From IMG/VR virus record IMGVR_UViG_3300034110_001129: 64,000 nucleotides of DNA, one strand, 5' to 3'. Source of the stretch: an uncultured virus (IMG/VR IMGVR_UViG_3300034110_001129). Its lineage: Duplodnaviria > Heunggongvirae > Uroviricota > Caudoviricetes. The position numbers and the translations under genes are program-made. Shown here one piece after another: positions 1 to 64,000 of this stretch (its first letter is position 1; each line of letters opens with the position of its first letter). The notes below the pieces were generated by a model. That model was not told the DNA's origin, did not search any database, and worked only from the letters and a program-made list of their open reading frames with translations.

Positions 1-1
1 A

Positions 2-505
2 GAAGCGGTCAAGAACTCACAAAAAGAAATTGGTGTCCAGTTGGATCGTCGTGGTAAGGTCTTTGATAGCTTGATTTCAACTGTAAAACAATACATGTCA
101 CATGAAAACAATGTGTTGACAAAAATTACAGAACTCAGACAAAAAACAGTCAGCACTAACTTAACGGCTGAAGAAAAAACAGAAGCAGAAAACGAATTGT
201 CTAAAATTGTTAGCAGCGGTAGCCTTCAAAGCGGTATCAGCATGACAATGGAAGCGTATCCAGATTTGAAAGCTAGCACGAACATGCTTCAACTTCAAGA
301 AGAAATCGTTTCCACTGAAAACAAATTGAACTTTGCTAAGAAAGGCTACAACAACAACGTTGAAACTTATTATGTTGCTAAGAAAAGCTTCCCAAACCTC
401 TTTTTACCAAAAATGTTTTCTGGTCTTAACCAAGAGTTTGAATACTGGTCATTGACAGAAGAACAAGTAAAAGTTGAAGAAGCAAGAAGAGTAGACTTTT
501 CTTAA
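2..505 (+). CDS. lemA: LemA family protein (5'-partial)
   Basis: Frame is open to the window edge. LemA motifs ..VKNSQKEIGVQLDRR, EAYPDLKAS.NMLQLQEEI..TENK....K.GYN..V..Y and FP; directly upstream of htpX, the usual pairing. Confidence 0.93.
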   Translation, partial: EAVKNSQKEIGVQLDRRGKVFDSLISTVKQYMSHENNVLTKITELRQKTVSTNLTAEEKTEAENELSKIVSSGSLQSGISMTMEAYPDLKASTNMLQLQEEIVSTENKLNFAKKGYNNNVETYYVAKKSFPNLFLPKMFSGLNQEFEYWSLTEEQVKVEEARRVDFS

Positions 506-523
506 TTAATTGGAGAACTAACT

Positions 524-1492
524 ATGGATTTTAGAGAAACAATTCGTAAAAACAATACTAGAACCAAGTTGGTAATAGGAACGTATGTTGTCATCATGCT
601 TTTTGTTGGCTTGCTGGCGGATGTAGCAATACGTCCTATTTATCCGCATAGTCTATCAGCAAGTCTTATGGGATACTTGAAATTCGTTCAAGTCCCTTAT
701 GTAACATTAATCATTCTTGCTGCAACAGGTATTGGTATTTTTGCAATATCGAAGTTTGGTCATAAAATGATGTTGTCTGGAACAGAGTATAAACTACTTG
801 ACCCAGAAGCTACGGGATCATTAGCACCAGAAGAAAAACAAGTGTTAAACATGATTCAAGAAATGGCATTAAGTGCAGGACTTCCTTACATACCGAAAGC
901 TTATATTCTTGAAACTGCTGACATGAATGCCTTTGCGGCAGGTTGGAATGCCGATAACGCACTGGTTGGTGTGACAAGAGGTTTAATTACAGCATTAAAC
1001 AGAAGTGAATCACAAGCGGTGATAGCTCATGAAATTGGACACATCATTCATGGTGACTCCAAACTTACTCTATATGTCGGTATTTTGGCAAACGTTATTC
1101 TTACGTTTACAAACATATTTGCACACATAGCGATGTTTTTTACGGGTGGTCGTAACAGTGAAGCATCAAACAAAGCCAGATTGCTTTTAATTGTCCTAAA
1201 CTTAGTATTACCGATTATTACTCAAGTCTTATACTTGTATCTGTCCAGAACAAGGGAATACATGGCGGACGCGGCTGCAGTTCAATTAACTGGTGACAAT
1301 CAAGCGATGATATCGGCATTAAAAAAGATCTCTGGTTATCATGAACAACATGATGGTGAAAAAGAAGACGTAACCAAAGTGGGTGAGCATTACAGAGGGG
1401 CTGCATACATCTTTAATAAAGGTGACTCAGTATTCTCAACACACCCATCTATTGAGAATCGTATTAAAAAGTTAAATGGTGAAAAAATATAA
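524..1492 (+). CDS. htpX: HtpX-like membrane zinc metalloprotease (M48)
   Basis: NAFAAG, HEIGH zinc motif, SRTREYMADA and FSTHPSIENRI motifs; several hydrophobic segments; GGAG RBS. Confidence 0.93.
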   Translation: MDFRETIRKNNTRTKLVIGTYVVIMLFVGLLADVAIRPIYPHSLSASLMGYLKFVQVPYVTLIILAATGIGIFAISKFGHKMMLSGTEYKLLDPEATGSLAPEEKQVLNMIQEMALSAGLPYIPKAYILETADMNAFAAGWNADNALVGVTRGLITALNRSESQAVIAHEIGHIIHGDSKLTLYVGILANVILTFTNIFAHIAMFFTGGRNSEASNKARLLLIVLNLVLPIITQVLYLYLSRTREYMADAAAVQLTGDNQAMISALKKISGYHEQHDGEKEDVTKVGEHYRGAAYIFNKGDSVFSTHPSIENRIKKLNGEKI

Positions 1493-1509
1493 ATGAATTG
1501 TAAAATAAG

Positions 1510-1535
1510 AAAGAGACAGAAATGTCTCTTTTTTT
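1510..1535 (+). terminator. Intrinsic terminator after lemA-htpX
   Basis: AAGAGACA-GAAA-TGTCTCTT stem followed by a T run. Confidence 0.8.
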
Positions 1536-1594
1536 ATTGTGTTGACTTTAACATGTCGTTTTGATATCCTATCCATTCTTAAAGGACAATTAAA

Positions 1595-2206
1595 ATGATA
1601 AAACGAATAAAAAGTAATGGCACTTATTTAACTATATTATCATTCATATTAACAACTATCAGTTATTGCACACAATCATTAACAATAGGCAAAAAACCCA
1701 ATGGGGAGATGTTAATGCTTTTGCTGATTGTCGCATTTGTTATGATATTAGTACTAGATTATCTTGTATTAAAAAAAAGAAAATTTATCCATATTAGTAA
1801 AATTGAAATAGTCATTTTTTTAGCTTTACTGATAACATTATTTATTGATAAATGCATCATTCAAGTGCCAATGACATTCATACTTTATCTCAGTTTGACA
1901 CATTATGGCTATCGGATAATCAATTACAAGAAAATAGAAGACTTAAAATTACAATTAAAATATGAAGATATCAGAAAAGTTTTAAGTTTAGAAAATGAAT
2001 GTATTGCTGTTAAAGGTGATATTAAAAACTACACCACTTATATTAGAGGTAAAGAAATTTCTTTTGATACTGAATATTCTCTTTTGTTTAAAAAGAAACG
2101 AATACATTTTGATATTGTCAGGCAACTACAGATTGATTTTAATAAAGCCTTTCTTTCTTTTGATGATGACGAACTTAAAGTAGCTGAAATGTATTCAATT
2201 CAATAG
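1595..2206 (+). CDS. Membrane protein (about 4 TM) related at the C-terminus to 43142/43831; carries the shared C-terminal motif
   Basis: Hydrophobic N-terminal half; ends FNK.F..FDDDELKVAEMYSIQ, like 43142/43831 (FNKKLYDFNQDEL.VVTMYS.K). Confidence 0.7.
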   Translation: MIKRIKSNGTYLTILSFILTTISYCTQSLTIGKKPNGEMLMLLLIVAFVMILVLDYLVLKKRKFIHISKIEIVIFLALLITLFIDKCIIQVPMTFILYLSLTHYGYRIINYKKIEDLKLQLKYEDIRKVLSLENECIAVKGDIKNYTTYIRGKEISFDTEYSLLFKKKRIHFDIVRQLQIDFNKAFLSFDDDELKVAEMYSIQ

Positions 2207-2229
2207 AAAAGAGGCCGTAGCCTCTTTTT

Positions 2230-2808
2230 TTACATCTTAAATTTTTTAAGTGTTTTAGGTTTCATCTGTTCAATAAGAATAGTTGCTTTCTCTGCTTGTC
2301 TTTTCAATGAAACATTGTCTATTATTAACAAGTCATTTAATGGCTTCCACTGATATCCTTTACATTCAACTTCATTCAGCTCAATGGATACCTTTGCTGG
2401 AGCTTTAAACGCATAACGAACGTCAAAGTGCCAATGTTCAGCTTCATCTTTCTTAGCTGAGTAAGGAATACGGTGAATATCAATGTCAAAAATTTGCGGA
2501 ATTAATGCAGTCATATCTTTAACACCAGTTTCTTCATCCACTTCTCTGGATGCTGCTTGAAAAATAGTCTCCCCAGCATCTCCATGACCACCCGGTGACA
2601 ACCACATGTCATACTTAGCATGATGAATTAACAATACCTTTTTTAAGTCATCACTTAAAATGAATGCGGAGCACGTTACATGACCTATATCATCTTGTCT
2701 AGAAAAAATATCAGTTCTTTTCTCTAAATAATCAATTAATACTTCGGCATGTTGAGTTGGATGTTTTTTTAAATAGTCTATAATTGCTTTATGATCTAAA
2801 TTACTCAA
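2230..2808 (-). CDS. Nudix hydrolase
   Basis: GHVTCSA, W..PGGH.D.GE...QAASREVDEETG Nudix box, H.HFDVRY; Lys-rich C-terminal tail. Confidence 0.9.
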   Translation of the reverse strand: MSNLDHKAIIDYLKKHPTQHAEVLIDYLEKRTDIFSRQDDIGHVTCSAFILSDDLKKVLLIHHAKYDMWLSPGGHGDAGETIFQAASREVDEETGVKDMTALIPQIFDIDIHRIPYSAKKDEAEHWHFDVRYAFKAPAKVSIELNEVECKGYQWKPLNDLLIIDNVSLKRQAEKATILIEQMKPKTLKKFKM

Positions 2809-2884
2809 TTTTTTTCTCCATTATCAATAAGTAAATTTTACCATAAAACCAGTAATAAACAAATAAAATGTTTCGTATCGTATT

Positions 2885-2933
2885 CCTAATGATAATTATT
2901 ACCATTGACTTTTATAAAAAAAAATGTTATAAG
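2885..2933 (+). promoter_or_regulatory. Sigma70 promoter with adjacent Fur-box-like site
   Basis: TTGACT(2905-2910)-17bp-TATAAG with TG extension; CCTAATGATAATTATTACC (2885-2903) matches the 19-bp Fur consensus at 15/19. Confidence 0.5.
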
Positions 2934-2961
2934 TAAGTAACTAAATCGTAGGAGGTTTATC

Positions 2962-3135
2962 ATGCTTAGATGGTCATTTACATTCCTTATATTAGCATTA
3001 GTCGCTGGACTATTAGGTTTTACAACAATCGCTGGTGCCGCAATGGGTATCGCAAAGGTATTGTTTGTTCTATTCTTAATCGCTTGTCTTATCACGTTCT
3101 TTATTGGTAGGAAAGCTATATCAAAGATAACCTGA
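2962..3135 (+). CDS. DUF1328/UPF0391 (YtjA-like) small membrane protein, 57 aa, absent from the ORF track
   Basis: Manual translation [66 protein letters not shown]; typical GF..IAGAA..IAK.LF motif. Confidence 0.88.
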
Positions 3136-3248
3136 CATCAGGAAAGAAACATCCTAAAATAATAAAGAATCAAAAAAACAAATGGCAACGAAAGTTGCCT
3201 TTTTTATGAACAAAAAAATGCCACCGAAGCGACATTATAAAATTTAAC

Positions 3249-3899
3249 TTATTTTGTTGTGGTTGACATTAAGCCAGTATAGATGCCTTTCAAGTAATCA
3301 TCGTCTTCTTTATACGTGTCATTGTCCATTTTAATGGCATTGAGTTCCGTAATTAAATCAGTGGTGCTGATTTCTAGGATAAGTGAATAATCGGCTGAAT
3401 GAGCAACTTTGATAATATAATTATCTTTAACAAACTCATTTTCAAACATACCCTTATTGACCCATCCTGTGCTAATCAAATAATCAATCATATCATGCTT
3501 GTAAAATTCAGACTGTCTTTCTGCTGAAATCACATAAGATGGATAACGATAATCCGATTTAAAACTAATCGCTTGAATCAACAGATCCACTTTATAGACT
3601 TTTTCATGTGAATAGGAAAGTCGAGTGATAATATTACCATCTTCTCTCAAATAGTATTCAAGCTTTGAAAGATCACTCACATCAGTATCCACAACAATAG
3701 GTTCAGGAACTTTACTGTCAGAAGCAATAAAACCATCATTTTCACGTTTTGATTTATATCCTTCAACGGTCAGTTGTTTATGCTCACCTAGATGACTGAT
3801 AAGGGCTGGAATGTCATCTTTATACGTTTGTTCATTATCTGCTAAGGCACCCAATGAAATCATTGCAACTACGATACCTAAAATATATTGCTTAACCAT
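3249..3899 (-). CDS. Secreted hypothetical protein
   Basis: 216-aa ORF with a Sec-type signal peptide (..GALA-D) and GGAG RBS. Confidence 0.7.
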   Translation of the reverse strand: MVKQYILGIVVAMISLGALADNEQTYKDDIPALISHLGEHKQLTVEGYKSKRENDGFIASDSKVPEPIVVDTDVSDLSKLEYYLREDGNIITRLSYSHEKVYKVDLLIQAISFKSDYRYPSYVISAERQSEFYKHDMIDYLISTGWVNKGMFENEFVKDNYIIKVAHSADYSLILEISTTDLITELNAIKMDNDTYKEDDDYLKGIYTGLMSTTTK

Positions 3900-3986
3900 C
3901 TAGCTCCATCTCCTTGTTGTTTCGTTATAATAGTTGATCAATATATCTTAATCGCAGAAAAAAATCAAATGAAATAAATGACATAT

Positions 3987-4238
3987 TTAGCCATTTGAAC
4001 AGCCTTCCCCCATTATACTGTATTCTAGATTATGCTTATTACCTTTGGAGTCAAGATAAAGCATATGCGTAGTAACGACCTTGCATTCATCTGGTGGTGT
4101 ATCTATTTTAATGACCTTAGCAATATCCAACTGTGTTCCATAATGATAATGCTCAACTGAAATTTGTTCTTTTATGTCGTGTGCAAATGACAATTGAAAA
4201 GAACTGATTAATAATATGGATACGATGATTTTGCTCAT
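3987..4238 (-). CDS. DUF2790-like small secreted protein
   Basis: Signal peptide; Y.YG..LDIAKVI...C.VV...M.Y.DSKG..H.LEY...G.GC pattern. Confidence 0.8.
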   Translation of the reverse strand: MSKIIVSILLISSFQLSFAHDIKEQISVEHYHYGTQLDIAKVIKIDTPPDECKVVTTHMLYLDSKGNKHNLEYSIMGEGCSNG

Positions 4239-4400
4239 GATTTTTTAGCCTCGTTAGTTGTTGATTAAAGTATAGATCGTTATTTTTAAATGATTAGAGC
4301 AAATGTTATACAATATCTTTTACAAAATTTAATACAATTGAACTTACATAAAAAAAAGACCTTAAGAAAAGGTCTTTTTAATCAACAATTAAAAGTTAAA

Positions 4401-4658
4401 TTATTGAGTGCAACCATCAGCTAATACTTGATATTCCATTGTGTGTTGAATGCCTTTTGAATCTAGGTATGTCATTGTAGCCGGAACAGCTTCACACACA
4501 TCATTGGGGATTTTCGACATTGATATAACTTTCGCAACATCCATCTTGTCACCATACTTGTAAGGCTCTGGTTGGTTTTGTGTGCTAACAGCCGGTGCAG
4601 CAAAAGCGGCTGATGATATTATTAATGAACCTAATAGTGCATAAATATACTTACTCAT
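4401..4658 (-). CDS. DUF2790-like small secreted protein (paralog)
   Basis: Signal peptide; YKYGDKMDVAKVIS...C..VPA.M.Y.DSKG..H..EY....GC. Confidence 0.8.
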   Translation of the reverse strand: MSKYIYALLGSLIISSAAFAAPAVSTQNQPEPYKYGDKMDVAKVISMSKIPNDVCEAVPATMTYLDSKGIQHTMEYQVLADGCTQ

Positions 4659-4870
4659 AATTCAATCTCCTAATGTTTATGAATTATATAATAGCACATT
4701 ATATAAAAATGATTAGATATTAAAAATGATAATCATTATTGCCAATAAAGAAACAATGAAAAATATTTTTAAAAATAATTTTGAAAATTATCATAAATAG
4801 TTTCTTTTTCTTTTGACTTATATTCCAAAAATAGTATTATAGTAATAAAACCATAATAATAAAAATCACC

Positions 4871-5893
4871 ATGAACATAAAACAAAAAATCCTAGCTTTA
4901 TCGGTGGCTGCTACTGTAGGCACCATTTCTTATGCAAATTATACAATTATTATCAATCCAGATAAATCAAGTATTTCATTTTCTAAGCCACAGTGGGTTC
5001 AAACTGATGCCAAATTTGTTGCATGGGTCGATCCTGAAAAAGATAATGAATTTTATAGATATGAATGTAAAACATGGACGCCTGCTCCAGAAACAGAAGC
5101 GGTAGGTAAAAAATTTACTCAAACATCCAATGATTGCAAAGGTAAACAGTTTGCTCAAATGGTCGCTCAAGAAGTTAATAATGTCACCAAAGAACTTCGT
5201 GATGTAGGTGAACCTTATGTAGATACTAACAATGAAAAGGTATTAACTAACCTTACAAATACACAAGAAGCTATTGGTACCAAGAGTGTCTACTTAACCA
5301 TCCTTAATCCAGTTCAAGGGCAAAGCGGTATTTATCAAATATCCGATGGTAAAAGTGGTAGTTTCCCAGCTTACGTTAACATGACTGATGGTGGTGGGAA
5401 CTGGATTTTAATTTCTAGATGGACATCTTCTCCAAGTGGCTCTGTTGCTTGGAATACATTTGGTGTAAAAGGAAATAAAATGGCAACTTACACAAATAAT
5501 GCGAGTGCTTACCCAGTCATTCCAAATAACAGCATAAATGAAAGTAGTCAAATGATGGTTAAAAGCTACAATAATTCATGGATAGCTTCATTTGGTACAT
5601 GGCAATCATTTGCAACATTCTCAGCTAATACGGTAATAGGATCAAGCGGATTTCCTGTAAATACATCAATAGGTTCAAAAACTATGTATATAAGAGCAAA
5701 TGGTTGGAATACTGTTATCCCACAAGACATGACAAGTATAGTAGGTTTATTCAATAAATATGGTAACAGTGGTGTATGTGGTGGTGCAAACGTTGTAGGT
5801 TCAAATAAAATGTGTATAACTTATACTAATGACAATGGATCTCATTTTGATTCAACTAGTCTAAAAGAATTTTATATAAAATCTTTAAACTAA
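4871..5893 (+). CDS. Secreted adhesin-like protein with one Cys repeat and a fibrinogen-C-like C-terminal domain
   Basis: Signal peptide; C..W.P.P......FTQT..C repeat shared with 12562/14504; SGIYQI...AYVNMTDGGGNWILI resembles the start of a fibrinogen-C domain. Confidence 0.6.
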   Translation: MNIKQKILALSVAATVGTISYANYTIIINPDKSSISFSKPQWVQTDAKFVAWVDPEKDNEFYRYECKTWTPAPETEAVGKKFTQTSNDCKGKQFAQMVAQEVNNVTKELRDVGEPYVDTNNEKVLTNLTNTQEAIGTKSVYLTILNPVQGQSGIYQISDGKSGSFPAYVNMTDGGGNWILISRWTSSPSGSVAWNTFGVKGNKMATYTNNASAYPVIPNNSINESSQMMVKSYNNSWIASFGTWQSFATFSANTVIGSSGFPVNTSIGSKTMYIRANGWNTVIPQDMTSIVGLFNKYGNSGVCGGANVVGSNKMCITYTNDNGSHFDSTSLKEFYIKSLN

Positions 5894-5939
5894 AAAAAGA
5901 CCTCTTAGGAGGTCTTTTTTTTACATAAAAGTTATACAG

Positions 5940-6902
5940 TTACATATGCCAAGGTTGACGTTTTTCTGCATTACCAGACAAGCTGTCGTGATTAGCTGTT
6001 GTATGTGGTTGTAAAAATTTAACATTAACCTTATCTTCAAGCTGTCTAATCAATTCAAGTTGTACATCCATATAGAATGCTTCTGTTTTTAAAGCACCAG
6101 CCATATGATAAGAAATACAAATATCGGCAAGATATCGTCCTTTAAACTCTGGATATGTTTCCATTTTGTCATAACTAACAGAGAACTGTTTATAAATCGC
6201 ATTTGCTCGCTCAATAGAAATATCGGCACTCTCAATATAAGATTTGATTCGTTGTGCTTTTACTGTTTGTTCTTCGAGATAGTTTTTGATTTTATCACTC
6301 AATCGGTCATCCAGTTGTCGAACGTCTGTATTAGCTGGCTGCGTCAAATGCCTATCAAGATTACTATCAATAAGGCTTTTAATGTCATCGTCAACTGACA
6401 TTTCCAACAACACAGTATCCAAATCAAAACCAATACTACTGAAAAAATCTGTAACGGATTTTCCAACAACACCTACTTTTTTAAGAAATTTGTGTAATTC
6501 AACTTCGTCAATAGCAACACCACTGGCATGGAGTGTTTTAATCATGTCCAAATAGTGTGAAGATTCAAGCATATCGACATACGTGTAATCACCATTCTTG
6601 GCATTAGTTGTAATACGAACTTGATGACCACGAGAGTCTGGAAAGTAATCAGACGATTTAAATGTATAACCAGCATCTTCCAGTTTAGCAAAGATATCGT
6701 TCCAATCATAGACAACTGATTTTTTAGTATAACTGGTTAAAATAACATGTTTGAGAATCATGTGGATAAATTTCAACCATTTATCATTACCTCGATCTTG
6801 CCAAGGTGAATATACTCGTTTAGAAATCTTTTTCTTAAAGGTAGATGCGTCCTCAGTAAAAAACAAATCCAAGTCTCTGTCAATCAAATGGTGGCGTGCC
6901 AT
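5940..6902 (-). CDS. Hypothetical protein
   Basis: Long ORF; start moved to the ATG downstream of the GGAG RBS. Confidence 0.7.
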   Translation of the reverse strand: MARHHLIDRDLDLFFTEDASTFKKKISKRVYSPWQDRGNDKWLKFIHMILKHVILTSYTKKSVVYDWNDIFAKLEDAGYTFKSSDYFPDSRGHQVRITTNAKNGDYTYVDMLESSHYLDMIKTLHASGVAIDEVELHKFLKKVGVVGKSVTDFFSSIGFDLDTVLLEMSVDDDIKSLIDSNLDRHLTQPANTDVRQLDDRLSDKIKNYLEEQTVKAQRIKSYIESADISIERANAIYKQFSVSYDKMETYPEFKGRYLADICISYHMAGALKTEAFYMDVQLELIRQLEDKVNVKFLQPHTTANHDSLSGNAEKRQPWHM

Positions 6903-6963
6903 AAAAAAACTCTCCAAATAAATTAGAGAGATAGTATATCAAACATAACTAAATAGATCAATA

Positions 6964-7671
6964 TTATTTGATAGCTGGGAGATCAAACAATAAAAACTCC
7001 GAATTGCCAACAGAAGTTATATTCACACTTTCTTCACCAGTAATCATCAACGCATCACCAGCTTTCAAGTCAAAACCGCTCACTTTCAAATGACCTTTTG
7101 CTATTTGTATGTAAACACAACGATTATTGTAATTAGTATGATGTAATTTATGACCTTCTTCTAAAACACTCGCATAAATTTTTACATCCTGTTTGATAAT
7201 CATTGAATCTTCCTGACCTGCATCAGAAATTATTAATTTCAATTTATTCAATTTTGAGTCAGTTGAAAAATGCTCTTGTTGATAGGTTGGTTGCGTGTCC
7301 TTTTGGTTGGGAATAATCCATATCTGTAGCAAATGCACTGGCTTATCATGAGACGGATTATATTCACTGTGTTGAACACCATAACCAGTGCTCATCAACT
7401 GAACATCACCCGCTTTAATAATTGAACCTGTTCCTAATGTATCCTTATGTTGTAATTCACCATCTAATACATAAGTAAAGATTTCCATATTATTATGTGG
7501 GTGTTGAGCAAATCCATGATCTGGGCCGATGATGTCATCATTGATGACTCTTAGATAAGAAAAATGCATGTTGTCTGGATCGTAATACGAAGCAAATGAA
7601 AATGAATGATGACTTTTCAACCAACCATGATCCACATAGCCTATATCTTTTGAGCGTTTAACTTCTATCAT
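6964..7671 (-). CDS. yhhW: Pirin family protein (YhhW-like)
   Basis: HGWLKS.HSFSFASYYDP, LRVINDD, HPH.NMEI.TYV..G.L.H.D, G..HSE.N and LLQIWI motifs. Confidence 0.9.
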   Translation of the reverse strand: MIEVKRSKDIGYVDHGWLKSHHSFSFASYYDPDNMHFSYLRVINDDIIGPDHGFAQHPHNNMEIFTYVLDGELQHKDTLGTGSIIKAGDVQLMSTGYGVQHSEYNPSHDKPVHLLQIWIIPNQKDTQPTYQQEHFSTDSKLNKLKLIISDAGQEDSMIIKQDVKIYASVLEEGHKLHHTNYNNRCVYIQIAKGHLKVSGFDLKAGDALMITGEESVNITSVGNSEFLLFDLPAIK

Positions 7672-7830
7672 ACATCCTCCTGTATTTGTTTAACTCAATT
7701 ATGATATATAAATGAAAATAAACAATAATACAAAAATGAGAAAGTCTTTATCATAACGATGAAAAATAGAAAAATCCATATAGCCGAAACTATACAGATT
7801 TTAAATGGTTTTTACTTCATGATACCAAAA

Positions 7831-8817
7831 TTAAGCGGCAATCATATGTTTTAACACATCTTCATATTTATCGTATGGCACATGCTCAAGCTTCTTAACC
7901 AAACCAGACAAGAGCTTGTCTTTAAACTTATTGACATAATTGTCAGAATAAGCGTCCAAAATCTCAAAATAGTTCTCAACAGCAAAGTCACGAAAAAATC
8001 CAGAGCACAAAGTGGTGCAGATACGCTGCAGTGCATCCTTGTAAGCTAACTGAGGGTCTTTGTAGTGTCCCTTCCTTAGAATGATGTAACGTTCCAAGGC
8101 AATCACATAGGCTTCTTCTTGAACACATCGAACCTTGTATTCATGGGGAAGGTTGTGGAACATATCCTTTTCACACCATGCTTTTGAAAAGTCTTTTTTC
8201 ATCATTTCATACACTGGACGCTCATAATGCTTAATTGCTTCGTGAATGTCATCATGTTCAAACACATAGCCCACTACATTTTTAGAGCGGTCAAAGAAAT
8301 CTTCATTCGTTCTATTCAAAGTAGGCAAGCGTTTATTGATACGATCTTTTGTCTCTTGCAAACGAAGATCATAATACAGTTGATAAGTTTTAACTTTTTT
8401 CTTATCAATGACCGTTTTCAACAAAGAATAGTCAGCAATACTTTTATCGTAATGAATAGGATAATGAATATGGGATTTCTTAGTCAAATAAAGCACTTCG
8501 CTGTTTACAAAATGAAAATCATTACCAAAAGAATCACTAAACATACCTGCTGAAATAACGGATTGATTGTCCAGTAACCATTGTGAAGATCCCTTAAATG
8601 AGATTTCAATTTCATAATGCTGAATATGTTTGTCACTCAATCGCAAAGAGTATTTTGTAGATGATGTTGGAACCATTTTTGTAATAAATGGCTGATTTTT
8701 TGAGATGAAAGCAGTAAAGTCATCCAGCGACATCACAACATCAATGTCCGATTTATTAAATCGGGCAAGGTTGTTGTTTAAATTTAAGTGTAAGGCTTTT
8801 GATCCCAAAACAATCAT
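7831..8817 (-). CDS. Conserved phage-type protein with an N-terminal nucleotidyltransferase-like motif
   Basis: N-terminal GS.A...SDID signature; C-terminal HD..H...P.Y, C..EEAYVIALER, CT..SG.FR.F..ENY pattern typical of large phages. Confidence 0.55.
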   Translation of the reverse strand: MIVLGSKALHLNLNNNLARFNKSDIDVVMSLDDFTAFISKNQPFITKMVPTSSTKYSLRLSDKHIQHYEIEISFKGSSQWLLDNQSVISAGMFSDSFGNDFHFVNSEVLYLTKKSHIHYPIHYDKSIADYSLLKTVIDKKKVKTYQLYYDLRLQETKDRINKRLPTLNRTNEDFFDRSKNVVGYVFEHDDIHEAIKHYERPVYEMMKKDFSKAWCEKDMFHNLPHEYKVRCVQEEAYVIALERYIILRKGHYKDPQLAYKDALQRICTTLCSGFFRDFAVENYFEILDAYSDNYVNKFKDKLLSGLVKKLEHVPYDKYEDVLKHMIAA

Positions 8818-8819
8818 TG

Positions 8820-9110
8820 TTAGTCCTCTTTATTGTCTTCTTCATCGTCTTCTGGTTCTTCTTCGTATTCCTCAGATTCAGATGATTCTTCTTCTTCATA
8901 TTCTTCTGGAACACCAATTTCGCTGGTTTGCATAATCTTTACAAGCTCTTTTTCATCAATAAAGATAGGCACATTTTTTTCAATGGCTAATTTACGAATA
9001 TCTTGAACTTTCGACTGAATGTCAGCCAGCGTTCTAATGTTGCCTTCTCGCACTGACTGATAAAGGTCACGCACTTTCTTTGACACTAGTTCAATATCTT
9101 CTATATTCAT
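8820..9110 (-). CDS. Hypothetical protein with acidic tail
   Basis: 96 aa, overlaps the upstream stop by 1 nt, Glu-rich C-terminus. Confidence 0.65.
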   Translation of the reverse strand: MNIEDIELVSKKVRDLYQSVREGNIRTLADIQSKVQDIRKLAIEKNVPIFIDEKELVKIMQTSEIGVPEEYEEEESSESEEYEEEPEDDEEDNKED

Positions 9111-10180
9111 TAGTCTCTCCTAATTTTTGACTGTAGTTCTGGTGCAACAATACTGGTTAATGATCGTGATATATAAATAGTGCCCGTTACTTTTACGGTG
9201 TCCATAATCGCAACAATCAATGAGTTATCAATCATTAAATCGCCATGTACAGTGATATTTTGCAAAATAGGCAATTGGGCTGATGACAGTCTTAAATCTC
9301 CGTTAAACACTGAATCTTTTGGAATACCTACACAACATTTAAACTCAATTTCACTTTCATATCGACCACAAGAAAAAATAGATCCTTCTGGCATAATAAT
9401 AACCGGGTGTTCTTCATCGATTAAATGACCAAAGATTAAGCAATCTTCATAACTGACTGACTTGTTGATTGAGTGAAAATGCGTTAACACATTTTTAACA
9501 TGTTCTTCTGGGATAAATCCTCTGTTAGCAAACCCTTTCGCCTGAACAATGCGGTAATATCCTTTATGTTTATCTACCACTTCAATAGTCAACATAGGTT
9601 TGTTTTCTGCTGTACGATATGTTAACACTTTTGAATAATCTCGACCATAATAGCTATCCACACAATGAGACATCATTTTACTTTCATATGAAAACTGATC
9701 TTTGCTAACCAGTTCAGCCAAAAAACAATCATTGTCGAAGACTTTGATTAAATTAAGACCGTCCATATTCACTGGAATAGCTTTTCTTTTAGGTTTAGCA
9801 AAACTTTTGTGCCATACATCTGATTGTTCGTAAGCTACGTCAAAAGGCATACCAGCAATATTCACTGATTTGCTTTCAAGGTGTTTCAAGTAATCTACAA
9901 CCTGAGACATTTTGTTTTTGAAAGCTGTTGATTTTTTGAAGTGATAAATCTTTTCTTTATTCTCAACTGCTTTTTGAATAACCACTGGAACATCTTGGTT
10001 ATTGAAATAAGAATAAACGGAATCTCGCTCCAATTCAGCCACATTTTTATAAGTGGTCATGAGATAATGAGATAATTTCTTATTAAACCAGTGTTTAAGT
10101 TGTTCTTCTTTGATGGGGGTGATGAGTTGTTCTAAAAAACTCTGCACTTCGTGGTAGTTAATGTATACTTTATGTGTCAT
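9110..10180 (-). CDS. PcfJ-like domain protein
   Basis: W-H..., ES.MM.HCV.SY, TIEV and Q.KG..N pattern. Confidence 0.6.
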   Translation of the reverse strand: MTHKVYINYHEVQSFLEQLITPIKEEQLKHWFNKKLSHYLMTTYKNVAELERDSVYSYFNNQDVPVVIQKAVENKEKIYHFKKSTAFKNKMSQVVDYLKHLESKSVNIAGMPFDVAYEQSDVWHKSFAKPKRKAIPVNMDGLNLIKVFDNDCFLAELVSKDQFSYESKMMSHCVDSYYGRDYSKVLTYRTAENKPMLTIEVVDKHKGYYRIVQAKGFANRGFIPEEHVKNVLTHFHSINKSVSYEDCLIFGHLIDEEHPVIIMPEGSIFSCGRYESEIEFKCCVGIPKDSVFNGDLRLSSAQLPILQNITVHGDLMIDNSLIVAIMDTVKVTGTIYISRSLTSIVAPELQSKIRRD

Positions 10181-10511
10181 TTTTTATCCCTTTTCTATTT
10201 AAATATTTTACCATCAAATGATAGAAAAATCAAGTTTTTTATTGATTTAAAAGTGCTGTAAAACATTGATTTTAATGGGTTTTAAATAAACATTATAGTA
10301 TTTTAAAATTCTCAAAATAAGCGTATTTTTTTCGCATTTTCATAATTACGCCATGTCATATCATAATAACTAAAACAGTGCAATAGATTATAACAATAAA
10401 CATTTACATCACCATCAAAGTTAAAATAGAAAATGTCTATATTTAAGTATGAAACATATTGACATTTCTATATTATGATGTATACTTATCGACTCACTCA
10501 AAACAGGAGAA

Positions 10512-11084
10512 GTGCCAATGCAAAATTATGAAAGTGAATCCCTAGAGACGTTGAAGAAACGTGGTTATCCAAAGGAAGAAGCTATCAAGATTGTAGAAAA
10601 AGATCAATCGATCCGAAGAGGCAACCGTGCTATCTTTTTTATCGAAGGTTTTAAAAAGAACCTAACTGGGTTCCATGTTACTCAACTGTTTGAAATGAAA
10701 CATGGTTACAAATCGGTAGATGACGCCATTGAGTCGGTCACCAATACCAATGAAACCTATCTGGTTGAATTGAAAAATGGTCTGGAACAAGAAGTCAGTA
10801 ACCAAGTGGATCTTTTCCGATTCATGTTTGACCTGAACGGTGCTGTTTTCAAAGATGCTCAATGGCAGATTAATTCATTCCGTGGTGCTTTGAATGGTAT
10901 TAAGTCAGTTTCTGTTGCATTCCAAAACAAAGACAAATCAGTTGAATTTGTAGGTATCACTGTAAAAAATGATAAGCTTAAACTCAATGATAGACGTAAA
11001 AACACAAAGAAAGATGATGTTCGAGACACTTTCACCACTGGTGCAGAGTTACGAGAATATTTGACCAAAACTAAAGCCTCTTGA
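10512..11084 (+). CDS. Hypothetical protein
   Basis: 190-aa ORF, GTG start with AGGAG RBS, upstream TTGACA-17-TATACT promoter. Confidence 0.75.
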   Translation: MPMQNYESESLETLKKRGYPKEEAIKIVEKDQSIRRGNRAIFFIEGFKKNLTGFHVTQLFEMKHGYKSVDDAIESVTNTNETYLVELKNGLEQEVSNQVDLFRFMFDLNGAVFKDAQWQINSFRGALNGIKSVSVAFQNKDKSVEFVGITVKNDKLKLNDRRKNTKKDDVRDTFTTGAELREYLTKTKAS

Positions 11085-11095
11085 TGAGGCTTTTT

Positions 11096-11737
11096 TTAAG
11101 GTTTAAATTTTGGTTTTGCTTGAACAGTGTCTAGTTTTTCATCAACCTTGACAGCAGGTGGTATGAAGATATTGTTCAAGTAGAATTTTAACTCTTTGAT
11201 AGATTGCTGAATATCATCAAGACCTCTATGCTTGTTAGGCTTTTCAAGTTTGGCTGCAATCTCTGGATATTGTCTCCATGCCACTTCCTTAAAACTACTC
11301 ACATCTATTTTACGGTAATGCAGCATCTTCGCAAAAGTTGGCATCTGAGCATTAATAAAATTCTTGTCAAACCCAACATTATTACCACAAATTGGACTAG
11401 ATCCCGGTGCAATGTTGAAATCTTTGACATAATCCAACATCATTTGTTCAGCCATCGCTAATGAAAATGGTGAAACTTTTATCTTATCAAGCAATCCATT
11501 TTTGGTATGCATATCTTTAACGTAATCATTCATCAATGCTAGTAAATCAGCTTCTTTATGATGAATAACAATTTCGAAACCTTTATCAATAATGTTATAG
11601 TTAGCATCAGTAATGTGCATGCCTACTTCAATAATTTTGTGTTTGTGAACACCTTGCATGCCATCAGCTTCATCAAGTCCAGTAGTCTCTAAGTCAACCC
11701 ATATAAGTAAATCCTTTCTTAATTCTGTTGGTTCCAT
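11096..11737 (-). CDS. orn: Oligoribonuclease (DEDDh)
   Basis: LIWVDLETTGL, MHTKNGLL, SPICGN.V.FD..F, HYR.IDVSS.KE and HR.LDDI..SI.EL..Y motifs; extra basic tail. Confidence 0.93.
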   Translation of the reverse strand: MEPTELRKDLLIWVDLETTGLDEADGMQGVHKHKIIEVGMHITDANYNIIDKGFEIVIHHKEADLLALMNDYVKDMHTKNGLLDKIKVSPFSLAMAEQMMLDYVKDFNIAPGSSPICGNNVGFDKNFINAQMPTFAKMLHYRKIDVSSFKEVAWRQYPEIAAKLEKPNKHRGLDDIQQSIKELKFYLNNIFIPPAVKVDEKLDTVQAKPKFKP

Positions 11738-11799
11738 ATCAAAACCCCATGTGTATTATAATAATTTTACCATAAAAATTTTATATTAAAATAATAAGG

Positions 11800-12330
11800 T
11801 TACTTTTTGTCAATGTTCTCTATGTTGTCATATAGAATAAATTCAGCTCGTTCTATGGCATCTCGTAGCTCTATACGAATACCAACCATATCAGACTTTA
11901 TAATGTATCGTGTTTTCACAAACGCAATCTGATTTACATTAGTTTTATCATTACGAAGTTTAACAGCATCTTCAATAGTCAATTTTGACATGTCGGATAA
12001 ATTCAATCCATAAGGTTCATCGATATCCTTTAGAGTAAGGAAAGTCTTAGTATTATTAACGTAGTAACAAGGAAAACTCTCGCCAGTAACCAGATGATGT
12101 TCATGAACCGCATACAATTCGGTCAATTGAAAAATAACATGGTCCATAACGATTTGTGGATCTTCTCCCAACACACCATAAGGAATCGACAAAACATTAT
12201 TAAGCTTGAAGACATTATGTTCTTCTTTCGAAAAAGTAGCCCGCTCTTTGGATTTATTGACTTTAAAGATGTTCAATATTTTTTTGACAGGAGCATTTTC
12301 TTTCAACTGTATTTTGACAACGCATTCCAT
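11800..12330 (-). CDS. Hypothetical protein
   Basis: 176-aa ORF with AGGAG RBS. Confidence 0.7.
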   Translation of the reverse strand: MECVVKIQLKENAPVKKILNIFKVNKSKERATFSKEEHNVFKLNNVLSIPYGVLGEDPQIVMDHVIFQLTELYAVHEHHLVTGESFPCYYVNNTKTFLTLKDIDEPYGLNLSDMSKLTIEDAVKLRNDKTNVNQIAFVKTRYIIKSDMVGIRIELRDAIERAEFILYDNIENIDKK

Positions 12331-12561
12331 AGAATTCTCCTAATAGGCTAAGTATATTAACAAAAACAAAATAAAAAAACAATATAAATTAATATTAATA
12401 AATACTATCAAATAAAAAAATAAATTGAAAAATAAAAAAGTTTAAAAACTGTAATAAATAGTTAACAAATTGACACGATTTAAAATGTAAAAAAATTGTA
12501 AAAACTTTGATTTTTCTCTTTTTACTGATAACATATATATAAAAACAATAATTAAATAATT

Positions 12562-14349
12562 ATGAAAAGTAAAATATTATTAACAAGTGCTCTTGCTCTT
12601 GTTATCTCAAATACAATTCATGCTGCCTATCTTGTAAATATTCCATTAGAAGGTGCTAAAATTGTATTCGAAGATCCTCAAGTAACAGGCGACATTACAT
12701 TAACTCCAACCACAATCAATCGTGGAGAAAGCTCCAATATTATATGGAACTATACTTATGCAGACGAAATCAACATTGAAGATGTAGGTACTTATCATTC
12801 ATTAACAGGATCACAATCAGTGAGTCCAACTGAATCGACTGTTTATAATGTACTTATAAAGAGTGGTGATAAATCAAAAACTGAAAAGTTAAGCTTAACA
12901 GTCATACAACCTGACCAAAATATAGCATTCTCTGCCGACTCCTATCGAATAGGTTATGGTGCAAGCACAAACCTTAACTGGAATGTTAATAATGCTCAAT
13001 CTGTTTTCATTGACAATGGAGTAGGCTCACAAGCTTTATCCGGTTTACATAAAGTTACGCCACTTACCAATACAACCTACACATTAACAGCTAAAGGATT
13101 TACTGGAATTAATGATAAATCACAATCAGTTGATATCGTTGTAGTACCTGATGCAACTATCAATAGTTTTAGTGTTGATAAAGAAACTATAACTGTAGGT
13201 GATACATCAACATTTTCATGGAATGTATCAAATGCTGAATCATTAACACTGAATGGAGAATCAGTTAACAAAACAACAGGAACAAAACCTATCTTGTTTT
13301 CAACGACTGGATCTTTTCCATATATTCTTAAAACAACTAGTCTTAGTGGGACAGTGGCAAACAGTGAATCTAAAACCGTGAATGTTTACAATGTTCCATT
13401 TATTGCTAGTTTAACTGCAAATCCAATGGTTATTGATGCCGGTCAACCCGTTACATTGTCATTTGATACATCCTATTCTGTTTACAACGAAATTAATGGT
13501 GTGAATATGAATTCTAACTCTACTTATGTGGTTAACCCAACGACAACCACCACCTATACTTTACTATCAAGAAACCCAGCAAACAAAGAAGTGAAGAAAG
13601 ATGTCGTCGTTACAGTTCAAGGATGGAACCCAACTACTGCACTTTATGGTGAATGGACAAACGTTGCTGGTAAAGTCACATATGCTTGCGGGGTATGGTC
13701 ACCAAACCCAAGCACAATAACAACAAATACAACATTTACACAGACTGCAACATGTTCAACCGATCAAACGAGAACACGTCAAGATAGAGTAGTTTCAAAC
13801 GTTACTGGGGAAGTTAAAAATAGTGGTGCTGTTGTTAACGAGACTCAAACCATTGCACAAGGGGCGAGTCGTTCATATGGCGTAACCTTATCAGCATGGT
13901 CAGGATCAACAGTTTCAAGTTGTGCTTCATGGACACCAGATCCAAGCACAGTAAATTCAGGACAAGTATTTTCTCAAACTGGTGTAAGTTGTACCTTACC
14001 ACAAACCAGAACAAGAACTGAAAACTATATTGACCATGTAAGCGGAGCCAATATTCAAGTATCAGTTGTAAACCAAAATCAAAATTCAATTGTTAGTGGT
14101 GCTGGCTATACAGGTGGAACACGAAATGCAACCGGCACTAAAATTGTTCAAGAATGTTATCCTAAGAGCACCGCTTATCAATGGACATATGGTCAACTTG
14201 GCCCACAGCCAAATCAAATGGGAACACATATTGTATGGGCATCCACTGTAGTTCTTCACCAAATAGGTTATGGCCCATCATCAAGCGTTAACATAGGTAG
14301 TTACAACTATACAACGAATGGTTCAAATGTATGTAGACAGCCAATTTAA
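12562..14349 (+). CDS. Secreted Thr/Ser/Val-rich adhesin- or fibre-like protein with Ig-like and Cys repeats
   Basis: Signal peptide, repeated W.V.NA...I..TTYTLTA beta modules, two C..W.P.PST....F.QT..C repeats, Cys-bounded tip domain. Confidence 0.7.
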   Translation: MKSKILLTSALALVISNTIHAAYLVNIPLEGAKIVFEDPQVTGDITLTPTTINRGESSNIIWNYTYADEINIEDVGTYHSLTGSQSVSPTESTVYNVLIKSGDKSKTEKLSLTVIQPDQNIAFSADSYRIGYGASTNLNWNVNNAQSVFIDNGVGSQALSGLHKVTPLTNTTYTLTAKGFTGINDKSQSVDIVVVPDATINSFSVDKETITVGDTSTFSWNVSNAESLTLNGESVNKTTGTKPILFSTTGSFPYILKTTSLSGTVANSESKTVNVYNVPFIASLTANPMVIDAGQPVTLSFDTSYSVYNEINGVNMNSNSTYVVNPTTTTTYTLLSRNPANKEVKKDVVVTVQGWNPTTALYGEWTNVAGKVTYACGVWSPNPSTITTNTTFTQTATCSTDQTRTRQDRVVSNVTGEVKNSGAVVNETQTIAQGASRSYGVTLSAWSGSTVSSCASWTPDPSTVNSGQVFSQTGVSCTLPQTRTRTENYIDHVSGANIQVSVVNQNQNSIVSGAGYTGGTRNATGTKIVQECYPKSTAYQWTYGQLGPQPNQMGTHIVWASTVVLHQIGYGPSSSVNIGSYNYTTNGSNVCRQPI

Positions 14350-14503
14350 AAAACAAAAAAATATCAAAAGACCTTTGAAGAGGTCTTTTTTTATTTGTAT
14401 GGTATAAATTATTTTTAAGTCAAAGGAAAAATATTTTTTCTTGAATATTCAAATATCATGTTTTTTCTGATATGATACGATTAACAACAATAAAAATGAA
14501 TAT

Positions 14504-17500
14504 ATGAACCGTAAATTATTATTAACAAGTGCCATTTTATTGGCAATATATAACTCATCGTATGCTCAATATAGAGTAAATATTCCACTAGACCCTCAAA
14601 TAACTTTCGAAGATCCAGAAGTTCAAGGTGATATTGAACTAATACCTACACAAATTAATCGTGGTGAACAGTCTACTATAAAATGGGACTATAAGTATGC
14701 AAGTGAAATAAATATTGAAGATGTAGGCACTTATTCTACATTGAAAGGTTCAAAAACTATCAATCCACTTGAATCAAGAGGATATAATGTATTAATAAAA
14801 AGTGGCGACAAATCAGCTACAAAGCAATTATACATTACAGTTGTTCAACCAAATCAAAATATAGATTTCACGGCTGATGTATACAAAATAGGTGTAGGAA
14901 CCAGTACCAACCTTAATTGGACTGTTACAGGTGCTTCATCATTAGCGATTGACAATGGAATAGGTCAACAATCATTAACAGGATCATACAAAGTGACACC
15001 AGTGAGTGATACAACGTATACATTAACAGCCAAAGGATTTATAGGAATTGCAGACAAATCACAATCAGTTTCTATTATAGTAGTTCCAAATGCAACTATT
15101 AACAGTTTTTCAGTAGATAAAGAAAAAATAACCGTAGGGGATACATCTGTATTCAATTGGGATGTTTCAAATGCTGAAAGTTTAACGCTTAATGGTGAAT
15201 CTGTTAACAAAACGACAGGCTCAAAACCAGTTACATTTAATACGGTAGGAGCATTTGATTACAAATTACAATCTACAAGTTTAAGTGGATTAACAGCATA
15301 TAGTAATGTAAAAACAGTCAATGTGTATGCATTGCCAGTCATCTCAGCGTTTAGCGTTAACGGGAAATCGACTGTTGATGTATCACCAAGTGCAAGTTTA
15401 AATTTTAATTGGACAACAACGGATTCAAAAACATTAAAATTAAATACAACAGCAGTCACTGGCAACAATACACAACTAACAGCTAACACAAGTACAGGTT
15501 CAACTGTTTATACACTTGAAGCCAGTAATGAAGCCAATAAATCAGTAAGTAAACAAGTTACCGTCAATGTTATAGGTGATCCTGTCATTAATGCTATAAC
15601 ATCACCATCACCTGTATTTGCTAATACACCGTTTACATTATCATGGACAGGTAGTGGAATTTCAAAATATACAGTAAAAGCAAATAATAGTGCAGCAGGA
15701 ATTACAACATCAGAAAATGACGTAGAGACATCAACATCTCAAACCGTAATACCGACTACTGATGGATCTTTCACTTATACCGTAGCTGCTTATAACACAG
15801 CAGATGCTAAAAAAGAACAAACTAAAACAGTAATCGTTGAAGCTGATCCAACAATGAATCAATTGCTTGTTAATGGTTCAACTGTCATATCAGTAGCTCC
15901 TAATACAAGTTTAAATTATACAACACCGGGAATTAGTGCAGGTGCTGCATTGGTTGGTAGAGACAGCACTAATACAACAACAAGTTCATTACCTTCTACA
16001 GCATCCGCAACTGCGGGAACCACAACTTATTATGGAGCACCTACTAAGACATTAAACAGTATTCAAAGATTTGGTTCCGTAAAAAGTGTACAAGTTACAG
16101 TTGTAGCTGCTCCAACAATCGGAACAATTACAGCTCCTACTACAGTGTTTGCAAATGCCCCATTCACAGCATCATGGTCTGGAACAGATATTGAATCGTA
16201 TTCAATAAAAAGTAACAACGCCAGTTCAGGGGTAGCTACAAATGATACTGGAATTTCAACAGCAACATCAAGAAACATAACTCCAACTGCTGCAGGTAGT
16301 TATACCTATACCATTACAGCAACAAATTCAGTAGGAACAACAACAAGTAAATCATTCACAACTACTGTTGAAGCTGACCCTACATTTACTTCATTTACAG
16401 TTAATGGCTCTACAAGTGCAGTAGTCGCTGCTGGAGCAACACTTAATTATGTTGCGGGTGGTATTAGTTCTGGTGCTTTTTATCAGGGTAGAAATAGCAG
16501 TAATGATACTAACATAACGAACCCAACATCAGCTCCATCAACTGCTGGGACATACACTTACTATATGTCTGCTGCTAAAACAGTCAATAACGTTAATCGT
16601 TATAGTGCATTAAGAAGTGTGTCTGTTCGTGTTGTTGATCAACCAACGATACAGTATTTAACAGCAACCCCAGCTATTGTCGATGCTGGTCAAGCCTCAA
16701 CATTAACATTCAGCACAGCAAATTCATCTTACAACGAAATAAATGGTGTGAATATGGGATCAAATGCTAGTTATGTTGTTAACCCATCTGTAACTACAAC
16801 TTATACCCTAACTGCTAGAAATGATGCTGGTCAAACCACAACTAAACCTGTAACAGTTACGGTGCAAAATTGGACAGCAACCACACCCGTATATGGTGCA
16901 TGGACAAATGTTGCTGGTAAGGTGACATACGCTTGTGGAACATGGTCGCCAAACCCTAGTACTGTAACTACAAATACAACATTTACTCAGACAGCTAACT
17001 GCTCAACGGATCAAACAAGAACACGTCAGGACAGAATTGTATCAAGTGCTACTGGTGAGGTTAAAAATAGTGGTGCTATTGTGAACGAAAATCAAACAAT
17101 CGCTCAAGGTGCTAGCCGTTCATATGGGGTTACCTTATCAGCTTGGTCAGGCTCAACAGTTTCAAGTTGTGCATCATGGTCACCAGATCCAAGCACTGTC
17201 AATGCTGGTCAAGTCTTTACGCAAACAGGAGCAAGTTGTTCATTGCCACAAACCAGAACAAGAACTGAAAACTATATTGATCACGTTTCAGGTGCAAATG
17301 TTCAAGTATCTGTTGTTGTTCAAAACCAAACTTTAACAGTAGGTGGGTCTGGTTATGTGAATGGTACAAGAAATGCAACAGGAACCAAACCAGTAGAAGA
17401 ATGTGCTTATTCTACTTCACCAAAAACAGCTTGGGTAATTGTAACAGGCATGCTTCCAACAGGGGGTGGTGGTGTTGTTGGAACACAAATATTCTATAAT

Positions 17501-17620
17501 GGTGCTAATATATACAGTGGTAGTAGCTTAGCAACTACTATGAATGTTGGTGCATATAATTATACAAAATCTACTGCAGTCAATAGCTTAAACTTCTATG
17601 TATGTAGAAAACCGCTATAA
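14504..17620 (+). CDS. Longer paralog of 12562 with additional Ig-like modules
   Basis: N-terminal about 275 aa and C-terminal repeat region align with 12562; about 440 aa of extra modules in between; different tip. Confidence 0.72.
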   Translation: MNRKLLLTSAILLAIYNSSYAQYRVNIPLDPQITFEDPEVQGDIELIPTQINRGEQSTIKWDYKYASEINIEDVGTYSTLKGSKTINPLESRGYNVLIKSGDKSATKQLYITVVQPNQNIDFTADVYKIGVGTSTNLNWTVTGASSLAIDNGIGQQSLTGSYKVTPVSDTTYTLTAKGFIGIADKSQSVSIIVVPNATINSFSVDKEKITVGDTSVFNWDVSNAESLTLNGESVNKTTGSKPVTFNTVGAFDYKLQSTSLSGLTAYSNVKTVNVYALPVISAFSVNGKSTVDVSPSASLNFNWTTTDSKTLKLNTTAVTGNNTQLTANTSTGSTVYTLEASNEANKSVSKQVTVNVIGDPVINAITSPSPVFANTPFTLSWTGSGISKYTVKANNSAAGITTSENDVETSTSQTVIPTTDGSFTYTVAAYNTADAKKEQTKTVIVEADPTMNQLLVNGSTVISVAPNTSLNYTTPGISAGAALVGRDSTNTTTSSLPSTASATAGTTTYYGAPTKTLNSIQRFGSVKSVQVTVVAAPTIGTITAPTTVFANAPFTASWSGTDIESYSIKSNNASSGVATNDTGISTATSRNITPTAAGSYTYTITATNSVGTTTSKSFTTTVEADPTFTSFTVNGSTSAVVAAGATLNYVAGGISSGAFYQGRNSSNDTNITNPTSAPSTAGTYTYYMSAAKTVNNVNRYSALRSVSVRVVDQPTIQYLTATPAIVDAGQASTLTFSTANSSYNEINGVNMGSNASYVVNPSVTTTYTLTARNDAGQTTTKPVTVTVQNWTATTPVYGAWTNVAGKVTYACGTWSPNPSTVTTNTTFTQTANCSTDQTRTRQDRIVSSATGEVKNSGAIVNENQTIAQGASRSYGVTLSAWSGSTVSSCASWSPDPSTVNAGQVFTQTGASCSLPQTRTRTENYIDHVSGANVQVSVVVQNQTLTVGGSGYVNGTRNATGTKPVEECAYSTSPKTAWVIVTGMLPTGGGGVVGTQIFYNGANIYSGSSLATTMNVGAYNYTKSTAVNSLNFYVCRKPL

Positions 17621-17726
17621 TGTTATACAATAAAATTAAAGACCTTGCGAGAGGTCTTTTTTTAATTTTAAATAGCAATAGTCACAAGATTATGGTATAA
17701 TCATTCAATATTTTTGGAGACTGTCT

Positions 17727-18638
17727 ATGTTTGAAATCTACCGTAATCATCCTGATGCCAATTTTCTTTTGAATGTATTCAAAAATGACATTCAATTCGT
17801 TGATTATAAGGAAGATCAACAACGTGATAGACAAGATAGGGTTATTCAGACTGTATACAGAGCTGTCACCCCTGAAGGTGAAAGAAACCTTGAAATTATC
17901 TTTCCATCACAACATATGACAAAAGCAGATATCAAACATCACATTGGTACCTTATCCTTTGTTAGTAAGGAACCAAAAGCTCCCTGTCCTAATAAAATCA
18001 AAGAAGACAAATACAAGCTAGCTGACCTCTTTCGAAAAGTCTATTCACCCAACCTTGATAAAGTGGTTGAACTGGTTAAATGGTTTATTGATGAAGGTGA
18101 AAAATCATCAGTTATTGATGTTGTTGAACAATACCATTATTCAAAAAAAATTGAACAACATCTACTGGCTAATGAATATGATACTAAAATTACCATTACT
18201 GATATTAACATTTCTAAGGTTTACTTCAATAATATATTACAAAAAACTGAAAGTCATCTTAGAAAAAATTTTAAAACATCCTACATTAATGTTGATATTG
18301 TGTGGCTAGTGCATTCAGACAATACTATGCATCCTTATTTTAATGTGAGGTTGCCTTATTTTGAAACAAAAAAAGTTAGTTGTATTATGCCATTGGAAGG
18401 TAGTGATAAAATTTATTTTTATTATAATAATAATGGCCTTAGAATGGATTTTATAGACACCAGAACTTTTTACGATATCGAAGAAACTAATATTCGTGCG
18501 ATCTTTAAGCAAATGTTTGAAAATGAAGTAAGAAATGCAATTGTCAAAAAACTGAAAATCAATAAATCTGAATTGAAAGATTTATCCCTTGATGAATTAA
18601 AAGAATATTACATTATTGTCGAAATGACTGAAATCTAA
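17727..18638 (+). CDS. Family A paralog 1 (unknown function)
   Basis: Shared FNN.LQK..FK.SY..V.I..LVHSDNT.HPYF..RLPY..KK..C..PL core. Confidence 0.8.
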   Translation: MFEIYRNHPDANFLLNVFKNDIQFVDYKEDQQRDRQDRVIQTVYRAVTPEGERNLEIIFPSQHMTKADIKHHIGTLSFVSKEPKAPCPNKIKEDKYKLADLFRKVYSPNLDKVVELVKWFIDEGEKSSVIDVVEQYHYSKKIEQHLLANEYDTKITITDINISKVYFNNILQKTESHLRKNFKTSYINVDIVWLVHSDNTMHPYFNVRLPYFETKKVSCIMPLEGSDKIYFYYNNNGLRMDFIDTRTFYDIEETNIRAIFKQMFENEVRNAIVKKLKINKSELKDLSLDELKEYYIIVEMTEI

Positions 18639-18663
18639 ATAAATGATTAATACTGGAGTTATT

Positions 18664-19575
18664 ATGTCCCCATCACCTTATTACAATACTACAAAATCAT
18701 TATTGAACCGATTTAAGGAGCATTATTCTTTTGAAAATTTTAATCGCTCAGAAGGTATTAATTATAATCAGAATCTTAATTCAATGACGTATGAGTTTGA
18801 CATTACCAATCAGAACTGGAGAATTGATTTTACATTTAAAAACAATAATAAAACTAAAATTTTAAGTCAACAATATCAAACAAGTATTTCGTTTAAACAT
18901 ATTGGATACAATCGTCCAAGAAAAATGGAAATGAATGAATTTTGCCAAGAAGCGAGTAAAAAAATAAACGAAATTTACCAACCTGATTTCCGTCTTCCAA
19001 TGAATGTCATTAATTGGTTTGTTGAAGAAGGTAAACGTAACAATGCTATACAACAAACTCAATCACTGTGTTATCAACCAGAATTAGAGAGCCATCTTAC
19101 TATTGATAGTCACTGTCATGGACAAACATGTTTTATCGAAAAAAAGGTGATGCAAATCACCCACGACACATTAGTTCAAGATGGAAAAGGCTATCAAAAT
19201 AAGTATTACAAGAAATCAATACTCAGAATGGAAATTGTGTTCATGATTCATTCTGACAACACGCTTCATCCTTATTTTAAACTAATGTTACCTTATAACG
19301 CAGATAAAAAAATAACCTGTTTCTTCCCTTTTGAAGATAAAACAAAAGTTATCTTACTTGAAAAAGATAAAGTGTTGAAAAAACAGTTTATTGACACTTT
19401 AACAGCGTCCGTTTACGATGAAAATCAATTTAAAATCTATTTTAATCATTTTTTCAAAAAAGAAGTAGTAACAGGTATTGCAAAAAAACTTGAAATCGAC
19501 AAATCTGAACTTATTGAGTTGCCAGAAGAAAAACTTGATGAATATTTAACTGTTGTAAACATGTTAAGAATTTAA
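18664..19575 (+). CDS. Family A paralog 2
   Basis: HSDNTLHPYFKLMLPY core; start moved to the ATG after GGAG. Confidence 0.8.
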   Translation: MSPSPYYNTTKSLLNRFKEHYSFENFNRSEGINYNQNLNSMTYEFDITNQNWRIDFTFKNNNKTKILSQQYQTSISFKHIGYNRPRKMEMNEFCQEASKKINEIYQPDFRLPMNVINWFVEEGKRNNAIQQTQSLCYQPELESHLTIDSHCHGQTCFIEKKVMQITHDTLVQDGKGYQNKYYKKSILRMEIVFMIHSDNTLHPYFKLMLPYNADKKITCFFPFEDKTKVILLEKDKVLKKQFIDTLTASVYDENQFKIYFNHFFKKEVVTGIAKKLEIDKSELIELPEEKLDEYLTVVNMLRI

Positions 19576-19633
19576 ATCATGGTAATTATGGTTTTTTGTG
19601 ATAATATTAAAAGATAAATAATAGGAGATTACT

Positions 19634-20557
19634 GTGTTTAAAGAAGGTTCCAATCGTATAGAAATGAATAAAGTCGTTGAACAGTTTTCGCCTGTCTTAA
19701 AATGTACACATTTTGAAGAAAGTGATGATCGAAATTTTGCGGTCTTCAATTACATTGCGACGAATGATGATGGCTGGGGTATTTCAGCCTATTTTGATGG
19801 TTTTGACTTAACCACTAAGACAGGAAGGTATTATTATCCACGATTTGAATTTGAAAAAAATAAAGAAAAACGATTTAAACAGAAATCAAATAATTATACA
19901 GGTCAAGCTGATGATGCTATTCAAGCTGATAAAATTATGAATCACTTTCATGATTTATATCAACCTAATTTTGATCGAGCGTTTGAAGTGATTGATACAT
20001 TCTTAGAACAAGGTGTTTCTCTAGGTATTTACAATGATGTTAAAAAAATGCCACATGATAAACATAGCAGCAGTCAATTTTATCGTTATGAAGATGATAA
20101 AGGATACAATCGTCTCTTTTTTAACAGTAAAGTCTTTGCTAAAATAACCTTTAACAATGTGCTTCAAACATTGAGATCAGGTCAAACCAAGTTCAAGAAA
20201 TCTCATTTAAGCATAGATATCGTCTATTTAGTGAGTTCTAATGACACAATGAGTCCTTATTTTAAAATACGCTTGCCATATTCAGCACACAAAAAAATTA
20301 ATTGCATTCTCTCCTTTGATGGAGAAAAAATGTATCTTGTCAGCGAAGATGAACATTTAAAGAAAGATTTTATTAATAACTTAAAACAATATCCAACAGA
20401 TAAAGAGTCATTGTCTTTATTCTTCAAAGAAGAATTCAAAAAAGAAATAATAAGTGTAGTCTCAAAAACACTTAAAATTAAAAAAAATGATCTAGTAAAA
20501 CTAACAGATGAAGAACTTAGAAATCATTTTATATTGATTGAAATGATTAAATTGTAA
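19634..20557 (+). CDS. Family A paralog 3
   Basis: FNNVLQ...FKKSHLSIDIV.LV.S.DT..PYFKIRLPYS core; GTG start, AGGAG RBS. Confidence 0.8.
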   Translation: MFKEGSNRIEMNKVVEQFSPVLKCTHFEESDDRNFAVFNYIATNDDGWGISAYFDGFDLTTKTGRYYYPRFEFEKNKEKRFKQKSNNYTGQADDAIQADKIMNHFHDLYQPNFDRAFEVIDTFLEQGVSLGIYNDVKKMPHDKHSSSQFYRYEDDKGYNRLFFNSKVFAKITFNNVLQTLRSGQTKFKKSHLSIDIVYLVSSNDTMSPYFKIRLPYSAHKKINCILSFDGEKMYLVSEDEHLKKDFINNLKQYPTDKESLSLFFKEEFKKEIISVVSKTLKIKKNDLVKLTDEELRNHFILIEMIKL

Positions 20558-20628
20558 TATTAAATGTAAAAAGACTTCCAGCAAGTCTTTTTTTATGATA
20601 TACTTTCTAAATATTTTTGGAGTATATT

Positions 20629-21558
20629 ATGTTTCCTACTGCTTACCCTAATCACCTTGAAGCCAATTATATTGCAGCTTCATTTTCAAAGTTTTTTAAC
20701 TTCGTTGAATTTAATGTCAACGTAACAGTTCAAGAAAAACTTGAAACATGTGTCACCACCTACACGGCCAAAGGCAATGATAATTGGGATCTAATTATCG
20801 AATTTTGCAATGGACTTAGCACTGACGCCACCGAAAAACAATATTCAGCCAATATAAAATTTCATAGATGCGGAGAACGATCTCAGAACTATGATGACTC
20901 ATTGGTAAGAGAGAGAAGAAAAAAATATAAAGATCTACTGACGTATATGACAACGCTTTATAGTCCTAATTTTGATAATATGGTTAATGTCCTTAAACTA
21001 TTCTTTGATCGTGGTGTGTCTGCTGGTTTGTTTAAAACACTGACAGAAAGGAAATACCAGAAAATCATCAAATCACATTTCAAAATCAATCATTATCATG
21101 GTTCAATTCATCGTTCTGATAACAATTATGGTACCATTTCTTTTAATAAGCTTATCCAAAAAGGAACAAGAGGTTACAATGGCACTTATTTTAAAGACTC
21201 TTATATGAGTGTGAGTATCGAATATCTCGTACATTCTGATAACACGGTTCATCCTTATTTTAGAATAAGACTTCCATATTCATCTACCAAAAAAGGCACT
21301 TGCATTATGCCATTATCGGGTGAGCCAATCATTTACTTCATGCCAAATGATGACCGTCTTAAAAAAGGCTGTATTGATCAAATGACTTCAATGTCTAATG
21401 ATGAAGATACATTAACAGTATTCTTTGATGAAGAATTTAATAAATCAGTAAAAAATGCCATTTCATCAACATTAAATATCAGTAAGTCTGAATTATCTGG
21501 TTTGTCTATTGATGAATTAAAAGAATATTTTCTTATTGTAGAAATGCTTAAAGTTTAA
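20629..21558 (+). CDS. Family A paralog 4
   Basis: LVHSDNTVHPYFRIRLPYS core; start moved to the ATG after GGAG. Confidence 0.8.
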   Translation: MFPTAYPNHLEANYIAASFSKFFNFVEFNVNVTVQEKLETCVTTYTAKGNDNWDLIIEFCNGLSTDATEKQYSANIKFHRCGERSQNYDDSLVRERRKKYKDLLTYMTTLYSPNFDNMVNVLKLFFDRGVSAGLFKTLTERKYQKIIKSHFKINHYHGSIHRSDNNYGTISFNKLIQKGTRGYNGTYFKDSYMSVSIEYLVHSDNTVHPYFRIRLPYSSTKKGTCIMPLSGEPIIYFMPNDDRLKKGCIDQMTSMSNDEDTLTVFFDEEFNKSVKNAISSTLNISKSELSGLSIDELKEYFLIVEMLKV

Positions 21559-21577
21559 TTGTTGTAGGAGAATATGA

Positions 21578-22501
21578 ATGTTTATAAACCATAAAAATTA
21601 TGAAGAAGCGAATAGTGTTTTAAAAATATTTAAACCAATCGTTAATTATCATCAATACACAGACGATCATTACAGTGCATTCAGTTCTTATTTTTCAACT
21701 AAATACATTGCAAATTTAGATAATGAATGGCAATTGATTACACATTTTTATGGAAAAAAAGCAGGTAAGTCTGTTAGAAAACAATATGCACCAATAATTG
21801 AATTTCAGAAAGATACAAAAGCAAAAATGACTCAATACACTCCTACATCTAATCAGGAAAGATTAACACTCAGTCAAACAATTGCAGAGTTTCTACAAAA
21901 TACCTATAATCCAGATTTCGATAAAGTGCTTAAAGTTATTGAATACTTTATTGAAGAAGGTGTAAGCTCTGGACTATTTAATAATGTAGATATAAGAGAG
22001 TATAAAAAACACATGAGTGCTCACATGCACATCAATCATTATCATGGAGTCATTTCATTATGGAATCAAAATCATTCAAATATTACTTTTAACAATGTCC
22101 TTCAGAAAGGTTCTGGACGTAATGGCAAACATTTTAAAAAATCATTTTTAAGTGTGGATATCGTGTTTTTAGCTAATTCTAAAAGTGAAGTGGAGCCTTA
22201 TTTTAAAATAAAGTTACCCAAATCATCCACCAGTAAAATTATTCTACTGACACCATTGTCAGATGGAAATAAAATATATCAAGTCAGTAACGATGATGCT
22301 TTAATCTACAACCCGATTGATAAAATCGTTGGCATGCCTATAAACCAAAAAACATTATCAAACTTGTTTAAAGATACTCTTCAAGATGAAATTAAAAAGA
22401 GTATTTCGAAAACATTAAAAATAAAAAAAACTGAATTGGATAAGTTATCTGCCGATGAATTAAAAGACTATTTTGTTCTGGTTGAAATGGTTAAAATTTA
22501 A
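21578..22501 (+). CDS. Family A paralog 5
   Basis: FNNVLQKGSG...FKKSFLSVDIV...PYFKIKLP core. Confidence 0.8.
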   Translation: MFINHKNYEEANSVLKIFKPIVNYHQYTDDHYSAFSSYFSTKYIANLDNEWQLITHFYGKKAGKSVRKQYAPIIEFQKDTKAKMTQYTPTSNQERLTLSQTIAEFLQNTYNPDFDKVLKVIEYFIEEGVSSGLFNNVDIREYKKHMSAHMHINHYHGVISLWNQNHSNITFNNVLQKGSGRNGKHFKKSFLSVDIVFLANSKSEVEPYFKIKLPKSSTSKIILLTPLSDGNKIYQVSNDDALIYNPIDKIVGMPINQKTLSNLFKDTLQDEIKKSISKTLKIKKTELDKLSADELKDYFVLVEMVKI

Positions 22502-22561
22502 TTCTCTGGTACTTTTTGTCTCCATCTGGTATAATATTCGATAACTTTTGGAGACTAATTC

Positions 22562-23473
22562 ATGTTTAAACAATTCCTGAACGCTAATGAGGCTAATCAT
22601 TTCGCCAAATCATTATCGCCATTTTTTAAGTGGAAAGAATACCATGAAGAAAAACAAAACAACTATCCTAGCTTTACAGGTCAAACGATCTATACCGCTA
22701 AAAATGAAGATCGTACTTGGGAACTAAACGTAGCTTTCAGTAACAGAGACAGAACCAACAACGGTCTGGACATGAAACACTATTATCCAGAAATTACATT
22801 TAAGCCCAGCACCGTCTCAATGACCAGTCTTATTAAAGAAAAATTAGTCAAACTAAGTGATTTCTTAGAAACAAAGTATGCACCAGATTATGATCAAATC
22901 ATCAAAATAGTAGATATCTTTGTTGTAAAAGGTATTGAGTCGGGTCTTATTCATGGGGTTGTTCATAAAAAATATGATAAAAAAATGACCAGTCATTTAG
23001 GCATGAACCGATATTCAAGTCAACTCGAATTCAAAGACAAAAACATTGGAACGGTTAGTTTTAACAATATCCTGCAGAAAGGCAGTGGTAAACATTCAAA
23101 CTATTTCAAAAAGTCATACATCAATGTTGAAATTATTCATTTGGTACAACCAGATGATACTATTCAGCCTTTTTTCATGCTCAAGCTACCTTATTCAGCA
23201 AACAATAAAATAACCTGTGTAATACCACTAAATAATGCAGACCAATTCTATTTGTCAGCCACCGAAGAACCGTTGAAGACGGGCTATATCAGAAAGTTGA
23301 ATACTGTTAATATGAATACCATCGATTTGACTGACTACTTTGGTAGTCTATTCAAAACAGAAGTCAAAAATGTCATTGCTGAAACCTTGAAAATTAGATT
23401 GAATGACCTTCATCCATTAACAACAGAAGAATTGAAAGAACATTTCATTCTTGTCGAAATGATGAAAATATAA
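22562..23473 (+). CDS. Family A paralog 6
   Basis: FNNILQKGSG...YFKKSYINVEI..LV..DDT..PFF.LKLPYS core. Confidence 0.8.
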   Translation: MFKQFLNANEANHFAKSLSPFFKWKEYHEEKQNNYPSFTGQTIYTAKNEDRTWELNVAFSNRDRTNNGLDMKHYYPEITFKPSTVSMTSLIKEKLVKLSDFLETKYAPDYDQIIKIVDIFVVKGIESGLIHGVVHKKYDKKMTSHLGMNRYSSQLEFKDKNIGTVSFNNILQKGSGKHSNYFKKSYINVEIIHLVQPDDTIQPFFMLKLPYSANNKITCVIPLNNADQFYLSATEEPLKTGYIRKLNTVNMNTIDLTDYFGSLFKTEVKNVIAETLKIRLNDLHPLTTEELKEHFILVEMMKI

Positions 23474-23536
23474 AATTCAGTAGGCGTTTTGATCGAAATA
23501 TGCTATAATACGGTAACTAAATATGAGGAACACCTG

Positions 23537-24223
23537 ATGAAAAATTGTGCAATTACTGGTAAACACTTCTATGACGATGATAGTGCTATCTTGATTCCTA
23601 TCTTGATTCATAAACATCAAGTCGAATCTTTTACCACCAATGATAACGTCATGCCATTTCCCATTGCAGTGCCTATTGAATATGGCTACGAAGATTATTA
23701 CTTCAAAGAGGAAGAAAGACGCAATATCATGTTAAGCATGGTATCAGCTATTATGGGTCGTGACATTGATGTTGATGAATTCCCATCGTTGCGTGGAAAA
23801 GAAAAAGAAGTTATTTACCGTGATAAAGAATGCTATATTGATACATTCATCTGTCATGAATCGGCATTTAACTCGATTTTGAATGTTTTTGAAATGCCCA
23901 CCCGCTACAATGAAGACAAAACAACCAACAGTTTTGAAGATTTCAAAGCTGGTTTTACAAAATACATCAACACCAATTCAATTTCTACCTTAATGAGAAA
24001 GAATAATCCAAGTAGACCATTGAGTGAAATTCTTCCAGTCGATGTAGCTTCTGGTTATGTTATCCCTTCAAACTTTGATGAGTCGCATATTAATTACCTA
24101 GCGGAAATCAGGTTTATCAATTATTTCTTGAGCATGGTTGGTAAAGAATGGAAGAAATCAATGACGGTGCCTTATCTTGAAGACTGCGAAGACGCCTTCC
24201 AGTTGTTAAAAGACATGTCATAA
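23537..24223 (+). CDS. Hypothetical protein
   Basis: Start MKNCAITG after GAGG RBS; upstream TGCTATAAT extended -10. Confidence 0.7.
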   Translation: MKNCAITGKHFYDDDSAILIPILIHKHQVESFTTNDNVMPFPIAVPIEYGYEDYYFKEEERRNIMLSMVSAIMGRDIDVDEFPSLRGKEKEVIYRDKECYIDTFICHESAFNSILNVFEMPTRYNEDKTTNSFEDFKAGFTKYINTNSISTLMRKNNPSRPLSEILPVDVASGYVIPSNFDESHINYLAEIRFINYFLSMVGKEWKKSMTVPYLEDCEDAFQLLKDMS

Positions 24224-24353
24224 TCAAGAAGTGTTCTAATACAGAAGTCCTCTTATGAGGGCTTTTTTTTACAAATTAATTAATATTTTTTATAATATTT
24301 CTTGATATTTGTAATTGCTTAATGTTATAATAAATAGCTTTTTATAGCATATT

Positions 24354-24788
24354 ATGGAGAATGAAAATATGAGTGGATATAGTTCTTTTTTAAAAATAAA
24401 CCAAGCTATTCTAGAAATAGAAAAGACAATAAAGCATAGCCATTTTTGCGATTTTCAAGATATCGAATCAGTGTCAGTTTCATTAAACAAGAGACTAAAA
24501 AATGAAGATCTATCAGAAGCTGAAAATTTATTAACAAAAATGGCAATTGATTCGTATATTGATACATTAGATAAAAACAACTATCACTTATTGATTAGTG
24601 GAAACGTATTCAGTGCTTTAACATTAGTCGAGACTATTTTTCTAAAAGATAGTTTTAAAAAAATGAATCCTGAAATTGATGTGGATTTTCCTGCATTCTC
24701 GTTGGATGAAACTTTTTACAAGAACGTAGCAATTATTGCCATACCAGAAAAAATAATTGAAAATACCCGATTAAGAAGAATAGCTTAA
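24354..24788 (+). CDS. Hypothetical protein
   Basis: 144-aa ORF after a TTGATA / TGTTATAAT promoter-like region. Confidence 0.6.
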   Translation: MENENMSGYSSFLKINQAILEIEKTIKHSHFCDFQDIESVSVSLNKRLKNEDLSEAENLLTKMAIDSYIDTLDKNNYHLLISGNVFSALTLVETIFLKDSFKKMNPEIDVDFPAFSLDETFYKNVAIIAIPEKIIENTRLRRIA

Positions 24789-24861
24789 CTAATAGCTTTT
24801 AATATTAATTGTCAAATAATGCTAAATATGTTATAATTAACTTTCAATTAGAGGGTTATTT

Positions 24862-25521
24862 ATGTCAACTGAATTTGATGTTGTCGATGAAAAAGAAAAT
24901 GATGAGATGACCATCGGTGAGATGGTTTCCGCCATTGATAATATGACTCAAATGGTTTTACAAAGTGATTTTGTGGACAATTTCAAAAAATGTGCCTTTG
25001 GTCATTACTTTAATGAATCATTTTATACCCAATCAAATTGGCAGTCAAAATTTGAAAAATCAACCCATGTGTGTGGATTTACCTTACTGATTTCTTTTGA
25101 TTTCAATGATATTAATTTTGACATCGAAAATAATGAATTGGCTGACTATGCTCGACAATACAAAGATATCGAAGATATTGAAGAACTGACCTTTATTTTC
25201 GAATGTGCCTTTCATGACGTTAAATTAACACAAGTTGAAAGAAAGGAAGATTTTTACATTGAAGTGGTTAGCTCAGTAAACAGTAGTACCAGACGATACA
25301 ATGTGGCTGACGTAGAAAGTATTGAAAAATTAAACAGTAAACTGTGGAATTCACCAGACTACTGCACCAACGTAAGAGAACGAGTGCTCTATTTCATTTT
25401 CGAAGATGATTACATCATTAAAAAATATGAAGTATCACTTGAAGCTGTTGTAAAAGATTACAAAGGCACTCAAAAAATCATTCAAGACTACTTGTTGGTC
25501 GAAGCAATGAACAAGATTTAA
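24862..25521 (+). CDS. Hypothetical acidic protein with the shared C-terminal motif
   Basis: 219 aa, GAGG RBS, ends QDYLLVEAMNKI. Confidence 0.7.
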   Translation: MSTEFDVVDEKENDEMTIGEMVSAIDNMTQMVLQSDFVDNFKKCAFGHYFNESFYTQSNWQSKFEKSTHVCGFTLLISFDFNDINFDIENNELADYARQYKDIEDIEELTFIFECAFHDVKLTQVERKEDFYIEVVSSVNSSTRRYNVADVESIEKLNSKLWNSPDYCTNVRERVLYFIFEDDYIIKKYEVSLEAVVKDYKGTQKIIQDYLLVEAMNKI

Positions 25522-25583
25522 GAAACAAAAAATTAAATTCACTATGTTCACCATTAATGTTTCATTATACAGGATTAAATCAC

Positions 25584-26738
25584 ATGACCATATCAAGACC
25601 CGTAAACTCACAAGATCTTATGTTTAAACTCTCAGAAGTGTTGTTTAGCACTGAGGTTGAACCTTTCATTCAAGTGTTGAATAAAAACGAAGCTGAAGCT
25701 AATTTTGAAATCGGTGTGTCCCTTGAAGATTTTCGTAAGATGACTGATGCGGAACAAAATGCTGTTCTGGATAAGGTCACTGAACGAACCAAGAATAAAG
25801 TAAAAGAAGGGAAGGTTGAATTCATGTTGGATGGTCAACATTATGAATTGCGTCACAACACCCAAGAAAACAGTATTTTTCTTGCTCATTATGCCAAAAA
25901 AGACCAAAGTAAAATTGAAGTTCAAGACATATTGAAAAAGGAAGTTGCAAAAGACCGGGATACCTTTCTAAAAGATTTGGTGCAAATCAGTCATGAATGT
26001 CCAGTTAATCAATTTATGGAAGAACGTTCAAGTTACCGTGAACCATTCTACAGTAATATTATTGCCAGTCGAACATTTCAATCCGTCAGTATCTATCTCA
26101 GTAACGAAGCATTGAAAGTTTTCGAAAAACTAAAACCATTGTTTACCCCAGAGGAACAAGTGGCTATTGAATCACGCATCACCACTAAATTTGCAATTCA
26201 CACTCAACGTTTTGCAGATGAAATGATTGAGTTTTTCATGAATTGGATTCCAAAGTTGCAAGAAGGTCAGTATACCGAAGCTAAACCAATGGTATTCAAC
26301 GACCTTGATAATCATGCTTATTGTGTGAACAACACTCAATTCGTAATGATTGTACAAGAATCACAAAATACTATTTTTGCTTATGTATTTAACAAAGAAA
26401 CATTGCAAATTAAAGTCTGGACGTGTGCCGATGTAACAAACAATGATTGTGAATATGAAATGAACCGTTACGCTACCTATCAAGATGTCATGAAAGAAAT
26501 GGGTAATCCTTACAGTTATTACAATTTTCCAACAGAAATGCTGGGGGTAAGTTATCCTAAATCGGCTCAGTATTTCTTGAACCATTTTGAAGATGAAAGC
26601 GAATTCTTGGTATTTGATTCTAATAAAGGTTTCCGAGTGAACACCTTTTACTCTGATTGCATGGCAACCGATGTTCCTTTGCTAAACAGAGTCGTAGATG
26701 AACTGCCAGAAGAAGACGAAGAAGAAGTTGAAGATTAA
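25584..26738 (+). CDS. Hypothetical protein
   Basis: Long ORF, AGGA RBS before ATG 25584, acidic tail, terminator follows. Confidence 0.7.
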   Translation: MTISRPVNSQDLMFKLSEVLFSTEVEPFIQVLNKNEAEANFEIGVSLEDFRKMTDAEQNAVLDKVTERTKNKVKEGKVEFMLDGQHYELRHNTQENSIFLAHYAKKDQSKIEVQDILKKEVAKDRDTFLKDLVQISHECPVNQFMEERSSYREPFYSNIIASRTFQSVSIYLSNEALKVFEKLKPLFTPEEQVAIESRITTKFAIHTQRFADEMIEFFMNWIPKLQEGQYTEAKPMVFNDLDNHAYCVNNTQFVMIVQESQNTIFAYVFNKETLQIKVWTCADVTNNDCEYEMNRYATYQDVMKEMGNPYSYYNFPTEMLGVSYPKSAQYFLNHFEDESEFLVFDSNKGFRVNTFYSDCMATDVPLLNRVVDELPEEDEEEVED

Positions 26739-26795
26739 TCGGTTACAAAGAAAAAGCTCCTAGGAAGGAGCTTTTTTTACAACTTAATTTTTTGA

Positions 26796-27197
26796 TTAGA
26801 ACCAACTGATTACGTTATAAATTTTCGGTTCGCTGATTTCAATCCCTTCCACTGAGTTTTTCAGAACAGTGCTGAGGTCATGAACAAGCGTCAAGAAGTC
26901 AGTAACAGGCTTACCTTGAACATAAGGGATACCAAAACCAAAATACCAAGAACCACTTTCGTCACCATCAGCCCCAGCCACGATTTCAATTTCACGTTCT
27001 TTGCAAAACGCTTTCAGTTCTTTGGACATGGATTTGGTAAACAAGTGATCGTAGTCTTCACTGAGAATATTAGGTAGGTCATCTGTATCATGCTCGATAT
27101 CATGATGAGCCGCAATCACACTCAATGTATTTGTCAAACTTTCTGCATCATTTTTCTGCCAACCAATAACCAATACTGCACTGCGTTCTGTAGACAT
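26796..27197 (-). CDS. Hypothetical protein
   Basis: 133-aa ORF with AGGAG RBS and TGGTATAAT -10. Confidence 0.7.
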   Translation of the reverse strand: MSTERSAVLVIGWQKNDAESLTNTLSVIAAHHDIEHDTDDLPNILSEDYDHLFTKSMSKELKAFCKEREIEIVAGADGDESGSWYFGFGIPYVQGKPVTDFLTLVHDLSTVLKNSVEGIEISEPKIYNVISWF

Positions 27198-27256
27198 GGG
27201 ATTTAATCTCCTGAGATAAGGTAGATATTATACCATAAAAAGTGATTAAATGCAAT

Positions 27257-27613
27257 TTAAGGAAATAATGGATAAGGGATTGGTTGAAAAATAACGATAC
27301 CTAACATACATAAGCAAATCATCACAAATAACAAAAGAGACTCACCAGAATCAAATGACCCAATATGCACATATCGTTCTTTCGAAGTTACCATTGAAAA
27401 CAAAACGCCAATAAAAAATAACAAGAAAACAGTACACTTAAGTTTTAAATACAATAATGAAAAGAGCGGTTCCCCCATACTAACACTGTCAGGTGTTAAA
27501 ATATCAAAGAAGACTAAACCCGTAAGCGATAACGACAACAATAAAAGAATAGAGTAAATAACCATCATTATTTTACAGGTAGTCTTTAACATTGGCTTAA
27601 TATTTTTAATCAT
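27257..27613 (-). CDS. Small membrane protein (3 TM)
   Basis: Three hydrophobic segments. Confidence 0.55.
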   Translation of the reverse strand: MIKNIKPMLKTTCKIMMVIYSILLLLSLSLTGLVFFDILTPDSVSMGEPLFSLLYLKLKCTVFLLFFIGVLFSMVTSKERYVHIGSFDSGESLLLFVMICLCMLGIVIFQPIPYPLFP

Positions 27614-27852
27614 AATAGTAAATTATTATTGTTTATTATCTAATAGTAGTAGATATTTTCAAATGTTCAAGCGAGTGATTAAAAGACAAATTATTATAAT
27701 AATATTAATTTCACGTCATCAATGAGGTATAATTGTCATTCAAAAAGGTATATTAACTGAATATTCAAAAATTTAAAGAGGTGAATGATCTTATTGCTGC
27801 AATTAAGCCTATCCACGATCTTGATAAATCACCTATCCACCACAATAATTAA

Positions 27853-28755
27853 TTATTGGTCAATGAGTAAGGTGTGAACTTTTAAATCATCACAAATTTC
27901 AATCATAGTTAAAGACCCTTGTTTGTTTTTCTTCATTCCATACACAGCTCCCGTATCTATAAAGAACTGATTACCTAATAGTAATGGTTTCTTAACAGGT
28001 GTGTGTCCATGAAAGGTATAGGCGATATTGTCGATATAACTTTTATGATGCAATTTTCGCTTAAATTTTTCGATAATATATCTGAATGAGAATGATATCC
28101 CATGCTTGATGTAAGGCAATGTTTTTCTAGTTGTAATGATTCTGTATAAGGTCGTTCTATTCCATAAGCCGTCTTTAATAAATTTGATGTAAGCTTTTCT
28201 GGCAAAGGCGGTGCCATTCTTTTTCAATTCTCTGTAAATACGTTTCCTACCCCATAACGCATCCCTAATCACGCTACCAGAATCATTAATAGAACTCATT
28301 TCATATGATAGGTTAGCTGCAGTGAGATAGTGTTTGAACTCATTCCAGTCATTGAACTGGGTAGGGACTTGGGCATGAACCAATCCAATAGGGCCAAGAC
28401 TGGTTTCTATTTCAATAGCAATCGGTAACGTCTTGATAATGTCCAGACATTTTTCTTTTTCTTTCTTGCTTAAGTGAGTAACCCAATCCTTTGAATACGA
28501 TAAATGACCAGTGAGCAGCATGGTTTCATGATTACCTAATACAGCAAAAAACCAACTCTGGTTATTGAGATATAGAACTTCCAGTGATTTTGGGCCACGA
28601 TCTATTAAATCACCCACAGAAAATAATCTATCAATGTTTTTATCGAAGTTGACGGATTCGAGAAGTTTCATTAATGAGTCATACATACCATGTATATCCC
28701 CCACAATGAAGTCTCTGCCTTTTTCATTTTTTGCAAATGATTGTAATTGATACAT
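27853..28755 (-). CDS. PphA/lambda-NinI-like Ser/Thr protein phosphatase (metallophosphoesterase)
   Basis: GDIHG, GDLIDRGP.S, GNHE, HGHTP and IDTGA motifs; basic insertion of about 70 aa before the HGHTP motif. Confidence 0.9.
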   Translation of the reverse strand: MYQLQSFAKNEKGRDFIVGDIHGMYDSLMKLLESVNFDKNIDRLFSVGDLIDRGPKSLEVLYLNNQSWFFAVLGNHETMLLTGHLSYSKDWVTHLSKKEKEKCLDIIKTLPIAIEIETSLGPIGLVHAQVPTQFNDWNEFKHYLTAANLSYEMSSINDSGSVIRDALWGRKRIYRELKKNGTAFARKAYIKFIKDGLWNRTTLYRIITTRKTLPYIKHGISFSFRYIIEKFKRKLHHKSYIDNIAYTFHGHTPVKKPLLLGNQFFIDTGAVYGMKKNKQGSLTMIEICDDLKVHTLLIDQ

Positions 28756-28892
28756 TAAACAGACCTTTTCTAGTTTATTTTAATATCTTATGATATTTTT
28801 AAGGATTGGTCTACAAGAATGTTTTGAATTAATAAGATTTGAGTGGTTTTAAATAAATTGAAAACAAAAAAAGAACAACATTGCGTTGTTCT

Positions 28893-29291
28893 TTAAACTT
28901 TTGAAGTGAGCTTTTGCTGATTCCCCATGAAACTTTTCAAAGTGTTATTGACGTTTACGGTTCTTCGCCCGTCAAGATCTTTAGAGTTATAAACATAATA
29001 ATTACCATCACCATCTAAAATAAAAATTTCATCAACTTTTTTAGCATCAATTTTTTTCACAACTTTATTCCAAGATTGATTGCCACCAGTAGTCCCTAGT
29101 GCAACTTGGTAAGATTTTTCATTATCTTTATATCGAGAACTTTTACACTCAACCTTCTTTAATACACCATCGGTATCAACAATCAAGTCGTAATAAGGGG
29201 AATGAGTTAATGGCTTACTGACAATACATCCTAGTGATGTATAATAAAAGGTTGCAAACGATTCACATGTGTCACCTTGCTCTTTATTCAT
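28893..29291 (-). CDS. PD-(D/E)XK endonuclease, homing-endonuclease-like
   Basis: QGD..E, VS.P......YDLIVD.....KVECKS pattern of intron-associated PD-(D/E)XK nucleases; start at MNKEQG after GAGG. Confidence 0.75.
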   Translation of the reverse strand: MNKEQGDTCESFATFYYTSLGCIVSKPLTHSPYYDLIVDTDGVLKKVECKSSRYKDNEKSYQVALGTTGGNQSWNKVVKKIDAKKVDEIFILDGDGNYYVYNSKDLDGRRTVNVNNTLKSFMGNQQKLTSKV

Positions 29292-29307
29292 AGGAACCTC
29301 TCGAAGA

Positions 29308-29358
29308 TGGTGGGTAGTGGACATCTGCTTCTATAAATAAAAACAAACCCTTCTCCCC
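29308..29358 (-). ncRNA. Putative CCA-ended tRNA minihelix or degenerate tRNA
   Basis: GGGGAGAAGGGUUUGUUUUUAUUUAUAGAAGCAGAUGUCCACUACCC-A-CCA folds as one long hairpin; begins 6 nt after the last tRNA. Confidence 0.4.
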
Positions 29359-29364
29359 ATAATT

Positions 29365-29452
29365 TGGCGGAAGCTGTGGGATTCGAACTCACGGGGCTTT
29401 TACACCCGACAGTTTTCAAGACTGTTGCCTTAAACCACTCGGCCAAGCTTCC
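29365..29452 (-). tRNA. tRNA-Ser(UGA)
   Basis: GGAAGCT acceptor stem, ACAGT-CTTGAAA-ACTGT anticodon arm, long variable arm, TTCGAAT T-loop, G73 and encoded CCA. Confidence 0.95.
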
Positions 29453-29473
29453 ATATACGGTTTACAACTAATT

Positions 29474-29562
29474 TGGTGGACTACCAAGGATTCGAACCTC
29501 ACGCCGACCGACCCATCTTATTAAGGCGTCGCTTTTACAGAGCGATGACAGGAAAGTAGTCC
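29474..29562 (-). tRNA. Atypical tRNA-Tyr(GUA) lacking a D-arm, with a 27-nt variable region
   Basis: GGACTAC/GTAGTCC acceptor, only 10 nt before TCGCT-CTGTAAA-AGCGA, TGAGG-TTCGAAT-CCTTG T-arm, A73 and CCA. Confidence 0.8.
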
Positions 29563-29590
29563 ATATTATTCTTACTATTACATCTAAATT

Positions 29591-29674
29591 TGGTGAGGGG
29601 TGATGGATTCGAACCACCGTGTCTTTCGATCAGAGTTTACAGCCCCGTGCAATCGGCCACTATGCGAACCCCCC
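29591..29674 (-). tRNA. tRNA-Tyr(GUA)
   Basis: Cloverleaf, CGGGG-CTGTAAA-CTCTG anticodon arm, A73 and CCA. Confidence 0.92.
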
Positions 29675-29700
29675 ATAATAAAACAGGTTACATCTAAATT

Positions 29701-29788
29701 TGGCGGAAGCTGTGGGATTCGAACTCACGGAGCTGTTACACTCGACAGTTTTCAAGACTGTTGCCTTAAACCACTCGGCCAAGCTTCC
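29701..29788 (-). tRNA. tRNA-Ser(UGA)
   Basis: Near-identical to 29365-29452 except in the variable arm; CCA encoded. Confidence 0.95.
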
Positions 29789-29809
29789 ATATACTATTTA
29801 CATCTAATT

Positions 29810-29893
29810 TGGTGGTTAGTGATGGATTCGAACCACCGTGCCTTTCGGATTGGATTTACAGTCCAACGCAATCAACCGCTCTGCCAACTAACC
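29810..29893 (-). tRNA. tRNA-Tyr(GUA)
   Basis: GGTTAGT/ACTAACC acceptor, TTGGA-CTGTAAA-TCCAA, A73 and CCA. Confidence 0.93.
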
Positions 29894-29925
29894 ATAAGGG
29901 TTTTACATATTTTTTTAGTAAAATC

Positions 29926-30009
29926 TGGTGGGTGCTGATGGATTCGAACCACCGCGTCTCTCGAAGTCGGTTTACAGCCGACCGCATTCGGCCACTCTGC
30001 CAAACACCC
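29926..30009 (-). tRNA. tRNA-Tyr(GUA)
   Basis: GGGTGTT/AGCACCC acceptor, GTCGG-CTGTAAA-CCGAC, A73 and CCA. Confidence 0.93.
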
Positions 30010-30031
30010 ATAATACAGTTACAACTAAATT

Positions 30032-30119
30032 TGGAGGAAGATGTGAGATTCGAACTCACGGAGCTATTACACCCTTCAGTTTTCAAGACTGACGCCATCG
30101 GCCACTCGACCAATCTTCC
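30032..30119 (-). tRNA. tRNA-Ser(UGA), U73 discriminator
   Basis: GGAAGAT/ATCTTCC acceptor, TCAGT-CTTGAAA-ACTGA, long variable arm, U-CCA end. Confidence 0.93.
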
Positions 30120-30174
30120 ATTTGTATTACTAAGAAGAGTTTTTCGTTTTGCTTCTCAACTCTTCATGTTTAAC

Positions 30175-30203
30175 ATTCTATCAACTTCTTTCGTCTTTGT
30201 CAA
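30175..30203 (-). promoter_or_regulatory. Proximal sigma70 promoter of the tRNA array
   Basis: TTGACA-17bp-TAGAAT with TG extension and an A-rich UP-like region. Confidence 0.8.
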
Positions 30204-30240
30204 CAACTATTTTAATTTATTTTCACTTATTTTGCTTTTA

Positions 30241-30253
30241 AATCAATAACTTA
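30241..30253 (+). promoter_or_regulatory. IHF-consensus site
   Basis: AATCAATAACTTA matches WATCAANNNNTTR; lies between the attenuator and the proximal promoter. Confidence 0.45.
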
Positions 30254-30293
30254 CATTATTTTAGGTTGAACTTAACCCTGCCACTATGGACAT

Positions 30294-30326
30294 AAAAAAA
30301 CCCTTCGAAGGTGGCCTTCAAAGGGT
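30294..30326 (-). terminator. Attenuator terminator hairpin
   Basis: ACCCTTTGAAGG-CCA-CCTTCGAAGGGT 12-bp stem running into a T7 tract. Confidence 0.88.
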
Positions 30327-30382
30327 CTAAGATAATTACTATCCAAGAATTCGAGGCCATAACTGACCTCTACTCTGGTCAG

Positions 30383-30433
30383 TTAACTAGAATATGATGA
30401 ATAATAATAGGATACAGCAAATGTAGGTTTCAT
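30383..30433 (-). CDS. Leader peptide MKPTFAVSYYYSSYSS
   Basis: ATG AAA CCT ACA TTT GCT GTA TCC TAT TAT TAT TCA TCA TAT TCT AGT TAA; GGAG RBS at 30443-30446; own promoter. Confidence 0.82.
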   Translation of the reverse strand: MKPTFAVSYYYSSYSS

Positions 30434-30467
30434 TTTGTATTTCTCCAAAAAGTAAATAATATTAACC

Positions 30468-30496
30468 ATTATAACAGCCCGCTCAAAAAAATTCAA
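30468..30496 (-). promoter_or_regulatory. Sigma70 promoter of the leader/attenuator
   Basis: TTGAAT-17bp-TATAAT with TG extension. Confidence 0.8.
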
Positions 30497-30509
30497 GCGG
30501 TATGTTGGT

Positions 30510-31433
30510 TTATTTAAAATTGTTTCGCGTTGGATCGTTGGCTGCAGCTTCAATATCTTTAAACTGAGTGCTGTTAAGTTTTTCTCGAAAGATATCATCA
30601 AGCGTTGCATTATAGCTTAAAGGTTTTAATGCAGTAATCACTCGCTGAGTACAACTATCAACACAACGAACTTTCCAGAAATAAGCGTTTTCGAAATCGT
30701 TTATTTCGAGGTAAGCGGATACTATATCGAAAGCTACATTCTTATTTTTAGGATACAGTTTTTGGTAGTATTCTACCGCTTTGGCTGTATTTTTAGGGTA
30801 TACAAATCCTTTTCTGTATTGATAACCATAGAGAAGAATAATGTCTTCATCAATAGGCTCACCTACGGATACATTTTCAGCCAGTCTTTTAAAATCGTCT
30901 GCATATTGAATCTGTAGCTTATCTACCTGAGCCATCAGTGTCAAGTCATCTTCAAAGTAAGGCTTTTTAGCTTCATAGAGTTCAATAAATGCTTTTTTGT
31001 TGCCAGTCTTTAATGAAAGATCCAAATAATTGAATAAATTAGTTAAAGCTTCTTTCTTTTTAGGTAAAGTGCCAACATAGTCGTAACTTCCATAATATTG
31101 AGCATTTCCAAAAGGTTCTTCTAATCTCACTTTCACTAAAAATTTGTTTTGTTTAATAATGAAAGGCTTGTCTGGAATTTGATAGACAATGGGTTCTCGA
31201 TTGGCATCCGCTCCATAATAAGCTTTAACTAATAAAGCGTAGGCATCATAAGGATCTTTTTGTTGTTTCGCTTCTTTAAGCGTATTGCCTAACACACCAT
31301 CAAAATAATCAGTGGCCTTTACAACATCGCCTCGCTCCAAAATTTTACTGCGATCTATTTTAGGTTCGGAATCGCCACAACCATTTAAGAAAGCTATCAG
31401 TAAAGCTCCCACTACATACTTCATATATCGCAT
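30510..31433 (-). CDS. Lipoprotein with a Sel1/TPR-like C-terminal segment
   Basis: Lipobox LNGC; YG..Y..G..YPKN..KA.EYY and AYFW pattern. Confidence 0.65.
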   Translation of the reverse strand: MRYMKYVVGALLIAFLNGCGDSEPKIDRSKILERGDVVKATDYFDGVLGNTLKEAKQQKDPYDAYALLVKAYYGADANREPIVYQIPDKPFIIKQNKFLVKVRLEEPFGNAQYYGSYDYVGTLPKKKEALTNLFNYLDLSLKTGNKKAFIELYEAKKPYFEDDLTLMAQVDKLQIQYADDFKRLAENVSVGEPIDEDIILLYGYQYRKGFVYPKNTAKAVEYYQKLYPKNKNVAFDIVSAYLEINDFENAYFWKVRCVDSCTQRVITALKPLSYNATLDDIFREKLNSTQFKDIEAAANDPTRNNFK

Positions 31434-31446
31434 AGACGACTCCTAA

Positions 31447-31674
31447 TTAAGATAATTTCCAAGTGGTGACTTTTTCAACAGGTTCCATCAACAATTCTTT
31501 GCCAGAAATAATTCTAAAAACAGGATTGGTACATTCATCGTTTAGTTCCGCTTCAAATTGTTCCTTAAATTTGATAACATCTTCTTCTGATGAAAATGAA
31601 CTGAGTTTATATGTTGGCGAGTAAGAAGAATCATAATTGTCAGGTGAAACGTAGCCATGATAAACATAATACAT
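31447..31674 (-). CDS. Small hypothetical protein
   Basis: 75 aa with AGGAG RBS. Confidence 0.65.
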   Translation of the reverse strand: MYYVYHGYVSPDNYDSSYSPTYKLSSFSSEEDVIKFKEQFEAELNDECTNPVFRIISGKELLMEPVEKVTTWKLS

Positions 31675-31756
31675 AATATTACTCCTATAGAAAAGTTGTT
31701 TAAAATAATAAACTGTATGACCATTTTTGTCAATTATTAAATAATATTCATCATGT

Positions 31757-32539
31757 TTAAATCATATACATAGACAACAAATCAACTTTACCAGAAAGCT
31801 GTTCGCGTGGGTACAAGATGAGTTCTTGTCGAATACCATCATCATCGTCTAATTCATTAAGAATATAATTATCAATGTATTCATCAACAAAGACATCACC
31901 ATGATATTCTGCGTTAAAGACTTCATTGTTTTCGAAAAAGTCTTCGAAGTAAATTTCTTCTTTACGAATACGGTAAATAGTTTGATTATAAATATTGAAC
32001 GCAAACTTATGTTCGTTTCTTTGATGTTCAAACAAAGTAATAGTAGGAACCATTAGAATATTGCCATCTCTTGTAAGTTTAAAATTATTTTCAAAATAAT
32101 AACGAAAATAACTCTTTGATATTTTAGTAATAAAGAACGATGGTGTGCTGCTAGGATATACCAAAGGCAACTTAAATAAAGAACCTTCTTTCTTGAAAGA
32201 AAACATATCATTATTAGATAATTTATTATCAATATAAAACATCTTATTAAAATTAGAGTTTGATTTCATCTGGTCAAAAAAATCAGTCACAATTTTAAAA
32301 TCACTGCGTTTCATTTTATTGATGGACAACAGTTTTTTAATTTCTGGAAGGTATTTGTTACTGGTTTTGATTGCAATAATTGAATTATTTATAATGGTGA
32401 AGTCAACAAATTGTTTGTCTTTGTTAAAAAAAGATTTGAAAAGAATAACATCATTAACATCATCAAATGTAAATGTGCTTTTCGGATAACGAGAAGTAAA
32501 GATATCACTGATAGATTGTTGCACATTATTCTTTTTCAT
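31757..32539 (-). CDS. Hypothetical protein related to 63602; shared C-terminal motif
   Basis: NF.LTRD..I..VPTI.LF and P...L..KVDLL.M..I shared with the 63602 ORF. Confidence 0.7.
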   Translation of the reverse strand: MKKNNVQQSISDIFTSRYPKSTFTFDDVNDVILFKSFFNKDKQFVDFTIINNSIIAIKTSNKYLPEIKKLLSINKMKRSDFKIVTDFFDQMKSNSNFNKMFYIDNKLSNNDMFSFKKEGSLFKLPLVYPSSTPSFFITKISKSYFRYYFENNFKLTRDGNILMVPTITLFEHQRNEHKFAFNIYNQTIYRIRKEEIYFEDFFENNEVFNAEYHGDVFVDEYIDNYILNELDDDDGIRQELILYPREQLSGKVDLLSMYMI

Positions 32540-32593
32540 AAGGACTCCATATTTCGCTGGATTATAGCATAGGAAGTCTATTTTTTCAATCAG

Positions 32594-33433
32594 TTATTCA
32601 TATTCGTCTGGATATTCTTTTTCATGGGCTTTTTGCTCAGTAAGATAAACAGACCAGTATTGTAAATCTTTAGCCGTCAACAAGTTCTGCGATTGAACAT
32701 AGTCAAACACCAACTGAATGTATCTAGAGTTACCATCACCATCATGCACAGTCCACTCTGGGATAACAGCAACGGTGTCACACATATCAGATCGTAAGGT
32801 CTTCCATTCACGTTCTGGTGGGCCTTTTTTCAAGGCGTCTGGTGTCAGGTAGTCTTCTCCGTTAATATAAGCCAATATTGAATAGATATCAGTTAATTCG
32901 GCTGGTAAAGGTTTATCCTTATAAATAAAGGTGCCTTTTCTATCCAATACCTGTTGAATATAAAACAATGATGAAAAATTTTGTGAATAATCTTCAAGAA
33001 AATGGTATTTTCGCACTATAACAGTTTCGCCATCAACAAAAGAGCCTTCTGATATACTTAATGTTTCTGTTGTTTGTTTTCCTCGGGATAAGATTTGAGC
33101 TAACGTTTCATATTGAGAGCGTATCAACCAGCTACTTAACAGAAAGAAACCATTATAATTATTGCTAGACCACACTTGTTTTTCTTTGAAGTCAAAAAAC
33201 AATAAACCATAATCGTAGGGAGCAAAAAAACATCGAGCATTATAATAGTCTTCCTGTTCATAATCAGCGACGGCATCTTCAATATATAATTCTTCTTTTA
33301 CCACATGATCTTTGAAATAATTCTCATCTAGCATTCTTAAATCATGAAAAGAAGTTAAACATCCAGTTGATGTTCTAAAAGACATCTTAGAGTTATCTTT
33401 GAATCGTGCTAAAATTACTACCATGCCGCCCAT
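32594..33433 (-). CDS. Family B (MGG..V..R) hypothetical protein
   Basis: MGG.V...R.KD and PY.YG..FFDFK motifs shared with 44602/45840. Confidence 0.7.
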   Translation of the reverse strand: MGGMVVILARFKDNSKMSFRTSTGCLTSFHDLRMLDENYFKDHVVKEELYIEDAVADYEQEDYYNARCFFAPYDYGLLFFDFKEKQVWSSNNYNGFFLLSSWLIRSQYETLAQILSRGKQTTETLSISEGSFVDGETVIVRKYHFLEDYSQNFSSLFYIQQVLDRKGTFIYKDKPLPAELTDIYSILAYINGEDYLTPDALKKGPPEREWKTLRSDMCDTVAVIPEWTVHDGDGNSRYIQLVFDYVQSQNLLTAKDLQYWSVYLTEQKAHEKEYPDEYE

Positions 33434-33552
33434 AATATAATACCTTTATTAAATTATATCAGCCTAACATACAACAAAATAATTTCAATAATAATGTTTT
33501 GACAATGTTCATTTAAATATGGTAATATTGAGAACAAAATTGGAGTACCCAT

Positions 33553-34284
33553 ATGAGCAAAATCACAACAGAAGACTGCAAAAATTTTATTAAAGATCAT
33601 TTTGGGCTTACATCAACGGTCAATATCAAACGAGATCGAAAATATAAAGATGGAAATGGCGATTATATTCGCGTTTTTACCTTTAATGGGGAGACTTATT
33701 TAATTAAAGAAGACAGTAATGGAGAGCTTTCGTTAATTACTGAAAACGAACTAGTTGCCAAACCAACCGTTACATCCACATCCGACACACAAGAATTTAA
33801 TGCCAAAGCATTTTTGAAAAAACACATTAAATTACTGGAAAATTACAACAGTGGTGATTCAATGGACGATTTCATTAGAGCCACCAATGCATTAACACCC
33901 GATCAAAAGATTAAAGTTGCCAATCAATTTACATTCTTTTTCCCTGATGAAACGTATTACAATGAACTTGATTATGTAACCAATGGTTTGGATACATTGA
34001 TGATTTCGAATGCCAGTGGTGATTTCGAATCATTCTGTTTTATCTTTATTGATTGCTTCAATACCGATTTAGGTTTGTATGTCAGTGATATTTTAACCGA
34101 CATGCTACCAGACTATCTCGACAAAATGGATGAAGATAATTATCAACTTACCGAAAACAGTCAAACCAGAAGAATCACTATTCGAGAAATGATTAAAATT
34201 TTAGAAGATCTAGGCTTTAAGTATAAAAATCATGCGGAATGGGGCGATAACCAGTGCATGTTGGCAAAATTGAAACTTAAATAA
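33553..34284 (+). CDS. Family C hypothetical protein
   Basis: MSK.TTEDCKNFIK...KR..KYKDGNGD.IR.F; full-length paralog of 34349. Confidence 0.75.
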   Translation: MSKITTEDCKNFIKDHFGLTSTVNIKRDRKYKDGNGDYIRVFTFNGETYLIKEDSNGELSLITENELVAKPTVTSTSDTQEFNAKAFLKKHIKLLENYNSGDSMDDFIRATNALTPDQKIKVANQFTFFFPDETYYNELDYVTNGLDTLMISNASGDFESFCFIFIDCFNTDLGLYVSDILTDMLPDYLDKMDEDNYQLTENSQTRRITIREMIKILEDLGFKYKNHAEWGDNQCMLAKLKLK

Positions 34285-34348
34285 TCTATGAACCAGTAAC
34301 GCTGGGGCTTTTTCTTTTGTTTAATAATAATAAAATAGGAGATGTTGT

Positions 34349-35077
34349 ATGAGTAAAGTAACCACAGAAGATTGCAAAAACTTCATTAAAGAACAGAATG
34401 GACTGACATCCACTGTGAAAATTAAAAGAGAGAAGAAATACAAGGATGGCAATGGTGATGTTATTCGTGAGTTTTCTATTGATGGTTTGGAGAACTGTTT
34501 CATCAAAGAGAATAGTAATGGTGAGCTTTCCATCGTCAATGCAGAAGATCTTGTAGCAAAACCTGTTAAAACAGAAAGTGTGCAAGACTTTAATGCGAAG
34601 CGATTTCTTAAAAAGTATATTAAAAAGCTTGAAGAAGATGAAGGTGATGACGAAGAAGAAGCGTTAGCAGTTTTTATGAAAGAAACCGCAAAACTATCTG
34701 CTGAAAATAAAGTAAAGGTAGCTAATGAATTTTGTTTCTATTTTCCTTATGAAACATACAGCAACATGACGAAGTTTATAGTAAATGGATTAGACACTCC
34801 AATGATTTTTGGAAAAGAAACCTTATGTGTTATTTTCTATGACAGTGTTGATTCCGAACCAGACTTGTTGGTCAGTCACATTTTGGAAGGCATACTGCCA
34901 GAATATTTTCATAAAGTGGACGAATATCATTTTGAAATTAAACTCAATGAGATCACTAAAAACCTCACTATACGAGACATGATCGCTTTACTTGAACATT
35001 ATGGATTTACTTACAAGAGTAGCACTGAATATCTTGACACGAATGGCTGTATATTGAAAAAGTTAAATCTAAAATAA
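34349..35077 (+). CDS. Family C hypothetical protein
   Basis: Tandem paralog of 33553. Confidence 0.75.
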   Translation: MSKVTTEDCKNFIKEQNGLTSTVKIKREKKYKDGNGDVIREFSIDGLENCFIKENSNGELSIVNAEDLVAKPVKTESVQDFNAKRFLKKYIKKLEEDEGDDEEEALAVFMKETAKLSAENKVKVANEFCFYFPYETYSNMTKFIVNGLDTPMIFGKETLCVIFYDSVDSEPDLLVSHILEGILPEYFHKVDEYHFEIKLNEITKNLTIRDMIALLEHYGFTYKSSTEYLDTNGCILKKLNLK

Positions 35078-35115
35078 GCGTAAACAAAAGCCAGATGATT
35101 TCTGGCTTTTTTGTA

Positions 35116-35766
35116 TCAATACACAATGTCTGCGACAAAGACATGAATAACATTAGGTGAATTATCTTCAAATACCATGTTTAAGATTTTTGGCCCCGGA
35201 ACTTTAATGGTTTGTGTTAATACCATATCTTTTGAAAATTCATTAGCGGGTATTTTTTTACCATCTTTATCAACTGTTGCTTTGTTTGTTGTTTTCAAAC
35301 TGGTGCTGGAATACAATAGGAACTTATTCTTATCAATATACAAAGCCCCTACGGTGTTTTGAGACATTAACAATACCTCTTTATCTTCATACAACTTATA
35401 TTGTTGCTGAGCCGTAACAGCCATACTACCATTATTTAATTCTAATTCAGCATAGACAAAAGGTTGTCCAAATTTATTCAATTTACCAAATCTACCCAGA
35501 ACGGTTTTAATGTCGGTACCAGCATCTAACAAGATATTAGATGTCCTGATAGCTTCACTGTTCACCACATAATTAGATTCTTTCATGCTTTTCTTTGTTG
35601 TCGTTTTATAAGACATTTGAGCAACTTCTTTCAAACCTTCTTTACTGGTTTCTATTTGATATTCGCTGATCACAACCGTTGGAATAGTTCCTCCAACTTC
35701 TAATTCACCTGCAAAGATAGTGGTAGGGAGTAGTGCCATACATAATACTGAAAATAATTTTTTCAT
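35116..35766 (-). CDS. Secreted hypothetical protein
   Basis: MKKLF...IFA signal peptide; GAGG RBS. Confidence 0.7.
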   Translation of the reverse strand: MKKLFSVLCMALLPTTIFAGELEVGGTIPTVVISEYQIETSKEGLKEVAQMSYKTTTKKSMKESNYVVNSEAIRTSNILLDAGTDIKTVLGRFGKLNKFGQPFVYAELELNNGSMAVTAQQQYKLYEDKEVLLMSQNTVGALYIDKNKFLLYSSTSLKTTNKATVDKDGKKIPANEFSKDMVLTQTIKVPGPKILNMVFEDNSPNVIHVFVADIVY

Positions 35767-35838
35767 TACATCATCCTCTTTTTTCGAAATAAAAAAAAGA
35801 CCTACCGAAGTAAGTCTTTATTCGTGTATCTTTATATT

Positions 35839-36657
35839 TTAACGACGTTTTTTAAAAATGCTACCACCACGCTTAAACATACTGGTCTTTTTTGCTGGCT
35901 TCGGAGATTGATACGAAGTGTCAGTAGCTTTTGGTTTAGTCACTACTTGCGTTCTGTAAGCATCTTTTGACAAGGGAGCACCTGTCGCAGAATTAGGTGT
36001 TACAGGCGTAAATTTGTTGGTTGGTGCATTTGTTACGGTTGTGGTCGGACGATTAGATGTATTAACCGAAGGCGACATCACGTTACGGTTCTTGTTCATG
36101 TTAGCGTTAACTGGTGAGAACTTTGAACGGTAATTACTAACAGCAGATTGCTTTTGTGATTGGTAAGAAGAATATGATCCACGTCTGGTTTCAAGTGGAC
36201 GATACTGACTGCTTACAGCCGACATGTTACCTTTATTTTTATTGAATGCGTTGAATAAGGCACTTGCAGTCAAACCACCCGCCATAGCCCACATAAAGGT
36301 GCTAAGACCACTGCCACTGGTTGCTTGTTCAACCACATTACCAGCAGCGTCAACAACAGAACCAGCTTCTTCTTTTACAACGTTAAGGATTTTTTGACCA
36401 GCGTCATCCACACTGTAATAAGCGTCAACAATGGAAGGATCTTGTGCTTTCATTTTGGACACAATGTCTTTCAGTTCTTTGTCTTCTGCAGTTTCGGATA
36501 CAGATTGATAGGCTTGGCTGTTAGGAGCCGTTACGTGTGTTTGAGTTGTTGGAGAATTTGATACGCCACGTTCAGCGGGTGTTTGGTATTCTTTTTGTTC
36601 ACAACCAACCATGAAAATAGCGGAAAAAATCATGGCATACGAAATTGTTTTCTTCAT
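35839..36657 (-). CDS. Lipoprotein with low-complexity basic tail (DUF1190/UPF0323-like architecture)
   Basis: Lipobox MVGC; SGSG...MAGG hydrophobic segment; Ser/Thr/Lys-rich tail ending RGG..FKKRR. Confidence 0.55.
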   Translation of the reverse strand: MKKTISYAMIFSAIFMVGCEQKEYQTPAERGVSNSPTTQTHVTAPNSQAYQSVSETAEDKELKDIVSKMKAQDPSIVDAYYSVDDAGQKILNVVKEEAGSVVDAAGNVVEQATSGSGLSTFMWAMAGGLTASALFNAFNKNKGNMSAVSSQYRPLETRRGSYSSYQSQKQSAVSNYRSKFSPVNANMNKNRNVMSPSVNTSNRPTTTVTNAPTNKFTPVTPNSATGAPLSKDAYRTQVVTKPKATDTSYQSPKPAKKTSMFKRGGSIFKKRR

Positions 36658-36745
36658 CAAAGTTAAAACTCCATTAGTAATTTGTTAAGATTAATTGTAT
36701 CAAAAGTAAGGGTGTGTTGCAATAGATTTACAAGGTTTGGAAACA

Positions 36746-36844
36746 TTATGAAACAATAGTAAATCCAACCGCAGTAACAAGTGAAACAAACGCCATCGAC
36801 AGCATAACAATTTTCGATTTACGATTAATCTGGTTAGTTTTCAT
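36746..36844 (-). CDS. 32-aa single-TM peptide, absent from the ORF track
   Basis: MKTNQINRKSKIVMLSMAFVSLVTAVGFTIVS; GAGGA RBS and TTGCAG-17-TATTAT promoter. Confidence 0.5.
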   Translation of the reverse strand: MKTNQINRKSKIVMLSMAFVSLVTAVGFTIVS

Positions 36845-36903
36845 GATGTGTCCTCTAATTAAGAAACACTATAATACCACAATAAGTAAAAGACTGCAAT
36901 AAA

Positions 36904-37497
36904 TTAAAAAATCAAAGCCGAAAAAACAAGAAAATTGTCTTCATTTAGGTCATCAATAGAATTGAAAGACATTCCAAAATCTTTCATTTCATCATTAAGC
37001 ATGGGGAGCAAAAAACAATTCAGTAGATCTTTATAATTTGAATAGGCATAAGAGTAGCAACCAATATCATCATCAGCAATTATTTTTTCAAATTTAGAAG
37101 CGTCATTGAGGTTTTGTTCAAAGATCAAAGTTAAATAATGACCAGAATCAACTTCAATGACATCAAAAAAATTATTTGATGGTGTCGTTGATGTTTTTAG
37201 CTTAATATCAAAACCTTTAATTAAACAAATAGCCATTAATGCCCGCCATGTAGCTTGCTCATATACTGTCATGGGGAACAATTTAAAAATAACAGGAAAT
37301 ATATTATTGAAAATAGAATAATGAAATCCGATATCTGTTGGCCCAATCATAGTGATACCACTATAATTACATGTTCCGCAGACATATGGATTATCTAACT
37401 TCCAATCAATTATTTCAATGTCTTTATTGATAACAAGAGCTTCATCAATGGCATTTAACACTGTTTGTGTATCTAATAACCGCATAGAGTTAGTCAT
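36904..37497 (-). CDS. Hypothetical protein
   Basis: 197 aa in a tightly packed gene run; weak version of the shared C-terminal motif. Confidence 0.65.
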   Translation of the reverse strand: MTNSMRLLDTQTVLNAIDEALVINKDIEIIDWKLDNPYVCGTCNYSGITMIGPTDIGFHYSIFNNIFPVIFKLFPMTVYEQATWRALMAICLIKGFDIKLKTSTTPSNNFFDVIEVDSGHYLTLIFEQNLNDASKFEKIIADDDIGCYSYAYSNYKDLLNCFLLPMLNDEMKDFGMSFNSIDDLNEDNFLVFSALIF

Positions 37498-37500
37498 GAA

Positions 37501-38427
37501 TTAGAATGATGAAGCACTGTCGTAGTTAAAAGGATAATTCAACCCATTCACAAATTTATTCATGTGACTTTCAAAATCCGGTGCAAAAATAAAAGCAAGA
37601 TAGTTAGTCAATACCTTAGACTTTGTAGGTGTTTGAGCTGTATTGTGAATGCGACCAAACTTATACATAAAAGGACTGACATCAGCCGGGAAATCATCAA
37701 ATTTTAGACGACTGATACTAATATCAAACGTAAATTTAAAATTAGGCTGAATAAATTGTACGGTGATATTCGATTCATCTTGAGACAAGTCAGGTTCTAC
37801 CAAAGAGACTTTGAAACCGTTGTCTTTAAAATACTCTTTAATGTTTCGAAGTGTATTATAAATTGCTGTTTCTCTTGACATCGCAAACAATTCTTTCATG
37901 TAGTCATTGCCACGAGCATCTTCAACCGCAATCAAAGCTGGAATTTTATCAGCATAGCTCATGGCGGTATTATTGAATGGATAGTTACAAGCATGAACTA
38001 GCTCACTGACCATTGAAAAGAAGGCTGGTGATGCTAATTCTTGTTGGAAATTAATAACATGAGCACTCAATTTATAAGGCGAGTAACTACCCCATTCAAC
38101 TTTTTCCAATGAATACATAACAGAACTAGTGCGTTCAGGATTCCACTCACCTTCAGTTGAACGTTTCAAACGGCAATAACGAAGATGTTCTTTCTTTTTC
38201 TCAAAGAGTGTAATTTCAAGACTAGGATTACCAAAGCTAGATTCATTCCAATCAGCTTTCACATCAAAACCAAGTTGAGCAAAGTGATCTTCGATAAGAT
38301 AGAGAGCTTTAGTGACACTAAGATTACGAGCAGCAAAAAAGAGTCGATTAATTAATTGCTCTTGAAGTTCAATAGCCAACAGAAGCTCTTTTTTGTTATA
38401 AAAGTTTTTGGAATAGTTATGTTGCAT
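37501..38427 (-). CDS. Hypothetical protein with an internal duplication
   Basis: Two segments each running F...GF.V to P.F......NYPFN. Confidence 0.7.
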   Translation of the reverse strand: MQHNYSKNFYNKKELLLAIELQEQLINRLFFAARNLSVTKALYLIEDHFAQLGFDVKADWNESSFGNPSLEITLFEKKKEHLRYCRLKRSTEGEWNPERTSSVMYSLEKVEWGSYSPYKLSAHVINFQQELASPAFFSMVSELVHACNYPFNNTAMSYADKIPALIAVEDARGNDYMKELFAMSRETAIYNTLRNIKEYFKDNGFKVSLVEPDLSQDESNITVQFIQPNFKFTFDISISRLKFDDFPADVSPFMYKFGRIHNTAQTPTKSKVLTNYLAFIFAPDFESHMNKFVNGLNYPFNYDSASSF

Positions 38428-38439
38428 GAAAATATCCTC

Positions 38440-38916
38440 TTAGAAAGGTGAAACGTCAGCTAAATCATTAATACGGGGGTGTTGAAAATAAGCCAATTGA
38501 GACATCCTGAACGTTGATTCAAACTTGTCTTCGAATTCCAAATCAAACTGTCCCATTTTCTCAAAAACAGGATTCCACTTGATATCTTCACGACCTGTAC
38601 TAAACAACCATTCCAAGTTAGGCTTAGGAATGACAATCTTGTGTTTACTGTTTTTCAACGCCATGACAATATGTTTATTCAAATCAAAAGCAACTCTCAA
38701 CGCTTTTTTGTCAATGTAAGTTGAACCTGATGCATGTGAACGCAATTCAATCATATCACTGTCTTCACGATTAATGACACGGAACGTATTGTATTCAGAA
38801 TCAATGAAATTCTTGATGACAAAGTTTTTAGGGGTCGCCAGCAAGCTAATACTGAATGAGCGATAGCAGTTTTCCACCATTTCAAATTCTGATACGATCA
38901 GTATATTACGTTTCAT
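38440..38916 (-). CDS. Hypothetical protein
   Basis: 158-aa ORF with AGGAG RBS. Confidence 0.65.
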   Translation of the reverse strand: MKRNILIVSEFEMVENCYRSFSISLLATPKNFVIKNFIDSEYNTFRVINREDSDMIELRSHASGSTYIDKKALRVAFDLNKHIVMALKNSKHKIVIPKPNLEWLFSTGREDIKWNPVFEKMGQFDLEFEDKFESTFRMSQLAYFQHPRINDLADVSPF

Positions 38917-38919
38917 GTA

Positions 38920-39384
38920 TTAACTCCTTAATAGTTCAAAGCGAGCAATGAATTCGTCAACAACAACAGGTTTAAGGCCATTCTCGCAAAAAAATAACTC
39001 GGGTGTATTATACCAAATATTGGCATTGTCGTCAATCGCTATCCATAATCCATCATAATTCTGTGTAGTTAACCACTCTTGTGCTTCACGAAAACGACTA
39101 CCATCACTGTTTTCATAATGGTTAGGGGTAATACCTACAATCATTGACTGAATATGTTTAGAGAATGGAGCTTTGAGTTGATCGAATGTTTTATTATCAC
39201 GCCAAGTGCTTGAAATAACAATTTTAAAATTAACAGTGTCTTCGAACGTATTAATAAAGCGTTCAAATTCTGGTATAAAGTAGAAGAATTGATTTTCTTC
39301 ATCAGTGCTATTTTCATCCGGCCAGAAAAAATGAAGAACTCCATCAAAGTCCAAAAACAAAACACAATCTTTTTTAATCATCAT
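38920..39384 (-). CDS. HAD-domain protein (Swiss-army-knife RNA-repair HAD type)
   Basis: LFLDFDGV, IVISSTWR, G.TP, R..E...W and AIDD motifs. Confidence 0.82.
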   Translation of the reverse strand: MMIKKDCVLFLDFDGVLHFFWPDENSTDEENQFFYFIPEFERFINTFEDTVNFKIVISSTWRDNKTFDQLKAPFSKHIQSMIVGITPNHYENSDGSRFREAQEWLTTQNYDGLWIAIDDNANIWYNTPELFFCENGLKPVVVDEFIARFELLRS

Positions 39385-39460
39385 TAAGCACTCCTAAGCC
39401 ATTGCCAAGTATAACAGAATATCGACAAAGGAGCAAGAAAGAAAAAACCGCCGAAGCGGT

Positions 39461-40111
39461 TTAAAGTGGACGTGGAACAGTAGATTTGTAACGTGAAATA
39501 TAGAGACAATCTAAGGTGTCTTTACAAGTATCATAGGCTACTGGTGTATTAATATCATCTTGTTTTGCAAAATAGTGGTAGGCTTCACCATTCTTCATCT
39601 TAATAGGAGCCAATTCAAGACGAAGGCTTGTAGACGGCTTAATATTGTGGGACTTGTTTAAAGTAAAAATAATATGACTCAATGTTGCATGTTCATTAAA
39701 ACCAAAATAATCATTGTGGTCAATTTTTCTAATCAAGTAGACATTATCCACTTTGCTTTGATCAAAGTTAATGGAATAACGAATGGAAATTTGAGAATCG
39801 GGATTTTGAGCATAATCCAAATAATATTCTGCCGTACTGGTATTGATTGGGGGTAGATTATCAGGCATAGCAACAGTGTTGACAACATTGACCAGATTAC
39901 TCACATGACCAGTAGGTTCCAAAGACATATAGGCATTATGACCATTGGATTTCATTTGAATGTCAATAACCCTGAAAAGATCCTGTGTTGCGGCAATATC
40001 ATCTTTAATCACGGTTTCTGGTTTAATAAATTGAATAAAGAAAAAATAACCAAGAACAACAAGTACAAGAGCGGCAAGAGACAATGTAATTTTAACTTTA
40101 TTTTTATTCAT
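39461..40111 (-). CDS. Membrane-anchored hypothetical protein
   Basis: N-terminal TM segment, C-terminal Cys pair. Confidence 0.65.
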   Translation of the reverse strand: MNKNKVKITLSLAALVLVVLGYFFFIQFIKPETVIKDDIAATQDLFRVIDIQMKSNGHNAYMSLEPTGHVSNLVNVVNTVAMPDNLPPINTSTAEYYLDYAQNPDSQISIRYSINFDQSKVDNVYLIRKIDHNDYFGFNEHATLSHIIFTLNKSHNIKPSTSLRLELAPIKMKNGEAYHYFAKQDDINTPVAYDTCKDTLDCLYISRYKSTVPRPL

Positions 40112-40217
40112 AGATGATAACTCCGTATTTAACTTAATAATAAACCAAAATGAAATAAATTCAACCGTTCATCAAAACAAATAATGAAAGCAGTTGAATT
40201 TAATAATGCGGACACAA

Positions 40218-40646
40218 TTAAAGAGCGTTCAGCTTCTCTTCTAAAATGCCGATTTCACGCTCTTGAAACTTATCATGACACCAAACAAGCTGAGAGACGC
40301 GATCCCATGCGTAATGGTCATCATCAAGGGCAAACCAAGCAGAGTTCATATCATTCTGAGCACGCCATTGTTCAGCTTCTTCCAAACGAACGCCATCGCC
40401 AGTAGTATTCAAAACCGGAGTAACGCCGACCAGTTTAAGAGCAATATCTGGAGAGAAGAATTTTGAGATTTGAGACAAGGTATATTCACGACGCCAAGTG
40501 CTGCTAATCACAAGCTTAAAGTCAAAACGGTCACTGTGCTTACGAATAAAATTTTCAAAATTAGGGAGATCAATGAATTTCAAGCCATTACTCATCAATG
40601 GGTGAAAGACACCATCAAAATCTAGAAACAACACAACACTTTTCAT
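40218..40646 (-). CDS. HAD-domain protein (paralog of 38920)
   Basis: LFLDFDGV, LVISSTWR, GVTP and ALDD motifs. Confidence 0.82.
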   Translation of the reverse strand: MKSVVLFLDFDGVFHPLMSNGLKFIDLPNFENFIRKHSDRFDFKLVISSTWRREYTLSQISKFFSPDIALKLVGVTPVLNTTGDGVRLEEAEQWRAQNDMNSAWFALDDDHYAWDRVSQLVWCHDKFQEREIGILEEKLNAL

Positions 40647-40700
40647 TATTTAACTCCCCTTTTTTAGTGTAACTATTATAGCATAAGTAGTAGAAAAGGA

Positions 40701-42158
40701 CTAGCCTTTTCTAAGTTTATCCATCGCTTTTGTGTAACGATCAATGGCATCATCAATTTGATCTTTGCTAAACCCATCGCCACGTCTACCTGTTTTGAAC
40801 AATTCAATTTGTGATTCAAGATCTGCTTCCAGCGACTCACGATAAATTCTAAACTTAGCTTCAACCATCATGTCCAAAATAGGTGGTGACACAATTCCTA
40901 GGCTAAATCTAGCTCCAAGATAACCAATTTCATTGTTATATTTAGCATATTTATACATCGCATCATGAATATCTTGTGCAATATTAGGATTACTAAAAGG
41001 ATCGGGAGCATCCATCATCATGTGCAACGTTAAGACTGAGCGAACTCTATCATTAAGAATGTTTCTGTAAGTATCCAACAAGTTTCTTTCAACCAAAACA
41101 GACATCGCCATTTGGTTTTCTGCTGGATTTGCTTTCTTGAAATCATATTTTCCGTGATCAAGTAAGTGAGTAAGATAATCAAAAGAATATCCAAGTACTA
41201 CATCAGAAATAGCTTCGGCCCAAACAGGGTTCCCAGAGTATTTCACACCCTTAGCCAAATCAGGATCATGTTTAACCAGAGCCTTAAAACAATTAACCAG
41301 ATTATGCTGCATACAGTAGACTAGCGGAATGTGTTTCTTATATTTGAAATTAATCAGTCCACCTTTTGATAATGCTTCATCAAGCAGAGCACCATCATCA
41401 GTTTTGATTGCTTGTCCAAATACTGTTTTAATATCAACTAAGGACGATGCTTCTACCTTAATAGCTTCATTTACAAATTCTAACTGACTAACTGTTTCGG
41501 CCAGAAAGCAACTGTCTTCAAGATAGATAAAACCAGCACTTGCCATTTTCTGAACCATTTCTTTAATACTGATAGGTTCATCATAACTGAATTCATACGT
41601 GCATTCCATTGCTTCACCATCATTTTCTGGAAGGAAAGAACCAATGAGATAATCCATGTGTTCGTTGTATTCGCCATGTGCAGGATATATTTCTAGACAA
41701 AAACGGTCCATTTTATGATTATAATCACGAGCTGCATTGACGGAATCAAGAATGACTTTGTGATCGCCATCTAGCATACTAAAACGGTAGACAACTTGAG
41801 AAGGGATTGCAATGAAGCCTTTATTATCATCGGAAATTTCTTCTTCGCCATCGCTATTTACATATTTGCTAACCAAACGTTTAGCGTCAGCAATGTCTTT
41901 TTTGGAGAAAGATTTAACAACAATGGTATTTTCTTTAACAATAAGGGGTTCAACAGCAACAACGACTGATTGTTTTAGTTCTAATACACCATTGACTTCG
42001 ACCAGTGTTACATCACCTACGGTTGGGTTATTAAAATCACGGCAAACTAAGCCATTGTCATCTTTGTATTTACTGACACGTTTCCATTTTGTTCGAGAAC
42101 TATCTGGATAAGTGGTCATCAAGAAATCTTTACAATCATCAGTGGATAGTTTTGACAT
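40701..42158 (-). CDS. Protein with a family C N-terminal module and a possible ankyrin-like central region
   Basis: MSKLSTDDCKDFL...KRVSKYKDDNG..CR.F; AIK.DD..LL...L.KG..IN...PL repeat-like segment. Confidence 0.65.
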   Translation of the reverse strand: MSKLSTDDCKDFLMTTYPDSSRTKWKRVSKYKDDNGLVCRDFNNPTVGDVTLVEVNGVLELKQSVVVAVEPLIVKENTIVVKSFSKKDIADAKRLVSKYVNSDGEEEISDDNKGFIAIPSQVVYRFSMLDGDHKVILDSVNAARDYNHKMDRFCLEIYPAHGEYNEHMDYLIGSFLPENDGEAMECTYEFSYDEPISIKEMVQKMASAGFIYLEDSCFLAETVSQLEFVNEAIKVEASSLVDIKTVFGQAIKTDDGALLDEALSKGGLINFKYKKHIPLVYCMQHNLVNCFKALVKHDPDLAKGVKYSGNPVWAEAISDVVLGYSFDYLTHLLDHGKYDFKKANPAENQMAMSVLVERNLLDTYRNILNDRVRSVLTLHMMMDAPDPFSNPNIAQDIHDAMYKYAKYNNEIGYLGARFSLGIVSPPILDMMVEAKFRIYRESLEADLESQIELFKTGRRGDGFSKDQIDDAIDRYTKAMDKLRKG

Positions 42159-42453
42159 TATATTCTCCAATAAATATATCTAAGACTGGATTATAACAGA
42201 TAAGTAAATTTTTTACAATGTCGTTAAAGCTTGAAAAATACAGCTTTTTATGTTAGAATTAGCCATTAATTGAGGTGTCTATGGAAGTTTTAAATAATGA
42301 AAAATATCATGCTTTAACCAAGCAACAATGGAAGCTATATTTTCTCATTTCGACTTTGGTTTTAGGCATAAATATATAGATAGCGGACATGACCTTTGTA
42401 CAATGAAAACCGGAAAATATCAATATAATATTACCGCATTAGAAGAAAAACAA

Positions 42454-42492
42454 CCCTATTCCTCCCCTACCTGAATGAAGGGGTATTAAAGG
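42454..42492. mobile_element. Possible IS200/IS605-type end hairpin remnant
   Basis: ATTCCTCCCCTACCTGAATGAAGGGGTAT: GC-rich imperfect hairpin resembling subterminal IS605-family ends; no transposase in the window. Confidence 0.35.
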
Positions 42493-42512
42493 TTTTAAAT
42501 GGAGAACTACGG

Positions 42513-43133
42513 ATGAATACAACAGAAAATGAAAATAATATTAAATTGAAAATCATCCAAATAATGATGAATAAATTTGGTATAGAAGTTAAGGAAATGC
42601 GGAAAAAATCTAATTTGACCTTTACTTTAAAAACGAGCCACAAAAATGCATTGCTTTTAGCTGGAACTTATTCTGATGTCTTAAATTTTGACTTTTTGAC
42701 TTTTAAAAATGGTAAGATAAACACACGTTATCCAGCCAACGATATTATTAAAAAAATCATTGATTATGGAAACCAATATATTGATTTTTTTGAAGCATTA
42801 AGGATTGTTGATATTGAAACAAATCAACTATACTCATATGTTGATGCAGTAAAAGCATACATTGATTTTGAATTCGATATTAAAAATCCTGACAAAAATG
42901 AAATCGTTTTAAATTTTGAACATAACAAATCAAAAATGAGTAATGTCATTAGCAACCAAGAAGTTATCTGTTCAGGCAATCATACCAGTATGCACATGGT
43001 TTTTGATTTTGAAGGAAATATGAAAGTAAATAGAGTAAATGTAGCCAGAAAGAGAACACTAGAAGCGTGGGACAATGCAATTGAAAGCAATTTCAAAGAA
43101 TATGGAATGTTAACAGAGATAGTTAGAATATAA
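42513..43133 (+). CDS. Hypothetical protein with a variant of the shared C-terminal motif
   Basis: 206 aa, GGAG RBS, ends KEYGMLTEIVRI. Confidence 0.7.
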   Translation: MNTTENENNIKLKIIQIMMNKFGIEVKEMRKKSNLTFTLKTSHKNALLLAGTYSDVLNFDFLTFKNGKINTRYPANDIIKKIIDYGNQYIDFFEALRIVDIETNQLYSYVDAVKAYIDFEFDIKNPDKNEIVLNFEHNKSKMSNVISNQEVICSGNHTSMHMVFDFEGNMKVNRVNVARKRTLEAWDNAIESNFKEYGMLTEIVRI

Positions 43134-43141
43134 CTATCTCA

Positions 43142-43816
43142 TTATTTGAAAGAATACATGGTGACAACAGCTAATTCGTCTTGATTGAAGTCATATAGTT
43201 TTTTGTTAAATTGACTTTCTAACATAGACACATCTTTATAATTTATTTTATACTGTTGAAACCTAACATAATCAGCATAATAAAAAATATTCATATTTTT
43301 TACGAACGTAGTCACTTTCCCTAAAGTTTTAAAATCAATAAACACAAGTCTAAAATACATAGCGTTAACAGGAGAATAATTAACTATATCCGATTTACCA
43401 TATAAAAAATAAATCACAATGATTAAAAAATTTAAAAAAAGAGCAATAAAGATCATTTTTACATCAAATTGTGCAATGAGTAATGAGCATACTAAAAGAA
43501 ATAAAATAAAAATTAAAAATCTTATAAATAAATCTCCACTAATAGACATGTAAAAACATTTGTGTTTGTAAATAACACGAGAATAAATTAATAATGCAAT
43601 AAATCCCATTAAAAAAGGAACTGACATAATAATATTCACTTGCCAACTTAATTGATTAATAAAATAAAATGGGATAGCTTTCATTAAATAAACGAAATTA
43701 GTAAAGATTAAACAAGCTAATGGGGAAAATAAAAAACCATAAAAGATATCTTTTTTAGTCATCACATCATTTTTTTTAACAAAGTATTTTTGCAAATAAT
43801 TTTTCATTAAATTCAA
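43142..43816 (-). CDS. Membrane protein (4 TM), family D
   Basis: Tandem paralog of 43831; ends DELAVVTMYSFK. Confidence 0.72.
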   Translation of the reverse strand: MNLMKNYLQKYFVKKNDVMTKKDIFYGFLFSPLACLIFTNFVYLMKAIPFYFINQLSWQVNIIMSVPFLMGFIALLIYSRVIYKHKCFYMSISGDLFIRFLIFILFLLVCSLLIAQFDVKMIFIALFLNFLIIVIYFLYGKSDIVNYSPVNAMYFRLVFIDFKTLGKVTTFVKNMNIFYYADYVRFQQYKINYKDVSMLESQFNKKLYDFNQDELAVVTMYSFK

Positions 43817-43830
43817 TTTAAATCTCCATT

Positions 43831-44556
43831 TTATTTTATTGAATACATTGTTACAACATTTAGTTCATCTTGATTAAAATCATATAATTTCTTATTAAAT
43901 TGATCTTCAAAAACACTAACATCTTGATAACTTAGCTTATAACCATTAATAACAACATGATTACGATGATAAAATACGTTCATATTATTTAAAAAAGTTA
44001 CTATGCGATCAAAATTATCAACATCAACAAATATTAGTTTAAATTTATTAATAGATTTAAAATTATGTACATGCTCTGTAAATTTTCTGTTATTTATAAA
44101 TATAGCCATTATTGCGACTAAATTAATTAAAACTATAAAAGAAAATATAATGAAATTAAAAGATTGAAGAGCCATTGAAATAACAATAAGCGAGGCAACT
44201 ACACTTAAAATTTTTATGAAACCACTCCCAACAAATGACACAAATAATGATTTTTTATTGTATACAAAAAAACCATAAATAGCAATGGTTAAAATAAAAG
44301 AGGCAATTGACATAAAAATACGAAGATTGATATCAAATGAGATTGGATTGATTGTTGCCATATAAATAATAAATATTTTTGAAAAACAAATAATATTAAA
44401 TAAAAGGATTGCAACTGGTAACGAAAAAATTAGATTTGACAAAATATATTTTTTTGTGACTGTCACATTTTTTTTGTCAAAGAAAGAAATACATTTATTA
44501 AAAAATGGAGACAATTTTAAATGGATTTTTGGGACAATCTTTTTTAATATTTTCAT
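43831..44556 (-). CDS. Membrane protein (4 TM), family D
   Basis: Paralog of 43142; ends DELNVVTMYSIK. Confidence 0.72.
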   Translation of the reverse strand: MKILKKIVPKIHLKLSPFFNKCISFFDKKNVTVTKKYILSNLIFSLPVAILLFNIICFSKIFIIYMATINPISFDINLRIFMSIASFILTIAIYGFFVYNKKSLFVSFVGSGFIKILSVVASLIVISMALQSFNFIIFSFIVLINLVAIMAIFINNRKFTEHVHNFKSINKFKLIFVDVDNFDRIVTFLNNMNVFYHRNHVVINGYKLSYQDVSVFEDQFNKKLYDFNQDELNVVTMYSIK

Positions 44557-44601
44557 GAATTATTAAATTTAATCATGAGTTGACTGCTCATTAAGAGACA
44601 G

Positions 44602-45441
44602 TCAATTATCACTTCGAGATTTTTCAAACGTTGACCATCGAGACAAATCAGCTTCACTCAGTGGAAATCCAAGTTTAATCATTTCTTCTTTTGCACTTGA
44701 AATGCTTTCACGGTTACGTGGTTTATAGCTCAATAGTTCAAATCCTTGCGTATCCAAGACCAAATCCAGTTGAAAAGATTCAGTTTCAGGTAATTCAAAG
44801 TCTTCTGGAAGTCCTGCCTCTTGTTTTGTTTTACCAAACATCGCCAATACAGAACCAATATCCTGAGATTTAAATGACATCGGAATTTCAACATTATGAA
44901 GTTTATCATCCAAGAGATTCAAGACATCATGCAAGGTGCGTAGGTCAGAAATATCATAATTAATATCCGATTCATAAGATGTTCTTACAGACTTACAGTA
45001 ACCTTTGGAAATAAATTCCTCAATATCTTGAACATCTTTGCCATTGCTCGACAATGAAACAAGCTGCAGGTCTTGTTTACCAACAGTGCGTTTCAATGAC
45101 ATATAAATAGCAGAAGCATTGGTGTAGTCTTGCATATCAATGATTTTCATTGTCTTGAAGTCAATGACTACAATACCATATTCAACTGGGCCAAGACCAC
45201 CAAAAGGTTTAGAACCAAACAACCCAGCATTAGAATCTTTAAAGGTTCGTGTCACATGGTTGGCGTCATAGTCAGCCATCAATTCACGATGATAGTTAAC
45301 AAACTCAGTCAGGTAGGACATATCACCCGCCAGAAAGTTCGGGTTTTTCAACAATAAGGCTGACATGCTATTAGTCCACACTGGCAGTGCAGTGATAGCA
45401 CCTTCTTTATTTCGAACAACGAGTTGAACAGTCCCACCCAT
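44602..45441 (-). CDS. Family B hypothetical protein
   Basis: MGGTVQLVVR...PVWTNSMS..LLKNP.FLAGD, close paralog of 45840. Confidence 0.75.
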   Translation of the reverse strand: MGGTVQLVVRNKEGAITALPVWTNSMSALLLKNPNFLAGDMSYLTEFVNYHRELMADYDANHVTRTFKDSNAGLFGSKPFGGLGPVEYGIVVIDFKTMKIIDMQDYTNASAIYMSLKRTVGKQDLQLVSLSSNGKDVQDIEEFISKGYCKSVRTSYESDINYDISDLRTLHDVLNLLDDKLHNVEIPMSFKSQDIGSVLAMFGKTKQEAGLPEDFELPETESFQLDLVLDTQGFELLSYKPRNRESISSAKEEMIKLGFPLSEADLSRWSTFEKSRSDN

Positions 45442-45512
45442 GATAACACTCCTATCAATAATTAACTATATGCTTAAAGGTGACATAAAAACCTTAAAAA
45501 TTAGACTTTATA

Positions 45513-45827
45513 TTACTCGTGGTTGTTTTTTGCATAGCCGAAGCCATGCTCAATGCAACCTTGTTTAAATTCTTCGTTAAAAGCGTCAAATTCAGCCTCT
45601 GACATACTGGAAAATTCCTCAGTGGTCGGCCAACGTTTATCAATCACATGCAAAGAGAACGAATTCAAAATCAAACTGGCTAGGATATCCCAATCTAGGG
45701 AGTTATTAATCATCGAATCAAACACATGATTATCTTCTCTCATGACTTTAATAAAATCATCGTCACTGATAACAACGTGGGTGTTGTAACGAAGATGATT
45801 GACGCCTCTGGTAATAAATTTATTCAC
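45513..45827 (-). CDS. Hypothetical protein
   Basis: 104 aa, GTG start with GAGG RBS. Confidence 0.6.
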   Translation of the reverse strand: MNKFITRGVNHLRYNTHVVISDDDFIKVMREDNHVFDSMINNSLDWDILASLILNSFSLHVIDKRWPTTEEFSSMSEAEFDAFNEEFKQGCIEHGFGYAKNNHE

Positions 45828-45839
45828 TAATTAACCCTC

Positions 45840-46595
45840 TTATGCATATTGTTTAATGTGTAATTTCCATTGTTCTTTGTCGTTATCAGATAATTCAAAA
45901 CCAACAGCTTGAATATCCATCAAAAATTTATCAACAACTTCTTTGTTGCGACCTTCATAAATAGTAGTTTCAAAGCCTTTTTTATCAAAAATCAAATCCA
46001 ATGAGAACGATTCTTTATCACCGTAACGCAACTTTCGAAGACTTGTGGAATTAGACAGCCGATCACTTAAAAATGCATTCAATCCGTCCAAAGAACGGAT
46101 ATGTGACACATCATAATCAACATCGGAACTGTAATCAGTCCTAATAGACTGGATATGACCACCTTTCAACAAATGATTGACATTAACCAGATCACCACCA
46201 GAACCAATAGACACCATACGAACATCAGTCTTGGCTAATGTGTTTTCAAATGCAGCATAAATAGATTCGGAACTGGTGTATTCTTGCATTTCAAAAATTT
46301 TCATTGCTTTGAAATCAAAAACAACAATACCATAACTCATAGGATATAATCCACCAAAAGAATGGGCACCATATTCAGCCGCCCCACTATCTTTAAAATG
46401 TTTAGTCAATCTGTTTAACGCATAATCATCCATCAATTTGTGATGGTAGGTTACAAATTCATTAAAAGCGGTAAAATCACCTGCCAAGAATTCTGGATTT
46501 TTTAAGAGCTTGATGGACATGCTGTTAGTCCATACAGGAAATGATGTAATTTCGCCGTCTTTTCTTCGAACGACTAGTTGAATTGTTCCGCCCAC
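45840..46595 (-). CDS. Family B hypothetical protein
   Basis: Paralog of 44602; GTG start, AGGAG RBS. Confidence 0.75.
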   Translation of the reverse strand: MGGTIQLVVRRKDGEITSFPVWTNSMSIKLLKNPEFLAGDFTAFNEFVTYHHKLMDDYALNRLTKHFKDSGAAEYGAHSFGGLYPMSYGIVVFDFKAMKIFEMQEYTSSESIYAAFENTLAKTDVRMVSIGSGGDLVNVNHLLKGGHIQSIRTDYSSDVDYDVSHIRSLDGLNAFLSDRLSNSTSLRKLRYGDKESFSLDLIFDKKGFETTIYEGRNKEVVDKFLMDIQAVGFELSDNDKEQWKLHIKQYA

Positions 46596-46695
46596 GATTA
46601 GCTCCTAAACACGATAAATTGAAAGCTATTATAGCAAATTTTCTTTAAACAGGCAAGCAAGTAGATAAAAAAATAGTGCCTGAGCACTATCTTGA

Positions 46696-46854
46696 TTAAG
46701 CCACTGATTCCAATTGAGCAACCATTGCTTGAATTCGGTCTTGAATACGTTCTTTGATATCTGGATTCTTCTCCAAATAGGTAGTATTCGCTTTGATTTC
46801 AAAACGCAATTGTTGAAGTTTCAGTTGTACTTGTTTAGCCATTTTATCAGACAT
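46696..46854 (-). CDS. 52-aa coiled-coil-like protein, absent from the ORF track
   Basis: MSDKMAKQVQLKLQQLRFEIKANTTYLEKNPDIKERIQDRIQAMVAQLESVA; GGAG RBS, TTGATG-17-TATAAT promoter, terminator follows. Confidence 0.65.
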   Translation of the reverse strand: MSDKMAKQVQLKLQQLRFEIKANTTYLEKNPDIKERIQDRIQAMVAQLESVA

Positions 46855-46912
46855 CTTGGTGTTTCTCCGTGTTAATCAAAAAAAGAATTATACAGAGATT
46901 GATCATCAATGT

Positions 46913-47401
46913 CTACAGTTTATTTGGTGTTTCTGGAACCATTTCTTGTTTAATTTTAGCAATGAAATATAGCCTGTCTTTTTCATTACATTTAATAATC
47001 ATGTCTTGTGTATTACCCGATAATAGATAATAACGGTTGATATCCATTGATCCTCTAACAAAGCCTTTATACTGTTCTTGATACTGTAAAAATAGTTTTC
47101 TAGCGTCCACATCACATGCGGCCCAATCTTTATAGACATCACCATAAGCATACACGGAATGAACAGTGCTGTCTCTATTAAGAACAATCTGGTAGTGATT
47201 TAACAATTCAGGAAGAGGGTGTTCCGGGGTAATGTTGATTTTGGTTTTAAAAGGATAGTTAATATAACGATAATCTTTATATTCGACTCCCACTTTAACA
47301 CCGAAGGCATTGATTGCAATATCAGGAACTTGCCATGTGCCAGCAGTTGAAACTGAGGCGAGTAGTGCAGAAAAAGCCAGTGTGATTGTTTTGAATAACA
47401 T
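46913..47401 (-). CDS. Family E secreted protein
   Basis: Signal peptide; I.AFGV..G, Y.I.L......V..A.G, two Cys. Confidence 0.7.
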   Translation of the reverse strand: MLFKTITLAFSALLASVSTAGTWQVPDIAINAFGVKVGVEYKDYRYINYPFKTKINITPEHPLPELLNHYQIVLNRDSTVHSVYAYGDVYKDWAACDVDARKLFLQYQEQYKGFVRGSMDINRYYLLSGNTQDMIIKCNEKDRLYFIAKIKQEMVPETPNKL

Positions 47402-47486
47402 GATTAATCCTTTAATTTAATATTGAAAGTAAGTTGCATTCCATTATAGATGATTAAAAATAGAATGCAAAATACACCATGATAGA

Positions 47487-47987
47487 TTACAGGTTATTTT
47501 TTATGCCTTCAACTGTAAAGACATTGGATGTAGGTTCTTCCAAATCTTTTTTGAGGCGTGCTTCATAAAGAATTTTATCACCTTCACAATACATCTTCAC
47601 TTCTTGATTTCTACCTACATATTCATAGAACCCATCACGTTCAGTATAAGAAACAATATCAGATAAGTAGTTATTTTTAAACATGCCAGCCAAATTATAG
47701 GCCATTTCTGAACATGTGAAGTCTTTGTGTTTCATATTACCTTGTGCATAGACAGTATGAACGGTGTTTTCTGGTGTTAATGTAATTTGATACTTATTGA
47801 ACACTTTTGGCATGTCATTTTGTGGTAGTACATTAATTTTTGTTCCAAACAGATAGTCTGAATAATTGTAGTGTTTGTAAGAGGCACCCAGTTCAATACC
47901 GAAAGATTGAATATGCATATCTGCCTGAGCCGTAGAGACAAAGGAAGCGAATGCAACAAAGAGAGCAAGCAACATGGATTTAAACAT
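47487..47987 (-). CDS. Family E secreted protein
   Basis: Signal peptide from MFKSML (AGGAG RBS); IQSFGIELG. Confidence 0.7.
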   Translation of the reverse strand: MFKSMLLALFVAFASFVSTAQADMHIQSFGIELGASYKHYNYSDYLFGTKINVLPQNDMPKVFNKYQITLTPENTVHTVYAQGNMKHKDFTCSEMAYNLAGMFKNNYLSDIVSYTERDGFYEYVGRNQEVKMYCEGDKILYEARLKKDLEEPTSNVFTVEGIKNNL

Positions 47988-48048
47988 AACAACTCCTATT
48001 TTAAAATATTTTTGAAATGAAAAAGCCGAATTCAAATTCGGCTATAGA

Positions 48049-48579
48049 TTACAGGTTAATTTTGACATCTTTAAACTTATCAGTTGGTACATGGAACTGA
48101 TTCAAGTCTTTACGATAAGCGTAACTATAAGAAATTTGACCAGCAATGCACTGGATAGAAGCTATCACAAAATCATTCATATAGACATATTGATCATTTT
48201 TATTTTCAAGCGGATGAATAATACTTGGGGTATATTTCAGTAAAAAATTTCTATTAAGAGCGGCAGCCGCTTCAATACAAGTAAAATTTTTCCCATCAAC
48301 TTTGCCAGTAGCAATAAATTTGTAGACACGATTATCAGGTGTTGGAATAATTTTGTATGTGTCAAAGATATCGGTCAAAGGTTCTTTTGGTTCAATATAG
48401 GTATATTCAACAGTCGTTTTAATAACTGAAAGTTCACTAATCGGTTGCCCCAAACTGACACCAAAAGAGTTGATAGCCGTAATTTGTTGCATAGGGTCTT
48501 GCTCTGCCATCACTGAACTAGACACAAAAGAAAGAATGGATAAAGCCAACGTCAATGTAATATGTTTTAGTTTCATCAT
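48049..48579 (-). CDS. Family E secreted protein
   Basis: Signal peptide; INSFGVSLG, FTC..A. Confidence 0.7.
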   Translation of the reverse strand: MMKLKHITLTLALSILSFVSSSVMAEQDPMQQITAINSFGVSLGQPISELSVIKTTVEYTYIEPKEPLTDIFDTYKIIPTPDNRVYKFIATGKVDGKNFTCIEAAAALNRNFLLKYTPSIIHPLENKNDQYVYMNDFVIASIQCIAGQISYSYAYRKDLNQFHVPTDKFKDVKINL

Positions 48580-48662
48580 TTAAAGTCCTTAAATAAGAAA
48601 AGTGCCTCAAATTAAGACACTTTTGGAAACGCGATTATACCTTAAAGCGGATTAAATATCAA

Positions 48663-49220
48663 TCACTCTTTAAATTTTTCGTGAATGTAGGCAATAGCCT
48701 TTTCAAACACTTCAAGGTTGGTAGTTGAAGTATCATCAGGGAAGATAATTTTCTGGCAGCATTCAGTCACCATACAGTTATCAATCCGATCCAAGTCTTC
48801 GATGAGTTGACCTTCTTTATCAAAGTAGCAACCGTCAAGTAGTACGACTTCACCTGTCGCAATAAGCTTTTCGAGGTAAGTGCGACTATCAGTGGAATAG
48901 CCATAAACGGGTTTATGGATCATGTCAGCAGCCGCCATTTCCGCCGCAGTGCCTACGTCCATACTTGTGCCACGGAACGGGGACATGTTAGCGACTACGA
49001 TGTCACAAGAACGCACGCCTTCAATACACGCCTTTTTACAAATGTCTGCTCTTTGGGCATTGTTATAACGTGGATTTGAAAAGAGATCTTTTGGCAACAG
49101 ATCCAGAGGGTATACACCCACAAAACCATACTTGGCACAGATTGCTTTTTTAGCTTCTCCGATTTCAACAGCTTTTGGATAGAAGACATCTGGGCCAGCA
49201 ATATAGATTTTTTGAGACAT
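48663..49220 (-). CDS. Nucleoside 2-deoxyribosyltransferase family protein
   Basis: KIYIAGPDVF, CDIVVAN..PFRG.SMD.GTA.E and KPVYGY motifs. Confidence 0.88.
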   Translation of the reverse strand: MSQKIYIAGPDVFYPKAVEIGEAKKAICAKYGFVGVYPLDLLPKDLFSNPRYNNAQRADICKKACIEGVRSCDIVVANMSPFRGTSMDVGTAAEMAAADMIHKPVYGYSTDSRTYLEKLIATGEVVLLDGCYFDKEGQLIEDLDRIDNCMVTECCQKIIFPDDTSTTNLEVFEKAIAYIHEKFKE

Positions 49221-49257
49221 ACGATAATACTCCAATGATTTAAATTAGGTGAATAAC

Positions 49258-49473
49258 TTAGTTTTCTTTATAACTCGAATTATACTCGTTTGGCATCAAA
49301 CACGCAAGCACAATATACAACAAGATAAATGCTCCTGATGTAAATAAAATGAGAGCCAAGAAGCCAAGACGAACTAAAAATGGGTTAATGCCGTAAGCCT
49401 TACAAATACCACCCAAAACGCCTGAAACCCATTTGTCGGTAAGGTTGGTTTTTGTAACTTTTTTATTGGACAT
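49258..49473 (-). CDS. PspC-domain protein
   Basis: DKW.SGVLGG....GI.P..VRL.F...LLYI.LA..MP; start at MSNKK after AGGAG. Confidence 0.85.
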   Translation of the reverse strand: MSNKKVTKTNLTDKWVSGVLGGICKAYGINPFLVRLGFLALILFTSGAFILLYIVLACLMPNEYNSSYKEN

Positions 49474-49597
49474 TGATAATCTCCTTGTTAATGGCCTTAT
49501 TATACTACAAAGGCAAGTAGACCGCAAGGATTATGGCTCTGTTAAATTGTTTCAAGAAGAAACTGCAGTTCTCTACTGCAGCTTCTAAGCAGGACAG

Positions 49598-49843
49598 TTA
49601 AATCCACTTAACTTCAAGCAAGGCTGGAATACCAGACTTATTGAGAGCTACATGGTCCGCGACAATAACCATCAGATCAATGTTTTGAGCTTGATGATAC
49701 TGAATTTTAGTAATCATGTCAGTGGAAATGTCAATTTCATCTGCAATGACTACAAGTTCAACATTGTCACGTTGGGACTGTGCAACGAAGGCATCAATAG
49801 CCGACTCATGGCAGATGGTGCCAAATACTTTATTCTCTTTCAT
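49598..49843 (-). CDS. Hypothetical protein
   Basis: 81 aa, AGGAG RBS. Confidence 0.6.
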   Translation of the reverse strand: MKENKVFGTICHESAIDAFVAQSQRDNVELVVIADEIDISTDMITKIQYHQAQNIDLMVIVADHVALNKSGIPALLEVKWI

Positions 49844-49867
49844 CTTAAACTCCTTTCAATGAGAAGG

Positions 49868-50776
49868 CTACTGAATGTGACCTTCATGTTTCAAAATCAT
49901 AAACTGAGCAACTTTAACAGCGTCTTCAAGTTCACCTCTAAACATCGTGATAAAGGCACCTTTATGACAGAAAAACAAACCCTTAATACCAGAGGCTTTT
50001 TCAAGTTCTTCTCCACTCAGTCCAAGCCATTCTTGTGGAGCTGGAACTCGTTTAGAATAGTCATCATTAACGGTTAATGGAACAGTTTCAATGGCCCATG
50101 CTCCCTTACTGTGTGGATAGATAACCATTTTTTTATCTGGCAAGTGTGCCACACGTTTTGCAGCGTCTTTTATATTGCTTGTACATACTACAATGTTTTT
50201 GTATTTTTCACTATTTTTAATAGCTTTAGCAATCGCTTTTTCAGCTTTCATGTTGCCACGAACATAAACAAAATAGTTGATAAAATGAGATTTAGCTGGC
50301 TTAAGTGCCATCATAAACTGTTTATCTTGTTCGCGTGGGTCATCAGGCTTACGGTTATACATGACCAAGAAATTACAATCACTGAATTTGGCAATTCCAT
50401 TGTCTTGCATATCAACACGACGAATGAATTCTTGTTCCAACACATTCATTGTTTCATCATTCATTTTGCCGTTAAGATATTTGTTGGCACGCAACCATTT
50501 CCATACCATACCACAAGACGACAGTGGCAGACCATCATCCCAGCAAAGGCTAGAATCATTCTGGTGATGATCGAAATTCCGCATAGCTGGATCATATTTC
50601 AAACCTACATCAACCACAAAGGTATCCTGTTCAGCTTGACCAGACTCAATAATGGCTTTATCCCGAGTGCGAATTAATTCAAATTTTTGTCCATCAAATA
50701 CATAAAGAGACAAAAGGGCAACAGCCATCAATTCATCAAGGTGAAATTGTTGAGAATGGGTGATTACTTTAAACAT
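49868..50776 (-). CDS. MYG1 (UPF0160) family exonuclease
   Basis: THS..FH.DE..A, IRTRD, VDVG..YDP....FDHHQ, SS.G.VW, D..DNG, P.EW.GL and FCH...F motifs. Confidence 0.88.
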   Translation of the reverse strand: MFKVITHSQQFHLDELMAVALLSLYVFDGQKFELIRTRDKAIIESGQAEQDTFVVDVGLKYDPAMRNFDHHQNDSSLCWDDGLPLSSCGMVWKWLRANKYLNGKMNDETMNVLEQEFIRRVDMQDNGIAKFSDCNFLVMYNRKPDDPREQDKQFMMALKPAKSHFINYFVYVRGNMKAEKAIAKAIKNSEKYKNIVVCTSNIKDAAKRVAHLPDKKMVIYPHSKGAWAIETVPLTVNDDYSKRVPAPQEWLGLSGEELEKASGIKGLFFCHKGAFITMFRGELEDAVKVAQFMILKHEGHIQ

Positions 50777-50860
50777 TTGAGTTAATCCTGTTTGCTCTGA
50801 GTGGAGTGATTATAGCAAATTTTTAAATTTTGGTCAAGAAAAAAGCCTCCGAAGAGGCTT

Positions 50861-51280
50861 TTAGTCACCACCGCCGCCACCGCCGCCATCACTACTACCA
50901 CCACCATCACCGCCACTGCTTGGGCTGTGACCACCACTATCACCACCATGTGTATTATGATGATAAGCAGGGCTAGGGACATCAGAGCCGCTAGTATCAT
51001 GTTTACGATGTTTAGTTGATGTGTCATCATCATAAAACGTGTTATTCAATGGTGAGATTGGGTTCAATGGATGAAGTGGGTTTGATAGAATATCACTGCC
51101 ACTATCAGCCGTTCGCATACGTTCCCGCTCACGACGATCACGCTCTTCTCGTTCTCGTCTAGCCTTTTCGAGAATACGATCATGGTCTTCTTTTTTGGCC
51201 TTTTCCAATACTGAAGGCTCAATAGGTTGTTTAGTTTCTTTAACTTTAAAACCGAGAAGCTTCTTTACTGTATCTAGCAT
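50861..51280 (-). CDS. Hypothetical protein with Gly/Ser/Asp-rich tail
   Basis: AGGAG RBS; charged helix, NPL.PLNP.SP motif, GGDSGG..GGGGGGD end. Confidence 0.65.
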   Translation of the reverse strand: MLDTVKKLLGFKVKETKQPIEPSVLEKAKKEDHDRILEKARREREERDRRERERMRTADSGSDILSNPLHPLNPISPLNNTFYDDDTSTKHRKHDTSGSDVPSPAYHHNTHGGDSGGHSPSSGGDGGGSSDGGGGGGGD

Positions 51281-51369
51281 TGTAAATCTCCTTTAGATTT
51301 AGTAGTCTGCCAATTTCTATTTTTTGCGTGCAAATTATAACAGCTTTCTTTTCAAAAAGCCATTATTTT

Positions 51370-52173
51370 TTACTTAACAAAAGATACAATCTTAAAACGA
51401 GAATTCAATTTACTCAGTCTATCAGCAATATCTAATGGCACATTACTTAATACCAAGATATCTTTTTTATCGTTATACTGTTCATCAATATGAACCACAT
51501 GGTCAATATCACGGATATCTGAAAGTCGGTGTGAAATATGTTCATAATCCATAAAAATAGGATTAACATTATCCATTGATTTCATTTGTTCCCTCAGTTC
51601 AACAGCCACTGGCGAACCTTTTTCAAAGCTAAGCACTTGGTTGACATCAGCCAGAATAAAACCTTTTCTAGCATGTTTTAACCATTTCTCATTTTTTCGT
51701 AAAATAATTTCATTAATGACCGCATGATCATTACTTTGCATAGCCATTAAGAGAGCACATTGCTTAATAACGGTATCAATTTTTGCTAAGACATCTTCTT
51801 TGGAGACTTTACCTTTATAAGAACTAGTAGCAACACCAGAATACTTTTGAACAGATTCTGCAAAACGACCTACATACCCCGTCAATTTAATGAATCCAAT
51901 GTGGAAACTTTCACGTTGATAAGAAGACACTTCATCAAAAGCACTTGAAACAAGGGTATTCAAGCCTTCAAAATCATCAGACAAGTCAAGATGAATAGAA
52001 ACAGCTACCAGCAAGGTATCAATGGTTTCTTCAAGCATTTCAGAGAAATCAGCTAATACGATAGCTTCTCCGAGTTCACCCATTTCTTCGGTAAGTTTAG
52101 TGTTGCGTTGAAATAAAGTCTTTTTATCAAAAATCATTGAATTTTTAACTAATTTTTGTTGTAGATCTATCAT
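51370..52173 (-). CDS. MazG-like NTP pyrophosphohydrolase
   Basis: KLTEEMGELGEA...EETID motif; a second degenerate copy; K..KW. Confidence 0.72.
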   Translation of the reverse strand: MIDLQQKLVKNSMIFDKKTLFQRNTKLTEEMGELGEAIVLADFSEMLEETIDTLLVAVSIHLDLSDDFEGLNTLVSSAFDEVSSYQRESFHIGFIKLTGYVGRFAESVQKYSGVATSSYKGKVSKEDVLAKIDTVIKQCALLMAMQSNDHAVINEIILRKNEKWLKHARKGFILADVNQVLSFEKGSPVAVELREQMKSMDNVNPIFMDYEHISHRLSDIRDIDHVVHIDEQYNDKKDILVLSNVPLDIADRLSKLNSRFKIVSFVK

Positions 52174-52242
52174 TATAATTCCTCTAAGTTAAACAAGCAT
52201 GCCATATGAGCCAAGTATACCAGATGCTCAATTCGTTTTCAA

Positions 52243-53007
52243 TCAAATGCTCTGCATTTCATCCACCATAACCATCATTTCATACAATTCTTTATCAAAA
52301 CACTTTCCTGATGCAGCAAACGTATTGTTTTCAATCGTGTTGAGTTTGGGATGTAAAGAAAACAATGTTTTAAAGACTAAATCATCAACAGAAAAATAAA
52401 CTGAATCTTTATTATCATTGTAAAAATCATCAGTAATAATACCATTTTCAATAGTAACGCCGAATATTTCGTTTGAATACATTGAGTCATTGGCATTCTC
52501 TTTTAATGATAGACTCATATTATATTCAATCTGTATTTCAGTTGAACTCACAAATCTGCGAACTGTCCACATCATTATTTCGAAATGAATACCATTCAGC
52601 TTATTTTTGTAAGTAAGACTACGCTCACATTGTCCAATAGTCGGAAAATCAGGAATGAAAAAAGATATCTTATTAATATAATTTTTAAACATTTCAATAG
52701 ATGAAGTGGTGTCATGAACAGTAAAGTTTTCTCTTAGAAAGGAATCAAAATGAATATCATTATGAATCCAATGAGAAGTAAAATCATTAATATAACGACA
52801 ATGATCTTGTTCAATGCATAATATAAGCTCTCCATTAATATTATGAGGCTTTAAGAACATTTTAATTCTACCACTTGAAACAGGCTCATCATCGAAAATC
52901 TCAATATGGTTACATTTTTTGAAATCCTGATAAATTGTTTTCTCGCAATTAATGTAATCACGATTAACAATATCCAGTAACATTCGTTTATGATTTTTTT
53001 CTACCAT
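52243..53007 (-). CDS. Hypothetical protein with the shared C-terminal motif
   Basis: 254 aa; ends ELYEMMVMVDEMQSI. Confidence 0.7.
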   Translation of the reverse strand: MVEKNHKRMLLDIVNRDYINCEKTIYQDFKKCNHIEIFDDEPVSSGRIKMFLKPHNINGELILCIEQDHCRYINDFTSHWIHNDIHFDSFLRENFTVHDTTSSIEMFKNYINKISFFIPDFPTIGQCERSLTYKNKLNGIHFEIMMWTVRRFVSSTEIQIEYNMSLSLKENANDSMYSNEIFGVTIENGIITDDFYNDNKDSVYFSVDDLVFKTLFSLHPKLNTIENNTFAASGKCFDKELYEMMVMVDEMQSI

Positions 53008-53053
53008 AGAAGTAAGCCTCTGAATTTAGTTTCAATTACCTTTTTTAATTTTC

Positions 53054-53344
53054 TTAATGAAGACAAACAACACCTTCAATATGGCAATCACAAGTACAAA
53101 TTTCAATTTCTTTACCATAAATAAGCATTTTATATTCAAAATAGAAGACAGGTGGTGGCATTTTCTTTAAAAATTGAAATCGACCTCTTTTCTGAGGTTG
53201 GTAAGATTTCTGCACACTGATAATGGAAACGTCATCATTCGATTTATAACGTTTTCTATATGATTGTTGAAGTTTTTCTTCATCAAGTGTTCTATCAGGC
53301 TTTAAATACTGATCATAACAAAGCCTACAACATGCGGCTACCAT
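53054..53344 (-). CDS. Family F Cys/His-rich small protein
   Basis: CC..C...Y...D ... CTCDCH..G..CLH. Confidence 0.75.
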   Translation of the reverse strand: MVAACCRLCYDQYLKPDRTLDEEKLQQSYRKRYKSNDDVSIISVQKSYQPQKRGRFQFLKKMPPPVFYFEYKMLIYGKEIEICTCDCHIEGVVCLH

Positions 53345-53356
53345 AACATTCTCCTG

Positions 53357-53599
53357 TTAATGCATACAATTAATGCCTTCGACATGACAAGGACATGTGC
53401 AAAGAGATTCTTCTTTTTTACTATTAATCACATAAGTTCGTTCCAGCAATGGAAGATTATTACGAGTAAATGGATTCTGTTCTTGTCGAACTTCAACAAC
53501 CGAACCTTTACCAAAAACAGACTCAATAAATTGCTGACTAATTTCCCCATCAGCTTTAATGTATTTTTTATAGCAGTGGTCACAACATGGCATTACCAT
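53357..53599 (-). CDS. Family F Cys/His-rich small protein
   Basis: CCDHC...YI..D ... CTCPCH..G..CMH. Confidence 0.75.
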   Translation of the reverse strand: MVMPCCDHCYKKYIKADGEISQQFIESVFGKGSVVEVRQEQNPFTRNNLPLLERTYVINSKKEESLCTCPCHVEGINCMH

Positions 53600-53621
53600 A
53601 ATTTAATTCTCCTATTTCTAT

Positions 53622-53879
53622 TTAATGCATAACACATAAGTTTGGATCATTCAGATGACAATCACAATCACAGATTTTTGTTTCTTGCCCTTCATGAACA
53701 ATATAGAGAACATCCATATCAGGAAGCTGTCGTCTTGCTGAGCTAAATGGATGTGGTTCTTTTTTATAGACGAAAGTAGCCGTCTCACCAAAATGTTTAA
53801 AAAGAAACTTTTTGTTAATGGTTTTATCCATTTCAATGTAACGGACACCATCATATTGACAACATGCTCGCACAATCAT
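53622..53879 (-). CDS. Family F Cys/His-rich small protein
   Basis: CC......YI..D..I...F....FG ... CDCDCH......VMH. Confidence 0.75.
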   Translation of the reverse strand: MIVRACCQYDGVRYIEMDKTINKKFLFKHFGETATFVYKKEPHPFSSARRQLPDMDVLYIVHEGQETKICDCDCHLNDPNLCVMH

Positions 53880-53887
53880 TCTCCTAA

Positions 53888-54142
53888 TTAATGTAAAACA
53901 TAGATACCATTACCAGTGATATGACACTCGCAGGTACACAATTTAATGCGTTCGGCACCTTTAATAACATAAGTAACTTGAACATCTCGCAATTTCTTTT
54001 CTGGTGTATTATAAGGATTGGGTTCTTTTACTGTTTCAACCGTCGATTCTTGACCAAAATGTTCAACCACAAAGCTTTCTTTGATGGTTTTGTCACTGTT
54101 TATGTATGGAACATGTGTATGTTTACAACAAGCATCACTCAT
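53888..54142 (-). CDS. Family F Cys/His-rich small protein
   Basis: CCKH....YI..D..I...F....FG ... CTCECH......VLH. Confidence 0.75.
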   Translation of the reverse strand: MSDACCKHTHVPYINSDKTIKESFVVEHFGQESTVETVKEPNPYNTPEKKLRDVQVTYVIKGAERIKLCTCECHITGNGIYVLH

Positions 54143-54144
54143 AA

Positions 54145-54522
54145 TTATTTCACCTTTTCCTTTAATAAAAACCCTAAACTAAATACATACCTTGAACAGC
54201 CCACTACTTTCGTGACGGAATGTTTCGAGATATCTGGTCTAAAAAACTTAATTCTCGACCAATTGATAATGCTGGTTTCAGAAAGAAACTCCCCACCAGA
54301 ACGAGACTTCTTTAAAATGACATTCAAACGATAATGCTTAAATCCAGCCTGAACAGTGTCAGTATGTTCAGGAATTGCAGAGCCTTCTGGAAATTTGAGC
54401 AAATACACATCAAAAGGAATAGGCCACATGGATTCAAGTAAAGCAACCTTACTGTAACCAGATGACTGTCTGCCTGTTTTCCATGTAAATCTATTCAAAA
54501 ATTTCATTTTTAAGGTCACCAT
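54145..54522 (-). CDS. 2OG-Fe(II) oxygenase-like protein
   Basis: H.D (HTD), GGEF, HSVT.V..C.R facial-triad-like arrangement. Confidence 0.6.
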   Translation of the reverse strand: MVTLKMKFLNRFTWKTGRQSSGYSKVALLESMWPIPFDVYLLKFPEGSAIPEHTDTVQAGFKHYRLNVILKKSRSGGEFLSETSIINWSRIKFFRPDISKHSVTKVVGCSRYVFSLGFLLKEKVK

Positions 54523-54671
54523 AACAAGATTCCATTTAAAATTTGTTAAGTATTATACCTGAAATCATAGCATGTTGTCAATTAAACTGCGAAATCCAAT
54601 CAAAAGGTGACATAATTTTGTATTTATGATATAATTGTCGCATTATATCAATTTAAATGTGAGGTCGTTAA

Positions 54672-55304
54672 ATGAACATACATCAGCAAAAAGATTTTTT
54701 TCTTGAACAATTGACGATATTATCTAAAATTGATAATTTTGAAATTGAAAACAATAACGCATATGTTCAAAGTTTAGATTTCTTAGATAATACGAATGAC
54801 TATTTGTTATACAATATTAAACATCCACAAATGATTTTGCCAGCCATATTTAAAAATTATTCTGGTTTGAAGCTTCACAGTTTGGTTGAGGATTTAAACA
54901 CGGTTATGAAGCCTTATTTAAAAGCGATTGAATTAGATTTCGATTTTAGACATATGTCATGGAACGAAAAACATAAAGTAGGCATGAAAAAAGACTACAC
55001 CAAAGCCACTGACGTTGACTATTATGCCATTAAATTTATTAATTATGCAGAAGATGGAACAACAACCGTTTTTTCAATTAGATTTTACGTCGAACCAATA
55101 CAAGCTTACTATAATGTGACCAATGATTTTAAAGTTTCTCACGATGTCTGGACAGAACTAGGCGTTTACTACCAAGACTTGAATTCAATTATCAAGCCAA
55201 TGTTGTCAGCCTATAATGAGCAACTTTCAAAAACATTGACCTATTCTGTTGATGTAGTGGACGATGAAGTTATTGAAGTCTTAAATATGTTAAAAATTCA
55301 CTGA
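54672..55304 (+). CDS. Hypothetical protein with the shared C-terminal motif
   Basis: 210 aa, GAGG RBS; ends DDEVIEVLNMLKIH. Confidence 0.7.
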   Translation: MNIHQQKDFFLEQLTILSKIDNFEIENNNAYVQSLDFLDNTNDYLLYNIKHPQMILPAIFKNYSGLKLHSLVEDLNTVMKPYLKAIELDFDFRHMSWNEKHKVGMKKDYTKATDVDYYAIKFINYAEDGTTTVFSIRFYVEPIQAYYNVTNDFKVSHDVWTELGVYYQDLNSIIKPMLSAYNEQLSKTLTYSVDVVDDEVIEVLNMLKIH

Positions 55305-55412
55305 TAAAAAACCTATCGATGGATAAAAATTAAGCCGCTTAATGCGGTTTTTTTGTGTCGGTTTTTAATAAATTGTCTTTTTTATTTTTGATGTTTAAAT
55401 AAAAAACCCGCA

Positions 55413-56672
55413 CTAGGCGGGCTTTTTAATCAATCGAAACTCTCGTTTACCTCGTTGGAATACTGCAAATTTTCCAAACTTGAAATCTGTAATTTCAAGA
55501 GCATTCATTTCTTCTTCACTGGCAATCAACTTATTACCGTTGACTTGAACCGCACCACTCTGGATAAATTCACGGCCTTGTCGTTTAGACTTCGCCAACC
55601 CAGTCGCTACCATCAAATCCAACACGTTCAACGTTTCTGGAACAACCGCTACCATGCCATTTTTTTCAAGACTTGCAAAATCATCTTCTTGCAAGCTATC
55701 AAAGTTATTGTCAAACAACGCTTTGATGTTACGCAACACTGAATCAAGTGCCGCTTGACCATGAACAATAACGGTCAGTTCTTCAGCCAACATCTGCTGA
55801 GCCAATGGTTTTGTGCGTTCCTTATCAGCTTCAAGGATAGCGTCAATTTCTTCAATAGACTTAAACGACAGCATTTTAAAGAACTTTGGAATATCCGCAT
55901 CTGCCACTTTCAACCAAAACTGGAAGAAATCAAAAGGACTTGTCATATCGGCTGACAACCATACAGCACCACTCTCACTCTTACCAAACTTGGTACCATC
56001 TGCCTTAGTCAACAACGGCATAGTCAACCCTGTTGCCACAACATCATTACCTTCCTTACGGTGAATAAGATCAATACCAGCCGTAATGTTACCCCACTGA
56101 TCGCTACCACCTAATTGAAGACGGCAGTTTTTCTCTTTCAGCAAGTGATGGAAGTCCATTGACTGCAGGAGCTGGTATGAGAATTCGGTAAAAGAAATCC
56201 CTTGGTCATCACGTTCCAAACGGCTACGCACTGAATCTTTGCTCATCATTGAATTCACTGAGAAATGCTTACCAACATCACGAAGAAAGTCAATAATAGA
56301 CAAGTTAACAGTCCAATCATGGTTATCAACTAGCTCTACATCACCCAGAATGCCTTTGATTTGCCCTGCAATACCAGCTTTGAAGCGATTGACCGTAGCA
56401 GCATCATTCAACGTCCTTTCTTGTGCTTTAAAGCTAGGGTCACCAATCATGCCCGTAGCACCACCAATCAATGGGAATACAGTATGACCCGCTTTCTTAA
56501 ATCGAAGCATAGTAATCAATGGCAACAGGCTACCCACATGCAAAGATTCTGCAGTGGGGTCAAATCCGCAGTATAGCGACAAACCATTGTCCATCAGATC
56601 TGAAATCTTAGCTTCATCGGTCATTTGAGCAACGAGGCCACGTTGTTTGAGTTCTTGAATAAAAGCGTTCAT
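55413..56672 (-). CDS. tyrS: Tyrosyl-tRNA synthetase
   Basis: YCGFDPTA.SLHVG (HIGH), GGATGMIGDPS, ISFTEFSYQLLQ..D, GGSDQWGNI, KFGKS (KMSKS), C-terminal S4 domain; start at MNAF after GGAG. Confidence 0.97.
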   Translation of the reverse strand: MNAFIQELKQRGLVAQMTDEAKISDLMDNGLSLYCGFDPTAESLHVGSLLPLITMLRFKKAGHTVFPLIGGATGMIGDPSFKAQERTLNDAATVNRFKAGIAGQIKGILGDVELVDNHDWTVNLSIIDFLRDVGKHFSVNSMMSKDSVRSRLERDDQGISFTEFSYQLLQSMDFHHLLKEKNCRLQLGGSDQWGNITAGIDLIHRKEGNDVVATGLTMPLLTKADGTKFGKSESGAVWLSADMTSPFDFFQFWLKVADADIPKFFKMLSFKSIEEIDAILEADKERTKPLAQQMLAEELTVIVHGQAALDSVLRNIKALFDNNFDSLQEDDFASLEKNGMVAVVPETLNVLDLMVATGLAKSKRQGREFIQSGAVQVNGNKLIASEEEMNALEITDFKFGKFAVFQRGKREFRLIKKPA

Positions 56673-56768
56673 AATATTTTTCTCCACGAAAATTTAATTG
56701 TGTTTTGATGTGTAGCTGAATTTTAGTTAAATAGATAATGCCTCACGAGAGACATTGAGTGGAGAAGT

Positions 56769-56822
56769 TCAATATCGAACAGTGAAAGATTTTTGAAAGT
56801 GAAATGTATTTGAAGCGTTCAT
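56769..56822 (-). CDS. Possible leader peptide upstream of tyrS (MNASNTFHFQKSFTVRY)
   Basis: AAGGA RBS; lies between a TTGCTT-17-TAGAAT promoter (56861-56889) and tyrS; followed by an 8-bp hairpin. Confidence 0.45.
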   Translation of the reverse strand: MNASNTFHFQKSFTVRY

Positions 56823-56900
56823 GTTTGTATTCCTTTTAAGGCGTTTCGTTTAATAAGGCTATTCTAACAAAAAATAGAAGAGAAAGCAAGAAAATCTTGC

Positions 56901-57494
56901 TTAACTTTGAGTGGGTTTCCATTTTTTTGTTTCTTTCAAGGTATCGGCTCTGAAAATATCATTATTTCCGATGGTGTAATTACTCATAATATCGAGATTA
57001 AATAGGTGTTTGTTATTGTTCAATGTCTCGGAAGCTATGATGTTATAAACAGTTTTTTGGTTTACAAACTCATTCTGACTGACTTTGCTTTTTTCGATAT
57101 TTTTTAAGGTGTCATTAGATATGTAGTTTCCAATCTCTTTAATGGAAGCTTGAAAGTCTTCTATTGTTTTATTCTTTCTACCTGATAATACCGCTTCAAT
57201 CTGATTATCAGATAATGAGAGATTGGCTGTCTGCATAACAGGAAGGTCATTTTTCCAGTCAGTTTCTATTTGTTTAATCTTTGGATAAAGATCAATGAAG
57301 TCACGTCTTAAAACGACTACTTGCAAATCATTATAATAATTTTGGAAATAATTTTTGATGTGTTCACTTTTTGATTGTTGCATAAGCTGATTGATGTTGA
57401 ACACTTGTCTTAAAACAGATAAATCATCCATTCCTTTATTGTTGAATGCATTTAATTCTTGATCTTCTATTTTATTTAGCATATGGATAACCAT
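56901..57494 (-). CDS. Hypothetical protein with basic tail
   Basis: 197-aa ORF. Confidence 0.6.
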   Translation of the reverse strand: MVIHMLNKIEDQELNAFNNKGMDDLSVLRQVFNINQLMQQSKSEHIKNYFQNYYNDLQVVVLRRDFIDLYPKIKQIETDWKNDLPVMQTANLSLSDNQIEAVLSGRKNKTIEDFQASIKEIGNYISNDTLKNIEKSKVSQNEFVNQKTVYNIIASETLNNNKHLFNLDIMSNYTIGNNDIFRADTLKETKKWKPTQS

Positions 57495-57578
57495 TGTTGA
57501 TTAGTACATTTTAACATAATTCATTATAAAAAAAAAGAGGCGTCAGCCTCTTGTTGTCGAATGATTGTCAACTAAGTC

Positions 57579-57974
57579 TCAAAGAGCAATCGCTAAGTCA
57601 ACCAGTTTGTGTAGATTGTCAACGCCACATTGTTCTAACATCGGAATATCAACAGCAAAGATATCAACGACTTCTTTTTCCATTGTCTTAGCTTGGAAAA
57701 TAAAATCATCGAATGAGCAAAACACAAAGACTTTAAAGACATCGCTCTCAATGTGTCCTAACGATGACCACTGATCCACAAAGGTAGTTACACCCGTTTC
57801 TTCTTTAAACTCTCTAATCATGGCTTGCATAGCTGTTTCACCTGCTTCAATTTTTCCACCAATACCATTCAATAACCCACGTTGCCATTCAGGACTTAAT
57901 TTTCGAATTAATAATATTTTACGACGATCTGCACTGAGGGCAATACCCAAAACATACTCTTGTTTATTATTCAT
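57579..57974 (-). CDS. Nudix hydrolase
   Basis: P.WQ.G.LNGIGGKIE.GE....AM.REF.EETG Nudix box. Confidence 0.9.
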   Translation of the reverse strand: MNNKQEYVLGIALSADRRKILLIRKLSPEWQRGLLNGIGGKIEAGETAMQAMIREFKEETGVTTFVDQWSSLGHIESDVFKVFVFCSFDDFIFQAKTMEKEVVDIFAVDIPMLEQCGVDNLHKLVDLAIAL

Positions 57975-58088
57975 GATGATATCCTTTTAGTTAATTAATC
58001 TTCAAGCATACATCAAAAAAGCAAGATTAAAAGAGTAGCTAGAAACATTTAAAGTAAAATATATTATGATATAATAGAACTAACAACT

Positions 58089-59165
58089 ATGTATTTTAAT
58101 ATGTATTTTAAAAAAGAGTTTATAGATGAAGCTATAAAAAAAGAATTTACTGAAACGTATAACGCTGAGTTTGCTGTAGCCTATTACCAGAAGACTAACA
58201 GTATTGAACATGTAGAACTTGGGATGGTGACTTGTAATCATAATGGAATAGCCGTTAAGAAAGCCATTGTTAGACAAACATATATGTCTGATCTTGACAC
58301 TCAGAAAATGGAATACAAGTTCATTGAAATATCAGGTTCCAAATCAACATTAGGAAATACTCATCTTATTAATCCTGATTATAAGTATAAAAGAGGCGAA
58401 TTAACGGATGTTATGTTTACACCACTTAGTAAAGAACAATTTCAAAAAGAGTTTGGCCTGTTGAATAAAGAAAAGATAAAGGAAGCCAGCAGCCTGATGA
58501 GTCATTTTTGTAATCTTAAAGAGGAAGGTGTTATTTATTCAAAAGATGGAGAAGAGTTCCAATACAAAATTATTGAAAACAGTGACCTGACATTAACTTC
58601 ATACCTATTATTAGATGAATTAAGGCTTTACAAAGATAATATTCAAGTGGGTTATTTAAAAACGAAATACACAAGCGATTTAATTATTCAAGAACTGCTA
58701 GGAAAAGATTACACCATTCAAAAAGACAAGAACGTAGACCCAGAACATAAAATGGAATACTTAAAAGAGAAAGGTATTGAGCATACTGAGTTAAATCATG
58801 ATATTGTGTTTAATCTAACCAAAACTCAATTACAAGATAACTATAAAAAAATACAACGAGAACTAAAAGTGTTTAATGACATTGCTACGGTTGACTACTC
58901 AAAGATGAGTGATCAATATAAAGGCAGAGGGTTAGGCACACAAATGTATTTGAAGATAGCCCAACATTATGACAACAAAAATATTATGTTTAGAAGTTCA
59001 TCATTGCAATCACCCAGTGCAAAAGGATTATGGCAGAGAATAAAGACCGAACACCCCAACCTGATAAAAGAGATTAGTATAGGTGAACAAAATTATTATT
59101 CATTAAGTCATAAAGAACCTGTCAACAAACTACAAACAAAAAGAAAAAACAAGAAAACTCTATGA
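58089..59165 (+). CDS. Protein with a C-terminal GNAT-like domain
   Basis: VDY...YKGRGLG..MY acetyl-CoA-binding motif, SS..QS..A..LW; basic tail. Confidence 0.6.
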   Translation: MYFNMYFKKEFIDEAIKKEFTETYNAEFAVAYYQKTNSIEHVELGMVTCNHNGIAVKKAIVRQTYMSDLDTQKMEYKFIEISGSKSTLGNTHLINPDYKYKRGELTDVMFTPLSKEQFQKEFGLLNKEKIKEASSLMSHFCNLKEEGVIYSKDGEEFQYKIIENSDLTLTSYLLLDELRLYKDNIQVGYLKTKYTSDLIIQELLGKDYTIQKDKNVDPEHKMEYLKEKGIEHTELNHDIVFNLTKTQLQDNYKKIQRELKVFNDIATVDYSKMSDQYKGRGLGTQMYLKIAQHYDNKNIMFRSSSLQSPSAKGLWQRIKTEHPNLIKEISIGEQNYYSLSHKEPVNKLQTKRKNKKTL

Positions 59166-59194
59166 ATAGAGTTTTTTTAATAAGTAATCTTTAA

Positions 59195-61099
59195 TTAACG
59201 ATTAAAAAGACGGGATGTAATATTTTTCAATAAACCATTTTTTTTCAATTGTGTTGAGTTGTCTAAATCAGCTTGAACTGTTTTATTTAAGATTGGATAA
59301 CTTTTTAAATCATGCTTAATAATCTCTAGTTGTAGTTTCTTAAACTCGTCATTGTCATAAAGTTGATCATCATTTTTAAAGTGAGCCGCACTGTGAGTTC
59401 CATCTTTGTTTAAAGTAATGCCCACTATTGAATTGTTTTCAACTGGATCTTTATTGAAGTCATAAATAAAATATTGATGAGCGTCTTCTTTGTAACTTTT
59501 AAAGTGAACCTCATCTCTCACAATACACCATGAAGAACTACCAGTAGCCGAACTTTGTTGGAAATTTTCAATCTTAATGATGACCATGTTGTCATCATTT
59601 TTAACCACTTCTGCATTCACTGAATTCGCTTTTTTTAGAATAGATTCACTATTAAAACCATTATGAATAGCATAGAGTTGTTTTAATGATTTGTTAAAAT
59701 CTTCGCTGGTTTTAAAGGCTGCAAGTTTTTTACCCAAAGTTTCCTGTAATTCGCTGGCAGGTATTTTTAAATCATACAAAAGTTCTAAGACCTTGAAAGA
59801 TTCATCATTGTAGAGGTGTTGATATTTTTTACTGGATATACTTAATCCATACTGGTGTATTTTATGATTACGCACAAACGCATTCATTGAGTCATCAAGT
59901 TGTTCAAACAAGTTATCCTCAATTTCTTCTAATAAATTATAGTCTTTTGATTTTAAGATGGCTTCATGTTCAAGATAAGTATTTGCAGCGACAAATGCAT
60001 ATCTACACTCATCAAAATCTTCTTTAAGTTTATTTACAAACATTTTTGCAATAGTAGGACTTCTTTTTAATTTATTGAATAATTCTTTATACATAAAGTT
60101 TTCAATAAAGGAATCTTTTAATTCTTTTGAATTAATATTAACCCAATCACCAGAAGATTTTTTAATAGCCATACTGTTATCTTGAAAGATGTTAATTTGA
60201 CTAATTTGTGAATTCTTACCATCTATTTTAATCGTGTTGCGAATACGATGAACTGCATTCAAATCAGTATCTGCACGGTCTAAAAGCATAAGTTCAATAG
60301 CATTAGCATTATTAAATAAATTAACAAACTTATGAGCACATGAATAAGAAAATTCAGGCTTATTCTTTATTAATGTATCAACTATTTCTTTTCTTATTGT
60401 TTTATATTGATCAATGTATTCAAAAACTTTACTGTCTTTAACGAGAGTGTTTAGAATATTATCTTGATTGAAATATTTTTCAAAAAAAGAAACTTGTCTT
60501 TTTAAATTAAAACAACTTTCCATGTAACTAGATTTTTCCAGTTCAGTGGGCTTAGATGAAGTAACAAGATTAATATCATAATTAACTTCACTTAAAAATT
60601 GTTGCACTTTTTCAAGTTTACTTAAAATGGGTGAAATAATATCTTCTGATAAAAGAGCCACACACAGTGTATTAACCTTATTCATTTGTAATGAAATATC
60701 AACACCTTCATTTTCTGCAATTGCTGCCCAACCATTAAAGTTAACAGCAAGATCTCCCCTGATAGTTGATGGCTTTAATCTATTTAATGTTCGTATAATA
60801 TCTTTCATCGAGTTTGTTTTAAATAAAAATTCTTTGACAGATTCATAATCATTAAAATCAACAACAGAATGTATTTTTCTTAGTTCATTAATTTGTGTTG
60901 AAACCATATATGCCTGACCTGTATGCTTATTATACATAGAATCAAGTTTGGCAAAATAATTATCAAAACGAGCATTATATTTATGTTCAGTACGCTCAAT
61001 TGTGTTACTAAACTTATTGATTAATGAGAAATCTTCATAACTGTCATAGCTGTTATTATGGGAATCGCTTAAAATTTCTATTTCTTCTATGTTTAACAT
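59195..61099 (-). CDS. Large hypothetical protein
   Basis: 634 aa; C-terminal GS.SWCI....F..Y...Y..YDF pattern, distantly PcfJ-like. Confidence 0.7.
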   Translation of the reverse strand: MLNIEEIEILSDSHNNSYDSYEDFSLINKFSNTIERTEHKYNARFDNYFAKLDSMYNKHTGQAYMVSTQINELRKIHSVVDFNDYESVKEFLFKTNSMKDIIRTLNRLKPSTIRGDLAVNFNGWAAIAENEGVDISLQMNKVNTLCVALLSEDIISPILSKLEKVQQFLSEVNYDINLVTSSKPTELEKSSYMESCFNLKRQVSFFEKYFNQDNILNTLVKDSKVFEYIDQYKTIRKEIVDTLIKNKPEFSYSCAHKFVNLFNNANAIELMLLDRADTDLNAVHRIRNTIKIDGKNSQISQINIFQDNSMAIKKSSGDWVNINSKELKDSFIENFMYKELFNKLKRSPTIAKMFVNKLKEDFDECRYAFVAANTYLEHEAILKSKDYNLLEEIEDNLFEQLDDSMNAFVRNHKIHQYGLSISSKKYQHLYNDESFKVLELLYDLKIPASELQETLGKKLAAFKTSEDFNKSLKQLYAIHNGFNSESILKKANSVNAEVVKNDDNMVIIKIENFQQSSATGSSSWCIVRDEVHFKSYKEDAHQYFIYDFNKDPVENNSIVGITLNKDGTHSAAHFKNDDQLYDNDEFKKLQLEIIKHDLKSYPILNKTVQADLDNSTQLKKNGLLKNITSRLFNR

Positions 61100-61249
61100 A
61101 TTTAAATCTTAGTTTTTTACATTATAACATAAAACATCACAAGAATTAAGATGTTCTAAAAATTTAAATGAAATAGCTTGTACTCTAAATTTTAAAGGTA
61201 TAAAAAAACACATCCGAAGATGTGCTTTTCAATATTATGAGATTATGAC

Positions 61250-62134
61250 TTAACGAATAGTTTCATTAGGGTGAGACATTGAGAACATTTTCTCAATGAA
61301 TTTACCTACGGCAGTTTCAAGCACGGCGTCAAGCCCGACCAACCCAGCAAGACCACCACTTTTTGCTTTCACTTCAGTGTTAACTTGATGAAGTTTGAAA
61401 CCTTCTTTAAACGCTTTCAAAATAGCTGTTCGGCTGTCACCGATTTCATCAACCAGTTTTTCAGCAACAACATCTTGTGCCATATAGAAATCACCTTCCA
61501 TCAGTTTTTCAGGATTAATATTTGGACGATACTTCAACACATGGTTTTTGAAAGCAGTATGAATTTCAACAAGCTTTTCTTTAAAAACTGCTTCTTGAGC
61601 TTCTGTTGGTGTCTTTGTAGGGACTACGGAACGTTTATTGGTGCCTGCAGTGTAAACTCGAACATCAATACCCACCTTATTCAAGACTTCTTCAAAAATA
61701 GGAACCTGAGAAACCACGCCGATAGATCCAACAAACGCAAAAGGTTGAGCAACAATGCGATCACACACGGAGGCCATCATATAACCACCACTAGCCGCAA
61801 CTTCATCTACGAAAGCAGTGACATGAAGACCGTGAGCACGAAGACGACTGATTTGTTGTGCAGCGTTTGCATAAGCAGTTACGCTACCACCGGGGCTTTT
61901 GATAATCATATATACGGCATCACCACGTTCCGAGTTAAGTACAGTCATGTCTACATCACGTTCTAGTTTTTCAAACGCATTGCCTTTATCTTCTGAGTTA
62001 AACCTAATGACAAAGATATTCTCATCTTTAGCGTTGGCTTTGATTTGACGACGAACTTCTTTACTGGCGATACTTTTAGTCAGTTCACGGTTCAGATCTT
62101 TGATTTCAGTTTTGAAACGAATTTCTTTAGACAT
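61250..62134 (-). CDS. sohB: S49 peptidase, SohB-like (no N-terminal TM in this ORF)
   Basis: SPGGSV..Y..AA.Q..RLR, VD.VAASGGYMMA.V, APF-like QPFA.VGSIGVV.Q.P, TAG..KR and H..FK..V..YRP motifs. Confidence 0.85.
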   Translation of the reverse strand: MSKEIRFKTEIKDLNRELTKSIASKEVRRQIKANAKDENIFVIRFNSEDKGNAFEKLERDVDMTVLNSERGDAVYMIIKSPGGSVTAYANAAQQISRLRAHGLHVTAFVDEVAASGGYMMASVCDRIVAQPFAFVGSIGVVSQVPIFEEVLNKVGIDVRVYTAGTNKRSVVPTKTPTEAQEAVFKEKLVEIHTAFKNHVLKYRPNINPEKLMEGDFYMAQDVVAEKLVDEIGDSRTAILKAFKEGFKLHQVNTEVKAKSGGLAGLVGLDAVLETAVGKFIEKMFSMSHPNETIR

Positions 62135-62211
62135 TTAATGCTCCTAGACGTTATTAATGAGGGAATTATAATACATTTTTAAAACGTTGTAAAGTAATGA
62201 TTTGTATCGAA

Positions 62212-62418
62212 TTATCTATAATAACGGGAAATTCTCACAATCTCGCCATCCATCCACTGAACAGCACTCAATTCTGGAAGAAGTTTATTCTCGGGTTCAA
62301 AGATAAAACGACGAACACCACGAAGCAAACCATAACCATAGCTCAACTCAGAAACGATCTTGTAAAGATTACCACTGATTGAATACATCTTGCCACAAAT
62401 GAGAGGTTTATGTTTCAT
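62212..62418 (-). CDS. Possible small hypothetical protein
   Basis: 68-aa ORF with AGGA upstream. Confidence 0.45.
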   Translation of the reverse strand: MKHKPLICGKMYSISGNLYKIVSELSYGYGLLRGVRRFIFEPENKLLPELSAVQWMDGEIVRISRYYR

Positions 62419-62563
62419 CGAAATAATTCCTGATAGTCATTTAAGTAGGTCGCTATTGTATCAACATTTCACTTCAATATCAATCATTAAGTTGAAAAAA
62501 ATAAAACTTTACGTCCATCTTAAATTTTGCTATACTTGGTGTAACTATTTAATGGAGTTTTAT

Positions 62564-63166
62564 ATGAAATGGCTAAACTGTCAAGAAACAATTAATAAAC
62601 TAAAAGAACAAAACATTCCAGTACGCCTCTGTAATTCGTATGAAGCTCTAGCAGAAGGTTCTAGCGGCATTAAGGAAAATTTAAATAACATTACTGAAAT
62701 TCGTGTTATTAAAGAAATGTTTCTTATCAATAAGCTAAATGCTGAAGTCTTTTTTACTGCTGTATCGGAAAATATTAAAGATCCTTATTTCAAAAAAATT
62801 GTGGATGTTTTAAAAGTATATGCCTATCTCGATTATTTACTTTATACCATTTGTCATAATGGATTTTCAGTAAGCACTCGTGACCTTGAGGCGACTTATA
62901 TTAAAAGAACACCTGTAAAGAAAAAAGATGTGAGTGAGCCGCCAGAAGTGCGGTTATCTAATTTGTGTCTTGAAATTCCACTTGGCCCAATCATGAAATG
63001 CACGATACAAGCAAAAAATACTGAATATGATTTCAAAGATTTGTACGAGAAGGTCATTTACCCGGCCTTTAAAGAAATGCTGAAAACCACTATTGATGTG
63101 GATATTAAAAGCATTGATGAGTTTAACAACGATATGTTTGACCTTTTAAAAATGGCAAGAATTTAA
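62564..63166 (+). CDS. Hypothetical protein with the shared C-terminal motif
   Basis: Start moved to MKWLN after GGAG; ends DEFNNDMFDLLKMARI. Confidence 0.7.
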   Translation: MKWLNCQETINKLKEQNIPVRLCNSYEALAEGSSGIKENLNNITEIRVIKEMFLINKLNAEVFFTAVSENIKDPYFKKIVDVLKVYAYLDYLLYTICHNGFSVSTRDLEATYIKRTPVKKKDVSEPPEVRLSNLCLEIPLGPIMKCTIQAKNTEYDFKDLYEKVIYPAFKEMLKTTIDVDIKSIDEFNNDMFDLLKMARI

Positions 63167-63202
63167 AAATTAATAAATATTATTGATGAACAGGAGATAA
63201 CC

Positions 63203-63529
63203 ATGTTAAATATATTAAGGTATGTATGGAGCTTATATGACTACTATACAAAATATAAGCATAACAGCGATTTTTTGATGCATGATGATTTGTTAACAAT
63301 CACTCGCCTTAGAAACATGAATGGATTAATCGTAGACACTCGCGGATCTCTTGGTTGCTCATCAGTGAGCATCAGTAATCAATATGTCACCTTAGATACA
63401 CCACAAACAACATTGGATTCATTTTTTGAAAAGTCATGGAATGAAGTTAAAAAACAATATCCACGTAGACAGTGGTATTATCAAATGGAAAAAAGAATGA
63501 TTAAATACCAAAGATCTAAAAATAAATAA
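63203..63529 (+). CDS. Hypothetical protein
   Basis: 108 aa, AGGAG RBS. Confidence 0.65.
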   Translation: MLNILRYVWSLYDYYTKYKHNSDFLMHDDLLTITRLRNMNGLIVDTRGSLGCSSVSISNQYVTLDTPQTTLDSFFEKSWNEVKKQYPRRQWYYQMEKRMIKYQRSKNK

Positions 63530-63601
63530 TAATTATTATACACAATAAAAAAGGCACTCTAATTGACTTAGGTGCCTTTTTTGTAAGAGATCTTTGGTCA
63601 T

Positions 63602-64000
63602 TTAAATAGTATTCATCAGAAGCAAATCAATTTTATCCGCTAAGTTGTCTTGTGGGATAAGTAAAAATTCAGAATGAATGCCAGAATGAAGATTTTTAAT
63701 ATACATCATCAAGACTTCATGGGTAAAGATATCAATATCATGACTGGTAAATACAGTGCTGGCTTCTATAATATCTTCAACCGTGGCTAATCCGGTTAAG
63801 TCATTCGGTAGTTTATAGACAACCTTGTCAACTAAACTAAAATATAATGAAAATGGATTAATATGATTAAAGAAACTGATAGTGGGAAATACAACAACTT
63901 TTTTATCTCGGGTTACTGCAAAATTTTTCACAAATTCATACTGAGCGACATTTCTATATTGACCATGAACACATGATGTTATGCCATGTTTTCCATCATC
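63602..64000 (-). CDS. 5'-partial paralog of 31757 with the shared C-terminal motif
   Basis: Frame is open to the window edge; ends PQDNLADKIDLLLMNTI. Confidence 0.7.
   Translation of the reverse strand, partial: DDGKHGITSCVHGQYRNVAQYEFVKNFAVTRDKKVVVFPTISFFNHINPFSLYFSLVDKVVYKLPNDLTGLATVEDIIEASTVFTSHDIDIFTHEVLMMYIKNLHSGIHSEFLLIPQDNLADKIDLLLMNTI

Follow-up and report, generated by a model that had tools for sequence, protein, structure and literature searches.

It is textbook knowledge that leader peptides attenuate operons of amino-acid synthesis and, in one case, an operon for a synthetase. Among the enterobacterial multivalent attenuators, the thr leader senses threonine and isoleucine, and the ilvGMEDA leader senses isoleucine, leucine and valine. 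In the leader of the his operon, the relay involves more than four segments. In classical attenuation, untranslated leaders terminate. The E. coli pheM-pheST leader peptide controls an aminoacyl-tRNA synthetase operon, and T-box riboswitches bind uncharged tRNA directly, with no need for a ribosome. We performed a full-text literature search and found no published leader-peptide attenuation before tRNA genes, in line with the original prediction for this locus, which knew of none either.

We analyzed a stretch of 64,000 nucleotides from a giant, uncultured virus of the Caudoviricetes (hereafter the window), in which a short leader ORF precedes an array of tRNA genes. All features of this locus are on the minus strand. 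The phage leader shares several features with the thr and ilvGMEDA leaders: its promoter precedes a short ORF whose codon run covers more than one amino acid, the stop codon falls at the border of the first stem, and a series of mutually exclusive hairpins is followed by an intrinsic terminator and its U tract. It differs from them in that the genes under its putative control are tRNA genes and not biosynthetic enzymes, and in that the locus is viral and has a second promoter between the terminator and the genes. Moreover, judging by folds of the truncated RNA, the untranslated phage leader would read through.

The similarity to the his leader was limited. The Rfam model His_leader (RF00514) scored 31.4 bits against a gathering threshold of 49 (E = 0.0018 on 321 nt), so the locus is not a member of this family. 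The model aligned the pre-terminator hairpin, the terminator and the U tract, but the phage leader has no His codons. As in pheM-pheST, a decoding component for the sensed amino acid would be placed under leader-peptide attenuation; the target of pheST is a synthetase, whereas that of the phage is tRNA, and the phage TyrRS gene has neither a Tyr-rich leader nor a terminator upstream. The E. coli tRNA-Phe genes pheV and pheU were rejected as a precedent, as neither has a leader ORF. With T-boxes the locus would share the principle that the supply of a tRNA species is read out as terminator read-through before translation-related genes, but the phage switch, as proposed, needs a ribosome. There was no match to a T-box model at E <= 1 and no Rfam cis-regulator above threshold in 28000-32000.

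Phage tRNAs have also been described in counter-defence, including tRNAs whose anticodon loops are changed and T5 tRNA-Tyr, which acts against a retron effector (PMC11555353, 10.1101/2023.03.15.532788, PMC10264068). The parts of these papers used here concern tRNA function, and leader-peptide-regulated expression is not mentioned in them. Like the phages in those parts, the phage of the window carries several divergent tRNA-Tyr genes.

Results

The leader carries an extended -10 promoter, P1 (30468..30496, TTGAAT-17-TGtTATAAT), which matches the consensus at 10 of 12 positions and has the TG. It is followed by a Shine-Dalgarno sequence GGAG (30443..30446), 9 nt upstream of the ATG, and by an ORF of 16 codons, MKPTFAVSYYYSSYSS, ending with TAA (30383..30433, by sequence inspection). 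These three elements were found exactly where they had been predicted. Promoter-like hexamers as a class were not enriched in the region (7 observed, 6.4 +/- 2.6 in shuffles), therefore the assignment of P1 rests on its conservation and not on the scan. The TTG, the TG and TATAAT of P1 were constant in two related loci, L082 and L083, and in four runs, with variation in the spacer and the fifth base of the -35 element. The spacing between GGAG and ATG, 9-10 nt, is rather long. A 75-codon frame containing the leader was considered as a gene and rejected, since in L083 this frame opens only past the stop codon of the upstream gene.

The leader ORF ends with nine Ser/Tyr codons, TCC TAT TAT TAT TCA TCA TAT TCT AGT (30386..30412). 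A six-frame run scan confirmed this part of the original prediction: it was the only run of at least 9 such codons in the window, and the runner-up had 7. We calculated that approximately 0.0008 runs of this length are expected per window, and 0 of 200 Markov-1 random sequences contained one. The codons AGU and UCC of the leader are not the best matches for the window's own tRNAs.

The array downstream (29365..30119) comprises, in order, Ser-UGA, Tyr-GUA, Tyr-GUA, Ser-UGA, Tyr-GUA, an odd Tyr-like gene and Ser-UGA. ARAGORN and Rfam each called six tRNAs (Ser-UGA x3, Tyr-GUA x3), and neither called the odd gene (29476..29562). This non-canonical gene combines a GUA anticodon loop with a T arm and CCA, lacks a normal D arm and has a long extra arm; two of its acceptor-stem pairs were altered on both sides in L082 and L083. 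Of the predicted four Tyr-GUA and three Ser-UGA genes, the serine count thus held, and the fourth tyrosine gene turned out to be this tRNA-like gene without a D arm. Directly after the array lies a gene for a PD-(D/E)XK endonuclease (28893..29324; PF11645, 7.7e-12), which apparently shares a transcription unit with the tRNAs, and the next terminator identified by the terminator scan is at 28894-28870.

The two amino acids spelled by the codon run of the leader, Tyr and Ser, are thus precisely those of the tRNAs in the array. Both are used heavily in the proteins of this phage, whose genome has a G+C content of 33%: Tyr accounts for 4.7% and Ser for 7.5% of amino acids, and their commonest codons are TAT and TCA. 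The phage also encodes its own TyrRS (55413-56687). We examined the region upstream of that gene as a second attenuator and rejected it, because its 17-codon ORF lacks a Tyr run and there is no terminator.

Between the leader ORF and the tRNAs, the predicted overlapping pairings A:B, B:C and C:D were all found in place. Segment A (UAACUGACC, 30377..30385), the first three bases of which are the stop codon of the leader, pairs with segment B (GAGGUCAGUUA, 30360..30370) over 9 bp (30385-30377 with 30368-30360, -11.9 kcal/mol). Segment B can instead pair with segment C (UGGCCUCGAA, 30350..30359) over 7 bp (GAGGUCA with UGGCCUC, -9.3 kcal/mol), and C can pair, as the antiterminator, with segment D (30322-30312; -11.4 kcal/mol). 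D forms the 5' arm and loop of an intrinsic terminator (30294..30328). The terminator and its T7 tract (30300-30294) were as predicted; its stem had been given as 12 bp, and the scan counted 14 pairs (30328-30298) closed by a 3-nt loop. A further segment, UGGAUAGUAAU (30335..30345), has two partners: the Tyr/Ser codon run, when the untranslated RNA is folded at full length, and segment A, in an extended hairpin that we call form II. The terminator scan found no second terminator between 30294 and the tRNAs.

Folding of the leader was more stable than expected (z = -4.9), and 0 of 200 shuffles folded equally well. Pairing of D with upstream sequence gained -9.8 kcal/mol, compared with -4.4 +/- 2.7 in shuffles, 3.8% of 500 of which reached this value. 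We then folded the transcript by length. A:B (-12.6) was the first fold of the growing RNA, form II (-19.6), which contains B:C, was best at lengths of 95-122, A:B together with C:D (-29.7) at 125-137, and form II with the terminator (-39) from 140 onwards. There are therefore two mutually exclusive paths: in one, A:B followed by C:D blocks the terminator, and in the other, form II leaves the terminator free. The barriers were estimated at 15.1 and 13.9 kcal/mol (findpath, a direct-path heuristic). L082 and L083 reproduced the fold series of the window by transcript length.

The original prediction had proposed folding with and without ribosome-masked segments as a check, and this did not come out in its favor, as equilibrium folds of the full-length RNA contained the terminator for every ribosome-masked position. 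The predicted relay of A:B, B:C, C:D and terminator was thus reproduced by folds of the growing transcript, but at equilibrium the terminator was never switched off. The same division applied to the predicted read-through without translation: RNA ending at the terminator loop folded into A:B and C:D, but the full-length equilibrium folds retained the terminator. When the ribosome was placed on the stop codon, C:D remained in the most stable fold of the truncated RNA (for a ribosome at codons 15-17, pairs spanning the masked ribosome were disregarded). Since equilibrium keeps the terminator and C:D wins even with the stop codon occupied, the switch must be kinetic, and termination after full translation would rely on kinetic trapping. 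A ribosome stalled on any of the final three Ser/Tyr codons would cover A just as a terminating one does.

Only one lineage was found for comparison, represented by three full sequences (the window, L082 and L083) and four contig sets. The contig of L082 measures 1.86 Mb and that of L083 520 kb. Relatives of the flanking protein (P0003-P0011) were 41-81% identical. L083 is a metagenome locus on a different contig, and its flanking protein is 46% identical to that of the window; the leader codons and stems were nevertheless kept, as had been expected of a functional leader. L083 retains P1 (TTG, TG, TATAAT), GGAG, ATG, MKPTF and the stop codon at the same place within A. Its leader encodes MKPTFKFSSSYYYSYSR and carries two indels (+6 and -3 bases), both in frame. 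The set of Ser/Tyr codons is that of the window (TAT x4, TCA x2, TCC, TCT, AGT), in a different order. In L082 the leader ORF has a single synonymous change (TTT>TTC). GGAG was kept in both, with a spacing of 10 nt.

From the stop codon to the T tract, the window and L083 were identical at 89 of 92 bases. By comparison, P1 gave 22/29, the next spacer 33/45, and the stretch from P2, the promoter described below, to the first tRNA 41/55. The only change inside form II was U>A in L083, which weakens it from -19.6 to -17.9. A swap of GA>AG in the 3' arm of the terminator in L083, X3 and X6 retained all pairs, through G-U. In individual contigs of soil, peat and RNA-library origin, no change was listed for the leader ORF or the A-D stems; past the stop codon the listed changes were only the GA>AG swap and one stem-adjacent base, and the neighboring gene diverged. 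Stem covariation, another proposed check, was absent because the stems are invariant: A:B, B:C and C:D were the same in every sequence compared. One contig of RNA run X15 covers 30187-30378, across the terminator; such contigs show no ends, and DNA carry-over is possible.

Relatives were not found in IMG/VR by the flanking protein, the peptide-level pattern, a 26-mer of B-C or a 23-mer of the odd tRNA. Among 81 loci scanned after matching the peptide pattern, one had any tRNA (an unrelated tRNA-Arg) and none was leader-like. GTDB species genomes gave no relatives by 20-mer or protein alignment, and GenBank phages gave only tRNA-sized matches. The tRNA-Ser region of Yersinia phage fHe-Yen9-04 differs in its layout.

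The original prediction had cautioned that a strong proximal promoter lies past the terminator, and this caveat was justified. P2 (30175..30203, TTGACA-17-TAGAAT with an A/T-rich upstream region) is near-consensus (11/12 match) and is situated between the terminator and the first tRNA; L082 and L083 have both conserved it. It is part of a recurring promoter module. P2-like sequence was present on 8-11 contigs per run, compared with 1 for the leader (these are counts of distinct contigs, and adding up contig depth over P2 does not yield a copy number), and in some copies the similarity extended up to the T tract. A conserved hairpin, GAAGAGU...ACUCUUC (30134..30165), read from sequence alone, would lie at the 5' end of transcripts from P2. 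Since P2 is conserved, recurrent and placed past the terminator, the tRNAs do not require read-through, and the part of the switch in their expression is limited to modulation.

Discussion

We observed the parts of a possible switch, their conservation in a diverged relative and their alternative folds, and the anatomy of the leader supports its assignment to the classical leader-peptide attenuator type, as in the trp operon. Behind the promoter (P1) comes a short ORF equipped with a ribosome-binding site (GGAG) and a start codon (ATG), its codon run is cognate to what the downstream genes supply (a Ser/Tyr run before an array of Ser and Tyr tRNAs only), and an intrinsic terminator lies between the leader ORF and these genes. 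Computation also gives an antiterminator that excludes the terminator, and a further pairing that excludes the antiterminator and could be selected by a ribosome. A promoter-free gap, which would make the controlled genes dependent on read-through, is not present, as P2 is located there.

The reading we favor, which is partly supported and to which we give an even chance, is that the P1-driven leader is translated and acts as a ribosome-read transcription attenuator before the Tyr/Ser tRNAs. Here we infer translation of the leader, a kinetic choice of path and an effect on tRNA levels. The A:B hairpin would form first. If it survived until D emerged, C:D would form and the terminator could not nucleate, so that transcripts from P1 would cross P2 into the tRNA array and the nuclease gene. 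Survival of A:B would be expected with a ribosome delayed in the early part of the Ser/Tyr run (roughly codons 8-13) by a shortage of charged tRNA-Tyr or tRNA-Ser. A ribosome reading smoothly to the stop codon, which occupies the first three bases of A, would melt A:B and allow B:C to form; after release of the ribosome the extended form II hairpin would follow, D would be free, and the terminator would end the transcript at approximately 30294. The net effect would be negative feedback, in which slow reading of the codons decoded by the array gives extra transcription on top of that from P2.

The terminator could also simply shield P2. According to this rather unlikely alternative, the small ORF is incidental, the terminator keeps transcription from the upstream lipoprotein-like gene and P1 out of P2, the real tRNA promoter, and the AU-rich UAUUAUUAUUCA is kept for pairing with UGGAUAGUAAU just before the terminator and not for decoding. 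The strength, conservation and recurrence of P2, with copies similar up to the T tract, fit such an insulator, and so do the terminator found in every equilibrium fold, the pairing of the codon run with 30345-30335 in the full-length folds of the window and L083, and the terminator scan, in which no other terminator follows the upstream gene. The explanation does not account for the conserved Shine-Dalgarno sequence, ATG and MKPTF, the stop codon fixed inside A, or the in-frame nature of both indels. Nor does it explain why Ser codons of L083 were lost at one site and regained elsewhere with the set unchanged, or why the two amino acids match the array exactly; and a simple insulator has no need for 92 near-invariant bases and two exclusive folding paths.

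A ribosome-read sensor might have another output, which we consider improbable. The terminated RNA of approximately 165 nt or the 16-residue peptide would act in trans, or read-through from P1 would occlude P2, so that stalling would lower expression of the array. The stretch from P1 to the terminator is indeed a compact unit of about 165 nt conserved as a whole, and P2 lies approximately 90 nt beyond the terminator, in the path of read-through polymerases. There is no match to an Rfam sRNA family at the locus, and control in cis is the simplest explanation for why the codons match the array next to them. A precedent exists in Sinorhizobium, where, in the part of the preprint used here, trans-acting roles are reported for the trp attenuator RNA and its peptide (10.1101/606483). 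Finally, an AT-rich, low-complexity stretch that merely happens to be open and near a terminator would suit a genome of 33% G+C, in which TAT and TCA repeats are simple sequence, but we regard this as highly improbable given the 0.0008 such runs expected per window, the unit conserved despite a 46%-identity flank and the folding z-score of -4.9.

Returning to the attenuator, one may speculate, with considerable reserve, that it belongs to a general, as yet unpublished class, in which large phages use leader peptides with matching codons to gate their arrays of tRNA genes. The speed of the ribosome would then measure decoding of the phage's own codons, and exactly those tRNAs that are short would be replenished, be it through the phage's own Tyr/Ser demand or through a host nuclease destroying tRNA-Tyr or tRNA-Ser. 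One counter-defence toolkit might then comprise the divergent tRNA-Tyr paralogs, the D-arm-less tRNA-like gene, TyrRS and nearby RNA-repair-type genes.

In summary, if the attenuator is real, it shows that feedback control by a virus can extend to decoding capacity itself. The leader could serve as a compact natural sensor of the availability of tRNA-Tyr and tRNA-Ser, and the locus would offer a testable handle on why phages carry particular tRNAs and when these are needed.

The leader unit and its relatives

All parts of the attenuator described in the original prediction were found on the minus strand where it had placed them, and the presence of the leader, stems, terminator, promoters and tRNA array was confirmed. 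The unit opens with promoter P1 (TTGAAT-17-TATAAT with TG ahead of the -10, 30496-30468), which is followed by GGAG (30446-30443) and the leader ORF MKPTFAVSYYYSSYSS (30433-30383). Segments A to D, whose alternative pairings are A:B, B:C and C:D, follow, with A beginning at the stop codon of the ORF, and lead into the terminator (30328-30294, 14 pairs and a T tract by scan); D comprises the 5' arm and loop of the latter. A second promoter, P2 (TTGACA-17-TAGAAT, 30203-30175), precedes the tRNA array. The run of nine Ser/Tyr codons in the leader was the longest in six frames of the window (runner-up, 7 codons). Approximately 0.0008 runs of that length are expected from the codon frequencies of the window, and none of 200 Markov-1 random sequences contained one. 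The fold of the leader RNA reached -45.3 kcal/mol (z = -4.9). Matches to the promoter hexamers were not enriched (7 found vs 6.4 +/- 2.6).

The gene upstream (30510-31433, minus strand) encodes a protein of 307 residues which matched no Pfam or PHROG family and had 11 homologues (identity 41-93%). In this protein and its homologues a hydrophobic N-terminus ends in an invariant Cys19 and resembles a lipoprotein signal. We used the protein to retrieve two related JGI metagenome loci, L082 and L083, in which the flanking protein was 92% and 46% identical to that of the window, respectively. The contigs bearing them measured 1,859,102 bases (L082) and 520,353 bases (L083). The former length is, to our knowledge, far above any known phage genome, and this contig may represent a cellular genome, a concatemer or an assembly error. 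No relatives were found in IMG/VR or in GTDB species genomes. Part of the window stretch was detected in 20 rows from 16 studies, with sample labels of lake water, soil, peat, wastewater, food and others.

The complete leader unit was present in both loci. The L082 ORF differed from that of the window by a single synonymous change (TTT>TTC). The L083 leader reads MKPTFKFSSSYYYSYSR; P1 TTG, TG and TATAAT, GGAG, ATG and the first five codons were unchanged, one TCA was lost and six bases were gained further upstream, both in frame. The set of Ser/Tyr codons was the same (TAT x4, TCA x2, TCC, TCT, AGT) in a different order, and the stop codon again formed the first three bases of A. Identity between the window and L083 was 22/29 bases in P1, 89/92 from the stop codon to the end of the T tract, 33/45 in the spacer past the terminator and 41/55 from P2 to the first tRNA. 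Two of the three differences between stop codon and T tract make up a GA>AG swap in the 3' arm of the terminator, with all pairs kept.

We also compared contigs from four runs, three of DNA and one of RNA, over positions 30100-30700. One contig per run covered the leader. The differences listed were complete for the leader contigs of runs X2, X6 and X15, and both the ORF and stems A-D were free of them; for X3 the list covered its leader contig in part, as 42 further differences were outside the list. Past the stop codon, the differences listed were confined to the GA>AG swap in X3 and X6 and to a single base next to the terminator stem in X3. In these contigs the sequence of the upstream gene was divergent.

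Folding of the leader RNA

In equilibrium folds of the full-length RNA the terminator was present under every ribosome mask. This is to be expected of attenuators, and such folding decides nothing for or against attenuation. Cut at the terminator loop, the RNA formed A:B and a long C:D hairpin which buried the 5' arm and loop of the terminator. Pairing of D with upstream sequence gained -9.8 kcal/mol, compared with -4.4 +/- 2.7 kcal/mol when the upstream 57 nt were shuffled (3.8% of 500 shuffles matched this gain).

Further, we folded RNA from the stop codon onward at increasing transcript lengths, counted from position 30440. The best fold was A:B up to a length of approximately 92 (-12.6 kcal/mol); form II, an extended hairpin tipped by B:C in which A pairs with 30345-30335, at 95-122 (-19.6 kcal/mol); A:B with C:D at 125-137 (-29.7 kcal/mol); and form II with the terminator from 140 (-39 kcal/mol). 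Direct-path estimates put the barrier at 15.1 kcal/mol for the step from A:B to form II and at 13.9 kcal/mol for that from form II to A:B with C:D. The succession of folds was the same in L082 and L083. From this series and the barriers we infer two exclusive folding routes, the choice being set by early melting of A:B. The predicted relay of A:B, B:C, C:D and terminator was reproduced, and it became more robust with the extended form II.

Since the stop codon lies inside A, a ribosome completing the leader is positioned to melt A:B. Early melting would lead to form II and the terminator. A ribosome held at codons 8-13 left A free in masked folds; A:B would then be kept and C:D would form, burying the 5' arm of the terminator. 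The relay has two weak points. At equilibrium, C:D remained the favoured fold of the truncated RNA even when a ribosome occupied the stop codon, so that termination upon complete translation has to be kinetic. In addition, A would be masked by ribosomes stalled on the last three Ser/Tyr codons.

P2 and the reach of the proposed switch

P2 was conserved in L082 and L083. P2-like sequence occurred on 8-11 different contigs per run, compared with one for the leader, and these contigs ran on into differing downstream sequences; a few of the copies kept their similarity up to the T tract. Within the 64-kb window, P2 with its A/T-rich upstream region (30150-30270, minus strand) was single copy. Because so many contigs carry it before different sequences, we regard P2 as a promoter module that recurs; the tRNAs therefore possess a promoter independent of the attenuator. 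The caveat that P2 lies downstream of the terminator thus proved stronger than originally stated. Read-through from P1 cannot be the sole control of the array; it may add to the transcription driven by P2, or possibly interfere with P2.

The tRNA array

ARAGORN and Rfam agreed on six tRNAs, three Ser-UGA and three Tyr-GUA. Four tRNA-Tyr genes had been predicted; three are canonical (29926-30009, 29810-29893 and 29591-29674, minus strand) and the fourth (29476-29562, minus strand) was called by neither program. This gene combines an acceptor stem and an anticodon loop of CU-GUA-AA with a T arm and an encoded CCA, lacks the D arm and carries a long extra arm of approximately 27 nt. Its counterparts lie at 7655-7745 in L082 and 7729-7819 in L083, and two acceptor-stem pairs are altered on both sides between these and the window, which shows it to be a real structured RNA. 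Its possible roles are those of an unusual tRNA or of a decoy. The canonical tRNA-Tyr genes differed strongly from each other in acceptor and anticodon stems, and two of the three tRNA-Ser genes were nearly identical.

The gene order of the array in the window was unlike that in L082 and L083. The first tRNA-Ser (window 30032-30119, compared with L083 7297-7489) carries the UGA anticodon in the window as in L082; in L083 a single base differs, giving AGA, and the gene is near-identical otherwise. L083 has an additional tRNA-Ser-GCU. A short stretch (29300-29364, minus strand; L082 7963-8030) with a G run at its start and CCCACCA at its end follows the last tRNA in the window and lies between the last two in the relatives. 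It could be what is left of a tRNA, or a mini tRNA-like element.

Other genes of the window

The window has 33% G+C. We scanned 65 ORFs against Pfam and 32 against PHROGs; the majority had no Pfam family match, and the recognisable genes were phage genes, among them virion structural proteins (phrog_2155) and an S49-type head maturation protease (61250-62134). No GenBank phage was close at the DNA level. The tyrosyl-tRNA synthetase (TyrRS, 55413-56687, phage family phrog_9270) shared at most 48% identity with its counterparts in Rak2-like jumbo phages. No Tyr leader precedes its gene: a 17-codon ORF upstream (56769-56822, minus strand), behind a TAGAAT-type promoter and with a ribosome-binding context resembling that of the Ser/Tyr leader, has no Tyr run, and there is no terminator ahead of TyrRS. 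Tyr and Ser make up 4.7% and 7.5% of the phage proteome encoded in the window, with TAT and TCA as their commonest codons.

On the minus strand there are two HAD_SAK_2 domains (38920-39384, 40218-40646), typical of 'Swiss Army Knife' RNA repair proteins. The same strand encodes a calcineurin-like phosphoesterase (27853-28755), which has a second match to a PHROG annotated as RNA ligase, as well as an RNase T-like exonuclease (11096-11737) and a MYG1 exonuclease (49868-50776). Together with the HAD_SAK_2 domains, these may form an RNA-repair set. Tyr/Ser usage, TyrRS, the divergent tRNA-Tyr genes and the RNA-repair-type domains fit a supply or a counter-defence motive alike.

Comparison with known systems

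Multivalent enterobacterial attenuators and pheM-pheST are established leader-peptide attenuation systems, and the leader shares their logic. The Rfam His_leader model aligned its hairpin and terminator at 31.4 bits, under the threshold of 49, and no T-box was matched. Full-text literature searches found no leader-peptide attenuator before tRNA genes. The pheL attenuator is described in PMC3082878. The E. coli tRNA-Phe genes were considered as a precedent and rejected, as no leader ORF is present there.

In summary, the original interpretation is supported in part. The leader is real and conserved and is probably translated, and its terminator is switchable. The attenuator reading held in these respects and gave way in that the array has its own promoter; whether the leader is an attenuator appears to us evenly balanced. 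The counter-defence role originally proposed for the switch seems unlikely. Most likely, the leader modulates a Tyr/Ser tRNA array that also owns a promoter.
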